Notes: a model not told the origin generated them from the letters alone. Counted from the first letter of the whole stretch, positions 1 to 57,719 are shown. The stretch: DNA of 57,719 bases, filler included, from Sphacelaria rigidula (GCA_964200075.2; 4 parts of 4 records of this genome joined end to end with filler, not necessarily neighbours in it); one strand, 5' to 3'. Made by a program: numbers and translations.

Positions 1-253
1 AGGGATGGGACTTCAACCTCATATTATGTTTCAACCCCAAGAATTAGGATCGGCTGTTTTACGGTACTTGTAATAATGTGCGCTTCAAGGCAACTCTGTG
101 AAGCTCCCAAGAGTATAGTATGGCGGCGCGTGCACCGCGCCAAGTTGATAAAGAACAGTGGATTCTCGAAAATAGGATGGAACAAAAAAATGGGGTCCAA
201 GTCAAAAGTCGCGTTTCGCCTGGCCTGAATTCATGAAAAATGACTTTCATGTG

Positions 254-491
254 GACGATCTCATCCCTCCCGATCTCCCCACCTAGAACTATTTAGGGGG
301 ATTTCTAGCCTTCCGTTCCACCAAACAGTATGCGCAAAAGCGCACTTTCACCTCGATTTCGGGGGTGAAAAAAATATCCTTTGGGGGCCAAAAATCGTGC
401 TTTCATTTCGCACATACCCTTTGGAGGAACGGAAGGCTTGAAAATCCCCGAAATAGTTTTGGGGAGGTCGGGAGGGATGTGAGGTTGTCCA
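254..491. repeat. Imperfect palindromic (foldback/MITE-like) element
   Basis: Left arm gacgatctcatccctcccgatctcccc...ccttccgttcc is mirrored by right arm ggaacggaagg...ggggaggtcgggagggatgtgaggttgtcc. Confidence 0.65.
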
Positions 492-2637
492 TCTGTGTGT
501 GTGTTGTCGTCCCACCTATTCTGGACGCCGGTCTACAGCTTTCAATTTCATGTGTGGGCGCATCAGCTGGGGTCAACAGGAGGAAGGTCAACACGGGAGT
601 TTGTTGTTTGTTGTTCGTGTTTAGAGCTATAATAGTACTCCACCTTCCTTCTGCGGTGCATGCCTTCATTTTTTTTTCGCGAGAGAGGTTTCAGCAGTCC
701 CTTTCCCTCGTCGACCGTTGAGTCGAGTTATGAAAGCCAATCGTCATGAATTCAGGTCAGGGAAAGAACAGCTTTTGAGTTGAACCTCATTATTTGTTCA
801 ACCCCATTTTCGAGAATCCACTTTTAGAGGGTGTTATAGGGAGCATCGCCCACACTGCCTTGAGCAAAGCTTGCGGACGTTCGAGGCGCCTTCCCCATAC
901 GACTGCCACGAGGCAGTATAGCCAAGCCTTCGGGTAATCGGCACACGAACTCGCTTGCGAGGTAAGGCTAGGTTGGATCTTCCTTCCGTCAAGGGGAAAA
1001 AATAAGAAGAAGAAAAAAGGCACCCCTGTTGTCACCAGTGAGTGACCAACGATCCGACCGGTGGATTCGCTATATATATGGGATCGAAAGAGAGATCTCG
1101 CTGTAGTGACCCATGTGTGATTCTTAGTCTGTGATCCGGTGGATCAGTTTGATGGGCACGACTGTGAAAGCCGATCAGAGGACACGTCTCGCAGCCGATA
1201 CGGTTTGAGTAGAAATTTTAGTTGTTGTCAGGTAGCCGAAAGGAGGAGTGATCTCAGGTGCACGAATGGCCGCACGTCAAACATCAACCAGAAACTCACC
1301 CATGTCTCGGATACGTATTACGGCTAAATCCCGCCACGTGTGACGGTCAAAACACATGGCACAACCGCATCACGAGTGTACTTTATTTTTTTATAGACCC
1401 AGCATCGGCGACCCTATATACTGATGACTGTTTATAGGAACAAGATGCTCCTGCTACTGTACGAAAGACCAGTCTGAAAGCTTGGTTCAAACCGCAGTCC
1501 CGCAGCGTTACCGTCGTGTCTCGGCATTTTCAGTGAGGTCGCGTATTTCAAAGACAAGATGCACAGGGTTTATGAGATCCATAGCGTTTGTAAATTTCGG
1601 CGCCTGTCGACAGCTAGACTCAACTACGCATTCTCACTGAATATCGCTGCTCGAGTTGATGGGCATCTACCAAGCGGTCGTCACCTGTGGCCCGCGGCAT
1701 CCGTGATACTTCCTCTGGAATTGTCTGACGAGAATTTATTTCATCATCATCTTGTGTTGTGATTACGGGTCAGATAAGAAACGAGTACATTGACATGATG
1801 GAAAACGCGGAACGGTGCTGGTGGTCTCCCTCTTGATCTGGGTTTGGCTCGCGAAGGCGTTGGACTGCGGCAATTTTTGCCCCGTCCGTGTTCCTCACAA
1901 AACACATCACCCCTTCTAGTGTGAAGATCTACTGTGTTATGGAGGTAAGAACTCACAGAAAGCTGCAACCACTGAAACAAATTGTTATGTACACGGTGGA
2001 CTGTGCACCGCAACATCACTACTGTCGTCACAGTCAGTAGCTGTCGGCATAGCAGCTTGCACCGAAGCAGACTGTTCCAAACCCATTCCGCGATGATGAC
2101 AATACCACCTGTCCTCGACTTCTCCAGTATCCGCGGCGGTTGATCGTACGATCACGTCTAAAAGAGTTGTATTGTTGGAGATAATCGATCGAGAGTACTG
2201 ATTTAGCGGGTTCGTTCGGCGGTGCAGGATTGTTCGGGGATTCTAAACGTACCGGGGGTGCTATACACCGTCATACGCGCTATGCGCTATTACTGAGTAA
2301 GGGTGACTGTGCCGTTATGTACTGCGCGGTACTTTCTGTAGTTCATGAAACTTGAGCTTACGCCGCTACCGGCTGCGCCCGCCATGTATCCAAGCCCCGG
2401 CTCAGCCTTCCCCCCGGAGTATCGCTTGGCCACTACCCCATTAATTTTCGCCTCGGCTCGATGGAGTGGTCTCTCCGCAGGCTGGGGATGAGGGTACGTT
2501 GGTGTTACTCCCAGCATATCGAAATATCGCGATAGGTGAAACTTACGGTGATGCCTAGAGTTTGAACATCAAACGCTGAATGTAATGAATTGAGGAAGTA
2601 TTTTGATTTTTTTTCAAGATGAACTTTTGGAACTTTA

Positions 2638-3572
2638 GACCGACTCCAATGGAAACCGTTCAAAATTCCTGTTCAAAACTGCCTTCTTGGCCCTTCTCCG
2701 CCGTTTTACGCCTGAAAAGAGGGATAGGCGGATTTTGACGCGTTGGAATGACTTGCTTTACTCATTGAGACCGTTCCAGGGCAACTTTGCATTCCCGCTG
2801 GCCGCATTTTTATATTTGGCTGAACACGGATTTTGATTGAAAATCGGTCAAGCGATCAAAATACTGGGGGAGATTTTGATCACCTGGCCGTTTTTTATTA
2901 CAAACTCGTGTTTGACCTGGTTTTTTCAAAAACGAAAGTGCGACCAGCGGGAAATGCAGAGTTGCCCTTGAACAGTCTCGACGATCCCAAGGCGCCAACA
3001 TCCGCCAAGCCCTCTGTTCGAGCGTTAATCGACGGAGAAGGGCCCAAAAGGTAGTTTTCGACAGAAGTTTTCAGCGGCTCCCATTAGGCCGACTCTAATG
3101 GCAGCCGTTCAAAATTTCAGTTCAAAACTGCCTTTTTGGCCCTTCTCAGTCGATTTACGCCCGAAAAGAGGGCTGGGCGGATGTTGACGCCTCGGAATGA
3201 CTTGCTCTACTCGTTGAGGCCGTTCTAGGGCAACTTCGCATTTCCCGCTGGCCGCACTTTTGTTTCTGGCCAAATGAGGCGAGGCACGGATTTTCAGTAA
3301 AAAACAGTCAGGTGATGAAAATTTCCCCCTGTTTTCTGATTGCTTGACCGTTTTTTTGTTGGAAATCCGTGTTTGGTCAAAAAATGAAAGTGTGGCCAGC
3401 GGGAAATGCTAGGTTGCCCTGGGACGGCCTCAATAAGTAGAGCAAGTCATTCCGAGGCGTCAACATCCGCCTAGCCCTCTTTTCAAGCGTAAAACGACGG
3501 AGAGGGGCCAAAAAGGCAGTTTTGAGCAAGAATTTTGAACGGCTCCCAGTAGAGTCGGTCTTAGAGTTCGCC
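2638..3572. mobile_element. Long-TIR MITE (PIF/Harbinger/Tourist-like), outer copy
   Basis: Begins TTA|GACCGACTCCAATGG and is internally palindromic. Its right TIR (cggctcccatta...gagttcgcc) is split by a second copy at 3087-3560. Confidence 0.7.
3087..3560. mobile_element. Long-TIR MITE (PIF/Harbinger/Tourist-like), nested copy
   Basis: Termini GGCCGACTCTAATGGCAGCCG...CGGCTCCCAGTAGAGTCGGTC, with TTA on both flanks (3084-3086, 3561-3563). Most of the 474 bp is self-complementary. Confidence 0.8.
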
Positions 3573-5478
3573 TTTCCGTTTCTTCCGGTTCGTTTTTTTC
3601 CCTCGTTCTTTGCAACAAATTATGAGGGAAAAATACCGCTAGGAAAATACTGTGGGAGATTTTGACCCCAGCTTACGGTTGCAGATATATTTTTGACGGT
3701 GCACTTGTTACTGTAATGAATTTGTTTCGCGACATGTAGCCCGCCATGCGCTGTTCAGTCAATATTACAACAATGCAGTACGGACCGTGTACCACGACAC
3801 GACAGCAGAGTGCTGTGTCTCTCTCGCGCGCCCCAGAATTTTAAAATAATACCCACATGCCTTGCAGAAGGGGATGAAAACTGATTTCCGGTTTTGACAA
3901 GGTCTTGAGCACATAAGAACGGTTGCTTGAGAAGAAACTGTTGGAGAACCTATTAGTGAAAAGGGTTTTCTGACGCAAACGAAGTGGTTTTATCCAGGGA
4001 TCTCACAAGTTGCAACTGGATTTCTTGTTAAAAAGAACGAGGTCACACATCGCGGCCGGATGTTTTATTGCATTTTTGTTCTTGAGAATACTTCGATGCT
4101 TAGTAAAGGCATCTCAAACTCGATATTCCCGGTATTTTTCAGTAATGTACCGTTGGAAATGTCCGGAACCTCGAGTTTGAGATACTGTACCACTTGTAAG
4201 GCCACTTCCCATGTGTAAGAAAGAAAATATTTTGAAAAAAAATGGTCTTCCTCCGTCGCTTTTAGCCCGAAATGAGGGTTAGGCAATTAGTGTATACAAT
4301 ATCTACAGTAACGACCACTTTTCGGCCTTGTTCACCCTGCATGCATACAAGCAAACAATAATGTTGTTGTGCCACGCATTGTGATGCGTCAAAATCGAAC
4401 GACCACAAGGCGTTAGATTATGTCACGGTAGATGGAGCCAACAAAATAAGCTGCCAAGTTGTCAAATTGGTTCCACAGGTCCTGAAAAATGCCAATGAAA
4501 AAAGGCGACCGAAGATATTTATTCCGGTGCGGCAGGGGGCGGACTCGGTTGTTGCTTGCAATAGCCGTTTGACCATTGACCACGCATCCTTTCCGAGACG
4601 GAAGGACGGGGGGGCGGGGACAGGGTGAACTCATGATCGGGGGGGGGCACGGGGGAGGGTGTTCCAGGAAAATTGTCCTTCACTGCCCTTGAGCAAGCAG
4701 GGATATTGTTTTCATTTTCCCCCTGAGACGTTTTGGGCTACACTGAGAATCGGACAAGATAAAACTGTATACGATTTCAACGTGAATTTTGATTTTCCTC
4801 GTCTGACCGCTGAATACATACCTTCAACGCGTAAATATTTGATGGCGAAGAGGAGAGGGTGCAACATCCTCTCAAAGGCGTTCCACCGCCATGAACTTCG
4901 GACTCCTCAACTGTTGAAATAGGCGTGAGACGCGCCAATAAATGATTGCTCTCGTGAATGTTTCATGTATCGCCATATAAGGCCGCCTGCTTTGTATATA
5001 GTATGTAGATGAGATGCGAAATAACCAAGCAAAACCGTCCCTTGTTCGCTTTTTTTGTCGATAGTCTAGGGTGATGATCCACCACATATTGTTGGAAAGT
5101 CGCTTCCACGTACTTCTTGCCGATGCCGGAACAATCGGTGACTTCGCTGTCGGTGTGGGGATAAGTGCCGAACTTTTTTTTTTGTCATTCTGAAGCATGC
5201 AAGCACGTGTCTAGGAGGTAAAGATCTAGTGCTCCTCCACCAGTGAAGATTGTGGCGTTGGAAAAGCTCTTGGAGACCTTTCATTCGACCACAAGAAATG
5301 TTTGGGTGTCGATGCTATAGAGGCGTCACCCTGGCCGAAAGTCAACGCCAAACCCACGCGTGGGTATCATTCCTGTGTACGCGACGGATACAGCCATCAT
5401 GTCGTTGGAAGATGTCGGTGTGTGAAGATGCGGTACCGATGATCACGTACCCCAAAGCAAACGCAGTTAATGATGACT

Positions 5479-5727
5479 GACACTTTCTACGATAGCCCCC
5501 CCCCCGAAACCAGCCCGAAAGTGTCACGAAAAAAATGGCCATACAGCGCCTGACGTTTGGGTTCAGGCTGCATAAAGCGCCTCATATTGGTAACATTGGC
5601 GAGAACGAACCCAAGCGTGGGAATTCCCAGCTGCTTGTTGTGCTCGGCTTTTCCCAACTCAATTTACGTAAAGATTTTGCCTCCCAAAACCATGCACTTT
5701 TGGGGGGGGGCTATGGTAGAAAGTGTC
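5479..5727. mobile_element. 249-bp MITE with ~24-bp TIRs
   Basis: GACACTTTCTACGATAGCCCCCCC ... GGGGGGGCTATGGTAGAAAGTGTC (one mismatch), with GACT on both flanks (5475-5478, 5728-5731). Confidence 0.75.
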
Positions 5728-5880
5728 GACTTTGTTTCCTGCCGGGCTAGCCGTGGTACCCATACACTGTTGGCCGACTCCTGATTGCAAATCGACGCAA
5801 GCGATGCTGTGATCGTCCGCCCGCCAAAAAGTCTTTTTATGTGGGTTCACGCCCGCCCCCGTCCCTCGCCGCTCACGTAG

Positions 5881-6189
5881 GGCTCAGTTGACACTCCTGA
5901 CGCACTCGGAGCTTCTACTGCCGTCGATAGCAGCACCGATTCTGTCGCAGCAGTAGCAGCTGCTGCCGATGCCGGTTGCGGCGGTATGACCCTGCTTGAG
6001 GTGCAAAGCGAGCAGCTGGCCATGAAGCTCCAACGAGAACTGAACGCGGGAAGTTCCGCTGATTATGACAGCGGTAATGCCGGTGGTTTATCTACCAGCG
6101 GCCCTACCGATCACCGGGTGTTCGGAGGGGGTCCTTCGATAGAAGTTGCTGCGCAGCAGGAGCAGCAACAGTCGTCGTTACCTGGTCAG
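5881..6189 (+). CDS. RIOK3: RIOK3-like (RIO family atypical kinase), N-terminal exon A (partial gene)
   Basis: Acceptor cacgtag at 5880, donor gtgagt at 6190, phase 0. Encodes TLLEVQSEQLAMKLQ, which resembles the animal RIOK3 N-terminal motif SLADVMSEQLAKELQ (recalled from memory). The start codon or an upstream exon is not established; the ATG at 5986 is possible. Confidence 0.65.
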
Positions 6190-7614
6190 GTGAGTTTTCA
6201 AAATTAGTCCCTTTGAGTCAGGTGACTCGAAAATGACATTACAAGGGAACAGGAGCCACAGAATCCTTTGGTAGCCTAAAATCCGTCGGGTAGAAGGGAG
6301 ACGGGGGTGGGGGAGGGAGTGCGGTGCACCTTTTCTATGTTCTAGCCACCACAGTCGCGTTCGTACTGAGTTGTTGTAAAGGGTCCAGCTGTTTCATGTG
6401 CCGTCATTCGAATTCGGCGTCGTACCAAGTTATCATGTAAAAGTGAAATGCTTCCCTGGCAGTAGATGATTGTACCCGAAGTTTTTTTTTTAATTGAAAT
6501 CATGTCAAACGTGTCGCGCCTTGCTGGCGCGTCAAAAGTATTTTTGATGCATAGTAATTCCGCCCCGTGCGCATCGTACTGTACACAGGCAACGCAGAAA
6601 CACACTTGGGCATCTTGCCTGATTTCCCGTTGCCCCCGTTCGAATAATGATGGAGTGGAATTCCAAAAGTTCAACTCGGGTAGCTGTCAGTGGTCTAGAG
6701 CATTGCTTCCCCAGTGCGCTGAGTGAACTCCCCACACTCCACAAACGCACGAGAAAGTACTGGGGTCGCTCGAAAAGCTCAAACCTCCACGACAGGGATG
6801 AGCGCGCGTCGATCATAATAGAGGTGACGACGTTCCACGGCAAGCTACCGGAGGAACAATTTAGTATACTGCGGTGAGGCTAATTTTGTCGATTCCGATG
6901 CCGAAGCCAACACGAACAAGCATGGCGCTTGACGTGACTGTGCTCGGGTTCCAACCTTTCCAACGGCAAGTTCTTCGTCGCAGGAACAGCTTCACGTACG
7001 TCGTATTGCGCTGACGCTTGATTCTCGGTTTCGAAGTCGGCGTGCGTAAACTTTTCGTTGCAGGAAGTTCACGGTACGCCGATCACGCCCACTCCACTCT
7101 ATTTTCATATATTTCTTTGCCACTGTTGTGTCGCCGTGGCCTGGGGTCTCGGGGGTTGAGGCGACGCCTGAGAGTCAGAGTTTAGCTTCATCTTCTTCCG
7201 GCACGACTCCGCGTGTGAGATTCAAAGCAAGCTCTCATGTCTTGCAGCGTACTGTAGCACGATGCACGCGGGAACAACCACGAATTCCGCCAACGCGATT
7301 TCACCCCCGGAGAAGCACCGCTTTCCCACGTTGGTACCCTCGGTTGGAGGTCTTGGTGATCGCGAGTCTGATCCGGCGAAAACACGGCCTGCTCCGTCCC
7401 GGCTTCGAAGCGAGGTCAACGGTCATATGAGTACGGCATGCAAGATCGTGAGTACACGCGTCCCGTTGGAGGTCTCCCTGTTGGGAGTAGGAACGGTGTA
7501 CCGTCTCGAAAGGGATGCGTGGTCAATGGTCGAATGACAAAGGCAATCAACAAATGAGTACGCTCCCCCTCCCCACTCCCCCTGCCTGTCTTATGCCTTC
7601 TTTTGCCTCATGAT

Positions 7615-7917
7615 GAGACAGACACCTATGAGGCAGTGTGTAAGCTGTGGCTGTCTCTAGGAGTGGCGATGCCAGAAAATGAAACAACTCATTGTAGGCT
7701 GTCATCCAAGTGCAAGATAATCAGTAGGCTTCTGATCGAACAATCTTAGCAGGATGCAGCTCCACCTTCATGCGACTCGCCGAACACACCACGGCGCCTC
7801 GCGCTTGGTGATTGAGTGCGAGCCTGGTCCGACGAAAATCCAGCGTGCTCCGTTTCGGCTTGTAGGGATGCGAGGTCGATGATCTTCTGACTATGGCATG
7901 CATGATCATGAGTGCAC
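7615..7917. repeat. Dispersed ~300-bp repeat family ending ...GCATGCATGATCATGAGTRCAC
   Basis: Aligns by eye with 16218-16521, 7340-7460 and 15955-16005, and in reverse orientation with 32294-32395 and 57673-57719. Confidence 0.8.
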
Positions 7918-7919
7918 CC

Positions 7920-7948
7920 CCTGCCTGCCTGCCTGCCTGCCTGCCTGC
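7920..7948. repeat. (CCTG)n microsatellite
   Basis: About 7 direct units in the pyrimidine tract upstream of exon B. Confidence 0.9.
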
Positions 7949-7985
7949 TGTGCACGTCTCACGGTGACTACCAAAGCCAAAGCAG

Positions 7986-8333
7986 CCCACCATGCCACCA
8001 GTTCAAGGCGTATGGTCAACCTCTGGTCCCACCGCGGCTGATCTTCTCCGCGCATCCAATAAGGAGGCCGATATTGGTCAATCATTGGTCCAACTTGGAG
8101 GGATTTCCACCGGGGAGAGTAGCGTTGGCGGCGCGCCCCCGTTATCGGTGGTGCCGCTCACTGCTGAGTCCGTGGGTGCGCTGGTGGAGATGGGTATCGA
8201 CGAAGCCACGGCAGCAGCGGCTTTGCGGAGATGCGGCGGTTCGGACGTCACAAGAGCGTTGGACTTTTGCTTCTCGCATGACATGGATCCTCTGGTGGAG
8301 GAAGACTCACGATCGGTCGCCGCTGCACCCCAG
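7986..8333 (+). CDS. RIOK3: RIOK3-like gene, exon B encoding a UBA domain
   Basis: Acceptor agcag at 7985 (in-frame alternatives start at 7977 or 7983), donor gtgatt at 8334, phase 0/0. LVEMGIDEATAAAALRRCGGSDVTRALDFCFSH fits the UBA consensus (L..MG.....A..AL......V..A.d.l). Confidence 0.7.
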
Positions 8334-8689
8334 GTGATTCAATCGAAAGGCAGTGTGGTGGGCCATAGCGGCATTTTCTTCCGCAATATATATATATATA
8401 TATATAAACAAGGGCCCTTGCCGGCCTTCGGCCAGCTGCAGCCCCTTTTTTAGCGGGTCACGGCCGACGCGTTATCGACATCCACGCTCTCGTTTCTGTC
8501 GTCGTTGGTGTTTTCGCTTTGGTGCGGAGGCTGAGAAGAGCACTATTCATCGTGTGGACCGGCAGCGGTGCAGTTGCCGGTGCAGTTTAACAACCGCACG
8601 AGTGGGGGGGGGGAAGCGCTCACTTCGAGTCTCGATAGAGTACCCTCCGAATTTTATTTTTTGTCGTCGTATTGGAAGAAACAAAAGTG

Positions 8690-9060
8690 ACTCCCGGGGT
8701 GGAAAAACTGTGTTTTAACACCACAACACTCATGGGAGAAAGAATGTCCGAGCCAGGACTCGAACTCGTCCCCCGGTGTGACAAAATCGTGTTTTACTTG
8801 AGCACTACGAGCGGGGGGAAAAAAGCGCCTAGGCGAGGGCTCGAACCCGGGCGTCAATGTGTGCTTTCAGCCGAATTCTAGTCTCGGCAGAGCATTTTTA
8901 ATTTCAAGTTTTTGTCGTCGCATGACAAGAAGCGGAAACAACTGTCGGTGTATAAACTGTGTTCCAATACCGCAACGCGAACGGGAAAAAAAACATGCCC
9001 GAGCCATTACTCGAACTCGACCCCCGGCGTGAAGAAATCGTGCTGTACTCAAGCACCACG
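8690..9060 (-). repeat. Cluster of tRNA B-box-like (SINE-like) repeats
   Basis: Minus-strand GGTTCGAGCCC / AGTTCGAGT motifs recur at ~8757, ~8837 and ~9010 within related ~70-bp units. No complete cloverleaf. Confidence 0.4.
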
Positions 9061-11547
9061 AATATAATGGCAAAAGCTGCACCCGCTCTAAATTTGTACT
9101 AAAATTAGTACGTCAAATCTCACCCCGCTCACGAGAGACTACCTCCCTGTGTACCCGCTCTAAATTTATGTAGAAATTACGAACGTGCGGAAAATTCGAC
9201 GAGGCTCGCGACGCGGCGTCGTCGTTGCGCGTTTCCCGTATCCCCGCCGAATCGCTAGATTCAATTCGATGTGCGTTGACGATATCAACGGGTTTCGACT
9301 GCGAAAACTGCTGTTGCGTCGAACCTCATACGCTGGGTGTCCGCAACAATAGAAATTTCTCATCGACGCATAATCCGTTCAATAATAATCGGTAGTTGAG
9401 GCAGGCAGTAGCATGGTCGTGGATGCAGACGGAATGATGTGGTCACAGCAGCACAAATTGAAGCAAAAATCGCAACGATGCTCATCGCTGACCATAGTTT
9501 TTCACAACATTACCGTAGTTATCAAGTAGCCGGTGAGTCATGTGTATCACAGGTGAAGGAGGCGGATAACACACGCTGATGATAAACGTCCGATTACGTG
9601 GCACAATCTATTTCTCATGCAATGACGAGATTCTCCCGGGCGCAATCGATTCCCACACGTGACCGCGTGCAGAACCGGGTCACGTGCGGAGTGCATGCCG
9701 GTGTGGTTGGGCGAGGTTCTGCTCAAGCACATAGCGACTGCGTTCTCCTTATCAGCTGTCGAGCGGTCGTGAACGTAACTGTTGCAGGACCCCCACCATG
9801 ACGCGTCCGTTCGAACGGTCTTGAAGGCGACTGTACGATTACACACCTAGAACCCGACACATACTGTAGCACGAACAACGCGGACTGGATACGTAGGACG
9901 GCCATTCGACCTTACAGACATCTCCCGGGCGGGTGCGGGGGGTCTTGTACACTAGCTAGAGCATACATCTTATGGACGCCTCCGTACGATAAAGACCGAA
10001 CGCTCGTGAGCCGTCCAAATCTTATGTAGAGATACAAATATTATACAGAGGTACATACATTTGTCGTTTCTTCTCCGCTCTGCGTATGTGCTGTCTGTGT
10101 ATCTTGTGACCTAACCATGGCTGGCTTCGTGGCGGGTCAGTTTTGTGGAACATGTCACAATACACCAATCGATCAATCGAGGTAGTCGATGAAAATCACC
10201 ACAAACAGTAAGGGGTGCTTTTGAGCAAGGGGGTGTGTGGTGGCAAGCTGTCGGGGAAAACCAGGCATCTCACACGGAACTAATTCGTTGCCACAGGGTA
10301 TACGGTACACGCTGCGCCCCCGGTCGTATGACTGGTACATGTTGAAACCGTTAACGCGCGGATTGGGGGGGTTCAAATCCGACGACCGTAGATTCGTTGT
10401 CTCTCTGTGGAGTGATGTGACTTCTGTCGCTCGGACCGTCGAGATTTTAGTGGAGAAGAACAGTTTCTTCACGGAAATCGACGCGGTACGGGGGTGCTGT
10501 TCCGACAGGCGATGCCAAAATGCGAGGTATGTGCCCGGGAGGGGGGGGAGATGGGTTGATGCCGCGAGCCTACCAACTTGTCCCGAGGAAGGAGAGAGCT
10601 TGGAAGTGTGACGGATGGATACATCATGTCGTGGTCCGAGTTGTGACTTATTGGCTGGTTGATTGTCGCACATTGATCTATCTGCAAATTAAACTAGCCA
10701 TGACTACGATATATAGGTGTGCAGGGACTGAAGAACAAGGGACAAATGAGACGGAAACACCTCGCTAGAGGAAACTGCGGTCGAGTCGTCTACGGTCTTG
10801 AGTGGTACCGCGTTGTATTTTGTGTTTGTGGTGGTGGGGTGGGTTTAACAGTGTTCATGTTTCGATTTGTTTTGGTTCCGGTTTTGATTATTCAGTCCAC
10901 TCTTGTTTGCCTTGTTGTCATATTTTTATTTTTCTCACTCACGATGGCCATTGTTTCTAGACAACATTTCCGTTTTGTTCACCTCGGGTACGTCTCTCGG
11001 GCGGCAATGGCCGGGTCCATCGGGAACCAGTTATTTAGCGACAATCAGTGCGTCTTTAATGTGTGGCGTACCCGCGACTGTTCGTGTCGGCGTTGTTTTG
11101 CTTTGTGCACTTCAAGCACCAGGACATTTCACTCTAGTGGGTCTCGCACGATTGACGCAGGGTAATCACGAGAAGAAGCGCAAAGGTAGAGGGGTTGTGT
11201 ATCGGGAAAATAAAGCACCCTCCTCTTCGCCCGCCAACCCCGCCAGCTCCCGATCAACGATCCCGATAGTCATCCCACCCGGGAAACTCATTCGCCGAGA
11301 ACCCCTTTTGCTTCGTGTTGTGTTCAAGCTATTTGATCGGACCAACAATAGCGCCTTTACCCCCCCCCCCTTCCCTGATCTGAACTGCTGTCCATCGCAC
11401 ACGATTCAAAGCACTGGCTTCAGTTGTTTGTCTGCCGGAAAATTTCATAGCCCTTCCAGTATTTGCTGTTTTTGAACCAAATGTTAGTGTTCATCATCAT
11501 GATGCATTTAGTTTTGTTCATCTTGTTTCCGTTATACACACACGACT

Positions 11548-11614
11548 GTTGTTGCTGTTGTTGCTGTTGCTGTTGCTGTTACTGTTCTTGTTTCCGTTGG
11601 TGTCGTTGTTGTTG
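11548..11614. repeat. (GTT/GCT)n low-complexity microsatellite
   Basis: Direct gttgct repeats just upstream of the exon C acceptor. Confidence 0.85.
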
Positions 11615-11672
11615 GTGTGCGCCACAGTACTGACGACTCCTGTGCCTCCCCTCCCTACCCCCGAACGATCAG

Positions 11673-12115
11673 GATATCGACACGGATATGGCCTTCGCCA
11701 TGGCACTGGAACAAGAAGAACGTCGTGCATTCGAAGCACGTCGCCGCGCAGCCGCGGCGGGATTATCCGTCGACGGCAGTGCCCTCGGATCCAAGATCCA
11801 GATTGGGGGCGCGCCGGTCGCCCCCGCTGCCAGCGGCAGTAGTGTGGGGAAGGGCAGGAAATGGGGTGCTGCAGACGCGGAAAATATGAAGAGCAGTGTT
11901 GTGTTGGGGGGGGAGCGTGGTGATGGTGACGATGAGGTGTGTGGTGGTCTTGGGTTTGATCAAGGGTCGGTGAAGGGTGCTGAACCGGGGGAGGATGACT
12001 TGGAGGAGGAGTTTGTGGCTGTGCCCGGCGGAGGCCGGAGGAAAGGGAAGATGCCGCTATTCCGGAATGCTGATGGAGAGGTTGTGTCGAAGCACGATGC
12101 GGTTATATGCGGAAG
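11673..12115 (+). CDS. RIOK3: RIOK3-like gene, exon C; kinase domain not on this contig
   Basis: Pyrimidine tract plus cag acceptor at 11672, donor gtattt at 12116 (phase 2). DIDTDMAFAMALEQEE and VVSKHDAVICGR resemble the RIOK3 motifs IDTSSDLMLAQMLQME and ITTKHDEVVCGR (recalled from memory). Confidence 0.75.
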
Positions 12116-14357
12116 GTATTTTTTATTTCAAAATATTCGACTTCGGAATCACAAACACACACACATACATACACACACACAAGCTGACAGGCGAGACGTG
12201 CAGCGCTCGTGAGTTTTACTATAGTGTACTTGTGGTGAATCTCGGTCAAATACCACTGCAACCCTCCCCCCCCCGCCCCCCCTCCTTTTCCACCGGGCGA
12301 GTCCATGGAGACGAGGAGTCTGTCCATCTCTCCCCTGGCACACGTACTTCCCTGACAAAATATCCCCGGGCACTGGATTAGAAGTGCCGGATACCGTCGA
12401 CGTTTCCTCCGAATGCCAACTTTCGTTCTTACGTTTCGCCCGACAGAAAACCGGAAAATATGCATATAAAGCTCTACTGATTGCTGATGCAACATCCGAA
12501 GCAACGAGATCCACTACAAGGTAGACTGGTGTGTACGGGTTTGATCAACCGGGACACGGCGGCAAACTACAGTACATTGCCTGTTTTTGCTGATGCCCAT
12601 TCTCTCCTCTGTCATAGACGTACGTGTGATATCATTTATTGTTTTGTCCGTCACATTAGCTCGATCTCTCGAACTCATGGTCATGGACTGCAAGGAGCAG
12701 AAACGGGTAAAGGTGTAGGTTTTGAGAGTTGGGAATGTATCGAGAGTGAGGGCCGCTGTGGCTTTACGCATTGTGGGTAGTTCGTCTGCTACCGCACTGT
12801 ACTTCTCGTTGGCTTGTGTTGATATGTGTATCCAAATTGCTGTCCCGTGTGTGCTTGGAGGCGGAAGAGGCTTTACCGTATTTTCTTCCCCCGTTATGCC
12901 CTTTTTGCCGTTATTTACACGGTTCATCAATAGTTCCCCCCCTACCCCCCGCTGTTAAAAACACCTGCTTTCTGAACGGCGGCTAGTACAGACACACTGT
13001 TCGGTACTATCTGACGCCAGCAGATCGCTATGGATACGGTCTCACCAAGACGATATGTCGTCGGCTGACCTCAAGAGTGTTCGATGGTTTCCTTGATCAA
13101 TCTATTATTAACATCCCTTTCATCCCCCTCTCGTCATTCACAACACTTTGTCTACAACAACACTTGTCTCAATACCACTGCTGGACACTCGGGTACCAGA
13201 TGGGAAGGGGATTCAGGTGGGGTTCGTGGTCGTGCGCGAACACCGTATTCATCGAACACTTTTCTGGCACCTTCACTTTGTGGTAGGGTCCACCGACGGA
13301 GGGTGGTAGTTTTGGTTCGCCATCACTGCAGTTTATGTGTCCCTCTGCTCAGCTCGTGATCTATGCGGCAGGGTTGCGTTGGTGACTGCGAAAGAACCAT
13401 ATGGGGCTTGCATAGTTCGAGTTGAAGAAAAGTTGGTAAGACACGGCCTCAATACGGATCTACATAGTCATCTCGCTCGGCTGAATCACACTGGGTACAC
13501 TACTGATTCCCGAACCGTTCCTTTCGTACCTCGTACTGAGCCGTACTAACTCCAATTCCTGGACCGTTCCTGCCAGCGCACCGTACTGAACCGTTATGGC
13601 TCCTGATGTACCGTGTTTGTCATCTTACTCGGACATTATTTACACGGCTTATCCATAGCCTCCCCCCCCCCTCCCCCTTGTTGAGAATCCCTGCTGTCTC
13701 CACGGCCTCTGGTACAGATACACTCGACACATGAACGTATGAAAGCAGATGAAATCAACCCCCGCAACGGGTCAACCACAGCAGCTCTCACTGACAATAC
13801 ACTATCATCTCGCAAAACCCATACCATGACAAGCACGAACACACATGACGAGACAAGAAATAGGAAATCAGCAGGTAAAAGCACACACAGCAGTGTTTAG
13901 CCGTCGTGCCCCTGTTGATCAAATTGGTACGCACCAATGTACCTTGCCGTGGACATCATTGGCTCGGATCTTGCGTCGGTAGAGCTTTGAAGACTACATG
14001 CACACGCTAATAGCTAATCGCTGTAAAACGGAGAAAATAACAGACGATTTCAAGTTCCTGTTTTTTTCGCGCACTGTGTTCTATTTCATTCACATGTCAC
14101 ATACGAGAGCGAGCATGCACCGGAGAGAACTGTCGACAAGGATGAGGGACTTTGGCTCTTTGTACGTGTATTCACCTACAGCACCGATGCTGATTGCGAC
14201 TCACAATCGTTGGTCTCATGAGTCTACGTGAAGGTCATGCGAAGAACTATCTTTTGGACCTTGGTGTTATCCCGTGAACGTAGGTACGTACGTATGCATC
14301 AGCAGCAAAACGAATCAAATCCCCCCCCCCCCCCCCCCCCCCCCCACCCCCCCCCCC

Positions 14358-14457
14358 NNNNNNNNNNNNNNNNNNNNNNNNNNNNNNNNNNNNNNNNNNN
14401 NTTAATTAATTAANNNNNNNNNNNNNNNNNNNNNNNNNNNNNNNNNNNNNNNNNNNN
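14358..14457. other. Artificial contig linker N44-TTAATTAATTAA-N44
   Basis: Exactly 100 nt; the core has stop codons in all six frames; identical to the other two linkers. Confidence 0.98.
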
Positions 14458-14538
14458 TTACTCTCGGCCTGTTTCCCTCACCGAGAAAGATGAGCTTGGA
14501 AATATTCTTCCTTGGTGAGGGAAACAGGCCGAGAGTAA
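14458..14538. repeat. Perfect 25-bp inverted repeat (hairpin) at contig start
   Basis: TTACTCTCGGCCTGTTTCCCTCACC (14458-14482) and GGTGAGGGAAACAGGCCGAGAGTAA (14514-14538). Confidence 0.9.
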
Positions 14539-14971
14539 GTCCGGCACGCGATATATCGAGGCCAACTACGAAAAGAGGTGGCTCACGACGCTAAGCGCGC
14601 CTACAAGCCCTACACTAGCCTCTAACATCACGTATATCGCACAAAGCCACGTTAGCGGTTTCTGGTCGACCAAGAAACTGGTCAGGTGTGAACTACTGCC
14701 GGAACGGTACCGCGGAGGATGCCCATTTCACCGGCGCAGGGGGGCGGAGACCCTGAACCGCATGCTGCTCGCATGCAGTAAGTGGGTGCTGCAATGCGAC
14801 CTCTACCTCAGGGAGGTCATCGACAAGACCCATGCGATCCTCGGGTCACGCGATATGCGGATGAAGCAAGACGAACGGGTGATGCTCCTCCTGAGTGGGG
14901 AGATTGGTAGAATGGGAGTGTCAGAAATTGAATGGGATATGATGACCTGCGGCAGACGCACGCGCTGTTAA
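14520..14971 (+). mobile_element. Non-LTR retrotransposon (LINE) ORF2 C-terminal remnant
   Basis: Open frame ...GFWSTKKLVRCELLPERYRGGCPFHRRRGAETLNRMLLACSKW...LLLSGE resembles a degenerate post-RT zinc knuckle (CPxC...ETxxHMLxxC). Confidence 0.5.
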
Positions 14972-16217
14972 GCACAAGCGCATTCCGTTGTTTTCCTGTA
15001 TTGATTATTCGCGCTTGAGGCTACCATCATCCGAATGCTCGGACAAATCAGTGTGGGCGCTCAAAGGCTGGAAAACTTGCAGACCTGCCCCTACCCCTCG
15101 CGCATTCTTTGCACACTGCAACCTTTCCTCCACACACTTCCAACAGCGGAACAGCTAGGTACGAGAGAAGTGAACCGAACCAGAGTTCAAGTTACAGTCT
15201 CGTCGGAGAGGGAGGGTATTGATGAAGTCATGAAAAAGTTTGTGCGAGAAAAAAACGCGTGTAGAAATGTCGAACGCTGTGCATCACTGAACCATTCCTC
15301 TTCTGCTTTCGTGTTTAACTAATATAAAAGTCGAGCTAGGGTGACCTATGATGGACAGTAGCAACCGTCAAGGTTAAGCGATGATTTCCCTCCTTATGTA
15401 GGCAAGGATTGACCGTAGTCGACGTGTTGAGGCGGGTGAATCACAGGGCACCCGATAGGGGCAAATGTAGAGTGATTTCCAGGTGGAATCGACGGTGGCT
15501 CTTCAGGTTGAGCTCCTTCTACCGACAAGATCCTGCTGCCTAGGATCCCAGAGTCGGCTGTACAGGTATGAGAGTTTTGGGCCTCTCGACCAGCCCACGG
15601 TTGGAACTGCTTTCGAAACGACGTTGTCTGGTTTACACGTCATGGGAGAAATCTCTCCCCACATACAATATACAATAGCGACCTCCACACAAATCAAAAA
15701 CATGGGTGACAGCTCTTGCCGTGAGATCTGCAATCGAATGATGAATTCACCACGCGATACAGGTGATGAAATAATAATAAAACTGCACCCAGCGTTTTTC
15801 TCCTGTGTTTTTTCCGAGTCTTCGATGGATTCTGTTCGGGGATTCTTTGGGGCAAGTGATCGCATGCTGTCCGTCCAAGTCCTACTCGCAGTCTTAAGTA
15901 GCTCAACACCATTGCGACGTTCGGCTGCTTGCTTGGGGACTTGTCTCCCTCAGGTTGCAGCCTGGTCCGGCGAGAACCCAGCGTGCCCCGTCCTGGCTCT
16001 GTAGGGGCGGACCCCCGATGGGGTTGGCGTCGGTTGGCGATGACGCTGTGAAACACGCCTCTTACAGCGTAAGCTCGGCAATCAGGTCACCGATTTTTTG
16101 CGCGCTTGATTTTTTTTGCGGTAACCATGATGGTAGTCGAGCTAGATCATGCTGCGCGGCGTGGGAGAACCTCAATTCCGCACAATGGTGATGATCGTAT
16201 TACGTAGTATTTAAATG

Positions 16218-16521
16218 GTGAGGCACCCACGAGGCCGTGAGTGTATAGCACGTGGCTGTCTCTGGAAGTGATGATTCCAGAAAATGAAGCAACTCATTGT
16301 AGACTATCATCCAAATGCAAGATAGTCAGTACGCTTCGGGCCGAGCGATCTTACCAGGATGCATCTCACCATTCATGCGACTCGCCGAACGCACCACGGC
16401 GTTTCGCGCTTGATGATTGGGTGCGAGTCTGGTCCGGCGAAAGCCCGGCGTGCTCCGTCCCGGCTTTGTAGGAATGCGAGGTCAATGATCTCACCATGGC
16501 ATGCATGATCATGAATACATC
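16218..16521. repeat. Copy of the dispersed ~300-bp repeat family
   Basis: Colinear with 7615-7917 (tggctgtctct.g.agtg..gat.ccagaaaatgaa.caactcattgtag.ct.tcatccaa.tgcaagat). Confidence 0.8.
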
Positions 16522-16585
16522 CCTCTCAGGTTGGGACAGCGTTGTAGCAGTCCAGGTGAAAAAAAAAAAATGAACTACGTTCTTG

Positions 16586-16662
16586 AGTACGTCCATCATG
16601 AGACCACGGTTGGACCCCTGGGGGGGCAGTTAAAGTGCGACAATCAATCAATCAATCGATCG

Positions 16663-16693
<31 letters not shown>
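16586..16693 (+). mobile_element. Retroposon (LINE/SINE) 3' end with (CAAT)n tail
   Basis: gtacgtccatcatgagaccacggttggacccctggggggcagttaaagtgc followed by (caat)n. A reverse copy with an AAT-type tail lies at 57441-57503. Confidence 0.65.
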
Positions 16694-16694
<1 letters not shown>

Positions 16695-17429
16695 CGTTCG
16701 AAATATCTTCATTTTTGTTGTCAGTAGCATCAAGCAAGCCCCGAGGCAACGCCGGTATTGTCGCGAAGTGCAGTTGAAAGTTACGCGCTCAAACACTGCA
16801 CCACAAACAGATGAGTATGGGAACCGGTTCGCACGCGGAGAATTTTCGAGCCGCCTGCCCTTCCGTGTTCGGTGTTTGCTTGAACGCGACCCTCTCTTTC
16901 CCTCTTTTGCGGCGACGTCTGTACGGCACCGATACACACGAGTCGTGCACGGCACAACCACTTCGGTACAGCCAGCACTGATAAAGCTAAACTCAACAGT
17001 CCTCCTCTCCGGTTCCGTTCCGTTTGGCAAGCATGGTGAGGTGCCGTTTACGTAGTCCTTGTGTGCTGCGTTACATATCTGGTTCTGCCCACATGTGCGT
17101 TAAAACGTGTAGTGTGCAAGGCTGCGGACGTTGCGATTGGAATGCACCGCGACGTAATATGAGAAAAATCGTGGAGTTGATCTACAACTTGAATTCAAAC
17201 ACAGTAGTCATGAAAAACGCCGCTAATGCTTTAAACTCCGAGATTCGATCCTTGCCAGCTGTAGCACCGCCTACTCTGACGAGGCGTGGCGACAGGAGAT
17301 CGACGCGCGGGCGGTTCTCAACAAGACGCAAGCAGCCGAGCTTCGCGCATTCATGAGCGCCAAATATGAGGAGGGGAAACAAGGTTCCGACGCAAGGTGA
17401 TCGAGTCGATGGAGGTCAAATGTCATCAT

Positions 17430-20400
17430 CCCACTTCGAAAGCATGTTTGAAAGCCGCCGCCGTCAGACTTTCACCGAGCCACCCCATGAGCACTTGTTG
17501 GTCATGGCAACGTAGTAGTCCCCAGCGGCAATTTTGGCCTGCCGAAGCATCTCTTGCGGTATGCTCTTCGCCCATGGGCCCCTTCCCTTGCTTATCCTCA
17601 CGTTTCCTTAGGTTTGAACAATTTCGGACTATTCACGAGCTACCAACGGACTTTCCATGGCAATTGCGTGGACCATGACCAATCGTTGCCCCTCGTCCGA
17701 AGTACGACTCATCCCGTCCTGGACCACCTGCCTCATGCCCATTCGTGAAAAAATAAAGGAGTACGCAAAATCATGCAACTGGTGACAGGAATTCTCACCT
17801 ATGTGCACCACAAATGCCGTTTCTGCCTCCACGTCAGTACGAGCACCATATAGAATCAGGACATCTTGTAATGTTTTCGTGGTGGGCGACTTTAAATAGT
17901 TTTTTCGCGTGCCACCGCTCATCCCAGAGAAAGTTCGCCCCTCAAGTGTGGGGATCGGGATATACCAGGCGCCCCCTCCACATTCCGACACAGCAACGAT
18001 CTCTGCGCTCAGTATTTAACGACTTACGGGCTGACTCGTCTTCGGGGGTCCTGCGACCACCGAGGTTCCGACTCTTCGTTATTTGTGCTGGATTGAAGCA
18101 ATCCAGATCGTTCTTGTGAAAAAATATACACTACTTTTTTTCTTGAATCTGTCCCTAATTCAGTGGGGGCTCTCAGTAGTGCCGGGTGAATAGTGCCAAC
18201 GACCTATATAATGCCGGGAAAATCTCCGGGCATAGCCAGAGCTCGTAGTAGTGCCGGGCGGCACTACTGACAGATGACCCGCAGTAGAGTCGGTTTGAAC
18301 GGTTTTGTACCCTCAACAGTGCCGGTTCCGGACACACTCACGCACGCCTTACCCCCCACCAACCAAGCACCAGTAGGGGTACAGCAGGGTACGCCAACAA
18401 GCGAACGCGCCAAGCAGACTTGAGGAGTTTTTGCCGACGGAATGAGGAGGGAGATGCGGGGGCTAGTGCAAGTCATAGGTGGTTCCTTCGGTGGTTGCTT
18501 CACTGATGTTGGTTTTTATCGGGTAGCCCGTAGCATCTACGCCCGAGCACAGCCACGGGAGAAGTCGTGTCTAGTTTGCTGTATCGGTGTGTTTTTTTTC
18601 GAGGTCGTTTGTTCATCTCTCTCCTTGTCTCGGTAGCCGGTAGGAAGTGAAAAGGGGGGTGGTTCATTCTTTCTCGCTCACTCCTTTTGGTGGGCGGTGT
18701 ACTCTTTCGTGAGTTTTTTTCGACACCAGATGCCGCACCTTCATGGTAGCGTTGGGTGCAGATATGCCCTTGTTTTTCTTGTCGGGAAGATCTTTCGGCG
18801 TGAGCAACTTTTGTGGCCGTACTGCTGCTGTTGTGCTAGTAGGGAAGGAAATGATCAACCTGTGAACAGGATCAATCAAGTTGAATGTGAAAAACAAAAA
18901 ACATCGGGTTCAGTTCTGCTACCCCGAAACCTTACGTGACGTATCCTATCGAAACCCCTTGAAACAAAGGTCCTCGTCCGGTTTGTGCTTCCGTTGGTCC
19001 CACGAAGGGCAAGCGTAGCATTGTACGAACGGATGGTCGTCAGTAGTACCAGAACCGCCACTACTGGAGTATTCATAGCCCTCAATTGCACCTGTTTTGG
19101 CACTTTTCAGAGTAGTGCCGGGCTCTCTGAGTAGTGCCGGTATGTGCCCGTGGGCACATACCGGCACTACTCAGAGCCACCCACTGTTCATTGTGTTAGC
19201 GCCGAAGACCCGTGTTTTCCCGACCAGTGACGATCGATCACACCCCTGATGGACGAGGTCCATAATCTGTATCGCCCCAACAACACCAACGTGGGCATCG
19301 TATCCTGAGCACAACCTGCTCATTCGCCCACGATCTGTGGACGCTACGACTTTCGAGTGCTGAGGAAGAATATTGTACGAGAACATTCCGAAGAATAACC
19401 AATAATACAAAAATTGCCCAACCGAGCTCCGTCTATAATAGCACGGGCCGTGAACCAATTCCGATCGGTCTCGTGAATAATTGCACATAACCATTTTCTC
19501 TGTTTTTACCTGTTCATCACGCTAGAGCCAAGAAGGAATGTGTCTCGGACGGGGATAAGTCAAAAGCACCCCCAGTCAATTTTTGAAGCTGGGTATTTTT
19601 TCTGAATGTTCTTGTATAGTATTTTTCCTCATCACTCAAAAATCCCAGAGTCGGTAGACAGTGGGAAAATAAGCCGATCGTGCTCAGGATACAATCCTCA
19701 AGTTGGTGTTGTCGGGGTGATATAGAGTAAGGGCCTCGTTCATCGGGGGGTTACCGACGGTCACTGGTCCAAGAAACAAATTATTTTGGCTCTAGCGCGA
19801 TGAATAGATAAATTAAATAAGTAATTCGCCGTTGTTCACGAGAACGGTCGGGATTGCTTTTATCCACTAAAAAATTACCCAAGGGGCAGAACCTGGGGAT
19901 GGGTATTCGAAGGACCCCTGAGGACCGGTCAGCCCGTCAGTCATTCAATACGGAGTCTAGGTATGTTGTTTGGTTCCGCAATCTGGAGCGGAGGCATAGT
20001 ATCTCCCGATTCCCAAAATTTGGGATCAACTGTTCACGGGGATGAGCGGTGGCACGCGAGAAAACTATCGAAAATCGCAAACTAAAAAATAAATAAACAC
20101 AAAAATAAACTGGTTCAGCTCGAAACTACTTCATGACTGCGCGTACTCGAACTTTTTCGTGAGAGAGCATTGGGCAGTACAGAATGGGATAGGTACGAAT
20201 GTGGGCAAGGGGTAATTATTGATCATGGTTCACGCGATAACCATGGAATGAGCACGAGGTAGATGGTGCAGGACGGGATGGGTCGTACTTCGGGCAAGGG
20301 TCAACGATTGGTCATGGTCCACACGATAAGTAAGGAAAGCCCGTTGACAGCTGGTCAGTAGTCCGAATTTTGCATCCAGGAGGGGTGGTTCAAACCCGAG

Positions 20401-20975
20401 GGAACGGGTGAGGGTGAGCAAGGGAAGGGGTCCATGGGTAAAAGAGAACCGCAGAGTTACTTTGGTAGGCCAAAAACTGCCACAGGGGAGTACCACGCCA
20501 TGACCGACAAAATGTCCATGGGGTGGCTTGGTGAACGTCTGAATCCGGCTTGCAAAGCAAAGCTATCTTCGAAAGCCGGCGTCAGATGTTCACCGAGCCA
20601 CTCCATGCAACAGTTTGTCGGTCATGGCAGCGCGGTAATCCCCAGCGGCAATGTTGGCCTGCCGAACCATCCCTGCGGTGTTCTCTTCGCCCTCGGGCCC
20701 CTCCCCTTGCTCACCCCCACGCGCCTTCTTTGGTCTGAACCATCCCTCCCGGATGGAAGATTCGGCCTGCTGACGAGCTACCAACGGACTTTACTTGGTA
20801 ATTGCGTGGACCATGACCAATCGTCGTCTCTTGCCCGAAGTATGACACATCCCGTCCAGCACCACCTACCTCGTGCTCATTCGTAAAGAAAAAAAACGAG
20901 TACGCATAATTATGCAACTGTTGACACAACTCTCATCCATGTGCATCACAACTGCCGTTTCTGCCTCCTCGTCAC
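17430..20975. repeat. Complex of long direct and inverted repeats (foldback-like)
   Basis: 17430-17840 is repeated directly at 20570-20975 and inverted at 20230-20550. 17870-18150 is inverted at ~19890-20090. 19205-19310 is inverted at 19680-19775. Confidence 0.75.
19125..19176. repeat. Perfect 25-bp palindrome with 2-nt spacer
   Basis: CTCTGAGTAGTGCCGGTATGTGCCC-gt-GGGCACATACCGGCACTACTCAGAG. Confidence 0.9.
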
Positions 20976-23900
20976 AACTGCAGAAAGCTGCTCTGTACGA
21001 TAAAAATGGTCAAATATAGGCTCTCCTGGAAGATGGTTGTTGTTCTCGGCCAACGCGTCGTACTATCACGAGTGTGACGAGGAGCTTTAGTTGCCTGCCG
21101 AAACACACAACACAGAACTTTTGCACAAACATGAGGCTGGGAATATCACTGTTCAATGTGGAGAACTGGAGGGTTACCGTGGAAGGAAGGGTGTGCCACG
21201 CAATTTTGAAGTGTCAGTGACTGGCCAGTTAGTCCCCCAATGCGAGCTCCAGGGGTGGCGGTGGTGTCAGCGGTGCCGAGTTAGTGTTGACCGCTCGACA
21301 TTTCCTTCTGCTTAGATTTCCCACAAGCTCGTGGACGAAATCGAGGAGTTAATAATGGACAGGCGAGGGTGGCAGCTGATGCGGACCGCTCTCCCATCCA
21401 CAAGGCGTGGTCTATCCACCAGAAACAGTGACTGCAAGCCCCTCGATAGCCCCTTCAAATTGGCGCCGGGCTAGGGACTGGGAAAAGACACGGCAAAGCG
21501 CTCTTGGATAGCGAAGATTCTGGAACGTGCTTGAAAATCGCCTACACTTGGTCTGAATATTTTTCAGGCCGGCCACCAACAAACGGCCCTACCAACCATG
21601 ATCTCTACAAGCGCAAGGTATAACAGTGTTTTTCACTCTCGGTCGTGTGGAGGCGGCATTTTGGGAGATCAGGCGCCCACACACACCGCACTTGGCACCT
21701 CATGGTGCTGAAACTTCACGTATGTGCGGCTTGACGCCGCAGGTAGGTGCTGATGCAGTAGTTCCGGCGACCCAAGGCATTTTGTGCGCTGAGTGGCTTG
21801 AGGGGATGGTTATGCATGATGCTAACTGTTCCGGGATATTTCCCACCTTTTAATTACTAATCTATGCGGCAGCGATATGAAATCCGCGCGGAGGCAGCGG
21901 CAGATGTTGCCAGCGTTGTCGTTCAGGTCAGCAGCTTGTCGATCGACGTTTTGTAGTAACGCAGAAAACGACCACCACTCAGGGTTCGTCGTATATTAAC
22001 CAGAGGTAGATGCCCTTGGGTTCACTATGCCGTCTCGCGCAAGACGCGGCCGTACAGCCGACCCGAAGAGAAGAGTCTCCCGCGAAGGACCACTATGAAG
22101 CTGTTCGGGGGGGGGGGAACCGTCCCCTTAAAGGCAGCCACAGACTTCGCGAGCCGGAAACTACACCAGTGTCAGGGTGGGAGGGAGGGGGTTACTATTT
22201 TTTTATTCATCAGAATGAACGTGAGATCCTTGACTATAACGCTCTTACGTGAACATTTTAAGGTTTTCTCCATATGCACTTGATCGACGTTCTGAAGTGT
22301 TTTTCTCACGGTTCCACTTGATTCGCGGGTTTTCCACCCCTGCCGAGACGTGGCTCGCCTCGTGCAGTCAGTCCTAGAGTACTCGTTGTACTGTCGGCTA
22401 GAATCACACACTGTCAATTTCATCGTGTATTATCATGACGCAATACATTTCGTGTATCAAGTGCTTCCTCCCTCGGCAGTTGCATACATCCTTTCATCCT
22501 CTCCCATCCGGGAGCCTCAGCCCGCTACGTTGTCTGTAGCACCACCTTGCCGTGCTGATGCTGACCCTTCTTTTCCGAACACGTATGCCCCTTCTAGTCT
22601 CAGCATATTTCACGCTGTGGAGCTTGACCGTCTCCAATGGGCGCCACGGGTTATGAACTACAACTTTTCACACGTCGGACAGATCAGCTCGTGACAGACC
22701 CGGGTCGGCTCATTTGGGACATATATCGTGATCTGTCCGAGGTGTGCTATCACCCGTGCAAGCTCGTCCGATGGTGGTCCATAGCACTCGCTCGACCCGT
22801 ACATATTTGCCGAGCAACGAGCTGTACGACCGCTTCACACACACTTTCATGTACAACTGATCTACAGAGTTATGCCATCTGCATAACATTACATAGTTGT
22901 ATCTGTATAACTTGGCTCAGGCAAACGCAGCAGCTTCTCGTCGATCCGCACGATTTAAATCTCATGTATACCAGAAGCTACACTACGTATATGAATCTAG
23001 TATACAGAACACAACATTCAGTATTCCACACCTGCTAGCTTGTATGGCCCGGGTGCATTGTTCATGTTCACAAGTTCGTAGGTGGACTACACAGCCCGGG
23101 CACATGAAACACGAAGTACGTATATTCACTCGCAGGACTGATTGTTGGAGTCTACGAGTATCACTACTATGGAGCTTTGATCAGCTCGCATGCTCAACGC
23201 AGTGTAGATGTGTGGAAGAAACGGGATATGTCATGAGCCTAAGGAGAGAGGTCGTATCGCACAATGCGCATCGCTTTGCTGATGGCAACACCCACTCAGT
23301 TCACACTCGAATAGTAACTGCAGCAGTGGTCTCTGATCATCAGCATTAACTTCACTTGGTAGCGTTTTCTTGGTGTGCTCTTAGCGACAAGCGTCGTGTC
23401 GGAAAGTAAAATGAGCTCCTTCACTCCCGTGGCAGTAGCAGTAGGGGTAAGGAACAATGGTTGTGATTTGCGTAGATAAGACATATATTCAGTTGTGCCA
23501 GCGGCAGTATGGACGACTGTTTTCGTTTTTTCTCGTTCAGGGTGCGCACACTCACGCGCCGTGGGGAAAGGAAGAAACAATATATAGCTATGTGCTCAAT
23601 CGACTCAATATAACGCTGTTTGGCCAGCGTCTGACGAAAAATTCCGACGCGTTAACATTTCCGGCGTTGATAAAGCACGGGTGGCCCCCACAAGCCTGCC
23701 CACGATCACCCGTCTGACCTTTGCGATCTGCGATTTATCTGTACCTGTATGACCTGTTCAACCTTTACATATTTCTCGGTTGGTGACCTAAAGAAACCCG
23801 TTGCTCTGTACACATGGCCTGATGAACGATCTGTATGGCCATGTGATTCGTACAAGTCCACTTGATGGTGATCTGTATGACCCGAGTATTCGTACCAGAG

Positions 23901-25159
23901 TTTTCATAGGCGATTTGTATACTCCGTTTATCCGTACATCGCCTCCTTAGGCACACCCATGTAATCCAAATCAGGTGTACTCGAAACGCCAACAACCCGT
24001 GTACCCTCATAACTCGTACAAGATATTTCCCTCGTAATTGATGGTGGTCAACGGTCAAACGACTAAGGCAAGCAACAGATGAGTGCCCCCCCGCCCCCCC
24101 CCTCCCATCGTGATCGATACCCCCGCAACACGAGGACCGTTCCACGACTAGTTGCACTGTGTCTTTCAAATCGTGTAAACTGATGTGTTCACACTCCACC
24201 TGTATGGCCCGGGTGACACAAATAATGATCTGTCCGATGTGAGCAACTTTTGTAAAATGCCTCCATATTATTGAAATGGAACACCACTGATAATTCTACC
24301 CTTCAGCCGTCAGATCCCTCAAATGACCATTGATCGATACCTGAAATAATGTGAGAAATGGCAGCTTTTACCTATATTGAGCACGTCATTGTACGCGAGT
24401 TGAGGGGGTATTATTGGGAGTTCATGGATGATGTGGGAGTATGCACGAACATCAAGAGTATCACATATTGGACAAACTACTTTCGATCTGAGGGGGGCGA
24501 GGTGGACAACCCGACGGCGAAGCACGAAGGGAGGAAAAGGTTCATGACGTGCGTCGAAAATATTTGCCTCGTATGCGCCAGGCCAGCAACGGGTTTGTGT
24601 GCCATTGCTTGATGGCGGTGCTGTACAATTTACGAGAATAGTAGTGGTCGACCACCGCTGTACTGTGCTGTACGGTGTTACAAACGTTACACAACATCCG
24701 CGGGTCTGTCGGCCGAAAATATTGTACCGAAACGAGGCCCAGCAAAAAAAAGCCGGGTGAGGTGCAAGGTGTACTGACTGTACTGTCTGTAGTGTGCAGT
24801 CTGTACGAAACATATTTCTGGGTACGACGCATTCCTTTTTCAGCAGCAGTCCTCTCAAGAACGAGCAGCGTAAGAGCAATGACGAGCGAAATACAATCTA
24901 TTCATCAGCAATACACTCAACAGCAAGACCACTGCCACAGTAGTACAGTGCCCTATTACTCAGCACGCCAAGCCTCTGTCAATCGGTCCCGTGTCTCGAT
25001 TATATACAGAGTGAACACATCTCAGCACCCTCCGCAAAACAGGCCACACCGATTTCGACGGACGAAAGACGCGACAGGCAATAGGACTCCCTCACCACCC
25101 TCACGAGAACAACTTGGCACAATAACCATGATAGAGGAATGGTAGCCAAATCTACTCAC

Positions 25160-25418
25160 CTCCATCACATAGAGCAATAGGCCCGTCCACCATAACAATG
25201 GGAACTTTCGCGATCAGCTCCTCCGCATCGCTACGGTGCGCCCCGTATTCGTATACAGACTTGCTCTTATCCTTCGCGTAAAAGCTCCTTCGTTGTTGCA
25301 AATGTTGCTGTTGTTCAAGCAATTCCTGGTTTCTCAATGAAGATGCCCCTGTACCTCGCGGAATTACCGCAGCCAACGTCCGCACCACCGTTCTTTGTCT
25401 TGCCACCAACGACTGCAT
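25160..25418 (-). CDS. NDUFS6: NADH:ubiquinone oxidoreductase 13-kDa-A / NDUFS6 subunit (zf-CHCC), exon 1
   Basis: Arg-rich mitochondrial-type presequence, then AEELIAKVPIVMVDGPIALCDG, typical of NDUFS6 just before GGGxLGHP. Donor gtgagt immediately follows (phase 1). Exon 2 not located. Confidence 0.85.
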
Positions 25419-25842
25419 GGTCTCTTGATGCTAAAGTGGAAAGCTTTTCGTGTTTCACGTGCATGCCAAAAAGCTATGTGTTTACGGAGATTCGGGAAAT
25501 AAGATGCAAAACGCACCTACCCTAAAATATGGGGACGGGGGGAGGGGGTGCGATGTTTTAAAATAGAGCCGGAGATGTCGTGCCGTCGGACCGACGTCAA
25601 CTAGTGGGTGTGTTGGCGGGAATCCTATTGCAAGTGAACGCCCCCCTTCCCTCCCTAGTACCGTTTGTGTCTGTGCCCAGACTTGACGCCGTGCCGGCTG
25701 CGTTTTCGTGGCCCTTTGCAAGTCGTGAGGCGGAAGACGCGAGATCGGTACGGGAGTAGAGCCAATTTGCTGTCTCCTCGCCCATAGACAGCACACGAGC
25801 AGCGACAACAGCTGCAACAACAGCTGCAGCAGCAACAGCAGC
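25419..25842. promoter_or_regulatory. Putative bidirectional promoter and 5'UTR region
   Basis: 424 bp between divergent start codons (25418 on the minus strand, 25843 on the plus strand). A CAG/CAA-rich tract precedes the plus-strand ATG. Confidence 0.5.
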
Positions 25843-25945
25843 ATGGTCTCTTGCAAGACTGTACGCGGCATTTCGGTCGTGCTACTGAGCTTGGTGGCTT
25901 TATCTACGGTGACAGATGCTTTCGTCGTGGTGGCTCCAACAGGAG
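25843..25945 (+). CDS. Unknown protein with bipartite plastid-targeting presequence, exon 1
   Basis: MVSCKTVRGISVVLLSLVALSTVTDA-FVVVAPTG: a signal peptide with Phe at +1 (ASAFAP-like). Donor gttggt at 25946. Confidence 0.6.
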
Positions 25946-26630
25946 GTTGGTGTGTGGTTCAGTACAAAACTGTCAGTTGTACTGATGTGCGGTCAGTGCA
26001 GCATGGCCTACACTACTTACTGTAACTGTACTGTCTGTACAACATCTTCTGGCCTGTGGGTCATGATGCGCGTACTGTCCGCGTTTAGGGAGGTTGTTGC
26101 CCCTTTGACCATCTTGCTCATGATCGTCCGTGGCCCGAGATAGTTTGGGCTTGCACTGGACAAGCCTTGCCCTCAAAATGCAGCCTTAGTTCACTCTAGG
26201 CCCGTGGCGCCGATGCCAAATTACCCTCAACGCGGATAAGATGCAGCCACGTGATTAACGACTAGCAAGATCGAGCTCTGGTCGCCTCGTGTGTGAACTC
26301 ACTTCGTGCACGCGTGGTATCCATTGCGTGGTATCCATTTCGATTCCTATCTTGAAGCCATACGCAACACCAGTTCCGAGTAGATTTCGTTAATCAGTCA
26401 AGTTTAGGAGCTCATCACCCACGCACCCAAACTTGCATGTTAACGGAAGTGCTTGGGAACGTTATTTGCCGCACTGTACAGTATCTTGTCGTTTGTGCTT
26501 GCTGATGATTCCCTCTTGGCTTTTTTTTTCTTCATAAAATGTGCTTCACGAGTTAACGGGCACATCCCTCTCACACAGGGGACGGCTTCGTCGCGATGAA
26601 ACCGCGAACATGGGCGCTTACCTCTACCAG

Positions 26631-26686
26631 TGCATGCAACAACAGACGGCACAAGAACACCAGCAACACCAGCGACAACCGTAGCG
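26631..26686 (+). CDS. Putative exon 2 of the plastid-targeted protein
   Basis: Acceptor cttacctctaccag, donor gtgagt, phase-compatible with exon 1. Gives VHATTDGTRTPATPATTVA, which is Thr/Ala-rich and transit-peptide-like. Confidence 0.4.
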
Positions 26687-27970
26687 GTGAGTGTGCGGAT
26701 TGAAGCAGAAGTTTGAAAAAACAGCCTGCCACTGCAGCCGGTCATTCCCAGAACAGTTAATTACTTGTTCCTCCCCAAGCGAAACGTTCCCGCGACAGTT
26801 CTGTTTGGTCCTTGGCCTACGTCTTCGGGGGGTAGGACCACCTGAATCCGTGATATATAACACAAGATGGTTTGGTCGTATGGTTCCAAAGTGTCGAGAC
26901 ATGACACCAATCCAAAAAAAGGGATGAAATGCGCGAATATGAGAGAGATGGGATGTTTTTTGCACACATTGCTGTCAAACGTCGATAAATTTTGCAACTA
27001 CAGCATGGCCACAACGGCATATCAAGAGGTTGGTGCAGAAGTATGTGCAATTACGGAGGCAACCTACAGGCTGGGCCAGCCTAAAAACGGATTCAAGCTC
27101 TCCAAGCGATATCTCAACGACACAGGCGAGTTGGGCCGTGATCCGTATATCGTATTAATGGTCTAATCAAAGGGGAGGTGCCGATCTGCTCAAAAATCTG
27201 GGCCGATTTTCCCTCGTTGATTAAACCCCATGTCTAGTAATTCCTATACCTAGCGGATATAGCGTCCACACTAAAATCTATATGAAACCCCGAACGATCG
27301 ATCAAGCGGATGATGACGATTTTTGGTGTGGATCTTCCCTGAAGCACGGGGAGACGATAGATACCCTCACCTTCACCTAATTCGTTATCTCGAGATATGG
27401 CGCACGTAAGGTTCAATACTAAAATCAGTATATTACGAGCAGAGGCACTAGATGACCTAAATCTAGATATCGCGTCTCAGTTTTTGAGAGTTGTGCTATG
27501 AAACTTGGTATGGAGAACCGGTACGAGTAGTGCACAACGAAAAAAATCAAAGCTTTTCCATTTTTCCCCAACTTTCTTAATCGTTTTTCGTGTTTTTAGG
27601 GGAGTTTTGAGGAAATATGAACATTGCTCTTGGACCTTATCTCAATTTTTCAGCTCAATTTTTAGAATTGTGATTTGAAACTTGGCATGGAAAACGACAG
27701 AGGTATGCTGAGTAAAAAAAATGGGCCTTCATTTTTTTTTCATGAGAAGTTCGGGCGTTCCCGTAAAAAAATCATCGTTACGATACTAAAACGCCCCCAA
27801 TCAGTGGAAAAATAAAATAAAACCCAACCTCACCCATTGTTCTTGGTTCATCACGACCTAGCAAGGTCCCACACAAAGTTTCAACCCACAAACACCAAAC
27901 GTGGGCCGATAAACGGCCTGCAAAATACTGTTCCGAATTTCCACCGCCTCGGTTTTTCAAATGTAAGTTG

Positions 27971-28222
27971 GCAATTTTTTTCTTGGAGTTGGACAGTGGA
28001 ATTTGGTATGGACAATCAACAGTGCATGAAGAAAAGCTGTCTGTGAGGTCCCAACGATTTTTTTTCGCGAATCAAGGGCAAAAATCAGTTTCGAGGTTTT
28101 AGTAAAATGCCCTTAACTCACGAAGAAAAAAAAAAACGTTGGGACCTCACAGACAGCTTTTCTTCATGCCCTGTTGATTGTCCACACCAAATTTCACTGT
28201 CCAACTCCAAGAAAAAAATTGC
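27971..28222. repeat. Long palindromic element (~110-bp arms)
   Basis: ttcttggagttggacagtg...ctgtctgtgaggtcccaacg is mirrored by cgttgggacctcacagacag...cactgtccaactccaagaa. Confidence 0.85.
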
Positions 28223-28812
28223 GAATTCGCCTGCAAAGTACAAATCCGCATGTAGGCTGGCCCAGCCTGTAAAGCTTTGGGCGAAAATTCATGTTTGATG
28301 TTTTTGAACAAACTAACACTAACCCTCGTCAAAACGTGTCCACTCGTGGATACTTTTTGAAAACACAACGAGCAGTGACTCGGGTGCTGAGTCATGACTT
28401 TTTTTTGCGACAAAAAACGTCTCGAGTGCTCGCCCTAGTAATGTTTCCCACAACAATCAATGACTCTTGTACCGCCAAGAAGCAGCCCAAGGAGTGCGAA
28501 TGCCACGAGTCACACTCGTATTTGTCCGACGTGTGTAGATTTCCGCCCAAAGCTACGAGCTGGGCCAACCGAGAAGCGAATTCGTAGTTTGCAGGCCCAT
28601 TAAATAGCCAATATTTAGAGTTGGACCCTGAAATGTGATATTGACAGTGAAAAGGGTATAATGAAAACAAATACCACTGCACACAAGTTTTTTTTCATGA
28701 GTTGAGGGCATTGTACTGATACCTGAAAACTGATCATTGCTCTTAACCCTTTGGGAACCCTCCCCTCCCGTCCCCGGGCCAGGCGCCTCAATATGAGAAG
28801 CCCTGACAAAGA

Positions 28813-28912
28813 NNNNNNNNNNNNNNNNNNNNNNNNNNNNNNNNNNNNNNNNNNNNTTAATTAATTAANNNNNNNNNNNNNNNNNNNNNNNNNNNNNNNN
28901 NNNNNNNNNNNN
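28813..28912. other. Artificial contig linker N44-TTAATTAATTAA-N44
   Basis: Identical 100-nt linker. Confidence 0.98.
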
Positions 28913-28985
28913 CCGGGAATCGAACCCCCCAACTCAACCATCAGAAGGTTACGAGGTTACCAGCTGAGCCACCGGGGCGACCGGC
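28913..28985 (-). mobile_element. tRNA-derived SINE-like head
   Basis: Minus strand GCCCCGGTGGCTCAGCTGGT (A box) ... GGTTCGATTCCCGG (B box). The D and anticodon arms do not pair as in a tRNA. Truncated at the contig end. Confidence 0.6.
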
Positions 28986-29194
28986 TAGACTTGAGGAATT
29001 TCGCCTTGCAATTATGACACTGCGAAAAAGTAATTGCTGGCTGAGGGCTCTTGAGATATGGATATCTCCTTGCATAGACTACGTTTTTTCTTCATGAACA
29101 CTACTCACGCTTGTTTTACCTGGTTACAGTATACGGTACATGGTACACAGTACTCGTACATAAGAAACTACCGTGTACGCGCCGTTTCGCGAAG

Positions 29195-29473
29195 GTTTCC
29201 AAGTGGGCCGGTCTCGAGCATGGGGAGGATGTCATCCGACGTGCTATGGCCAAGTCCAGTTTCAAGAGCATGCGCCGGAAGGAGGAAGCTTTGGGTCTGA
29301 AGATCTTCGACAAGATGTATCCGCACCGAGACTATCGGTGGCGCATGACGCGGAAGGGAAAGGCAGGGGGCTGGGAAGAGTGCTTCACCACGCCTGTGGC
29401 CAAGGACATTTGGAACGAGCAGGCTTACGATGTCATGCTGAAATTAGGTTACGTAGAAAATGAGCGTTGGTAG
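29195..29473 (+). CDS. Sulfotransferase (Sulfotransfer_1-like), terminal exon
   Basis: VSKWAGLEHGEDVIRRAMAKSSFKSMR...RKGKAGGWEECFT matches the SULT C-terminal SF..M and RKGxxGxW motifs. Probable acceptor gaag at 29194; stop TAG at 29471-29473. Upstream exons are off-contig. Confidence 0.8.
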   Translation, partial: VSKWAGLEHGEDVIRRAMAKSSFKSMRRKEEALGLKIFDKMYPHRDYRWRMTRKGKAGGWEECFTTPVAKDIWNEQAYDVMLKLGYVENERW

Positions 29474-30338
29474 GTGGTACAAGATTACGTGGGAAATACC
29501 CGCGAGAACTAGCACATGTGTCGATACTTGTTCTACTATGTCACTGTCCGGTTGGTGGTGTAAATTTGTCCAAAAGTAATCAGTTTTTTGTGGGTATTTG
29601 TCGAGGTTTGAGTGAAAAAGGCCTCCAACATGCACACATATTTTTTCTGGCCTTCCCCCCCCCCTTCTCGCGCCTTTTCAGGATGTATGGTATCGTAGAA
29701 CCCTACTGTGCAGTATAGCTGTACAATAAATTTAGCAGTATGACAGTATTATTCAGATACGAGTGGTTGTCGATGTGGCAAACGCTCAATCCACCGTCAT
29801 GGTTCGTGAGTGTACGTGTATATTTACTGCTCCCAGATTAGACATATCATGGCGCTGTAGCAGCGTGTGGAGGGTACACAGAAGGTAAATGATGTGAATC
29901 AATTTATCATTTTTTCGTCTCCAAGCACAACGCAACACCTGCAGTCTCGGACGTCAACACGACGTGAGAGGCCATGAGGGGAAGAAGTACACGGATACCG
30001 AAATGCTCACGCCACAACAGTCAGTGCCACGGAAGCAACTCGGGGTATTTAAAACAATTACATTTACACAACTTACCAAGCGAAATCTCGGCTTGTTCCC
30101 AACGAATCGACCAAACAGTGACGAGACAATAACCCGAGAACAGAAAACGGGGTAACCGTAAGCGTTACCAGTTACACTGGTGAACCAACCCACGTTTCCG
30201 ATCGTCCAGGTGATTCACCGATCAAAAGCTGGGGTCACCTCTCTTATCTGGTCAAATGACTAAGGCAAGCAACGAATGAGCACGCCCCCTCCCCTTTCTA
30301 CTATTTCTACGGAACAACTAGAGTTGTACTCGAGGTGT

Positions 30339-30540
30339 TCATCTGAATTTCTGCAAGATTCGGGTCCCTTCCTCTTCCCACTCCTCCTTTGTTGCCCAAA
30401 ACTCGTAGCGGTTCTTCATGACATCTGCCAACACAGCACCGCCGATGAACACCAGATGTTTCCTCCTGGGAGGATCTTCGATATTCAGTTTGAACTTCTT
30501 CAGTCGGTCGCTGTCGCCCTTCAGGATGTCGTTCAAATAT
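30339..30540 (-). CDS. ARP2: Actin-related protein 2, last exon
   Basis: Acceptor ttcttctttcgaacag; (R)YLNDILKGD...[23 protein letters not shown] is the ARP2-specific C-terminus; stop at 30339-30341. Confidence 0.95.
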
Positions 30541-31345
30541 CTGTTCGAAAGAAGAGAAGCACAACGAAAGATTAATCTCGAACCGCCATGGAATACGAAA
30601 ACAAAAAACACTGAAAAAAGCAAAGACACGAGGTCGCCAACTGCCAACGATTGCAACGGTCGCACTGCCCCCCAGACGTGCTTTCCCTTATGCCTTCCAT
30701 CATTTGATCACACCACATCAGTCCGATGGCTCAGGCCCTGCGGTCCGGAGATTGATTTCAGCAGCGGGACGTGGAATACACGTCATTCCTCCGGCGAGTA
30801 TACCCCGCACGGAACTGTGAACCTTTCCGACCGTCCTGAATGAATTGGCATGAGTTTTGAGGATGAAAAGCCTGATAGTTTGAAAAGAGTCAACACGTCC
30901 TTCGATCCGATCCTAAATGCCTTGGATGAGGCTCACGCCAGGTTCGTGCACGGCTCAGCGGGCATTCGCGTGGGTAGGGGTTGCGATAGCGCCGGCTTCG
31001 TCTAGGTGTACCAGCCAGGTTCGTTGCTTGCTTAGTTCTTGCCTGTGGGTTTTGCCCACTCAACAACCATCGGGGGCCCACAGGTGGAACTAGCAGATGC
31101 AACTGTACGAGAGGTGACAATCCTGCACAAGCGTCACAGTATCGCCGTTTTAAATTTCCAAATCAAAGAGACAAATTTACTGCTGACAAGAGAAAACTGT
31201 GTGCTAGTGGCAGTGAAACTTCGCCACCAGCACCAGCACCAGCACCAGCACCAACGAAATCGCCGAGAATAGTAAAAGCAACACAACAATCATCACGACG
31301 ATTTCGACCCGAAACCGCGATCGACATCGTTTACAAACCCGTTAC

Positions 31346-32259
31346 CTGGAACGGATGTCCTTTTCCAGCCGTGTTGGGAAGCCGGGGTACATCGAAGTTC
31401 CCCCAGACAGCACGATGTGCTTGTAGTATTCCGTTCGACAGTCCATCGGCGCCTTCTGGATCATCTCGAAAACCATGTCTCCGAGCCCGGGCGCCTCCAC
31501 ATCAACCAAACTCGGATTGAACAATGGCTCGGGGGCCTCGAACCGCTCGCGACCGAGTTTGATCACTCGCCCATCCGGTAGGGTGTAGTTCTCTTCGAGA
31601 ACGGTGGTCTCTTGGGCCAGGCGACGCTCCATGCCGATATCGTGAGCGACGTAGCATAGCTTCTCCTTGATCTGTCGCACCGTTTCAAAATCGGCCGTTC
31701 GGTTGAAGGCATACCCTCGCAGAAGCAGGAGCTTGATCAGGTATCGTGTAAGGTGCCGTCCGGCCACGTCCAATCGGCGGATGAGATTTTGCGGGACAAA
31801 CCCGTCGAAGACGGGAATGACGTGGCTCACACCGTCCCCGCTGTCCACCACAACCCCCGTCAGCAAACCCTGCGCATACAGAGTGAGCATGGCCTGGATG
31901 GAAACGTTGCACGCGCCAAAGTTAAACTTTTCGAATATACGCTCCACCATCTGCTCGCGGTTTTTGGTCGGGTTGAGGGGCGGCTCTGTGAGAAGGATCT
32001 TGTGGTCAGCGGGATTAATCGCCATTTTTTCCTCGAAGGTGTACCTCCACAGTTCCTCCATGTCGTCCCAGTTTTTGATGATGCCGTTGGAAACCGGATA
32101 GCTCGTTTCCAGCGACGCCCGCACCGCGGCTGCCGCGTCTCCACACATGATGTCCTTGAGCTCCACCCCCTCTTGGAAGGCTTCCTCCGCTCGCAAGATG
32201 GGTCTCCCCACCAACGACGGGAAAATTGACCGCGGGAAGTTTTCGCCCGCATATCCCAC
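31346..32259 (-). CDS. ARP2: Actin-related protein 2, 914-nt internal exon
   Basis: VGYAGENFP...[25 protein letters not shown]...RRLDVAGR...[26 protein letters not shown] are ARP2 signatures. AG at 32261-32260, donor GT at 31345 (phase 2, matches the last exon). The first exon (DNGTGFVK) was not found. Confidence 0.97.
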
Positions 32260-32293
32260 CTTTTTTTTTCAAGGACAGGGGCAGAGGAAGGAG

Positions 32294-32395
32294 GTGTACT
32301 CATGATCTTGCATGCCGCAGTCATGAGACCATTGACCTCGCATCCTTACAAAGCGGGGACGGAGCACGCCGGGTTTTCGCCGGACCGGGCTCGGT
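32294..32395. repeat. Copy of the dispersed repeat family, ending ~33 nt from the ARP2 acceptor
   Basis: gtgtactcatgatcttgcatgcc...attgacctcgcatccttacaaagcggggacggagcacgccggg is the reverse complement of the end of 16218-16521. Confidence 0.8.
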
Positions 32396-35194
32396 GGGGG
32401 TGGATCTCATCATCACTACTGCATTTTTCACCATCAGCACTGCGTTTTTTTCTCCACATCCACTTACGAGCAGGGTGTACATGGCTTGGGATGCGGAGGG
32501 GGTTTGCCGTCCGGCCTGGATGCCTCGTTTGGCTGTCACAGTCACGCCAGGTTTGGGCCCACAACGGATCTAGATCACTACCGAGCCCCGGTTAGTCACT
32601 GCGAAGGCCTTTGAGGTTACGGTTGAGATGAGGGTTGGGAATGCTACTTTGCCCGGCGCGCGCTTTCATCAAGCACCTGAAATAACCATAGCTTACACGT
32701 CCGCCTAAAGCAGGGTTGGCTGAGCACATTTTCGTCGCGAGGATGCGCGATCGCACCAGCTTCTCGGCGTCTAAATCAGCGAACGAATCAGTTTTGTCTA
32801 TCGCAAGGTACAGGAAACAGATTACAGAGAGTAGTATCGTCATTTCAAAGTGGAAAACATCATCGATTTTTGGCTGGAATCACCGTGAGGCACATCCGCA
32901 ATTGTCGAGGTCACGTTTAGGAGATTATCGCGTTCAACACATCGGAAAATTCACCAAGAGCCCAAAATTATTTATATGACGCATAGTAGTGTGGAAACAT
33001 TTCCTAAGTTGGACGTGGGCGGGAAGCGCATGTGACTCAGGGGACAAGAAAAGTAGCCGTCCCCGGCGGTGTTCCTACCGTGAAGTGGGGGATGGTATCC
33101 ACCGTTTCGTCCAATAGCGTGTGAATAGAAAGAGTTGTGAATGATGTAGTATTTTAGGGTATTTGAAATATGAAAAATTGCTCCTTACCCGCGGATTTGA
33201 CGCCCCCTCTCCCCCCCCAAACATCATCACACGAGTAGCATATACCGTTTTGGCGCGTCACACACGAACGACGATGCACTTGGAACACACGGACGCATCG
33301 ATAGAACGTGCGGAATGTATTTGAACACAGGATTCTCAATTTTTTCTTATTTCAGGATTTTACGGTGACCACGACATATCACGGTTTCTGCATGATCCCC
33401 AAACTTGGGGAATTGAGAGACACGAGTAACCGGCACAAATTTCGAAAGAAAGCAAAAATACAACCAACTTTGAACGAGCGACGGGCTCACCGGTCGTTGG
33501 AGGTGCTACGAGTGTACAGCTCCGGTTCTCACTCTTTGATGCTTTTGCTCGAGCAAATCATCTGGATTGTAACAATGAACAACTCTTGGGGTCAGTTTTA
33601 TATTCTCGATATTCCTCACGCTGTAGCCGAAAAATCGTGCTGTTAGATCATGAACGATCAAGAACACCCCTTCGATAAACGGAGTTTTACTCCGTTTTGT
33701 TCCGACAACACAGAATTTCACACGTGCCGTAGCTCACTTGTAGTCGAACATGTACATGTGAACTACGCTCGATAGCTCACCCTGGACAAACATGCGTAGC
33801 TCATGAAGCTCTCATAGCTCACCCGGGGCAAACATGCGTAGCTCATGTAGGGGGCTACCCTAAAAAAGAGCTAGATAGCTCGAGCTACAGGGACTTAGTC
33901 TGCCCGACGTGTGGAGCTTTTCCAATTTTCCCCTGCGGCCCTGCGGATCGCGCGCCAAGAGTTGTGAACAAGAATTGAAGCCATATAAGGACATAAATGA
34001 CTTGGAAGTATTAGGTCGGAATTTTTCTTTTTCGTCGCACTTTCTCAATTTCTTTTTCAAAGGCGCACCCTAGACACTACTCGAAGCCTCACCTGAAAAA
34101 AAAACAGAACTACCGCGTTGAAAGTACAGTTATGGGTAGGAATGAGGGCCGATTTTGGGTAATGTATTACTGGAAAGTGCAACCCGAACGCTACATGCGT
34201 CAGAAGTGGTCCGTAATCCGACGAATCATATCAATGGAAAATACACGCGTCACCTACAAATAATGATCTGGCTCATATGGAATGAACTATACTTCTAGTA
34301 CATTTATTCAAGCCTGCTGGAGTGGTCAGTGTTGAGGTGATTTTGTTCCTCCGGAAAGCTGGCTCCACATCAGTAGATGGACAATCTTGCTGCACTAGCT
34401 AGTGTCCTGCTTCTGTCTGTACCACTCGGGAAGCACACGCCCTCGAGCTTCCATCCCACGTTTACCGTCATTGCGAAGATAACAAGACAAGAACACGAAC
34501 AGCAGCTGTTGTGGCCGCCACACACCAACGTAACTGCAGTGCAAGGCGTGCCTGACATAGTGGTAGATCGACAAAGTATGGAAACTTGGAGATTATGAGC
34601 AGCAGCGTCGCGCTATGTGAAAACTACTGAGAAGATGTTGATGATGTTACCGATCAAGAGGTTCACGCTGTGCGGATTGGCTCCGCGCTGCATGTCCCAC
34701 ACACAGCTGTGACTGCGGGATTGGAGAGTGAATTTTTCATGGGGCCCCATGGGTCAGAGTCATGGCATGAGTGGAAGGAATTCCATCTTGTCAGTCGCTT
34801 GTGCACAGTCATCTGTGAAATCATCCTCTACAAGTCAAGGGATAAAAGGGTATTCGCTTATGATACGTGAGGTTGTCCTTTGTGCACATCCCCACAGAAC
34901 AAAGCACCACATGGCGGACCGCCACCGAAGAAAATGTCATGGCGTTGACTCGTGCCAAAAAATAAATTTGGTCGACGACGCAAGTTGGCCCAAGCCGCAT
35001 GGTTTACATATTATCTTTATAATGTACAGGCAGTCACTTAACCCTTAGACGGCGAGAGTAGGTCACCTGCTGAATCGGCGTCAATCTTCACTTGAAAAAA
35101 TTATGCGTGGTCCAGATGGACTAGCCGCACCGCGGTCTAACGGTTAAAACATCGTGGCTCTGCCGACCTGGGCATACATAGTGCGTAGTCTAGA

Positions 35195-35405
35195 ATATAA
35201 TCGCTCTTCGCGCTTTGGCTTCTCCGCTGGAACCCTCAGACACAACAGCCGGGGTACATGTGTGATCTCGCCCTCTGCAACTCAATACATGAAGGGTACT
35301 CGCTGTTGGAAGGCGAAGTTGCCCTTTGTGCACAGCCGTGCAGAACAAAGCAGCACCTGGTGGCACGCCACAAAGTGAAATGCCGTCACACACTGCTCAT
35401 CGCAA
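35195..35405. repeat. Dispersed repeat (copies at ~34810-34960 and ~41325-41550)
   Basis: Shared core aagggtactcgc.gttg.aaggcgaa.ttgc.ctttgtgcacagccg..c.gaacaaa.cagc.cctggtggcacgc. Confidence 0.75.
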
Positions 35406-36639
35406 AAAAAAAAAACACGCAGCCCAAAACGAAGCTTGTCGAACGTCGCATAGTTTGCATCACATTCTTACATTATTAATTGCAATTTTCAATTTGGTTG
35501 TTGTCTCAGGCTATTCCAGATTCGGCATCAGATTTCTGTGACAGAAAACACTCTCGTTTTTTCGGAATACTTTTTGGAAAACGAGCAGAATTTTTTTAGA
35601 AACTGCTTGAACCATGACGCCATTATATGGAGTACAGGGTATTACACTCAAAACAAGATACTTTTGCAGTGGTGTATGGACTACATAATACTACCCTAAA
35701 CGCAAAAGGAAAGAGACGGATGCCCGCAACAGCAGCGGCCTAAAGTGCAGATGACTAACCAGTACTGGAAACGGAGCGCACGCTACTGACGGCCTGGGGC
35801 GGAAGGAGAAGGAGAAGTAGGAAGAGATTGTTGATCGGGGGTGGGCATGGGGTTATGGGCAGAGACGATCGGCTGCGTACCATTAGTCGGGGTGAGCCGT
35901 ACACTGTGTCTGTGTACTGTGCAGGTTATCCAAGTGGCAGCACGAGTAGCGGGAGTGGTCCTGTATCGCATCACTTGTCAACTGTTCAGAGCACTACACG
36001 CAATGCACACTCTCGTGACATGATTACACTTGAACACCCAGCTAATATCATGTTGTCCATGCCGCAGCAACACAATCATCAACTAGAGCGCACTGCGGCC
36101 AACACCACGCATCAACACCGATAGCTCCGTGCCTGTTGTGTCGCAGAGGGTGATCTTGCCCGTTTGTCGGCGAAAGTTTCGTGTCGGGATCCCGGCGCAA
36201 AAAAATCGAAAGAGCAGACAGTGACGTCAAATTTTCTGATGAAACACAGCGTGTGCACAACAGAGCCGGCACATGATTTTTTAACGCACCCACCCAAACC
36301 AGAGCAGGCACATGAAGCATGCCACAGCACGCACACCCACAACACAGCTCACACGCACACATGCACTGACGAACCACCACTAGCTAGCCCCAAAAGCAAC
36401 AGCAGAAGCAGTACTGTAGTACGGAAACTGCCGTTGAACTTATCGCACAAGCTTCACGCGCCTACCAAAAGTACAGCACAAACTGTTCAACATTGTACAG
36501 TGGTAGAGCGCAATATTCTCTGTAGTGTAAACAACAGTACCCTCGCAGCCATATTGCCCCAGCAAGCAAACATATTGCAGTTTTATTCAGCGACACCCCA
36601 ACTCCCTTGCGTTTCAGCCCGTCTGTTGATATCCGCCCG

Positions 36640-38260
36640 CGCACAGCAGAGCTTGCACACCATTTTTGAAATCACTCACCCAAACCAGAGCAGGCATATA
36701 GGCGTAGCACGCACACCCACAACACAGCTCACATGCACACATCCACTGACGAATCACCACTAGCTAGCCGCGAAAGCAACAGCAGCAGCAGTACCGTAGT
36801 ACGGAGACCGCTGTTGAACTCATCTCACACGCTTCACGCGCCTAGCAGGCAACTGAACCATCACGTACTCTTGTGTGTTTGGATCAATCGATGTGTGTTC
36901 GGATCAAATGTTTGCAGTGAAGATATATTTTATACTCGGGGTGTGTTCGCCGTTGTCTCACTGTCCTTCGTCGCGTTCATTGTGTTGGTGTGTTGGTGGT
37001 CGGGGACAACAAGAGCAGTCTTGAAAACCCATAATAATGGCGACATCAGCAAACCATCTGCTGTTGTCCTGATCGTAAAAGTTACTTGTGCTCACAGCAC
37101 GGCTTTCAGAGCAGTAAATGCCACCGTCCCGCACAGTATTGTCTGTATAGCGTGGAGTATTGTCTACTACTACTTACTGTCCGCGGTTGTGGGCAATGCT
37201 TCGCGGTATTCTCTTTCTTCAATACTAGACACAAATGATCCAAGCACACAACAACCGATCCAAACAAACGGCAAATCGAATATGTACCGGGATATAATCT
37301 GCTATATTAAAATAGCCGGCGAAGCCCGCATCACGAGCCAAACCTCCCACACGAAGAGGAGGGTAACCCAAAGTGATTTGACAGAAGCGCGATTATGGTC
37401 GAGTGTTCAAACTCGGCACTGGTCCAAAATTGAAGACCTGTCCACGATCAGACGGTAGACTAAAACAGGGGACACGTCCTGTTTCACTACTGTACCGCAG
37501 CAAAAACACTCAAGCCTTCCCTCATGTGTTGGAGCTTCCACTGTCTGTTGTGTTGTAGTGTGTTCACGCATTGCGAAGACGGTTTGGATTGCATGAGCTG
37601 CGATATAGTCGTTGTGTTCGTCTCCCCAGAAAACAACGTTAGTCGGCACGCAGTGCTGGCTGCACACTGTTGAAAGCTTCATGGGTGAGTTGACTGTTTC
37701 GTCTTCGGTAAGACGAACAACGCGCTGTCCGTTGCTGCGACACCCCTGCTGGTGCCGTGCCTTGGGCGCCTGTACTGTACCGTACTGTCGTATTGTGTTC
37801 GGTGTACAATACTGTACTATCCATGATGGTGTATTTGTCTGAAAAGCGCTACAAGTTAGACCGCACAACAGTTGGTTTTAGAGTACTCCCCTGGTGATTC
37901 CCAAGCGAAATGGAGCGATATGATTGGTAAGTTACCGGGCGATCGGTCCCGCTCCAAATGCAGTCTGCCAAACAAGGCAAATCGAAGATACAAACAAGAG
38001 TACGTGATGGTTCAGTTGCCTCGCGTGAAGCGTGTGCGATAAGTTCAACGGCAGTTTCCGTACTACAGTACTGCTGCTGCTGTTGCTTTTGCGGCTAGCT
38101 AGTGGTGGCTAGTCAGTACATATGTGCATGTGAGTTGTGTTGTGGGTGTGCGTGCTGCGGCATGCCCTATGTGCCTGCTCTAGTTTGGGTGGGTGCGTTA
38201 AATAATCGTGTGCCGGCTCTGTTGTGCACGGGCGGATTCGAAAATGGTGTTGGTAGGACC
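36640..38260. mobile_element. Putative non-autonomous element with ~240-bp inverted arms (Mutator/foldback-like)
   Basis: 36640-36885 is mirrored by 37990-38260, and a further direct copy of the arm lies at 36250-36460. No TSD identified. Confidence 0.6.
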
Positions 38261-38350
38261 GGTGGGTCTGCACAAATTCGATGTGGGACTGGTTCTAGAC
38301 TGCTGGTATTTTTTTTTTGTTTGGCCAGCGCTGGCGTAAATACGGCGGGT

Positions 38351-38625
38351 GAGTCCGTTGGGCAATGTTTTTCGGTTAGCTGTGAGCAAACCAGGTCAAT
38401 TCTCCGAATTTCTGGGCGTTGACTTTCGATACATCACCGTTACGCTGAAATCGGGACACTCCCGCATCTCCTCCGCATGTCCCCCGATTTTTCTAAAAAA
38501 TCGGGGGAGATGCGGGAGTGTCCGGATTTGGGCACAAATGTGAAAAACCAGCAGTCAACGTTAATAGAATCGGAGAAATGTTCTGGTTTGCTCACAGCTA
38601 GCCAAAAAATATCGTTCAACGGACC
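38351..38625. repeat. Palindromic MITE-like element
   Basis: Centre cccccgatttttctaaaaaatcggggg; arms tagctgtgagcaaaccag / ctggtttgctcacagcta and ggacactcccgcatctcc / ggagatgcgggagtgtcc. Confidence 0.8.
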
Positions 38626-39127
38626 CCAGTCCGTTGGGCAAAGTTTTTCATACTGCTTTACAGGGCTTTTACCCAAATGCACGCGCACCGCGAGTGTTGT
38701 AGGTCATTCGATGCACCCATGAGCACATTTTTTCGTGGAATCGACCCCCCCCCTCCCCCCGCCCTATCGTAGCATGGCTCCTCGTATATATGTATATGTA
38801 TATATAACTTGCACATAGTGATCGGTGGGTCTGTATCTGGTCGAGAGCGCCATTCTTGTTGGGTATTACGAGCATAATCAAGCATAAATTCCACTTCACG
38901 AGCATTATTTTTGGTGATATTAGAGACTCCCGGAAAACCCTTTTTTGTCATTTCAGAGTGCGCATATCTCAGAATCAGAGTGCAACGGAAACTTATTTCC
39001 CCCTCCGTCAAATGTGGTATCCTCTTGACTTCTTTCCGGTGAGTTACTTTTGATTATTCTGCACTCTACTCCGGAGATATTTGCACTCTGAAATGAAAAA
39101 AAAAACTTCTTAGCATAACAAGTAGAA

Positions 39128-39350
39128 GCCTATTTGTAAGATAGGAGTCAACTGCTGCTTCGTGCCTTTCGAGCGCATGTTTTAAATCCCAAACGGTTGT
39201 TTCATACCTCGTTGCATTCTTCTCCGCGCGCCGCTAATTACAATTTTGAGTTGAAGCCTTCAAGGAACGTAAATGCGGTGGGCCTATGAGATCGGCAAGA
39301 AAAATCGACCGCAATTTTTCGATCGAAAAAAAAAGTGCCAAGACACGCCC
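39128..39350. mobile_element. ~220-bp MITE-like repeat (inverted copy at ~46078-46300)
   Basis: ttttgagttgaagccttcaaggaac.taaatgcggtgg.cctatgagatcggc is the reverse complement of the 46135-46190 region. The terminus GGGCGTGTCTT is shared with the 45890-47335 cluster. Confidence 0.75.
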
Positions 39351-39597
39351 TCAGAGCCCCAAAGAGTCGATGGATCAAAGGTGCTTGGCCCTAAAGAGGT
39401 AGAAGAGCTAAGAAAGGTGCAACAAGGGCCTTCTGCAGATGGCCTTCTGCAATTCTGCGGTTCTATTCTGACCGACCGGATGGATCCTTCGTTTCTGCCT
39501 GGCCGGGTAGATTTTTCACTAAATCGCACTTCCTGAATCCAACCACCCTGGGATTGATTCGGCTACGTAGCTCTCTTTCATCGTTCAACTCTCCCAA

Positions 39598-41033
39598 ATG
39601 TCAACTAACCTTCACCAGGTGACGCTGGCGGAAGCGCGCGACTTCGTCATGTCAGACGGCGGTGTAACCGGAAGCGGCGATCAAATAGGCGACGGGGCGA
39701 GCGTGTTCGAAGCCATTTGCCAAAGACGCAAGCGTCACGTGCCAGCGAACTGGCCAGACACGCGCCAGCAGCCTCCAACTGGTGTTGCTTACGGGAGAAT
39801 CTGTAGGGATCTCGTGGAGGCGCCACGTTGCTTGCTCCGTAGACGACCACAGCCTGCGGACGATAACGCCCTAGCAATCTGCGGCTTTGCATGATCCAGC
39901 TATCTTCATGGTTCCTCACACGGAAATACAGTAGTGGGCGGTCTAACTATTCAGCGGTGTTTTGGGGTTTTCCTTGCGTACTACTGTTCGATGGAACTCG
40001 AAATTGCTAGCGTCGGTAGATTTTGCTACAGTGAATAGATCATCCTCGAAACACGGTGCCCGCGTCAGTGCTAGTTGGTGTTATCAGGCGAAACGAGTAA
40101 ATACTCATTTATCAGGAGGTTGTTTTTGATCGTGAAACACAGTTTTTTCGGCTCTTGTGCAATGAGTAGGCAGAATTTCAAAAAAATGAAACTGTACATT
40201 TTTTTAGAAATATGATTGAGACAGGCTCCATCGACCGAAAATACCAAAGAGTAAGAATCTGGGCTGAAACGTCGCAGGACTTCCGATGACCGGTCAGCCT
40301 GTAAGTCATCCAATATTGAGTACAGATGATTTTTTTTCTTGGAATGTGGAGTGGATACAAATATCTTCAGATCCACAATGTGATAAGCGGTGGCAAGCGA
40401 AAAGAGCCCAAGAAAATCGCCAATTACGAAGAAATCACAAAATGCCTCAAAATGAATAGTTAGACCGCCCACTACTGTAGTAGAATTCTGCAGGCCGCCG
40501 TGGTTGATTTGTCTTTGGGAAGTACTTGTCTTGACTTTTCTTACCCCGGGGCAGGAGTTTGTCCTTCATGCCGGATCATCCCATCGGTTATGTGTTTTAG
40601 GAATTTCCTGCCTTTCTCGGCTATCGACGCCCCCGACCACCTATTTATTTCGTCGAGTGCTGCTGCCGTCGACGCAGTCATTGGCGTTCCGCCCGACGCG
40701 TCCGAGACTCTCTCTTTAAGCGTAGAGTACTCCTTGATCTCGGTTGTGTAACTCATCTGGGTGGGCGCCAACTACGTCACGCAGTTCCGTTTGCAGGGGA
40801 AATGGCTCAAGTACAATTGCACTACTGGGGATGGCACTAGCGCGTTTGCCTCGTTCGATACCCACCGGCATTCCGGGAGACACGTGTTGTACGTGTACGT
40901 CAAGACGGATCTACAAGTAGTGGCCAGGGATAAATCGGGAGAACCTAGCGGGAACTTGCCGAGCGACGACTCCGGTCTCAGCTCCGCCTTCCTGCGCACC
41001 CTTGCGCACGTGGAAGGACGCCATTCGGACTAG
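39598..41033 (+). pseudogene. Degenerate reading frame with USP/peptidase C19-like motifs, interrupted by a MITE
   Basis: ORFs at 39598, 40500 and 40761 fall into one frame once the 549-bp MITE plus one TA is removed; two in-frame stops remain. Motifs: CPSC...APDHLFI, EYSLISVV*...GANYVTQFR..GKWLKYN...VLYVYVK. Confidence 0.45.
39929..40477. mobile_element. Tc1/mariner-type MITE, 549 bp
   Basis: Perfect 25-bp TIRs CAGTAGTGGGCGGTCTAACTATTCA (39929-39953, 40453-40477) with a TA duplication on both sides. Confidence 0.92.
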
Positions 41034-42417
41034 AACGATAATGTCTGGAATTTGCGTGGTGCGATGCGCGAAAGAATTGTCATCGTCAATCTATGGCCCT
41101 TACTCTCTTTTCGTCTCTTCTTCTGCTTGTATGCCGTTCTTGCTTTTTTTCACTGAAGGCAACTGTCTCTTCTATCCCTTTTCCATTCCATTCATTCCAT
41201 TCCAATGTGAGAAAGAATGGGAAAATTGGAAGTGTGATGCGAAGCAGAGCGATCTTTAGTATGGGCAGACAGTTACTAAATACATGCCCACAGTCGCTAG
41301 CAGATGTAAGGCAGTGCATATACTAAAATCGCTTTCGACGCCTTGGCTTCTGCACTGAAGCCCTGACACAAAGCAGCCGGCAGTTTTGTCTTTATTCCAT
41401 GAGCTCTCCCTTTGTAATTCGACACTTGGAAGGGTACTCGCCGTTGAAAGGCGAAATTGCTCTTTGTGCACAGCCGCACTGAACAAATCAGCGCCTGGTG
41501 GCACGCAAACAAACTGCATGCCGTCACAACTTGCGTGCGGCACGAAAAAACATATGCGCACCGATTTTTATGGAATTTGCCATCTTCGACCTCGAAAGAC
41601 GCTACTGATCTTCAACCGCAAAGTGCCGATCGCGCAACGCTTAGATCCCGGCAACGTAGCGGGGGATTGGACTGCGGTTTCTCGCGTGCGCTTCCCACAC
41701 ACCCAAGCTAGGTCGCCTAGTTACTTTTTCGCGTTTGCACGTGATACTGACTCGCAAATAACCCAAATATACAAAAATAATATGTTTTCCGCTCTGTAGG
41801 GGGGTTTCTAGTCCACTGCTGCTGCGACTTGACCTAAAACAAAACAGTTTCCCTAGATCTTGTGTGTATGCGGGGGGCTATCAAGTGCCGTGGGCCGGCT
41901 TGCTTCCTGTGTCGAGAACCGGGCGATTTCCAGCGCTACAGCTTTCCCATACTAGACCAAGTTAGTAAGTGATGAAGCATGTGTTGTGCTCGTGAGGGCC
42001 TTGGCACAGGTCCGATCACCTGCTGACGTGTTCATTATTCCTCCGCGTTATTTTTCATAAGGACCTCCATTCCAACCCATAACAGTGCAGTACAGTATTC
42101 AGTACATTACAGTCCAATGCAGAACACCACGGTACACATTGTGGTATGGTGCAGCGGTGCATACAGCGCAAACGGTACTTCAAGACGGAGAAAAGAAAGC
42201 CGCATGGCAAACGATTCTGGACCATGTCGTCCACGACGATGGTGAAAGGCGCCATGAAGTGTAACGGAACAACAATGCAGCATTGCTGCTACGCAGTGCG
42301 AGTACACTGCGAATCGTTCACACCGTATTTAACTAAACGTACATGCACGAGCTTTTCAATTCCGCCCGAAACAACAAAGCGAATAGTGATATCATGGCGG
42401 TCGTCTACTGTACGTCT

Positions 42418-43045
42418 GGTAGCTCATCCAGGGCAAAAACACGTAGCCTGCGTAGCTCATGTAGCTCTCATAGCTCAACCACGGCCAACATGAGTTGATA
42501 AGCTACGAATTAGTAGCTTACCTGGGGCAAACATGCGTAGCTCATGTGGCTCTCACAGTTCACCCAGGGCAGACATGCGTAGCTCATGTAGCTCTCATAG
42601 GTAAGCAGATTGCCATGCGAAAAAACAACTAGCTCGAGCTACAGGGAGCTGATCTGTCTGGCGTGTGCAAAATTGCACACGTCGGACAGCTCATGAGTTA
42701 GCACATCTGCGAGCTGTAGCTCACTTGCAATCAAACATGTATATGCGAGCTACGTCCGATAGCTCAGCCAAGCTGAACGTGCGCTGATGAGCTACGGGTC
42801 GGTAGCTCACCCAAGACAAACATGCGTAGCTTATGTAGCTCTCATAGCTCACCCAGGGCGAATTTGAGCTGGTGAACTATGGGTAGCTCACCTAGGCCAA
42901 ACATGCGTAGCTCATGCAGCTCTCATAGCTCACCCAGGGCGAATATGTGCTGATGAGCTACGGGTTGGTAGCTCACCTAGGCCCAACATGCGTAGCTCAT
43001 GTAGCTCTTGTAGCTCACCCCGGCAACAAATGCTCATAGCTCACT
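42418..43045. repeat. GTAGCTCA-rich tandem array (~40-bp subunits, ~83-bp higher-order unit)
   Basis: Recurrent gtagctcacc.agg.caaacatgcgtagctcatgtagctctcatagctcacc. Related blocks at 33728-33915 and, more diverged, ~22610-22850. Confidence 0.85.
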
Positions 43046-43266
43046 CACGTCATGTGCTTAGCTAACCCGGTGCCGCTAGTGATATTACATAGATTGCTCT
43101 GCTTCGCATCGCGCCACCAATTTTCCCATCCTTTCTTACATTGGAATGCAATAGAAAAGAGACAGAACAAACAGACGCCCTCAGTGTTGTTCCTTTTCGA
43201 TTATATGAAAGCTTTAATCACCGTGAGGTGTACGTTCTACTAGTTGAAGTAATGTTCCGCAGTTTC

Positions 43267-43366
43267 NNNNNNNNNNNNNNNNNNNNNNNNNNNNNNNNNN
43301 NNNNNNNNNNTTAATTAATTAANNNNNNNNNNNNNNNNNNNNNNNNNNNNNNNNNNNNNNNNNNNN
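43267..43366. other. Artificial contig linker N44-TTAATTAATTAA-N44
   Basis: Identical 100-nt linker. Confidence 0.98.
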
Positions 43367-45889
43367 AGTCGACTCATGATGCTAAAACCAAGTAATTTCC
43401 AGACGAATCATTATTTGTCCGGCCCTTGAAATAATCAAACAATAATCAACACAATGCATTTTGTTTTCGAGCTGGCAGTGGGAAGTCACGCACAGACAAA
43501 AGGAAGTCGACCATGCGACGAGTAGTGAGAGATGAGAGAGAGTGCGGCATCATGTTACTGTTGTACTATTAATACTGTACTCTGCATTGGTTGTGCTAGC
43601 CCCGATTGGAAGTGTGTCCCAAGTCACCGCGGTCGGGGCGGTGGTCATGCGGCACTGACTAGCCGCACGTGTTTTTCGCACTATCCCAGGGTGCGCATGA
43701 CTTTTGATGGTGCACCCGGGTGTACATATAATTTTCCGCACGAAGTACTAGTTTTGATATCGACGGACTGATCAACCGCCTCGACCGCGGGTCTGGACGT
43801 ACATGTTGCACTCTCTCGTAGAACTAATGGTACCGACTGCAACAGAGGTGTTCTGTTCAACGCACCCACGGATATCGGGCAGCCAAGCCAAAACAATTTT
43901 CAGTCGGCTGGTCGGCTGTTCGATTAATCAGACATGCTGCTACGCACTGGCGTACCCAAAATATACGCTGTTGTATCAAGCTACATGCGTAAAAAACGCC
44001 AGATCTCCCAAAATTCGCTTGCAAACAGTAGCAGCAAAGCTTCGCATTTTTTCTCGAATCGTATCGTAGTGCCTATTCTTCGTTTCTCTCGGAATCTTTG
44101 CTGTGGAACCCCGCTACAGGCTGGTTCACGCGTATCAACCTAAAAACACCACCGGGCAGAACTTCACGCCGTTTCTAGGAGTTGGGCCCTGAGATTTTGC
44201 ACATTTTTGCTATGGGTCGTTGTTGTGCAGCTTTCGAAAGGCGATATTTTTTGGTACTTCTTGATTTTTTACCGTTTTTCGGGGGTCCCAAGTTTTGGGA
44301 GGAAACTTGGATCCCGTTGGACCCCCGAAGAACGATTCAAAGTCGAAAGTAAAAATTACCTCGTCCATCAAAAGTTGCGTAATGATCCATCGCACATTTG
44401 TGCAAAGTTTCAGGGATGAACTCCTATAAACGGCGTTAATTGTTGCGCGTTTGTGCGAGAACGTGAACTTGAAACGTGTAAACTCCCAACTACTTGGTGT
44501 TAGTCTCAAAACGCCTTTTTTGGGTACATATTGAACGTTAAACCGAGAAAGACGATATGAGGTCTTCGAGTTTATTAACCAATTTTTTTTCATGAGTTCC
44601 TAGGACTACCCCTGGACGCATCATTTTTTTTTCTTGTGGGGCATATTGTACCGCCTCTAGGGGGTCTTCACATTGGGGCCGTCGGCAGCCGGTAGATGAC
44701 GAGAAAACTTTGAAATACCGTCAAGAGTCTGATTTTTCGATTTGAACCATCAATACCTACCGAAGGGCCAAATTTGAGGGCGCTCTGAGCTTCTCTACGA
44801 CCGGTATAAGGGAGATCGTAACGAGGCTCCCTGAGTCTTTCGTGCGTGTCATCAGTGGGAATTAGACGACGCCAAACCCCCACATGACCGAAACACCACG
44901 GTTTCGGGTATGATTCGATCCCGTTGTAACCGTTTTCATATCTGTTTGCCCGTTACATTCCCGAGCTGATGACGATTGCTACGATTTTCAAGCATATGGA
45001 GTTTGGGTGAACGTTGAGCTTGGAATTCGTATTTTCGATCTCAGAATAATTTGAAGGGCGCTGATTGGTCGAGGTACCTTTTCGCCCTTAGCGCCACCAC
45101 CATGGCCTTGAACACAGGTCCGGTTATTTCACGCTCTTCAGCTGTCCATGGCGGTAAGTATAATATCATGTATGTCACTATTGGGTAGGTATTGCGAAGG
45201 CATTTTTGCTGATGACACAATTTTGGGTGATGAGCTTGAACCAGCCTGTATTGCCTGGGGCACGCCTGATGCCAAGTATCGCCCGGTTTGCCCAAGGGAA
45301 AACGCCTCCTGGTCGACTAACCGCTTTGAAAAACCTATACATGGTAGGGCTAAATGCTAGCGAAGTCTTTTGAATGCAGTAGCTCCATTAAGTATTTGTG
45401 AAGCTACATTCAAACGAAACTCTCCCACTACAGCCGCTGTCAGAAGGGGGAAGGCATAAAAATAAAATTCACAACGTCGAAGCACGGCCGATACGATGAC
45501 ACTGGCGAGTTAACTTGGAACACTGTTGTTCAAGTCCGGCACCAAGTCATCACCGTGTTTCCTTGCTTCACTTCCACGTGTGACTGCGTCCGCCGTCAGT
45601 AGATCGCCATACGCTACAAATGAACATCAGCTCAAGCGCCGACACTTCACCCCTCGCTTCAATAGTGTTTACACGAACAACGTCGAAACGAAACCCCAGC
45701 CGCAAGTTCTGTTGAGCGATATTTTACAGGTTTCCACGGGGAATAATTTATTCCACACCCGTCCGTGGTTGCTCTGGTGCTGTACGCTGTCAAACGAAGA
45801 TTTCTGTGGCGAGACGACCCGCAAACCTGCTCCGAGTACTCGTACACAAACAACAACAGTGTTGTAGTAGTCTGAACAGTTATTTTGTT

Positions 45890-47335
45890 AGGGCGTGTCT
45901 TGGGCCTGTCTCAGCACATCATTTTTCTATCGAAATTGTGCGGTGGAAAGCAAAAATCCTGATCTGATAGATCGTACTTTCAACCATCGTTAATTTTGAA
46001 GATGGTTGAAATCATTACCTATCAGATCGTGGTTTTTGTTTTCCACCGCACTTTTTAGATCGAAAGATCATGTGCGGAGGGCCTGTTTTAGTACCTCTTT
46101 TTTTCGATCGAAAAAGTGCGGTCGATTTTTTTTTGGCCGATCTCATAGGTCCACCGCATTTATGTTCCTTGAAGGCTTCAACTCAAAATTCTAATTAGCA
46201 GCGCGCGGAGAAAAATGCAACGAGGGAAAAAACAATCGTTTTCGATTGAAAACATGCGGTCGAAAGGCACGAACGGCACTTGACTACTATCTTACAGACC
46301 ACCACGCCAAATAACACCTTTTCACAGGACCATGCAAACTCCATCCAACTCATTCTCAGTTACCGCTGCAACCCTGCAGCATAGGGTACGATTTGAGGAC
46401 AGGGATAGATACACTACAGAAGGTGGGTGTGCTTTGTGTAGTTTTTGTTGGCGAAAACTTGTGCATCTCCTCTCATGGTGGGCATCAGGGACGGAACTGC
46501 GTGGTACGGTGGGCAACAGAGTTGCGTGCACGCTCATGGACAGTGCAGCCAGTACAAAGCAGCGCGTTGCTGAAGTTATTTTCACGTCGCATTGTAAGAG
46601 AGAACTGATAGTCCTGGGCTGTCTGCACTGCACGTTGTCCGCTTCCCCTTAATCTTCTCCTGCACGAAACACACACACACGCACTCAAGACACCCTACTT
46701 GCAAGTAGTGCAAGCAGTGCAAGCAGTACACACTGCCTGTACTGTACACGAGTGGCACGAGTGGCCATGTACCGTTTCACGAATTTCACTCTCTTTTTTC
46801 GATCGAACGCTTGAAAATCCATCCGGACCCAACAGCATCAAAACGAGAAATTTTCGCTCAGATAGATTCCACTGCCTCATTTTTTCGATCGAGAAGAAAA
46901 GTGGTAAGACAGGCCCCTACAGTAGCACATTAGTTTTCGATGAAAAACGTGCTGAGGAAAGCAAAAATCCCGATCTGATAGATCGTAGTTTCAACCATTG
47001 TCATTAATTTTGGAGATGGTTGGAATCACGACCCATCAGATCGGGATTTTTGTTTTCAACCGTACAATTTCGATCGAAAACTGATATGCTAAGGGCGGAA
47101 TCACGACCCATCAGATCGGGATTTTTGTTTTCAACCGCACAATTTCGATCGAAAACTAATATGCTAAGGGCCTGTCTTACCACATTACTTTTCGATCGAA
47201 ACTGTGCGGTGGAAAGCAAAAATCACGATATGAGGTCGTAATTTCAACCATCGTCCTTAATTTTGAAGATGGTTGAAATCATGACCTATCAGATCGGGAT
47301 TTTTACTTTCCACCGCACGATTTCGATCGAAACCT
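45890..47335. repeat. Cluster of ~190-bp palindromic MITEs (GGGCCTGTCT termini, TTTCGATCGAAA motifs)
   Basis: Units at ~45900-46080, ~46910-47165 and ~47167-47335 share aaatcc.gatctgata...ttcaaccat..ttaattttg.agatggttgaaatca..acc.atcagatcgggattttt. Confidence 0.75.
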
Positions 47336-47345
47336 TGTGTGCTGA

Positions 47346-47817
47346 GGCCAATTCTAATGGGAGCCGTTCAAAACTCCTGCTCGAAACTGCCATTTTGGCC
47401 TCTCTCCGTCGTTTTTCGCCTGAAAAGAGAGCTCGGCGGATGATGACGCCTTGGAATGACTTGCTCTCCTCATAGAGCCCGTTCCAGGGCAAATTTGCAA
47501 TTCCCGTTGGCTGCACTTTCATTTTTGGTCCAACACGGATTTTCAACAAGAAATGGTGAAGCGATAAAAAAACAGGGGGAAATTTTCATCACCTGACCGT
47601 TTTTTACTGAAAATCTGTGTTTGGCCTCATTTGGCCAAAAACAATAGTGCGACCAACGGGGAATGGAAAGTTGCCCTAGAACAGTCCCAACGAGTAGACC
47701 AAGTCGTTCCAAGGCGTCAACACCCGCCTAGACCCCTTTTCGGGCGTAAATCGACGGAGAAGGGTCCGAAAGGCAGTTTTCGACACAAAATTTGAACGGC
47801 TCCCATTAGAGTTGGCC
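47346..47817. mobile_element. Long-TIR MITE, same family as 3087-3560
   Basis: GGCCAATTCTAATGGGAGCCGTTCAAA ... TTTGAACGGCTCCCATTAGAGTTGGCC; the internal sequence is colinear with the contig 1 copies. Confidence 0.85.
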
Positions 47818-48433
47818 TCAGAGACGCCCTTACTCGACTTCGATTTCTTACAGGCATTGACGGACCTTCCACACTCGTCTTGCCTACGGTACTGCGCTCA
47901 CAGTCAGTACTGAGCTCTCTCTGTCCGTAGTTAGTGGCAACCCGAGTCGCGTGTCTGCAATCAACAGGTAGTGGTGCGTAGGTGAGTTTTCCTTTCCCTT
48001 GTCGGAGTTGTGATGCCATTCAGGCTGCGATTGATCGTCTTACTGCAGCGAGGTCACACAACTCTTGCTGTACGGTATCCGGGTAATGTCGAAGACGCAA
48101 TGCTGAATGCTGCAGAGCAGCAGTAAAACGGTGACGGGATGCGGAAACCCGAGATTCGATCCAGGGGAATGCATAAATCTCGATCGGGCGTCGAAGATGC
48201 TTGCACTACACATCTCAACAGCAAGCCAGCGGTACATACGAGGTATGTGGCACGCAGCCGGAGCTTCCACGTGAAATCTTACACCTTCGGTTGGTGTGTG
48301 ATGTATCCGACGCAGTTCCATGTGCAAAATTCAAATTTGGGTGTGCGATCATCGCTGCTGTATTGATATGACTACCCGTACGTCGTGCAGTAAGTACAAC
48401 ACACATTACAATACAAAGACAGGAGGACAACGT

Positions 48434-48462
48434 TGCAGTGCAGTGCAGTGCAGTGCAGTGCA
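48434..48462. repeat. (TGCAG)n microsatellite
   Basis: Five full units plus a partial unit. Confidence 0.9.
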
Positions 48463-49701
48463 ACGTGTAGGTGCAGGGCATAGTACCGTCGCTGCTGTAC
48501 GTTTCGAACGCTCACGTGCACTGTAGTACAACCATACAGAATATACCGTATTGCAATAGCAGTCTACGGTCCCATGAACTTCAGCGTTCACCTCTCAAGG
48601 TTGAGCACGCCGATATCTACCACTGTAGGCACCGTATGCGACAGACTGCTGAGCCGCACCAGACATCACTGGACATTCTCGACGACCACTACGCGCACAT
48701 ACCTGATGTCCAGCATCCACCAAATGTTCAGCGAAGATGATGAGAGGCTTTGCGTGGCCATAGCAGGGAAGACAGCAGAGCACGATGTGTAGCTGTGGGC
48801 ACGCCATGGGCAACGAACCCAACCAATGCCTCCGATCCACGATTTGGACGCGGGTGCGGAAAGATTACGTACGATTGATTGATCTGTATGTCACGGCGAA
48901 CGTGTAGCGATTTGTACAATTCCTGTCATACTTTATTCTTGCATTTTAACCTCTAGGTCAGGTTCGAATTCACCTTCCAGCAAGGCTGCTTTCCGTTTGA
49001 TACACGGCCGACATCAAGGCAACAAGGCTGTTTCCAGGAGTTCAGCGCCGCAGGTGGGGCGCTGTTATCAATTTGATCAGTATCTTGGTTATCCTGCACC
49101 GGGATTGCGGAAATTCCTCGGTTTTGCAGTAGCCAGTAGTACGCTTTGGCGCACAGGTCAGTCCAAAGCCATACTCTATGTTTCGTTATGAACGGCGGTA
49201 TTGTACTGTTGTACTTTGCCGTTCTCTAAAACAGTACAGTAATTATGTTGCGCGAACGATCGCGGGATGTTCTGCATTAGACAGTGATGTCCGGGGAAGG
49301 GATAGTCGGGGGATGGGCAAACTGCATCGGCGATGCTTTGTGATGTATGATGTGCGTGTACCTTTGTAGAGAGGCTCCAGTTGGTCTTGTGGTCCAAAGC
49401 ATCGTCGGTGCAGAACTACGCAAAAGAATGAGAACGGTTATACATACCCTGTAGTGCAGTACGAGTACAGTAGTACTTGTGCAGGAGCCGAACGCCGTTG
49501 AACTCGTACCCGTCCACCCTCTATACTGGCCGTTTACCGTTTTGTTTCGAAACTTCCTGTACACAGATATCCTGTTTTGTACGGACAAGAATTCACATTG
49601 AACAGCCGTGCTGCTGATACTGCTGGATCGCAGGGCAGCTCTTTCGTCAAATGAGGTCATATTTCAATTTCTCGAAAACATTCAACCGTGGCAAGATATA
49701 C

Positions 49702-49797
49702 TATCCGTGTAGTACGAAACGACGATATCCGTGTAGTACGAAACGACGATATCCGTGTAGTACGAAACGACGATATCCGTGTAGTACGAAACGACGA
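49702..49797. repeat. Perfect 24-bp x4 tandem repeat upstream of the dynamin-like gene
   Basis: TATCCGTGTAGTACGAAACGACGA repeated four times with no spacers. Confidence 0.97.
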
Positions 49798-49995
49798 CGG
49801 ACAGTGGGGGTATCGTGTGTTGTAACTTTTTGCAAAAATCAACCATCGTCTGCAACCTATCATTGATCAAGGTTGACACCTACACGTCCCCCCCCCCCCC
49901 CCCCCCCCTGGCGAACACCCACCCCGAAACGTCCGCCTACAACACAAAACGACGATGAACAGCTATTTTCGCAGTCAGCTAATTAACACGCCTAA

Positions 49996-50423
49996 ATGGC
50001 GATGGAGGACCTGATCCCCATCGTCAACAAGCTCCAGGATGTGTTCAGCGCCATCGGACAGTCGCCCATTGACCTCCCGCAGATCGTCGTCATCGGCTCC
50101 CAGAGCTCCGGCAAGAGCAGCGTCCTCGAGAACGTCGTCGGCCGAGACTTCCTGCCCCGCGGTATTGGCATCGTCACACGTCGCCCGCTCGTGCTACAAC
50201 TCTACAACACCGGAGGCTCCAAGCGTGGCTCAAGCAGCGGTTCTAGCGGCGGCGCTCCCCCTCCACCTCCTCGCCGCGACAACGGAGCCGCTGGGAGTAG
50301 GACTAACTCGGCGTCGTCGCATACGGGGCCTTTCGGAAACGGAGCGCCTAGGACGCCTCGAGGTGGAGGCGGAGTAAGCCCACCTGCAAGCCCTAGGCCG
50401 CCGACGCCGGACCGAGAATGGGG
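49996..50423 (+). CDS. Dynamin-related GTPase (DRP1/Dnm1/Vps1-type), exon 1
   Basis: [15 protein letters not shown]...[43 protein letters not shown] (G1 and G2 motifs). Donor gtaagg at 50424, phase 2. Confidence 0.97.
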
Positions 50424-50842
50424 GTAAGGCGGGAGTTTGCTCTGCGGGGAAAGACGGGGGTTGTGTTGTCGGGTGTTCGTATGGATTCAAGATGCGTATT
50501 TTCTATTTTCGAAACGCAAATAAACGCCACGCAGTAGTGCATTTGTTATGGTGTGATGATCTGCGACTTTTGATTTTGGGTTCATTGCTGCTTGGATTCG
50601 CATGTCGAGTGAGAGCTATGGGCTCTATCTCTTTTAGTCCGAAGGGTCGCCTGCGGCGCCGGATGCTCTGAGGTTCTCACCATTCGTTCTTTTTATTGTG
50701 TCGCATCTCTGTTGATCTTTTTGGGTCCTTTATTTTTTCTCCTCATTTTGCCTTATTTTGGGTAGTTGGCCTGTCACCGCAAAAGGCGTCAGGGTTATAA
50801 GGTACTGCGCATATATCGAAGTGTGTTTTTTTTATATGAAGG

Positions 50843-50896
50843 CGATGACGACGACGGCGACGACGACGACAACAACAACAACAACAATAACAACAG
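50843..50896. repeat. (ACG)n(ACA)n compound microsatellite
   Basis: Direct trinucleotide runs in dynamin intron 1. Confidence 0.85.
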
Positions 50897-51667
50897 ATAC
50901 CGGTATGAAGCTACAAGTAACCGAGTTGCCAGGAGAACTGCCTAAAGTATTTGTGTTGTGCATACAGCGGGTTTCGCGGCGCGCGCCCAACGATCGTCTT
51001 CAAGCTGGTTAGGATAGAGCACGAGACTCCAGGTACTCTGAATTCTCCGAATAGTTGCAGGATACCCCATCAATCAGGATACCTGGGGTATCCTCTGCGG
51101 AATACATAAGGCGTCGTCTACGTTTGAGTTTTCCGTCTCATTTACAACCCTTCCTCCTTCCTCGAGACGACAAGTCCGTCCTTTCAAGGGATCAGCACTC
51201 CCGCACCGGGTCGACCCTTTTCAAATAATCGTTTTTGCTGATCACGTTCTCGCCTTTTGATCGATGCAAATCAGGAGGCTTTTAGGAAAGAACTCCAGTT
51301 AATGCATCTGCCGCAAATCTAGCCCCATTTTTTCCCACCAAATGGTGTAAGACCAACTCTTATGAAATATAAGTGAGGCAAAACGAAACTGGCATTTTCG
51401 GGCGGGCGGAAGGTCCAACTTGTTTCGTATTTTTTGTCGCGCTTTGAACCCCTTCCCCTTCTCAGGACGAGTCCATGGTCTCAAGGGATCAACCCATCTC
51501 TCTCTGCGGCACACGCCTCGCATTTTGGTCTCACGGATTGGATCATGGCCGAAGCTCTCGCATCGTGTCAACTCTCGTAAAAAAAAACTCAGCCAACTAC
51601 AGTTTGTTTACTCATGTACTCACGCTTTCAACGGTGGAAATCAGATACCTTCAAGCAAAAACCCAAC

Positions 51668-51735
51668 GCATTGGGAATCGACCCCACGTTCTCTCCACCC
51701 TGGTGGTGACAGTCGGACCATTACACCACCGGGGC
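51668..51735 (-). mobile_element. tRNA-derived SINE-like head
   Basis: Minus strand GCCCCGGTGGTGTAATGG (A box) ... GGGTCGATTCCC (B box-like). No valid cloverleaf. Confidence 0.5.
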
Positions 51736-53029
51736 GCGTTTTGACATCAAAGAATATCTTAACGGCATCAATTGAGAAAAACAGGGCAAGAACGCCAGCA
51801 TGACTGGTTCCACTCGCACGGGTTCATGTTTTTTTGTGACCCGTACTTTTGCCAGATAACATTTTTTTGTTGCACGAGAGGTGATTTCTGTGGTGTCTGA
51901 GTGCACAGCCTGACAAGAGAGGTGCTCCAGCCCGCTGTACTGTACTGGGCGGTCGTGAGCCGACTACCAAAAGTTTGTTAACAGGGTCGGCGTGGGGTGA
52001 TATATTGTCTGCGTTGAATGGTTGCTAGCTGTGTTTTCTGGCTGTATCGCCTAGTTAGTATCTCAATTGCTTTGTTTTGCCCAGCGTCCAGTCTGAGCTG
52101 GCTAGGAAACCAAGCGAAGCTAACCACCACACGACAGCTGTATGTTTTCATAATAGCCTTAATATTGCCCCATAGTGTGGGCAGTGGACATGGTAAAGAC
52201 AGCCGTTGGCCATTGGATTTTCTCTTTTTCGGTCAAAATAACAACACACTTTTGTCCAGGACACCTTATGCGCCTCCCTTGCCTGGCTTATCTCACAGGG
52301 TTTGAGTAAGCATTAGCTGCATGATTCGACAAGAGTAAAATATGTATTTGTTAGCCATCTCTTGCTTACGCCAAACTAGGGTACACCCGTCTCAGTTTTT
52401 CCGTACCTACTGTTTGTCGCGGGGGGTAGAAACCACGACGGCACTGTGCGGCAGGGCCTTTTTGCTGGAATGACGACACGAACGCGCTGTGCGGGCTTGA
52501 GGAGCTTTAATGTTTTACTCGTCCAGCCTTCTTGTTATTTCACTTGTGTGAAGTGTGGAACCCGCGCATATCGCGGGAGGGCTGTTGTCCTCTGAGGAGC
52601 CCTCTTCTTAGTTTCCTAATCTCAGAGATATAAGACTATTGGATAACACACCACACAGCTCTTCATTTATTCAGGACTGACCTCGACGAGGCATTCATAT
52701 CCTCATCGAAGTTCCGCCGCAATTCTCTCAACACATAAAACCGACACTTTGTATAAACCAATCATATGCGACCTTGCAAACTGCCGCAATAGTTCGGTGT
52801 CGTACTTTTATGTCCACAGCTCCCCCCCGAAGCGACGAACTACCCAAGAGTATATATTTACGTGGCTTGAAAACAAATAAATTGACGCTGGCATTGCGTT
52901 ATGCCTATTACTTTTTTCGCCGCTGTGAAAGATGGCAGCCTACCAGTACTGTCGCCCTAACAACGTTCCTTAGACATCTGAACAATGGAAAAAACTCACA
53001 ATTGCATCGGCAATATAGGTACCGGTTGG

Positions 53030-55185
53030 TTCTGCTCCAATTGCTACATAGCACGAACGCCTCAGTCCAGGCCCATCGTACGCAACTCTATCCTTACGGA
53101 TTGCAGAGCATCCTCCCATGTCGCTACCAAGCTCTCCGAGGTGCTTTGGTCGTGATCATGATCGAATCCGATCCATTCTACGTTTACGGGTATACCATCT
53201 CCAGTAGCATTCTCGTCAGTGCCCAAAATAGCATACATGGTGAATTATCCTTGTATGTACGCATGCTGGGAAACATGTTTTGACTCAGAAGTTGTTTCTA
53301 ACCCGCTGTCGGGATAAAACCTCATTCGAGCCACACGCACGCTATGAATCTCTCCTCAAATCATATTTTGCACTCCTTACACATGTTCACTCTTCGCCCC
53401 CACCACTTCTATGGACCAGCCCAAGTCCCCATGAGTTTGGGCGTCGAACCCGGCCTACGTACCCTGGCCTTGGGTCACCAATCGCAAAATTTGGCAGTGT
53501 TTCCTTCTTTATTCCTGTTCCCTGTTCAACCATTGTTTTACGCTACCTCCCCTCCCCATGGTTCATCGGCAGTGTTGTCACTGCCTGGAGTGTCAATATC
53601 CAAGTGTACCACACGTTTTGAGAGCTGGGTCCCGTGTTGGTCTGATAACGATCTCACCCCTTCCAGCCGACGCCCTCTCTCGTGGTCTTTTCTTCTGTCC
53701 ACCTCTTCTCGATACCGTGGTCAGTTGGCTCCAGTCATCCAAAGTTTCTAAGCTTATCTACGATTACCAAGATACATTTGAATTCGCCGCATTCACCCTA
53801 TCCATGGCCTTTCAACGACCCGCTCTCGCCAACATACCCATAATCAAAATGAATTAATTCGCCTGGCCGTGCACCACGCCCTGTTTCTCCAAGCAGCCTT
53901 GGAACCATCTCGCCAGTTTTCGAATCCACACAATGCAGGCACTGCTTGGCAAACTCTTTCACCTGACTTTCCATTATAAACCAGCAGCAGTACTCTTTTC
54001 ACCGCTGCAGAATCGCCACAGTACCCCGATGACCGGCTCCTTGCATGTGAGCGCAAACCATGAGGCGTTGTTGCAGTCTCTTCGCACCGTCAGGTATCAA
54101 CATGGCGTCACGTCCCTTCACCCTGATGCGAAAAATTCCGTCTCCGTCCTTGACGGCTTGTCCGTGCGGCGCCATGAGAACTGCTGCCCTATGCGCTCCA
54201 GTTTTAACCTCTTCGCGGGCACTGCGCTGTACTTGACGTACGACCTCTTTCGGCGGCGTTATATTGTCAGGTTGGCTCGGCGCAAAACACCGCCACAGCT
54301 CTGACCTTCACTGCCGGAAGATTGACCCACCTTGACAGCAAATCCCCCCAGTAGTTACTCTCGCCATAGATATGCGTGATGAAGTATTCAATCTACTGTG
54401 CTAGGACCATCTTTCATTCCTCGAGATGCTGAACTGTAATATTTTGGGCAACGGCGAAACGCATACATCCGGATTGAAAATATATGCCAGATTGCGGTTG
54501 TCGGTGAATATACACTCACACCTCCCCATGTGAGGTAGTCCAACCGTCACACGTGCTGACGACAGTGAAACCTTTTTTGTCAACAGTTGTCCACCTCCTC
54601 TGCGGATCCTTGAACGTACCGCTGAGGAACGCGAGCGGCTTGGGGGCAAATCCTCCGCGGGAATTCCGCGCTTGAGCTCGTTCTACGGAACCTGTGTCAA
54701 GAATCTTCCCCAATGCTCATCGGACGCATCGGGAAACATCAGCACAGAAAATCCATAATTCGGGTGCGACAGCTCTAATGCATGCACCACCAAATCCTGC
54801 GCTACTTCCCACACCCCAACCATGCAGGCCGTCCACGCCTCTCGCTTAGTCGCACGGTTAGATATGAACCGCTTCGTGCGACGCGGCGCCGACGCCATGG
54901 GCTCCTCCAGCAAGCGTCGGAGAAGTTCCACGAGGTCCGCTTGAAGAAATTGCATCAGCTCTCCCGTCGTCTCAGGCCCCCGGATGTCCGCCAATTCTTG
55001 CAGGCGCTCGGGGTCGTGAGCTACTTGTGCACCAGAGTACACCTTACCGCGCCGATTGATTTTGGTGTCAATGAAGAGGCACTTTTGCGCAGCGGCGAAA
55101 ATACCCTTGGCCTCCACACGGCTAAGAACTTCGTCCATGGTGTTCGATGAATCCGTTTCGTCTACTCCCCACCACACGATGTCAA
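53030..55185 (-). mobile_element. Degenerate Ty3/gypsy LTR retrotransposon pol remnant (RT-RNase H-integrase-chromodomain)
   Basis: Minus-strand fragments KCLFI...GKVYSG (RT end), FPDASDEHWG and IFTDNRNLAYIF (RNase H), integrase C-terminal VRVARMRFY and chromodomain-like VNVEWIGFD. Many stops and frameshifts; LTRs not identified. Confidence 0.85.
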
Positions 55186-55264
55186 CCTAAACTATACACT
55201 ATAATCCATGCAATGTATCCACCATGCCCTCGTTCTCGTCTCTACCCGTAACAACGAAAAACAG

Positions 55265-55448
55265 AGAGTTTCTACATATTCCAGGACAAAAGTTCTTCAA
55301 TTTTACGGAAATCCGGGAAGAGATCAAACGAGAAACGGACCGCCTTACCGGCCAAAACAAGGGGATTTCGTCAAAGAGCATCAACCTCAGGGTCTACTCG
55401 CCGCACGTGCTCAACCTGACCATGGTCGATCTACCGGGCATCACGAAG
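55265..55448 (+). CDS. Dynamin-related GTPase, exon 2
   Basis: Acceptor acag; (G)[29 protein letters not shown]...[13 protein letters not shown] (G3 motif DLPG); donor gtaggg. Confidence 0.97.
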
Positions 55449-56061
55449 GTAGGGTACTCGTACGGGCGACTATCACAGGCGCAATTGTAGCCGTGCGGTG
55501 TTTGCCACAGGGGATTGGAAAATAACGAACCGTTGGGCAGCGATGCGGATGGGTAAAGTCGGTGAATTCGAGGGGAGACTCCTGTGAAAAAGCCGATGCT
55601 GTATTATAGTGCAACATCGTTCAGTCGGGTGTCCCCTGTACAAAGAAAGTTAGATCGTCCTACCCCTCACATGACTGCCGCGAGACAGTCTGGCCGAGCC
55701 TTGGGGTAACCGGCGCACGAACCAGCTTGCGGGGTGAGTATTGAGTCGCGTTTCCTTCTCCCTTTAGGGGGAGAAGAGATGAATAAATATAAGTTAGTTC
55801 GTAGTGCGCTTCGCGTTGGCATCCCTTCCCCTCAACTCTGGAATGAGAGCTCACTCCCCCACCCCTACATGAGCAGAGTTAGTTGTGTGCGAAGGTTGTC
55901 GCTACTTACTCTACATGGTTACGTCGAGTACTGTGCGTTTTCTTCGGTGTGTTTTCTTCGGATATTTATCTTTCGTGTCTCCGTTTGCGCCTCGTCCGCC
56001 ACCCGACATCCGACGGTCGCTTCTCCGGGAATGTGCCCGTGTTCGTTTCATGTTGAGGTAG

Positions 56062-56211
56062 GTGGCGACAGGGGATCAGCCGGCCGACATCGAGGACCAC
56101 ATCCGCCGTATGTGCATGCAGTACATCAAGAACCCCAACGCCATCATTCTGGCCGTCACGTCTGCAAACACGGACCTCGCCAACAGTGACTCCCTGAAGA
56201 TGGCGAGGGAG
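56062..56211 (+). CDS. Dynamin-related GTPase, exon 3
   Basis: [50 protein letters not shown]; tag acceptor, gtgtga donor. Confidence 0.96.
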
Positions 56212-56431
56212 GTGTGATTCCGTCTAGGACCCGCTGAGTCATACTGTACTCCAATGCATGCATCCCGTTCGGCGCAGGCGTGCTGTAGGACTCGAGATTT
56301 CCGACAGTATCTCGACACTTGAATGATGCACCTATGCGGCTGAATGACGTGTACTCGGTGGTTCTGATATGTTCGTGTTGATGCTGTGTTCCGCGCTGTC
56401 TCGTGCCCTGCGCGTGTTTCCATGCTCGCAG

Positions 56432-56492
56432 GTGGACCCGAAGGGGGATAGGACCATTGGAGTACTGACGAAGGTTGATCTGATGGACCCTG
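56432..56492 (+). CDS. Dynamin-related GTPase, exon 4 (gene continues off-window)
   Basis: VDPKGDRTIGVLTKVDLMDP (G4 motif TKxD); cgcag acceptor, gtgagt donor. Confidence 0.96.
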
Positions 56493-56702
56493 GTGAGTCG
56501 GGTCAGGACTGTGAACGCAGCTTTCGGGGTTAAAGAGCGAAGTCGAAGTCGATGCCGATGCGCAGAAATCCGTAGCATGCAGGAAGAGGATCATGTGCCG
56601 AAGAGTATTTGTGAAATATGCTCGATCATTGATGGGTATATTGGTGGTATGCTCCTTGCACTCTGTGACCACGGGTTCGAGAGATCGAGCTAATATGGTG
56701 GA

Positions 56703-56995
56703 TATTATTATTACTATTATTATTAATAATAATAAATAATAATAATAATAATAATAATAAATTATTATTATTATTGATGATTGTCCCACAACATGAACAC
56801 ACTAACTGATCCTCCACGAATTTTGCCGCATTTAGATGGAAGCCCCCTAAGCTCATGAACGTGAATGTTTTGGGGAAAAACTCGAGGAAGGGGGCCGAAT
56901 GAAAAAGAAACGAAAACGGGGTGGAATAAGATGATGACGGACGCCCTCAAGACGGAGCGGGCGGGAGCCAAGCCTCACTCACTTGTTGCGAATGA
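56703..56995 (-). mobile_element. Retroposon 3' end with (AAT)n tail
   Basis: Minus strand ...gaggatcagttagtgtgttcatgttgtgggacaatcatc followed by an AAT/ATT microsatellite at 56703-56775. Confidence 0.55.
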
Positions 56996-57440
56996 CATAA
57001 TCCATTTTGCTTAAAAACGAGAGCCCTGAGGGGTAGGCCCGGAAACAATCCACGGCCAGTATTGGTTGTTGTGTTGTCTCCTCCGTGGGCTCTCCGGCCA
57101 TCAAGACGGAGTTTTGGGTGTACATCTAGGGGGCTGAGGTGCTTACAGCAGTGCTCGCTTCTGAAGCTGCTATGCCTAAGCCAGCGGACGGGTCATGAGC
57201 CAGAGTACTGGCCGCACACCTGGGTTGAGGTCCACTTTGGTACTGTCGGGGCAGCAGCTGTTTGTGAAAGAAGTGCAGTCTGTACCAACAATGTGATGCT
57301 CCCCGCAAGCACAGACTTGTGATGGAGTGATGCCGCGATAGCCCGCCCCTCCCCTAAACCAGCTCCAAAACTGTCATGGGGAAAATGGCCACACGGTGCA
57401 TGATAGCTGGTTTCAGACTTCATGAAGTCCCTCATATGAT

Positions 57441-57503
57441 TAATTATTGCACTCTAACTGACCCCCCAGGGATCCAGCCGTGGCCTCATGATGGACGTAC
57501 CCA
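57441..57503 (-). mobile_element. Retroposon 3' end, same family as 16586-16693
   Basis: Reverse complement reads gggtacgtccatcatgaggccacggctggatccctggggggtcagttagagtgcaataat. Confidence 0.7.
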
Positions 57504-57719
57504 AGAAAAACGAAACTGAAACACGCTCTGAAGAAAAGAAATATGGGCGAGATCATCGGAAATGATCCGAAGCATGGGAAGTTCCCAGCTGCTCGGTTTA
57601 CTCGACTTTTGTCATTTTGGTATACATACAGATTTTGGCTCCTCAAACCAGGGATTTCTGGGGGGGGGCGGGGTGTACTCATGATCATGCTTGCCATAGT
57701 CATCAGACCATTGACCTCG

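Follow-up and report, generated by a model that had tools for sequence, protein, structure and literature searches.

RIOK3 has an N-terminus in which tandem MIUs bind polyubiquitin, and passages of the same source state that 40S decay requires both this ubiquitin binding and kinase activity, and name a helical linker that immediately precedes the RIO domain (PMC12008924). An extract of a further report describes RIOK3 as binding ubiquitylated 40S and promoting rRNA decay (10.64898/2026.04.26.720784); this 40S role is known for the human protein alone. The range of RIO3 is given, in sections of four papers, as higher eukaryotes, multicellular eukaryotes or metazoans only (PMC12008924, PMC5815136, PMC7749174, PMC4894443), and in a section of one of them a metazoan duplication is the basis of an adaptive story (PMC4894443). 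These sections bear out two statements of an earlier note on the present locus, namely that RIOK3 is usually described as the animal or multicellular paralogue, and that its N-terminus binds ubiquitin and is tied to 40S turnover. Human RIOK3, solved on 40S particles (PDB 8zdb/8zdc/8zdd), comprises two MIU-like helices, a KHDxxxCGRxN linker and a RIO domain, in that order. RIOK1/Rio1 features a RIO domain of the same broad type as that of the algal (Ectocarpus) protein described below, to which fungal and animal RIO1 show 45-50% identity in the kinase region; it lacks the KHD linker and any MIU/UBA head, possesses a KTSILVFKDR motif, and falls in a separate clade.

Here we describe a locus in a window of 57,719 nucleotides (filler included) from Sphacelaria rigidula (GCA_964200075.2), assembled from four pieces of ~14.35 kb with artificial spacers between them; the first piece ends at 14357 and the spacer begins at 14358. 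The region is very probably the 5' part of an expressed RIOK3-type RIO kinase gene of a stramenopile alga, with its closest database relatives in Ectocarpus and a predicted ubiquitin-reading head. Splicing was assessed in X1, X2 and X3, runs of one study that are presumed to be RNA (a classification that is a guess), and in the DNA run X5. Motif profiles were built from six RIOK3-like proteins, window excluded, and run over all 2318 six-frame ORFs (≥15 aa) of the window. The features are as follows:

5881..6189, + strand: exon 1, coding, with MIU-like motif 1 (frame, splice signals, profile, tblastn)
6190..7976, + strand: intron 1, 1787 nt, GT..AG (joint 6189->7977 in X1, X2 and X3; 0 contigs in X5)
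7977..8333, + strand: exon 2, phase 0/0, 357 nt, 119 codons (spliced joints on both sides in X1-X3)
8334..11672, + strand: intron 2, 3339 nt, GT..AG (joint 8333->11673 in X1-X3, absent from X5)
11673..12115, + strand: exon 3, with MIU-like motif 2 and the start of the linker (joints, Ectocarpus matches, profiles)
12116..14357, + strand: start of intron 3, with GT at 12116, running to the end of the piece; the next exon lies outside

Exon 1 is open from 5881, with an AG at 5879-5880 and a GTGAGT donor at 6190. Its sole in-frame ATG, at 5986, is the probable start codon. An acceptor precedes the exon, and therefore at least one further exon lies upstream; the X1 and X3 contigs on 5879-6189 carry 105 and 95 extra letters, which fall upstream of 5879 if the minus-strand record is so read. 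MIU-like motif 1, EVQSEQLAMKLQ, occupies 5998-6033 within LLEVQSEQLAMKLQRE (about 5992-6039). The motif-1 profile selects exon 1 uniquely among the 2318 ORFs (E 1.6e-6), and the exon matches residues 19-54 of the Ectocarpus protein P0001 at 58% identity (tblastn). Intron 1 contains a high-copy repeat at about 7276-7950, for which summed X5 contig depths reach 883,000 at 7572-7867; another copy, at 83% identity, lies at 16221-16523.

Exon 2 had been placed at 7986-8333 in the earlier note. Its end stands, and its start moves 9 bases upstream, to 7977, where the contigs join, adding PKQ; the exon remains symmetric (phase 0/0) with the corrected start, as had been proposed. It comprises a conserved block, QGVWSTSGPTAADLLRASN, followed by a UBA domain at about 8163-8294, and aligns with P0001 residues 86-192 at 54.6% identity (tblastn). 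The domain matches Pfam PF22562 UBA_7 (E 8.6e-9, 35.6 bits against a cut-off of 27), in agreement with the clear UBA claimed between the first two motifs, and reaches E 1.4e-4 with PF00627 UBA (22.1 bits, just below the cut-off of 22.4). The AlphaFold model of exon 2 features helices at 63-71, 76-85 and 91-100 with pLDDT 82-87, the remainder being of low confidence. The top rows of a Foldseek search with this model are mostly UBA domains (e.g. 1z96_B, rmsd 0.5 over 33 columns), including all of the first eleven, with no row at E ≤ 1e-3. The exon 2 UBA is thus modeled as a compact three-helix bundle. There is no evidence for the suggestion that exon 2 is skippable: the long contigs of X1-X3 all retain it, and no exon-skipping joint 6189->11673 occurs among the matches listed.

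Exon 3 opens with MIU-like motif 2, DTDMAFAMALEQEE (11679-11720), followed by a Gly/acidic spacer, the basic patch GGGRRKGKMP, and VSKHDAVICGR (12084-12115), where the RIOK3-type helical linker begins; the last codon of the exon is split after its second base, immediately before the GT at 12116. It is selected by the motif-2 profile (E 2.4e-4) and the motif-2-to-linker profile (E 1.8e-18), and its end aligns to positions 1-22 of the linker profile (E 1.6e-7), each over 2318 ORFs. The profiles select these exons only, the next ORF for any profile being at E 0.15 or worse; the three motifs and the UBA are present, in frame, and in the order proposed. Exon 3 also matches the 810-aa and 813-aa Ectocarpus proteins (E 4e-23 and 2e-21). 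Searched alone against solved structures, it returned no RIOK3 match, and the link from the window to animal RIOK3 runs via the Ectocarpus orthologues and the profiles.

The transcript-like contigs carry both GT..AG joints, 6189->7977 and 8333->11673, neither of which is present in X5, a run that covers the introns; these contigs do join the three exons, as had been anticipated. Contigs of 3449, 3496 and 3527 nt from X1-X3 have exon 2 spliced to exon 3, with at least 255 letters flanking the joint on each side, and the first 28 letters of the long X1 and X3 contigs lie on the end of exon 1 (the 6189->7977 joint is reported in all of X1-X3). These long contigs extend ~2.6 kb beyond exon 3. Past 12116 the X3 contig reads (R)MNARDASKLD, matching Ectocarpus GRMNARDASNLE; since 30 letters of the contig were read beyond exon 3, the kinase part of the Sphacelaria gene is predicted from Ectocarpus. 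No kinase exon is visible in the window, as had been noted from the sequence: residues 363-810 of P0001 have no tblastn match anywhere in it, and a kinase profile over the 2318 ORFs gave a best E of 4, with no RIO domain visible. This is because the artificial break leaves just 2.2 kb of the first 14.35-kb piece 3' of exon 3. Among the other 88 ORFs of ≥70 aa in the first piece, the three exon ORFs left out, no Pfam match was found, nor did the tRNA and Rfam searches (evidence for intron 2) return a match.

Two Ectocarpus orthologues, P0001 (810 aa) and P0003 (813 aa), possess motif 1, the UBA, motif 2, the KHD..CGR block and a RIO domain in this order, with PF01163 RIO at E 2.9e-57 and 3.2e-57, respectively. 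The best match of P0001 among solved structures is the RIOK3 chain 8zdb_p (232 bits, E 1.4e-67), where residues 349-651 align to RIOK3 160-461, starting at the KHD..CGR block; against RIOK1 the alignment begins only at residue 398 (211.6 bits), and RIO2 gives 35.8 bits or less. Tested on this protein, the orthologue kinase resembles RIOK3 more than it does RIO1 or RIO2. In a protein atlas, RIO3 (0.94) and RIO1 (0.89) are the named clusters that lie closest. P0001 motif 1 scores -2.5 bits against human RIOK3, and neither algal MIU-like motif, taken on its own, has significant direct similarity to its human counterpart; the MIU2 of the protist group does align with the animal-like MIU2 (hhalign).

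We consider it very unlikely that the gene is a RIO1 paralogue that gained ubiquitin-binding motifs independently, rather than an orthologue of animal RIOK3. The RIOK1 and RIOK3 scores of P0001 are close, and on the kinase domain by itself, RIO1 from fungi and animals does roughly as well as any sequence beyond the closest relatives; a word-based search with this region returns mostly RIO1 among its best 120. Moreover, in the free rooted IQ-TREE (81 rows, with 12 archaeal Rio1 as outgroup) the RIOK3-like rows form a paraphyletic grade around RIO1 rather than a clade. Against this, an AU test did not reject a single clade of 45 RIOK3-like rows (p 0.495), and P0001 lies outside the RIO1 clade in both trees, in keeping with the grouping expected of the kinase: in FastTree (166 rows) it sits on the other side from a RIO1-type clade of 50 with support 100 and no linker-bearing member, and in IQ-TREE the RIO1 clade has SH-aLRT 96 (archaea 99). 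The P0001 kinase possesses KTTLSEFGNR, the RIOK3-type pattern, not the RIO1-type KTSILVFKDR. The window gene is thus probably not a member of the RIO1 subfamily, judging by the RIO1 signature and clade membership of P0001. The ~60-residue linker is common to the alga and animal RIOK3; its profile is positive in 95 of the 150 best cluster representatives (clusters at the 50% identity level; linker-bearing representatives number at least 95) and in 0 of the 33 with the KTSILVFKDR motif. One linker-bearing representative, P0160, is a full-length RIOK3 match (488.6 bits vs 249.5 for RIOK1). Furthermore, hhalign aligns protist group A2 with animal-like group A4 collinearly from MIU2 through linker and kinase at probability 100. 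The Ectocarpus orthologue is therefore of RIOK3-type rather than RIO1-type affinity, and the RIOK3-like N-terminus proposed from the window is supported by orthologues with a RIO domain, by their best solved match and by their position outside the RIO1 clade.

It is similarly improbable that the exons encode a stand-alone UBA/MIU protein, with the longer Ectocarpus models being wrong fusions of two genes. Such a protein would resemble P0004, a 546-aa Ectocarpus siliculosus record ('UBA domain-containing protein') with no RIO domain, and the window contains no kinase exon. However, P0004 breaks off within the conserved linker and closes on 15 unrelated residues, an apparent intron read-through, and the linker is continuous with a kinase in two independent Ectocarpus models, one environmental protein and the 95 representatives. 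The Sphacelaria contigs also run on past exon 3, keeping the frame of the residues that come next in Ectocarpus, and for the relative P0009 the longest contig listed is 1841 nt. Less probable still is a truncated or decaying partial duplicate of which the 5' exons alone remain. Three exons and no more are visible, the introns are rich in repeats, and one contig of lower depth still includes the beginning of intron 1; however, the spliced form is at higher contig depth than the intron-retaining one, every frame is open with canonical splice sites, conserved coding sequence goes on past exon 3 in the contig, and the window break 2.2 kb downstream accounts for the missing exons.

Compared with human RIOK3, the algal gene, on our preferred reading of RIOK3 type, adds a UBA on its own exon between the MIU-like helices. 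The algal spacers are longer and of low complexity, and the Ectocarpus protein features an acidic C-terminal tail of about 150 residues. RIOK3-type proteins are common beyond this alga, and the UBA is rare amongst them. The combined UBA and RIOK3-like architecture was found only in four Ectocarpus records and one environmental protein (P0006), in keeping with the expectation that UBA+RIO is not widely annotated; no UBA was detected in 113 other RIOK3-like representatives at Pfam E ≤ 1e-3, and of five further RIOK3-like proteins scanned only P0006 was positive, with a weak UBA_HYPK (4.7e-3). In Ectocarpus, these records bear the label 'unnamed protein product' or, for a truncated one, 'UBA domain-containing protein'. 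P0006 (554 aa, source name 'RIO kinase 3') has the same UBA, likewise between MIU1 and MIU2 (local UBA profile E 6.5e-34), with a DFC..QDM tail common to both. It is compact, with neither the long spacers of the algal protein nor the block that precedes the UBA there, and in both trees only the kinase-only fragment P0127 lies closer to P0001. Other RIOK3-like representatives share the same linker and RIO core and feature a different type of added N-terminal module, none with a UBA: Zn_ribbon_RanBP in P0124, P0130 and P0223, and a UIM in P0133 and P0249. By analogy with the NZF class, we take the Zn_ribbon_RanBP modules of these three proteins to be putative ubiquitin binders.

The predicted ubiquitin-reading head comprises three elements, one per exon: exon 1 gives an MIU-like helix, exon 2 a UBA bundle and exon 3 another MIU-like helix. 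A flexible acidic/Gly spacer follows, and then the start of the helical linker (KHDxxICGRxN...), which would lead into a RIO ATPase/kinase domain predicted on exons that the first piece does not contain. If the algal protein acts like human RIOK3, its head would recognise ubiquitin on 40S proteins, and its linker and RIO domain would bind the 40S and direct it to rRNA decay. The UBA may supply a third ubiquitin contact, giving higher avidity or an altered chain preference.

Related sequences are already known from public databases, one of them automatically named 'RIO kinase 3'. An expressed algal orthologue and at least 95 linker-bearing representatives together argue against an animal-only or multicellular-only RIO3. 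The older origin that the earlier note proposed for RIOK3 is supported in direction, given that the algal protein is not nested among animal-like sequences (IQ-TREE) and that many other representatives bear the linker. These data suggest a far greater age for the reader step of ubiquitin-dependent 40S turnover than the animal-only view allows. More tentatively, and with the balance tipped slightly against it, a ubiquitin-reading RIO kinase and its 40S-decay route may derive from the animal-stramenopile ancestor near the eukaryote root and have been lost repeatedly (e.g. in fungi), with the head acting as an evolvable cassette that swaps its third reader, and with MIU-UBA-MIU reading a different ribosomal ubiquitin pattern or different chains than the two-MIU animal head. 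If so, the third reader would be a UBA in brown algae and their kin, and RanBP-type zinc ribbons or UIMs elsewhere. The MIU-UBA-MIU arrangement also offers a natural variant of the reader head, which could serve as a tool for relating the number and type of ubiquitin-binding elements to specificity for ubiquitylated ribosomes.

The 5' part of the RIOK3-like gene occupies three plus-strand exons within the first piece of the window. The exons and the low-complexity tracts around them are as follows.

5881-6189, plus strand: exon 1, with motif 1 (MIU-like helix)
7912-7954: simple repeat (CTGC)n before exon 2, skipped as a repeat in read mapping
7977-8333, plus strand: exon 2, with the UBA domain
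8379-8415: simple repeat (AT)n just after exon 2, skipped as a repeat in read mapping
11542-11621: simple repeat (GTT/GCT)n before exon 3, skipped as a repeat in read mapping
11673-12115, plus strand: exon 3, with motif 2 (MIU-like helix)
About 12150-12180: simple repeat (CA)n after exon 3
14325-14357: long run of C closing the first piece

The three open stretches and splice signals proposed in the earlier note were borne out by reading the sequence. Contigs from X1-X3, three transcript-like runs of one study whose RNA nature is presumed, join the exons at 6189 to 7977 and at 8333 to 11673, each with GT..AG borders. The introns are covered in X5, a DNA run with the same organism label, and neither exon joint is present there. 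Exon 2 is phase 0/0 as claimed; its start is not 7986 but the spliced position 7977, nine bases further upstream, and the exon comprises 119 codons. Exon 1 is bounded 5' by an acceptor at 5879-5880, and X1 and X3 contigs carry 105 and 95 extra letters, which lie upstream of exon 1 if the minus-strand record orientation was read correctly; at least one further upstream exon is therefore probable. The single in-frame ATG of exon 1 is at 5986. Long contigs (3449-3527 nt) extend ~2.6 kb past exon 3, and their letters directly past 12116 translate as (R)MNARDASKLD. X1-X3 leave large parts of intron 2 and the bulk of 12308-14357 uncovered, and those parts were not used as evidence. No exon-2 skipping joint (6189 to 11673) occurs among the joints listed, which derive from contigs that lose rare forms. 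Other X1-X3 contigs span 6160-7447, starting 30 bases before exon 1 ends and running on into intron 1, at depth 14-55 versus 148-264 for the spliced contigs; the read-through frame meets a stop at 6205-6207. These contigs are unspliced or intron-retaining RNA, and the RIOK3-like locus is a real, expressed gene.

Intron 1 also harbors a member of a high-copy repeat family (7276-7950), with copies at 4535-4601, 16221-16523, 32280-32393, and 57670-57719; the second-piece copy is 306 bp and 83% identical. Its summed contig depth is ~883,000 in the DNA run and ~145,000 in the transcript-like runs, and repeat-to-repeat joints are numerous in the read tables. Intron 2 contains direct copies of ~153 bp (8658-8810 and 8909-9061, 74% identity) that look tRNA-like by eye.

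Pfam has no match for exon 1 or exon 3, and exon 3 alone finds a chance-level match among solved structures (E 0.89). Exon 3 does match four Ectocarpus proteins, with E-values from 4e-23 to 8e-15. The order of motifs and UBA described in the earlier note is common to the 810- and 813-aa Ectocarpus orthologs, which run motif 1, conserved block, UBA, motif 2, spacer, GGGRRKGKMPLF, VVSKHDAVICGR, RIO domain. When the 810-aa protein (P0001) was searched against the window by tblastn, residues 19-54, 86-192, and 214-362 matched the three exons, and nothing was found for residues 363-810. Profiles built from six RIOK3-like proteins, the window's own excluded, single out the same exons among 2318 six-frame ORFs (E-values 1.6e-6, 2.4e-4, 1.6e-7, and 1.8e-18; next ORF 0.15 or worse), and a kinase profile found nothing in this ORF set. 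In a word-based search with residues 1-400 of P0001, which low-complexity words apparently dominated, the 8000 candidates yielded no proteins beyond the four from Ectocarpus. Next to the other Ectocarpus proteins, the 546-aa Ectocarpus siliculosus record (P0004) has ~135 extra N-terminal residues and a gap in its interior, and it terminates within the linker, the conserved KHD..CGR block upstream of the RIO domain, with 15 unrelated residues at its end. This public model looks mis-built when the sequences are compared, which would be why its RIO domain is hidden and why it bears the name 'UBA domain-containing protein'.

The window consists of four non-contiguous pieces of ~14.35 kb each, separated by breaks at 14358-14457, 28813-28912, and 43267-43366, each comprising 44 N, TTAATTAATTAA, and 44 N; TTAATTAATTAA carries stops in all frames. 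Only 1-14357 is contiguous with the gene, leaving 2.2 kb 3' of exon 3, and no sequence past 14357 should be taken for the gene's 3' continuation. Across 1-14357, there was no Pfam match in the 88 ORFs of ≥70 aa other than the three exon ORFs, no tRNA by ARAGORN, and no Rfam match.

The exon-2 domain matches Pfam UBA_7 at 35.6 bits (cut-off 27), and its single-sequence model is predicted to form three helices at pLDDT 82-87. Most of the top structural neighbors of this model, the first eleven included, are UBA domains, none at E ≤ 1e-3. By Pfam (E ≤ 1e-3), all four Ectocarpus proteins have the UBA, against 0 of 113 other RIOK3-like representatives. Wide annotation of UBA-bearing RIOK3, which by the earlier note would remove the novelty, was not seen: among 266 proteins, a local UBA profile matches only those of Ectocarpus and P0006, a 554-aa environmental protein. 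The P0006 UBA sits in the equivalent place, straight after motif 1, and has the DFC..QDM tail in common, suggesting a single UBA insertion that predates the split of the Ectocarpus and P0006 lineages. The proposal that the UBA was added as a further reader, carried by a symmetric exon, fits these observations. Zn_ribbon_RanBP occurs in the N-terminus of three RIOK3-like representatives (P0124, P0130, and P0223) and UIM in that of two (P0133 and P0249); judged by these domain matches, ubiquitin-type readers seem to come and go in the RIOK3-family head. Upstream of the UBA, exon 2 also encodes a block, QGVWSTSGPTAADLLRASN (8004-8060), that is kept in Ectocarpus as QGAWGVPGRSAADLLRSAN and is missing from P0006; it is modeled with low confidence as a short helix at residues 20-26.

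The reading of the exons as a RIOK3-like N-terminus is supported through the Ectocarpus ortholog. Among solved structures, the best match of P0001 is a RIOK3 chain (232 bits; residues 349-651 against 160-461), in an alignment that begins at the KHD..CGR block, versus 211.6 bits to RIOK1, aligned from residue 398 only, and 35.8 bits or less to RIO2. Searched exhaustively with a profile, 1.84 billion cluster representatives yielded 7332 matches at E ≤ 1e-3. Among the best 150 of these, the linker is present in 95 (by a local profile at E ≤ 1e-3) and the RIO1-type motif KTSILVFKDR in 33, with no overlap between the two sets; the other 22, many of which are short fragments, lack both. The motif-2 profile also matches 30 of the 95 linker-bearing proteins, and in every case motif 2 comes before the linker and the linker before the kinase. 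One linker-bearing protein, P0160, gives a full-length match to solved RIOK3 (488.6 bits, versus 249.5 to RIOK1), and profile-profile comparison of the protist-like with an animal-like group gave probability 100 for an alignment spanning motif 2, the linker, and the kinase. Look-alikes from a protein atlas (RIO3 clusters 0.94, RIO1 0.89) point the same way; they include no non-animal taxon names.

The kinase of P0001 does not group with RIO1, an outcome that the earlier note had allowed for. In a FastTree phylogeny of 166 kinase domains, with three rows left out as partial domains, P0001 falls outside a RIO1-type clade (n=50, support 100) that has no linker-bearing members. An 81-row IQ-TREE analysis, which sampled the remaining linker-bearing proteins one in three and RIO1 one in two and added 18 chosen sequences and 12 archaeal Rio1, supports the RIO1 clade at 96 and the archaeal one at 99. 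Without constraint, the 45 RIOK3-like rows come out as a grade; a single clade of them is not rejected by the AU test (p-AU 0.495), the constrained tree being 0.15 log units better. The nearest sequences to the algal protein are P0127, a kinase-only fragment 75% identical to it, and then P0006. All three belong to a 23-member group with support 92, and P0160 lies in a separate group of 17 (support 90); the algal protein is therefore not nested among animal-like sequences. The taxonomic breadth of RIOK3-like proteins was gauged solely by sequence diversity.

According to PMC12008924, RIOK3 consists of tandem MIUs followed by a conserved helical linker and then a RIO domain, and decay of RNF10-marked 40S requires both its ubiquitin binding and its kinase activity. 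Given its family membership, the algal protein most likely acts as RIOK3 does in humans: its head, binding ubiquitin multivalently, would locate 40S subunits that are ubiquitylated, with the UBA as a putative third ubiquitin contact, and the linker and RIO domain, the kinase part of which we infer for S. rigidula, would engage the 40S subunit.

In the literature, RIO3 is placed 'only in multicellular eukaryotes' (PMC5815136) or 'only in metazoans' (PMC7749174), unicellular organisms are credited with two RIO kinases only (PMC4894443), and the oomycete Phytophthora infestans is given four RIO-like genes, none named RIO3 (PMC7749174). Among publications judged by title and the start of the abstract, no report of an algal or protist RIOK3 was found. 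The relevant sequences are already public, and P0006 is named 'RIO kinase 3' in one source. The locus represents a known kinase family in a UBA-bearing variant, and it comes from a lineage in which, according to the cited literature, that family is absent.
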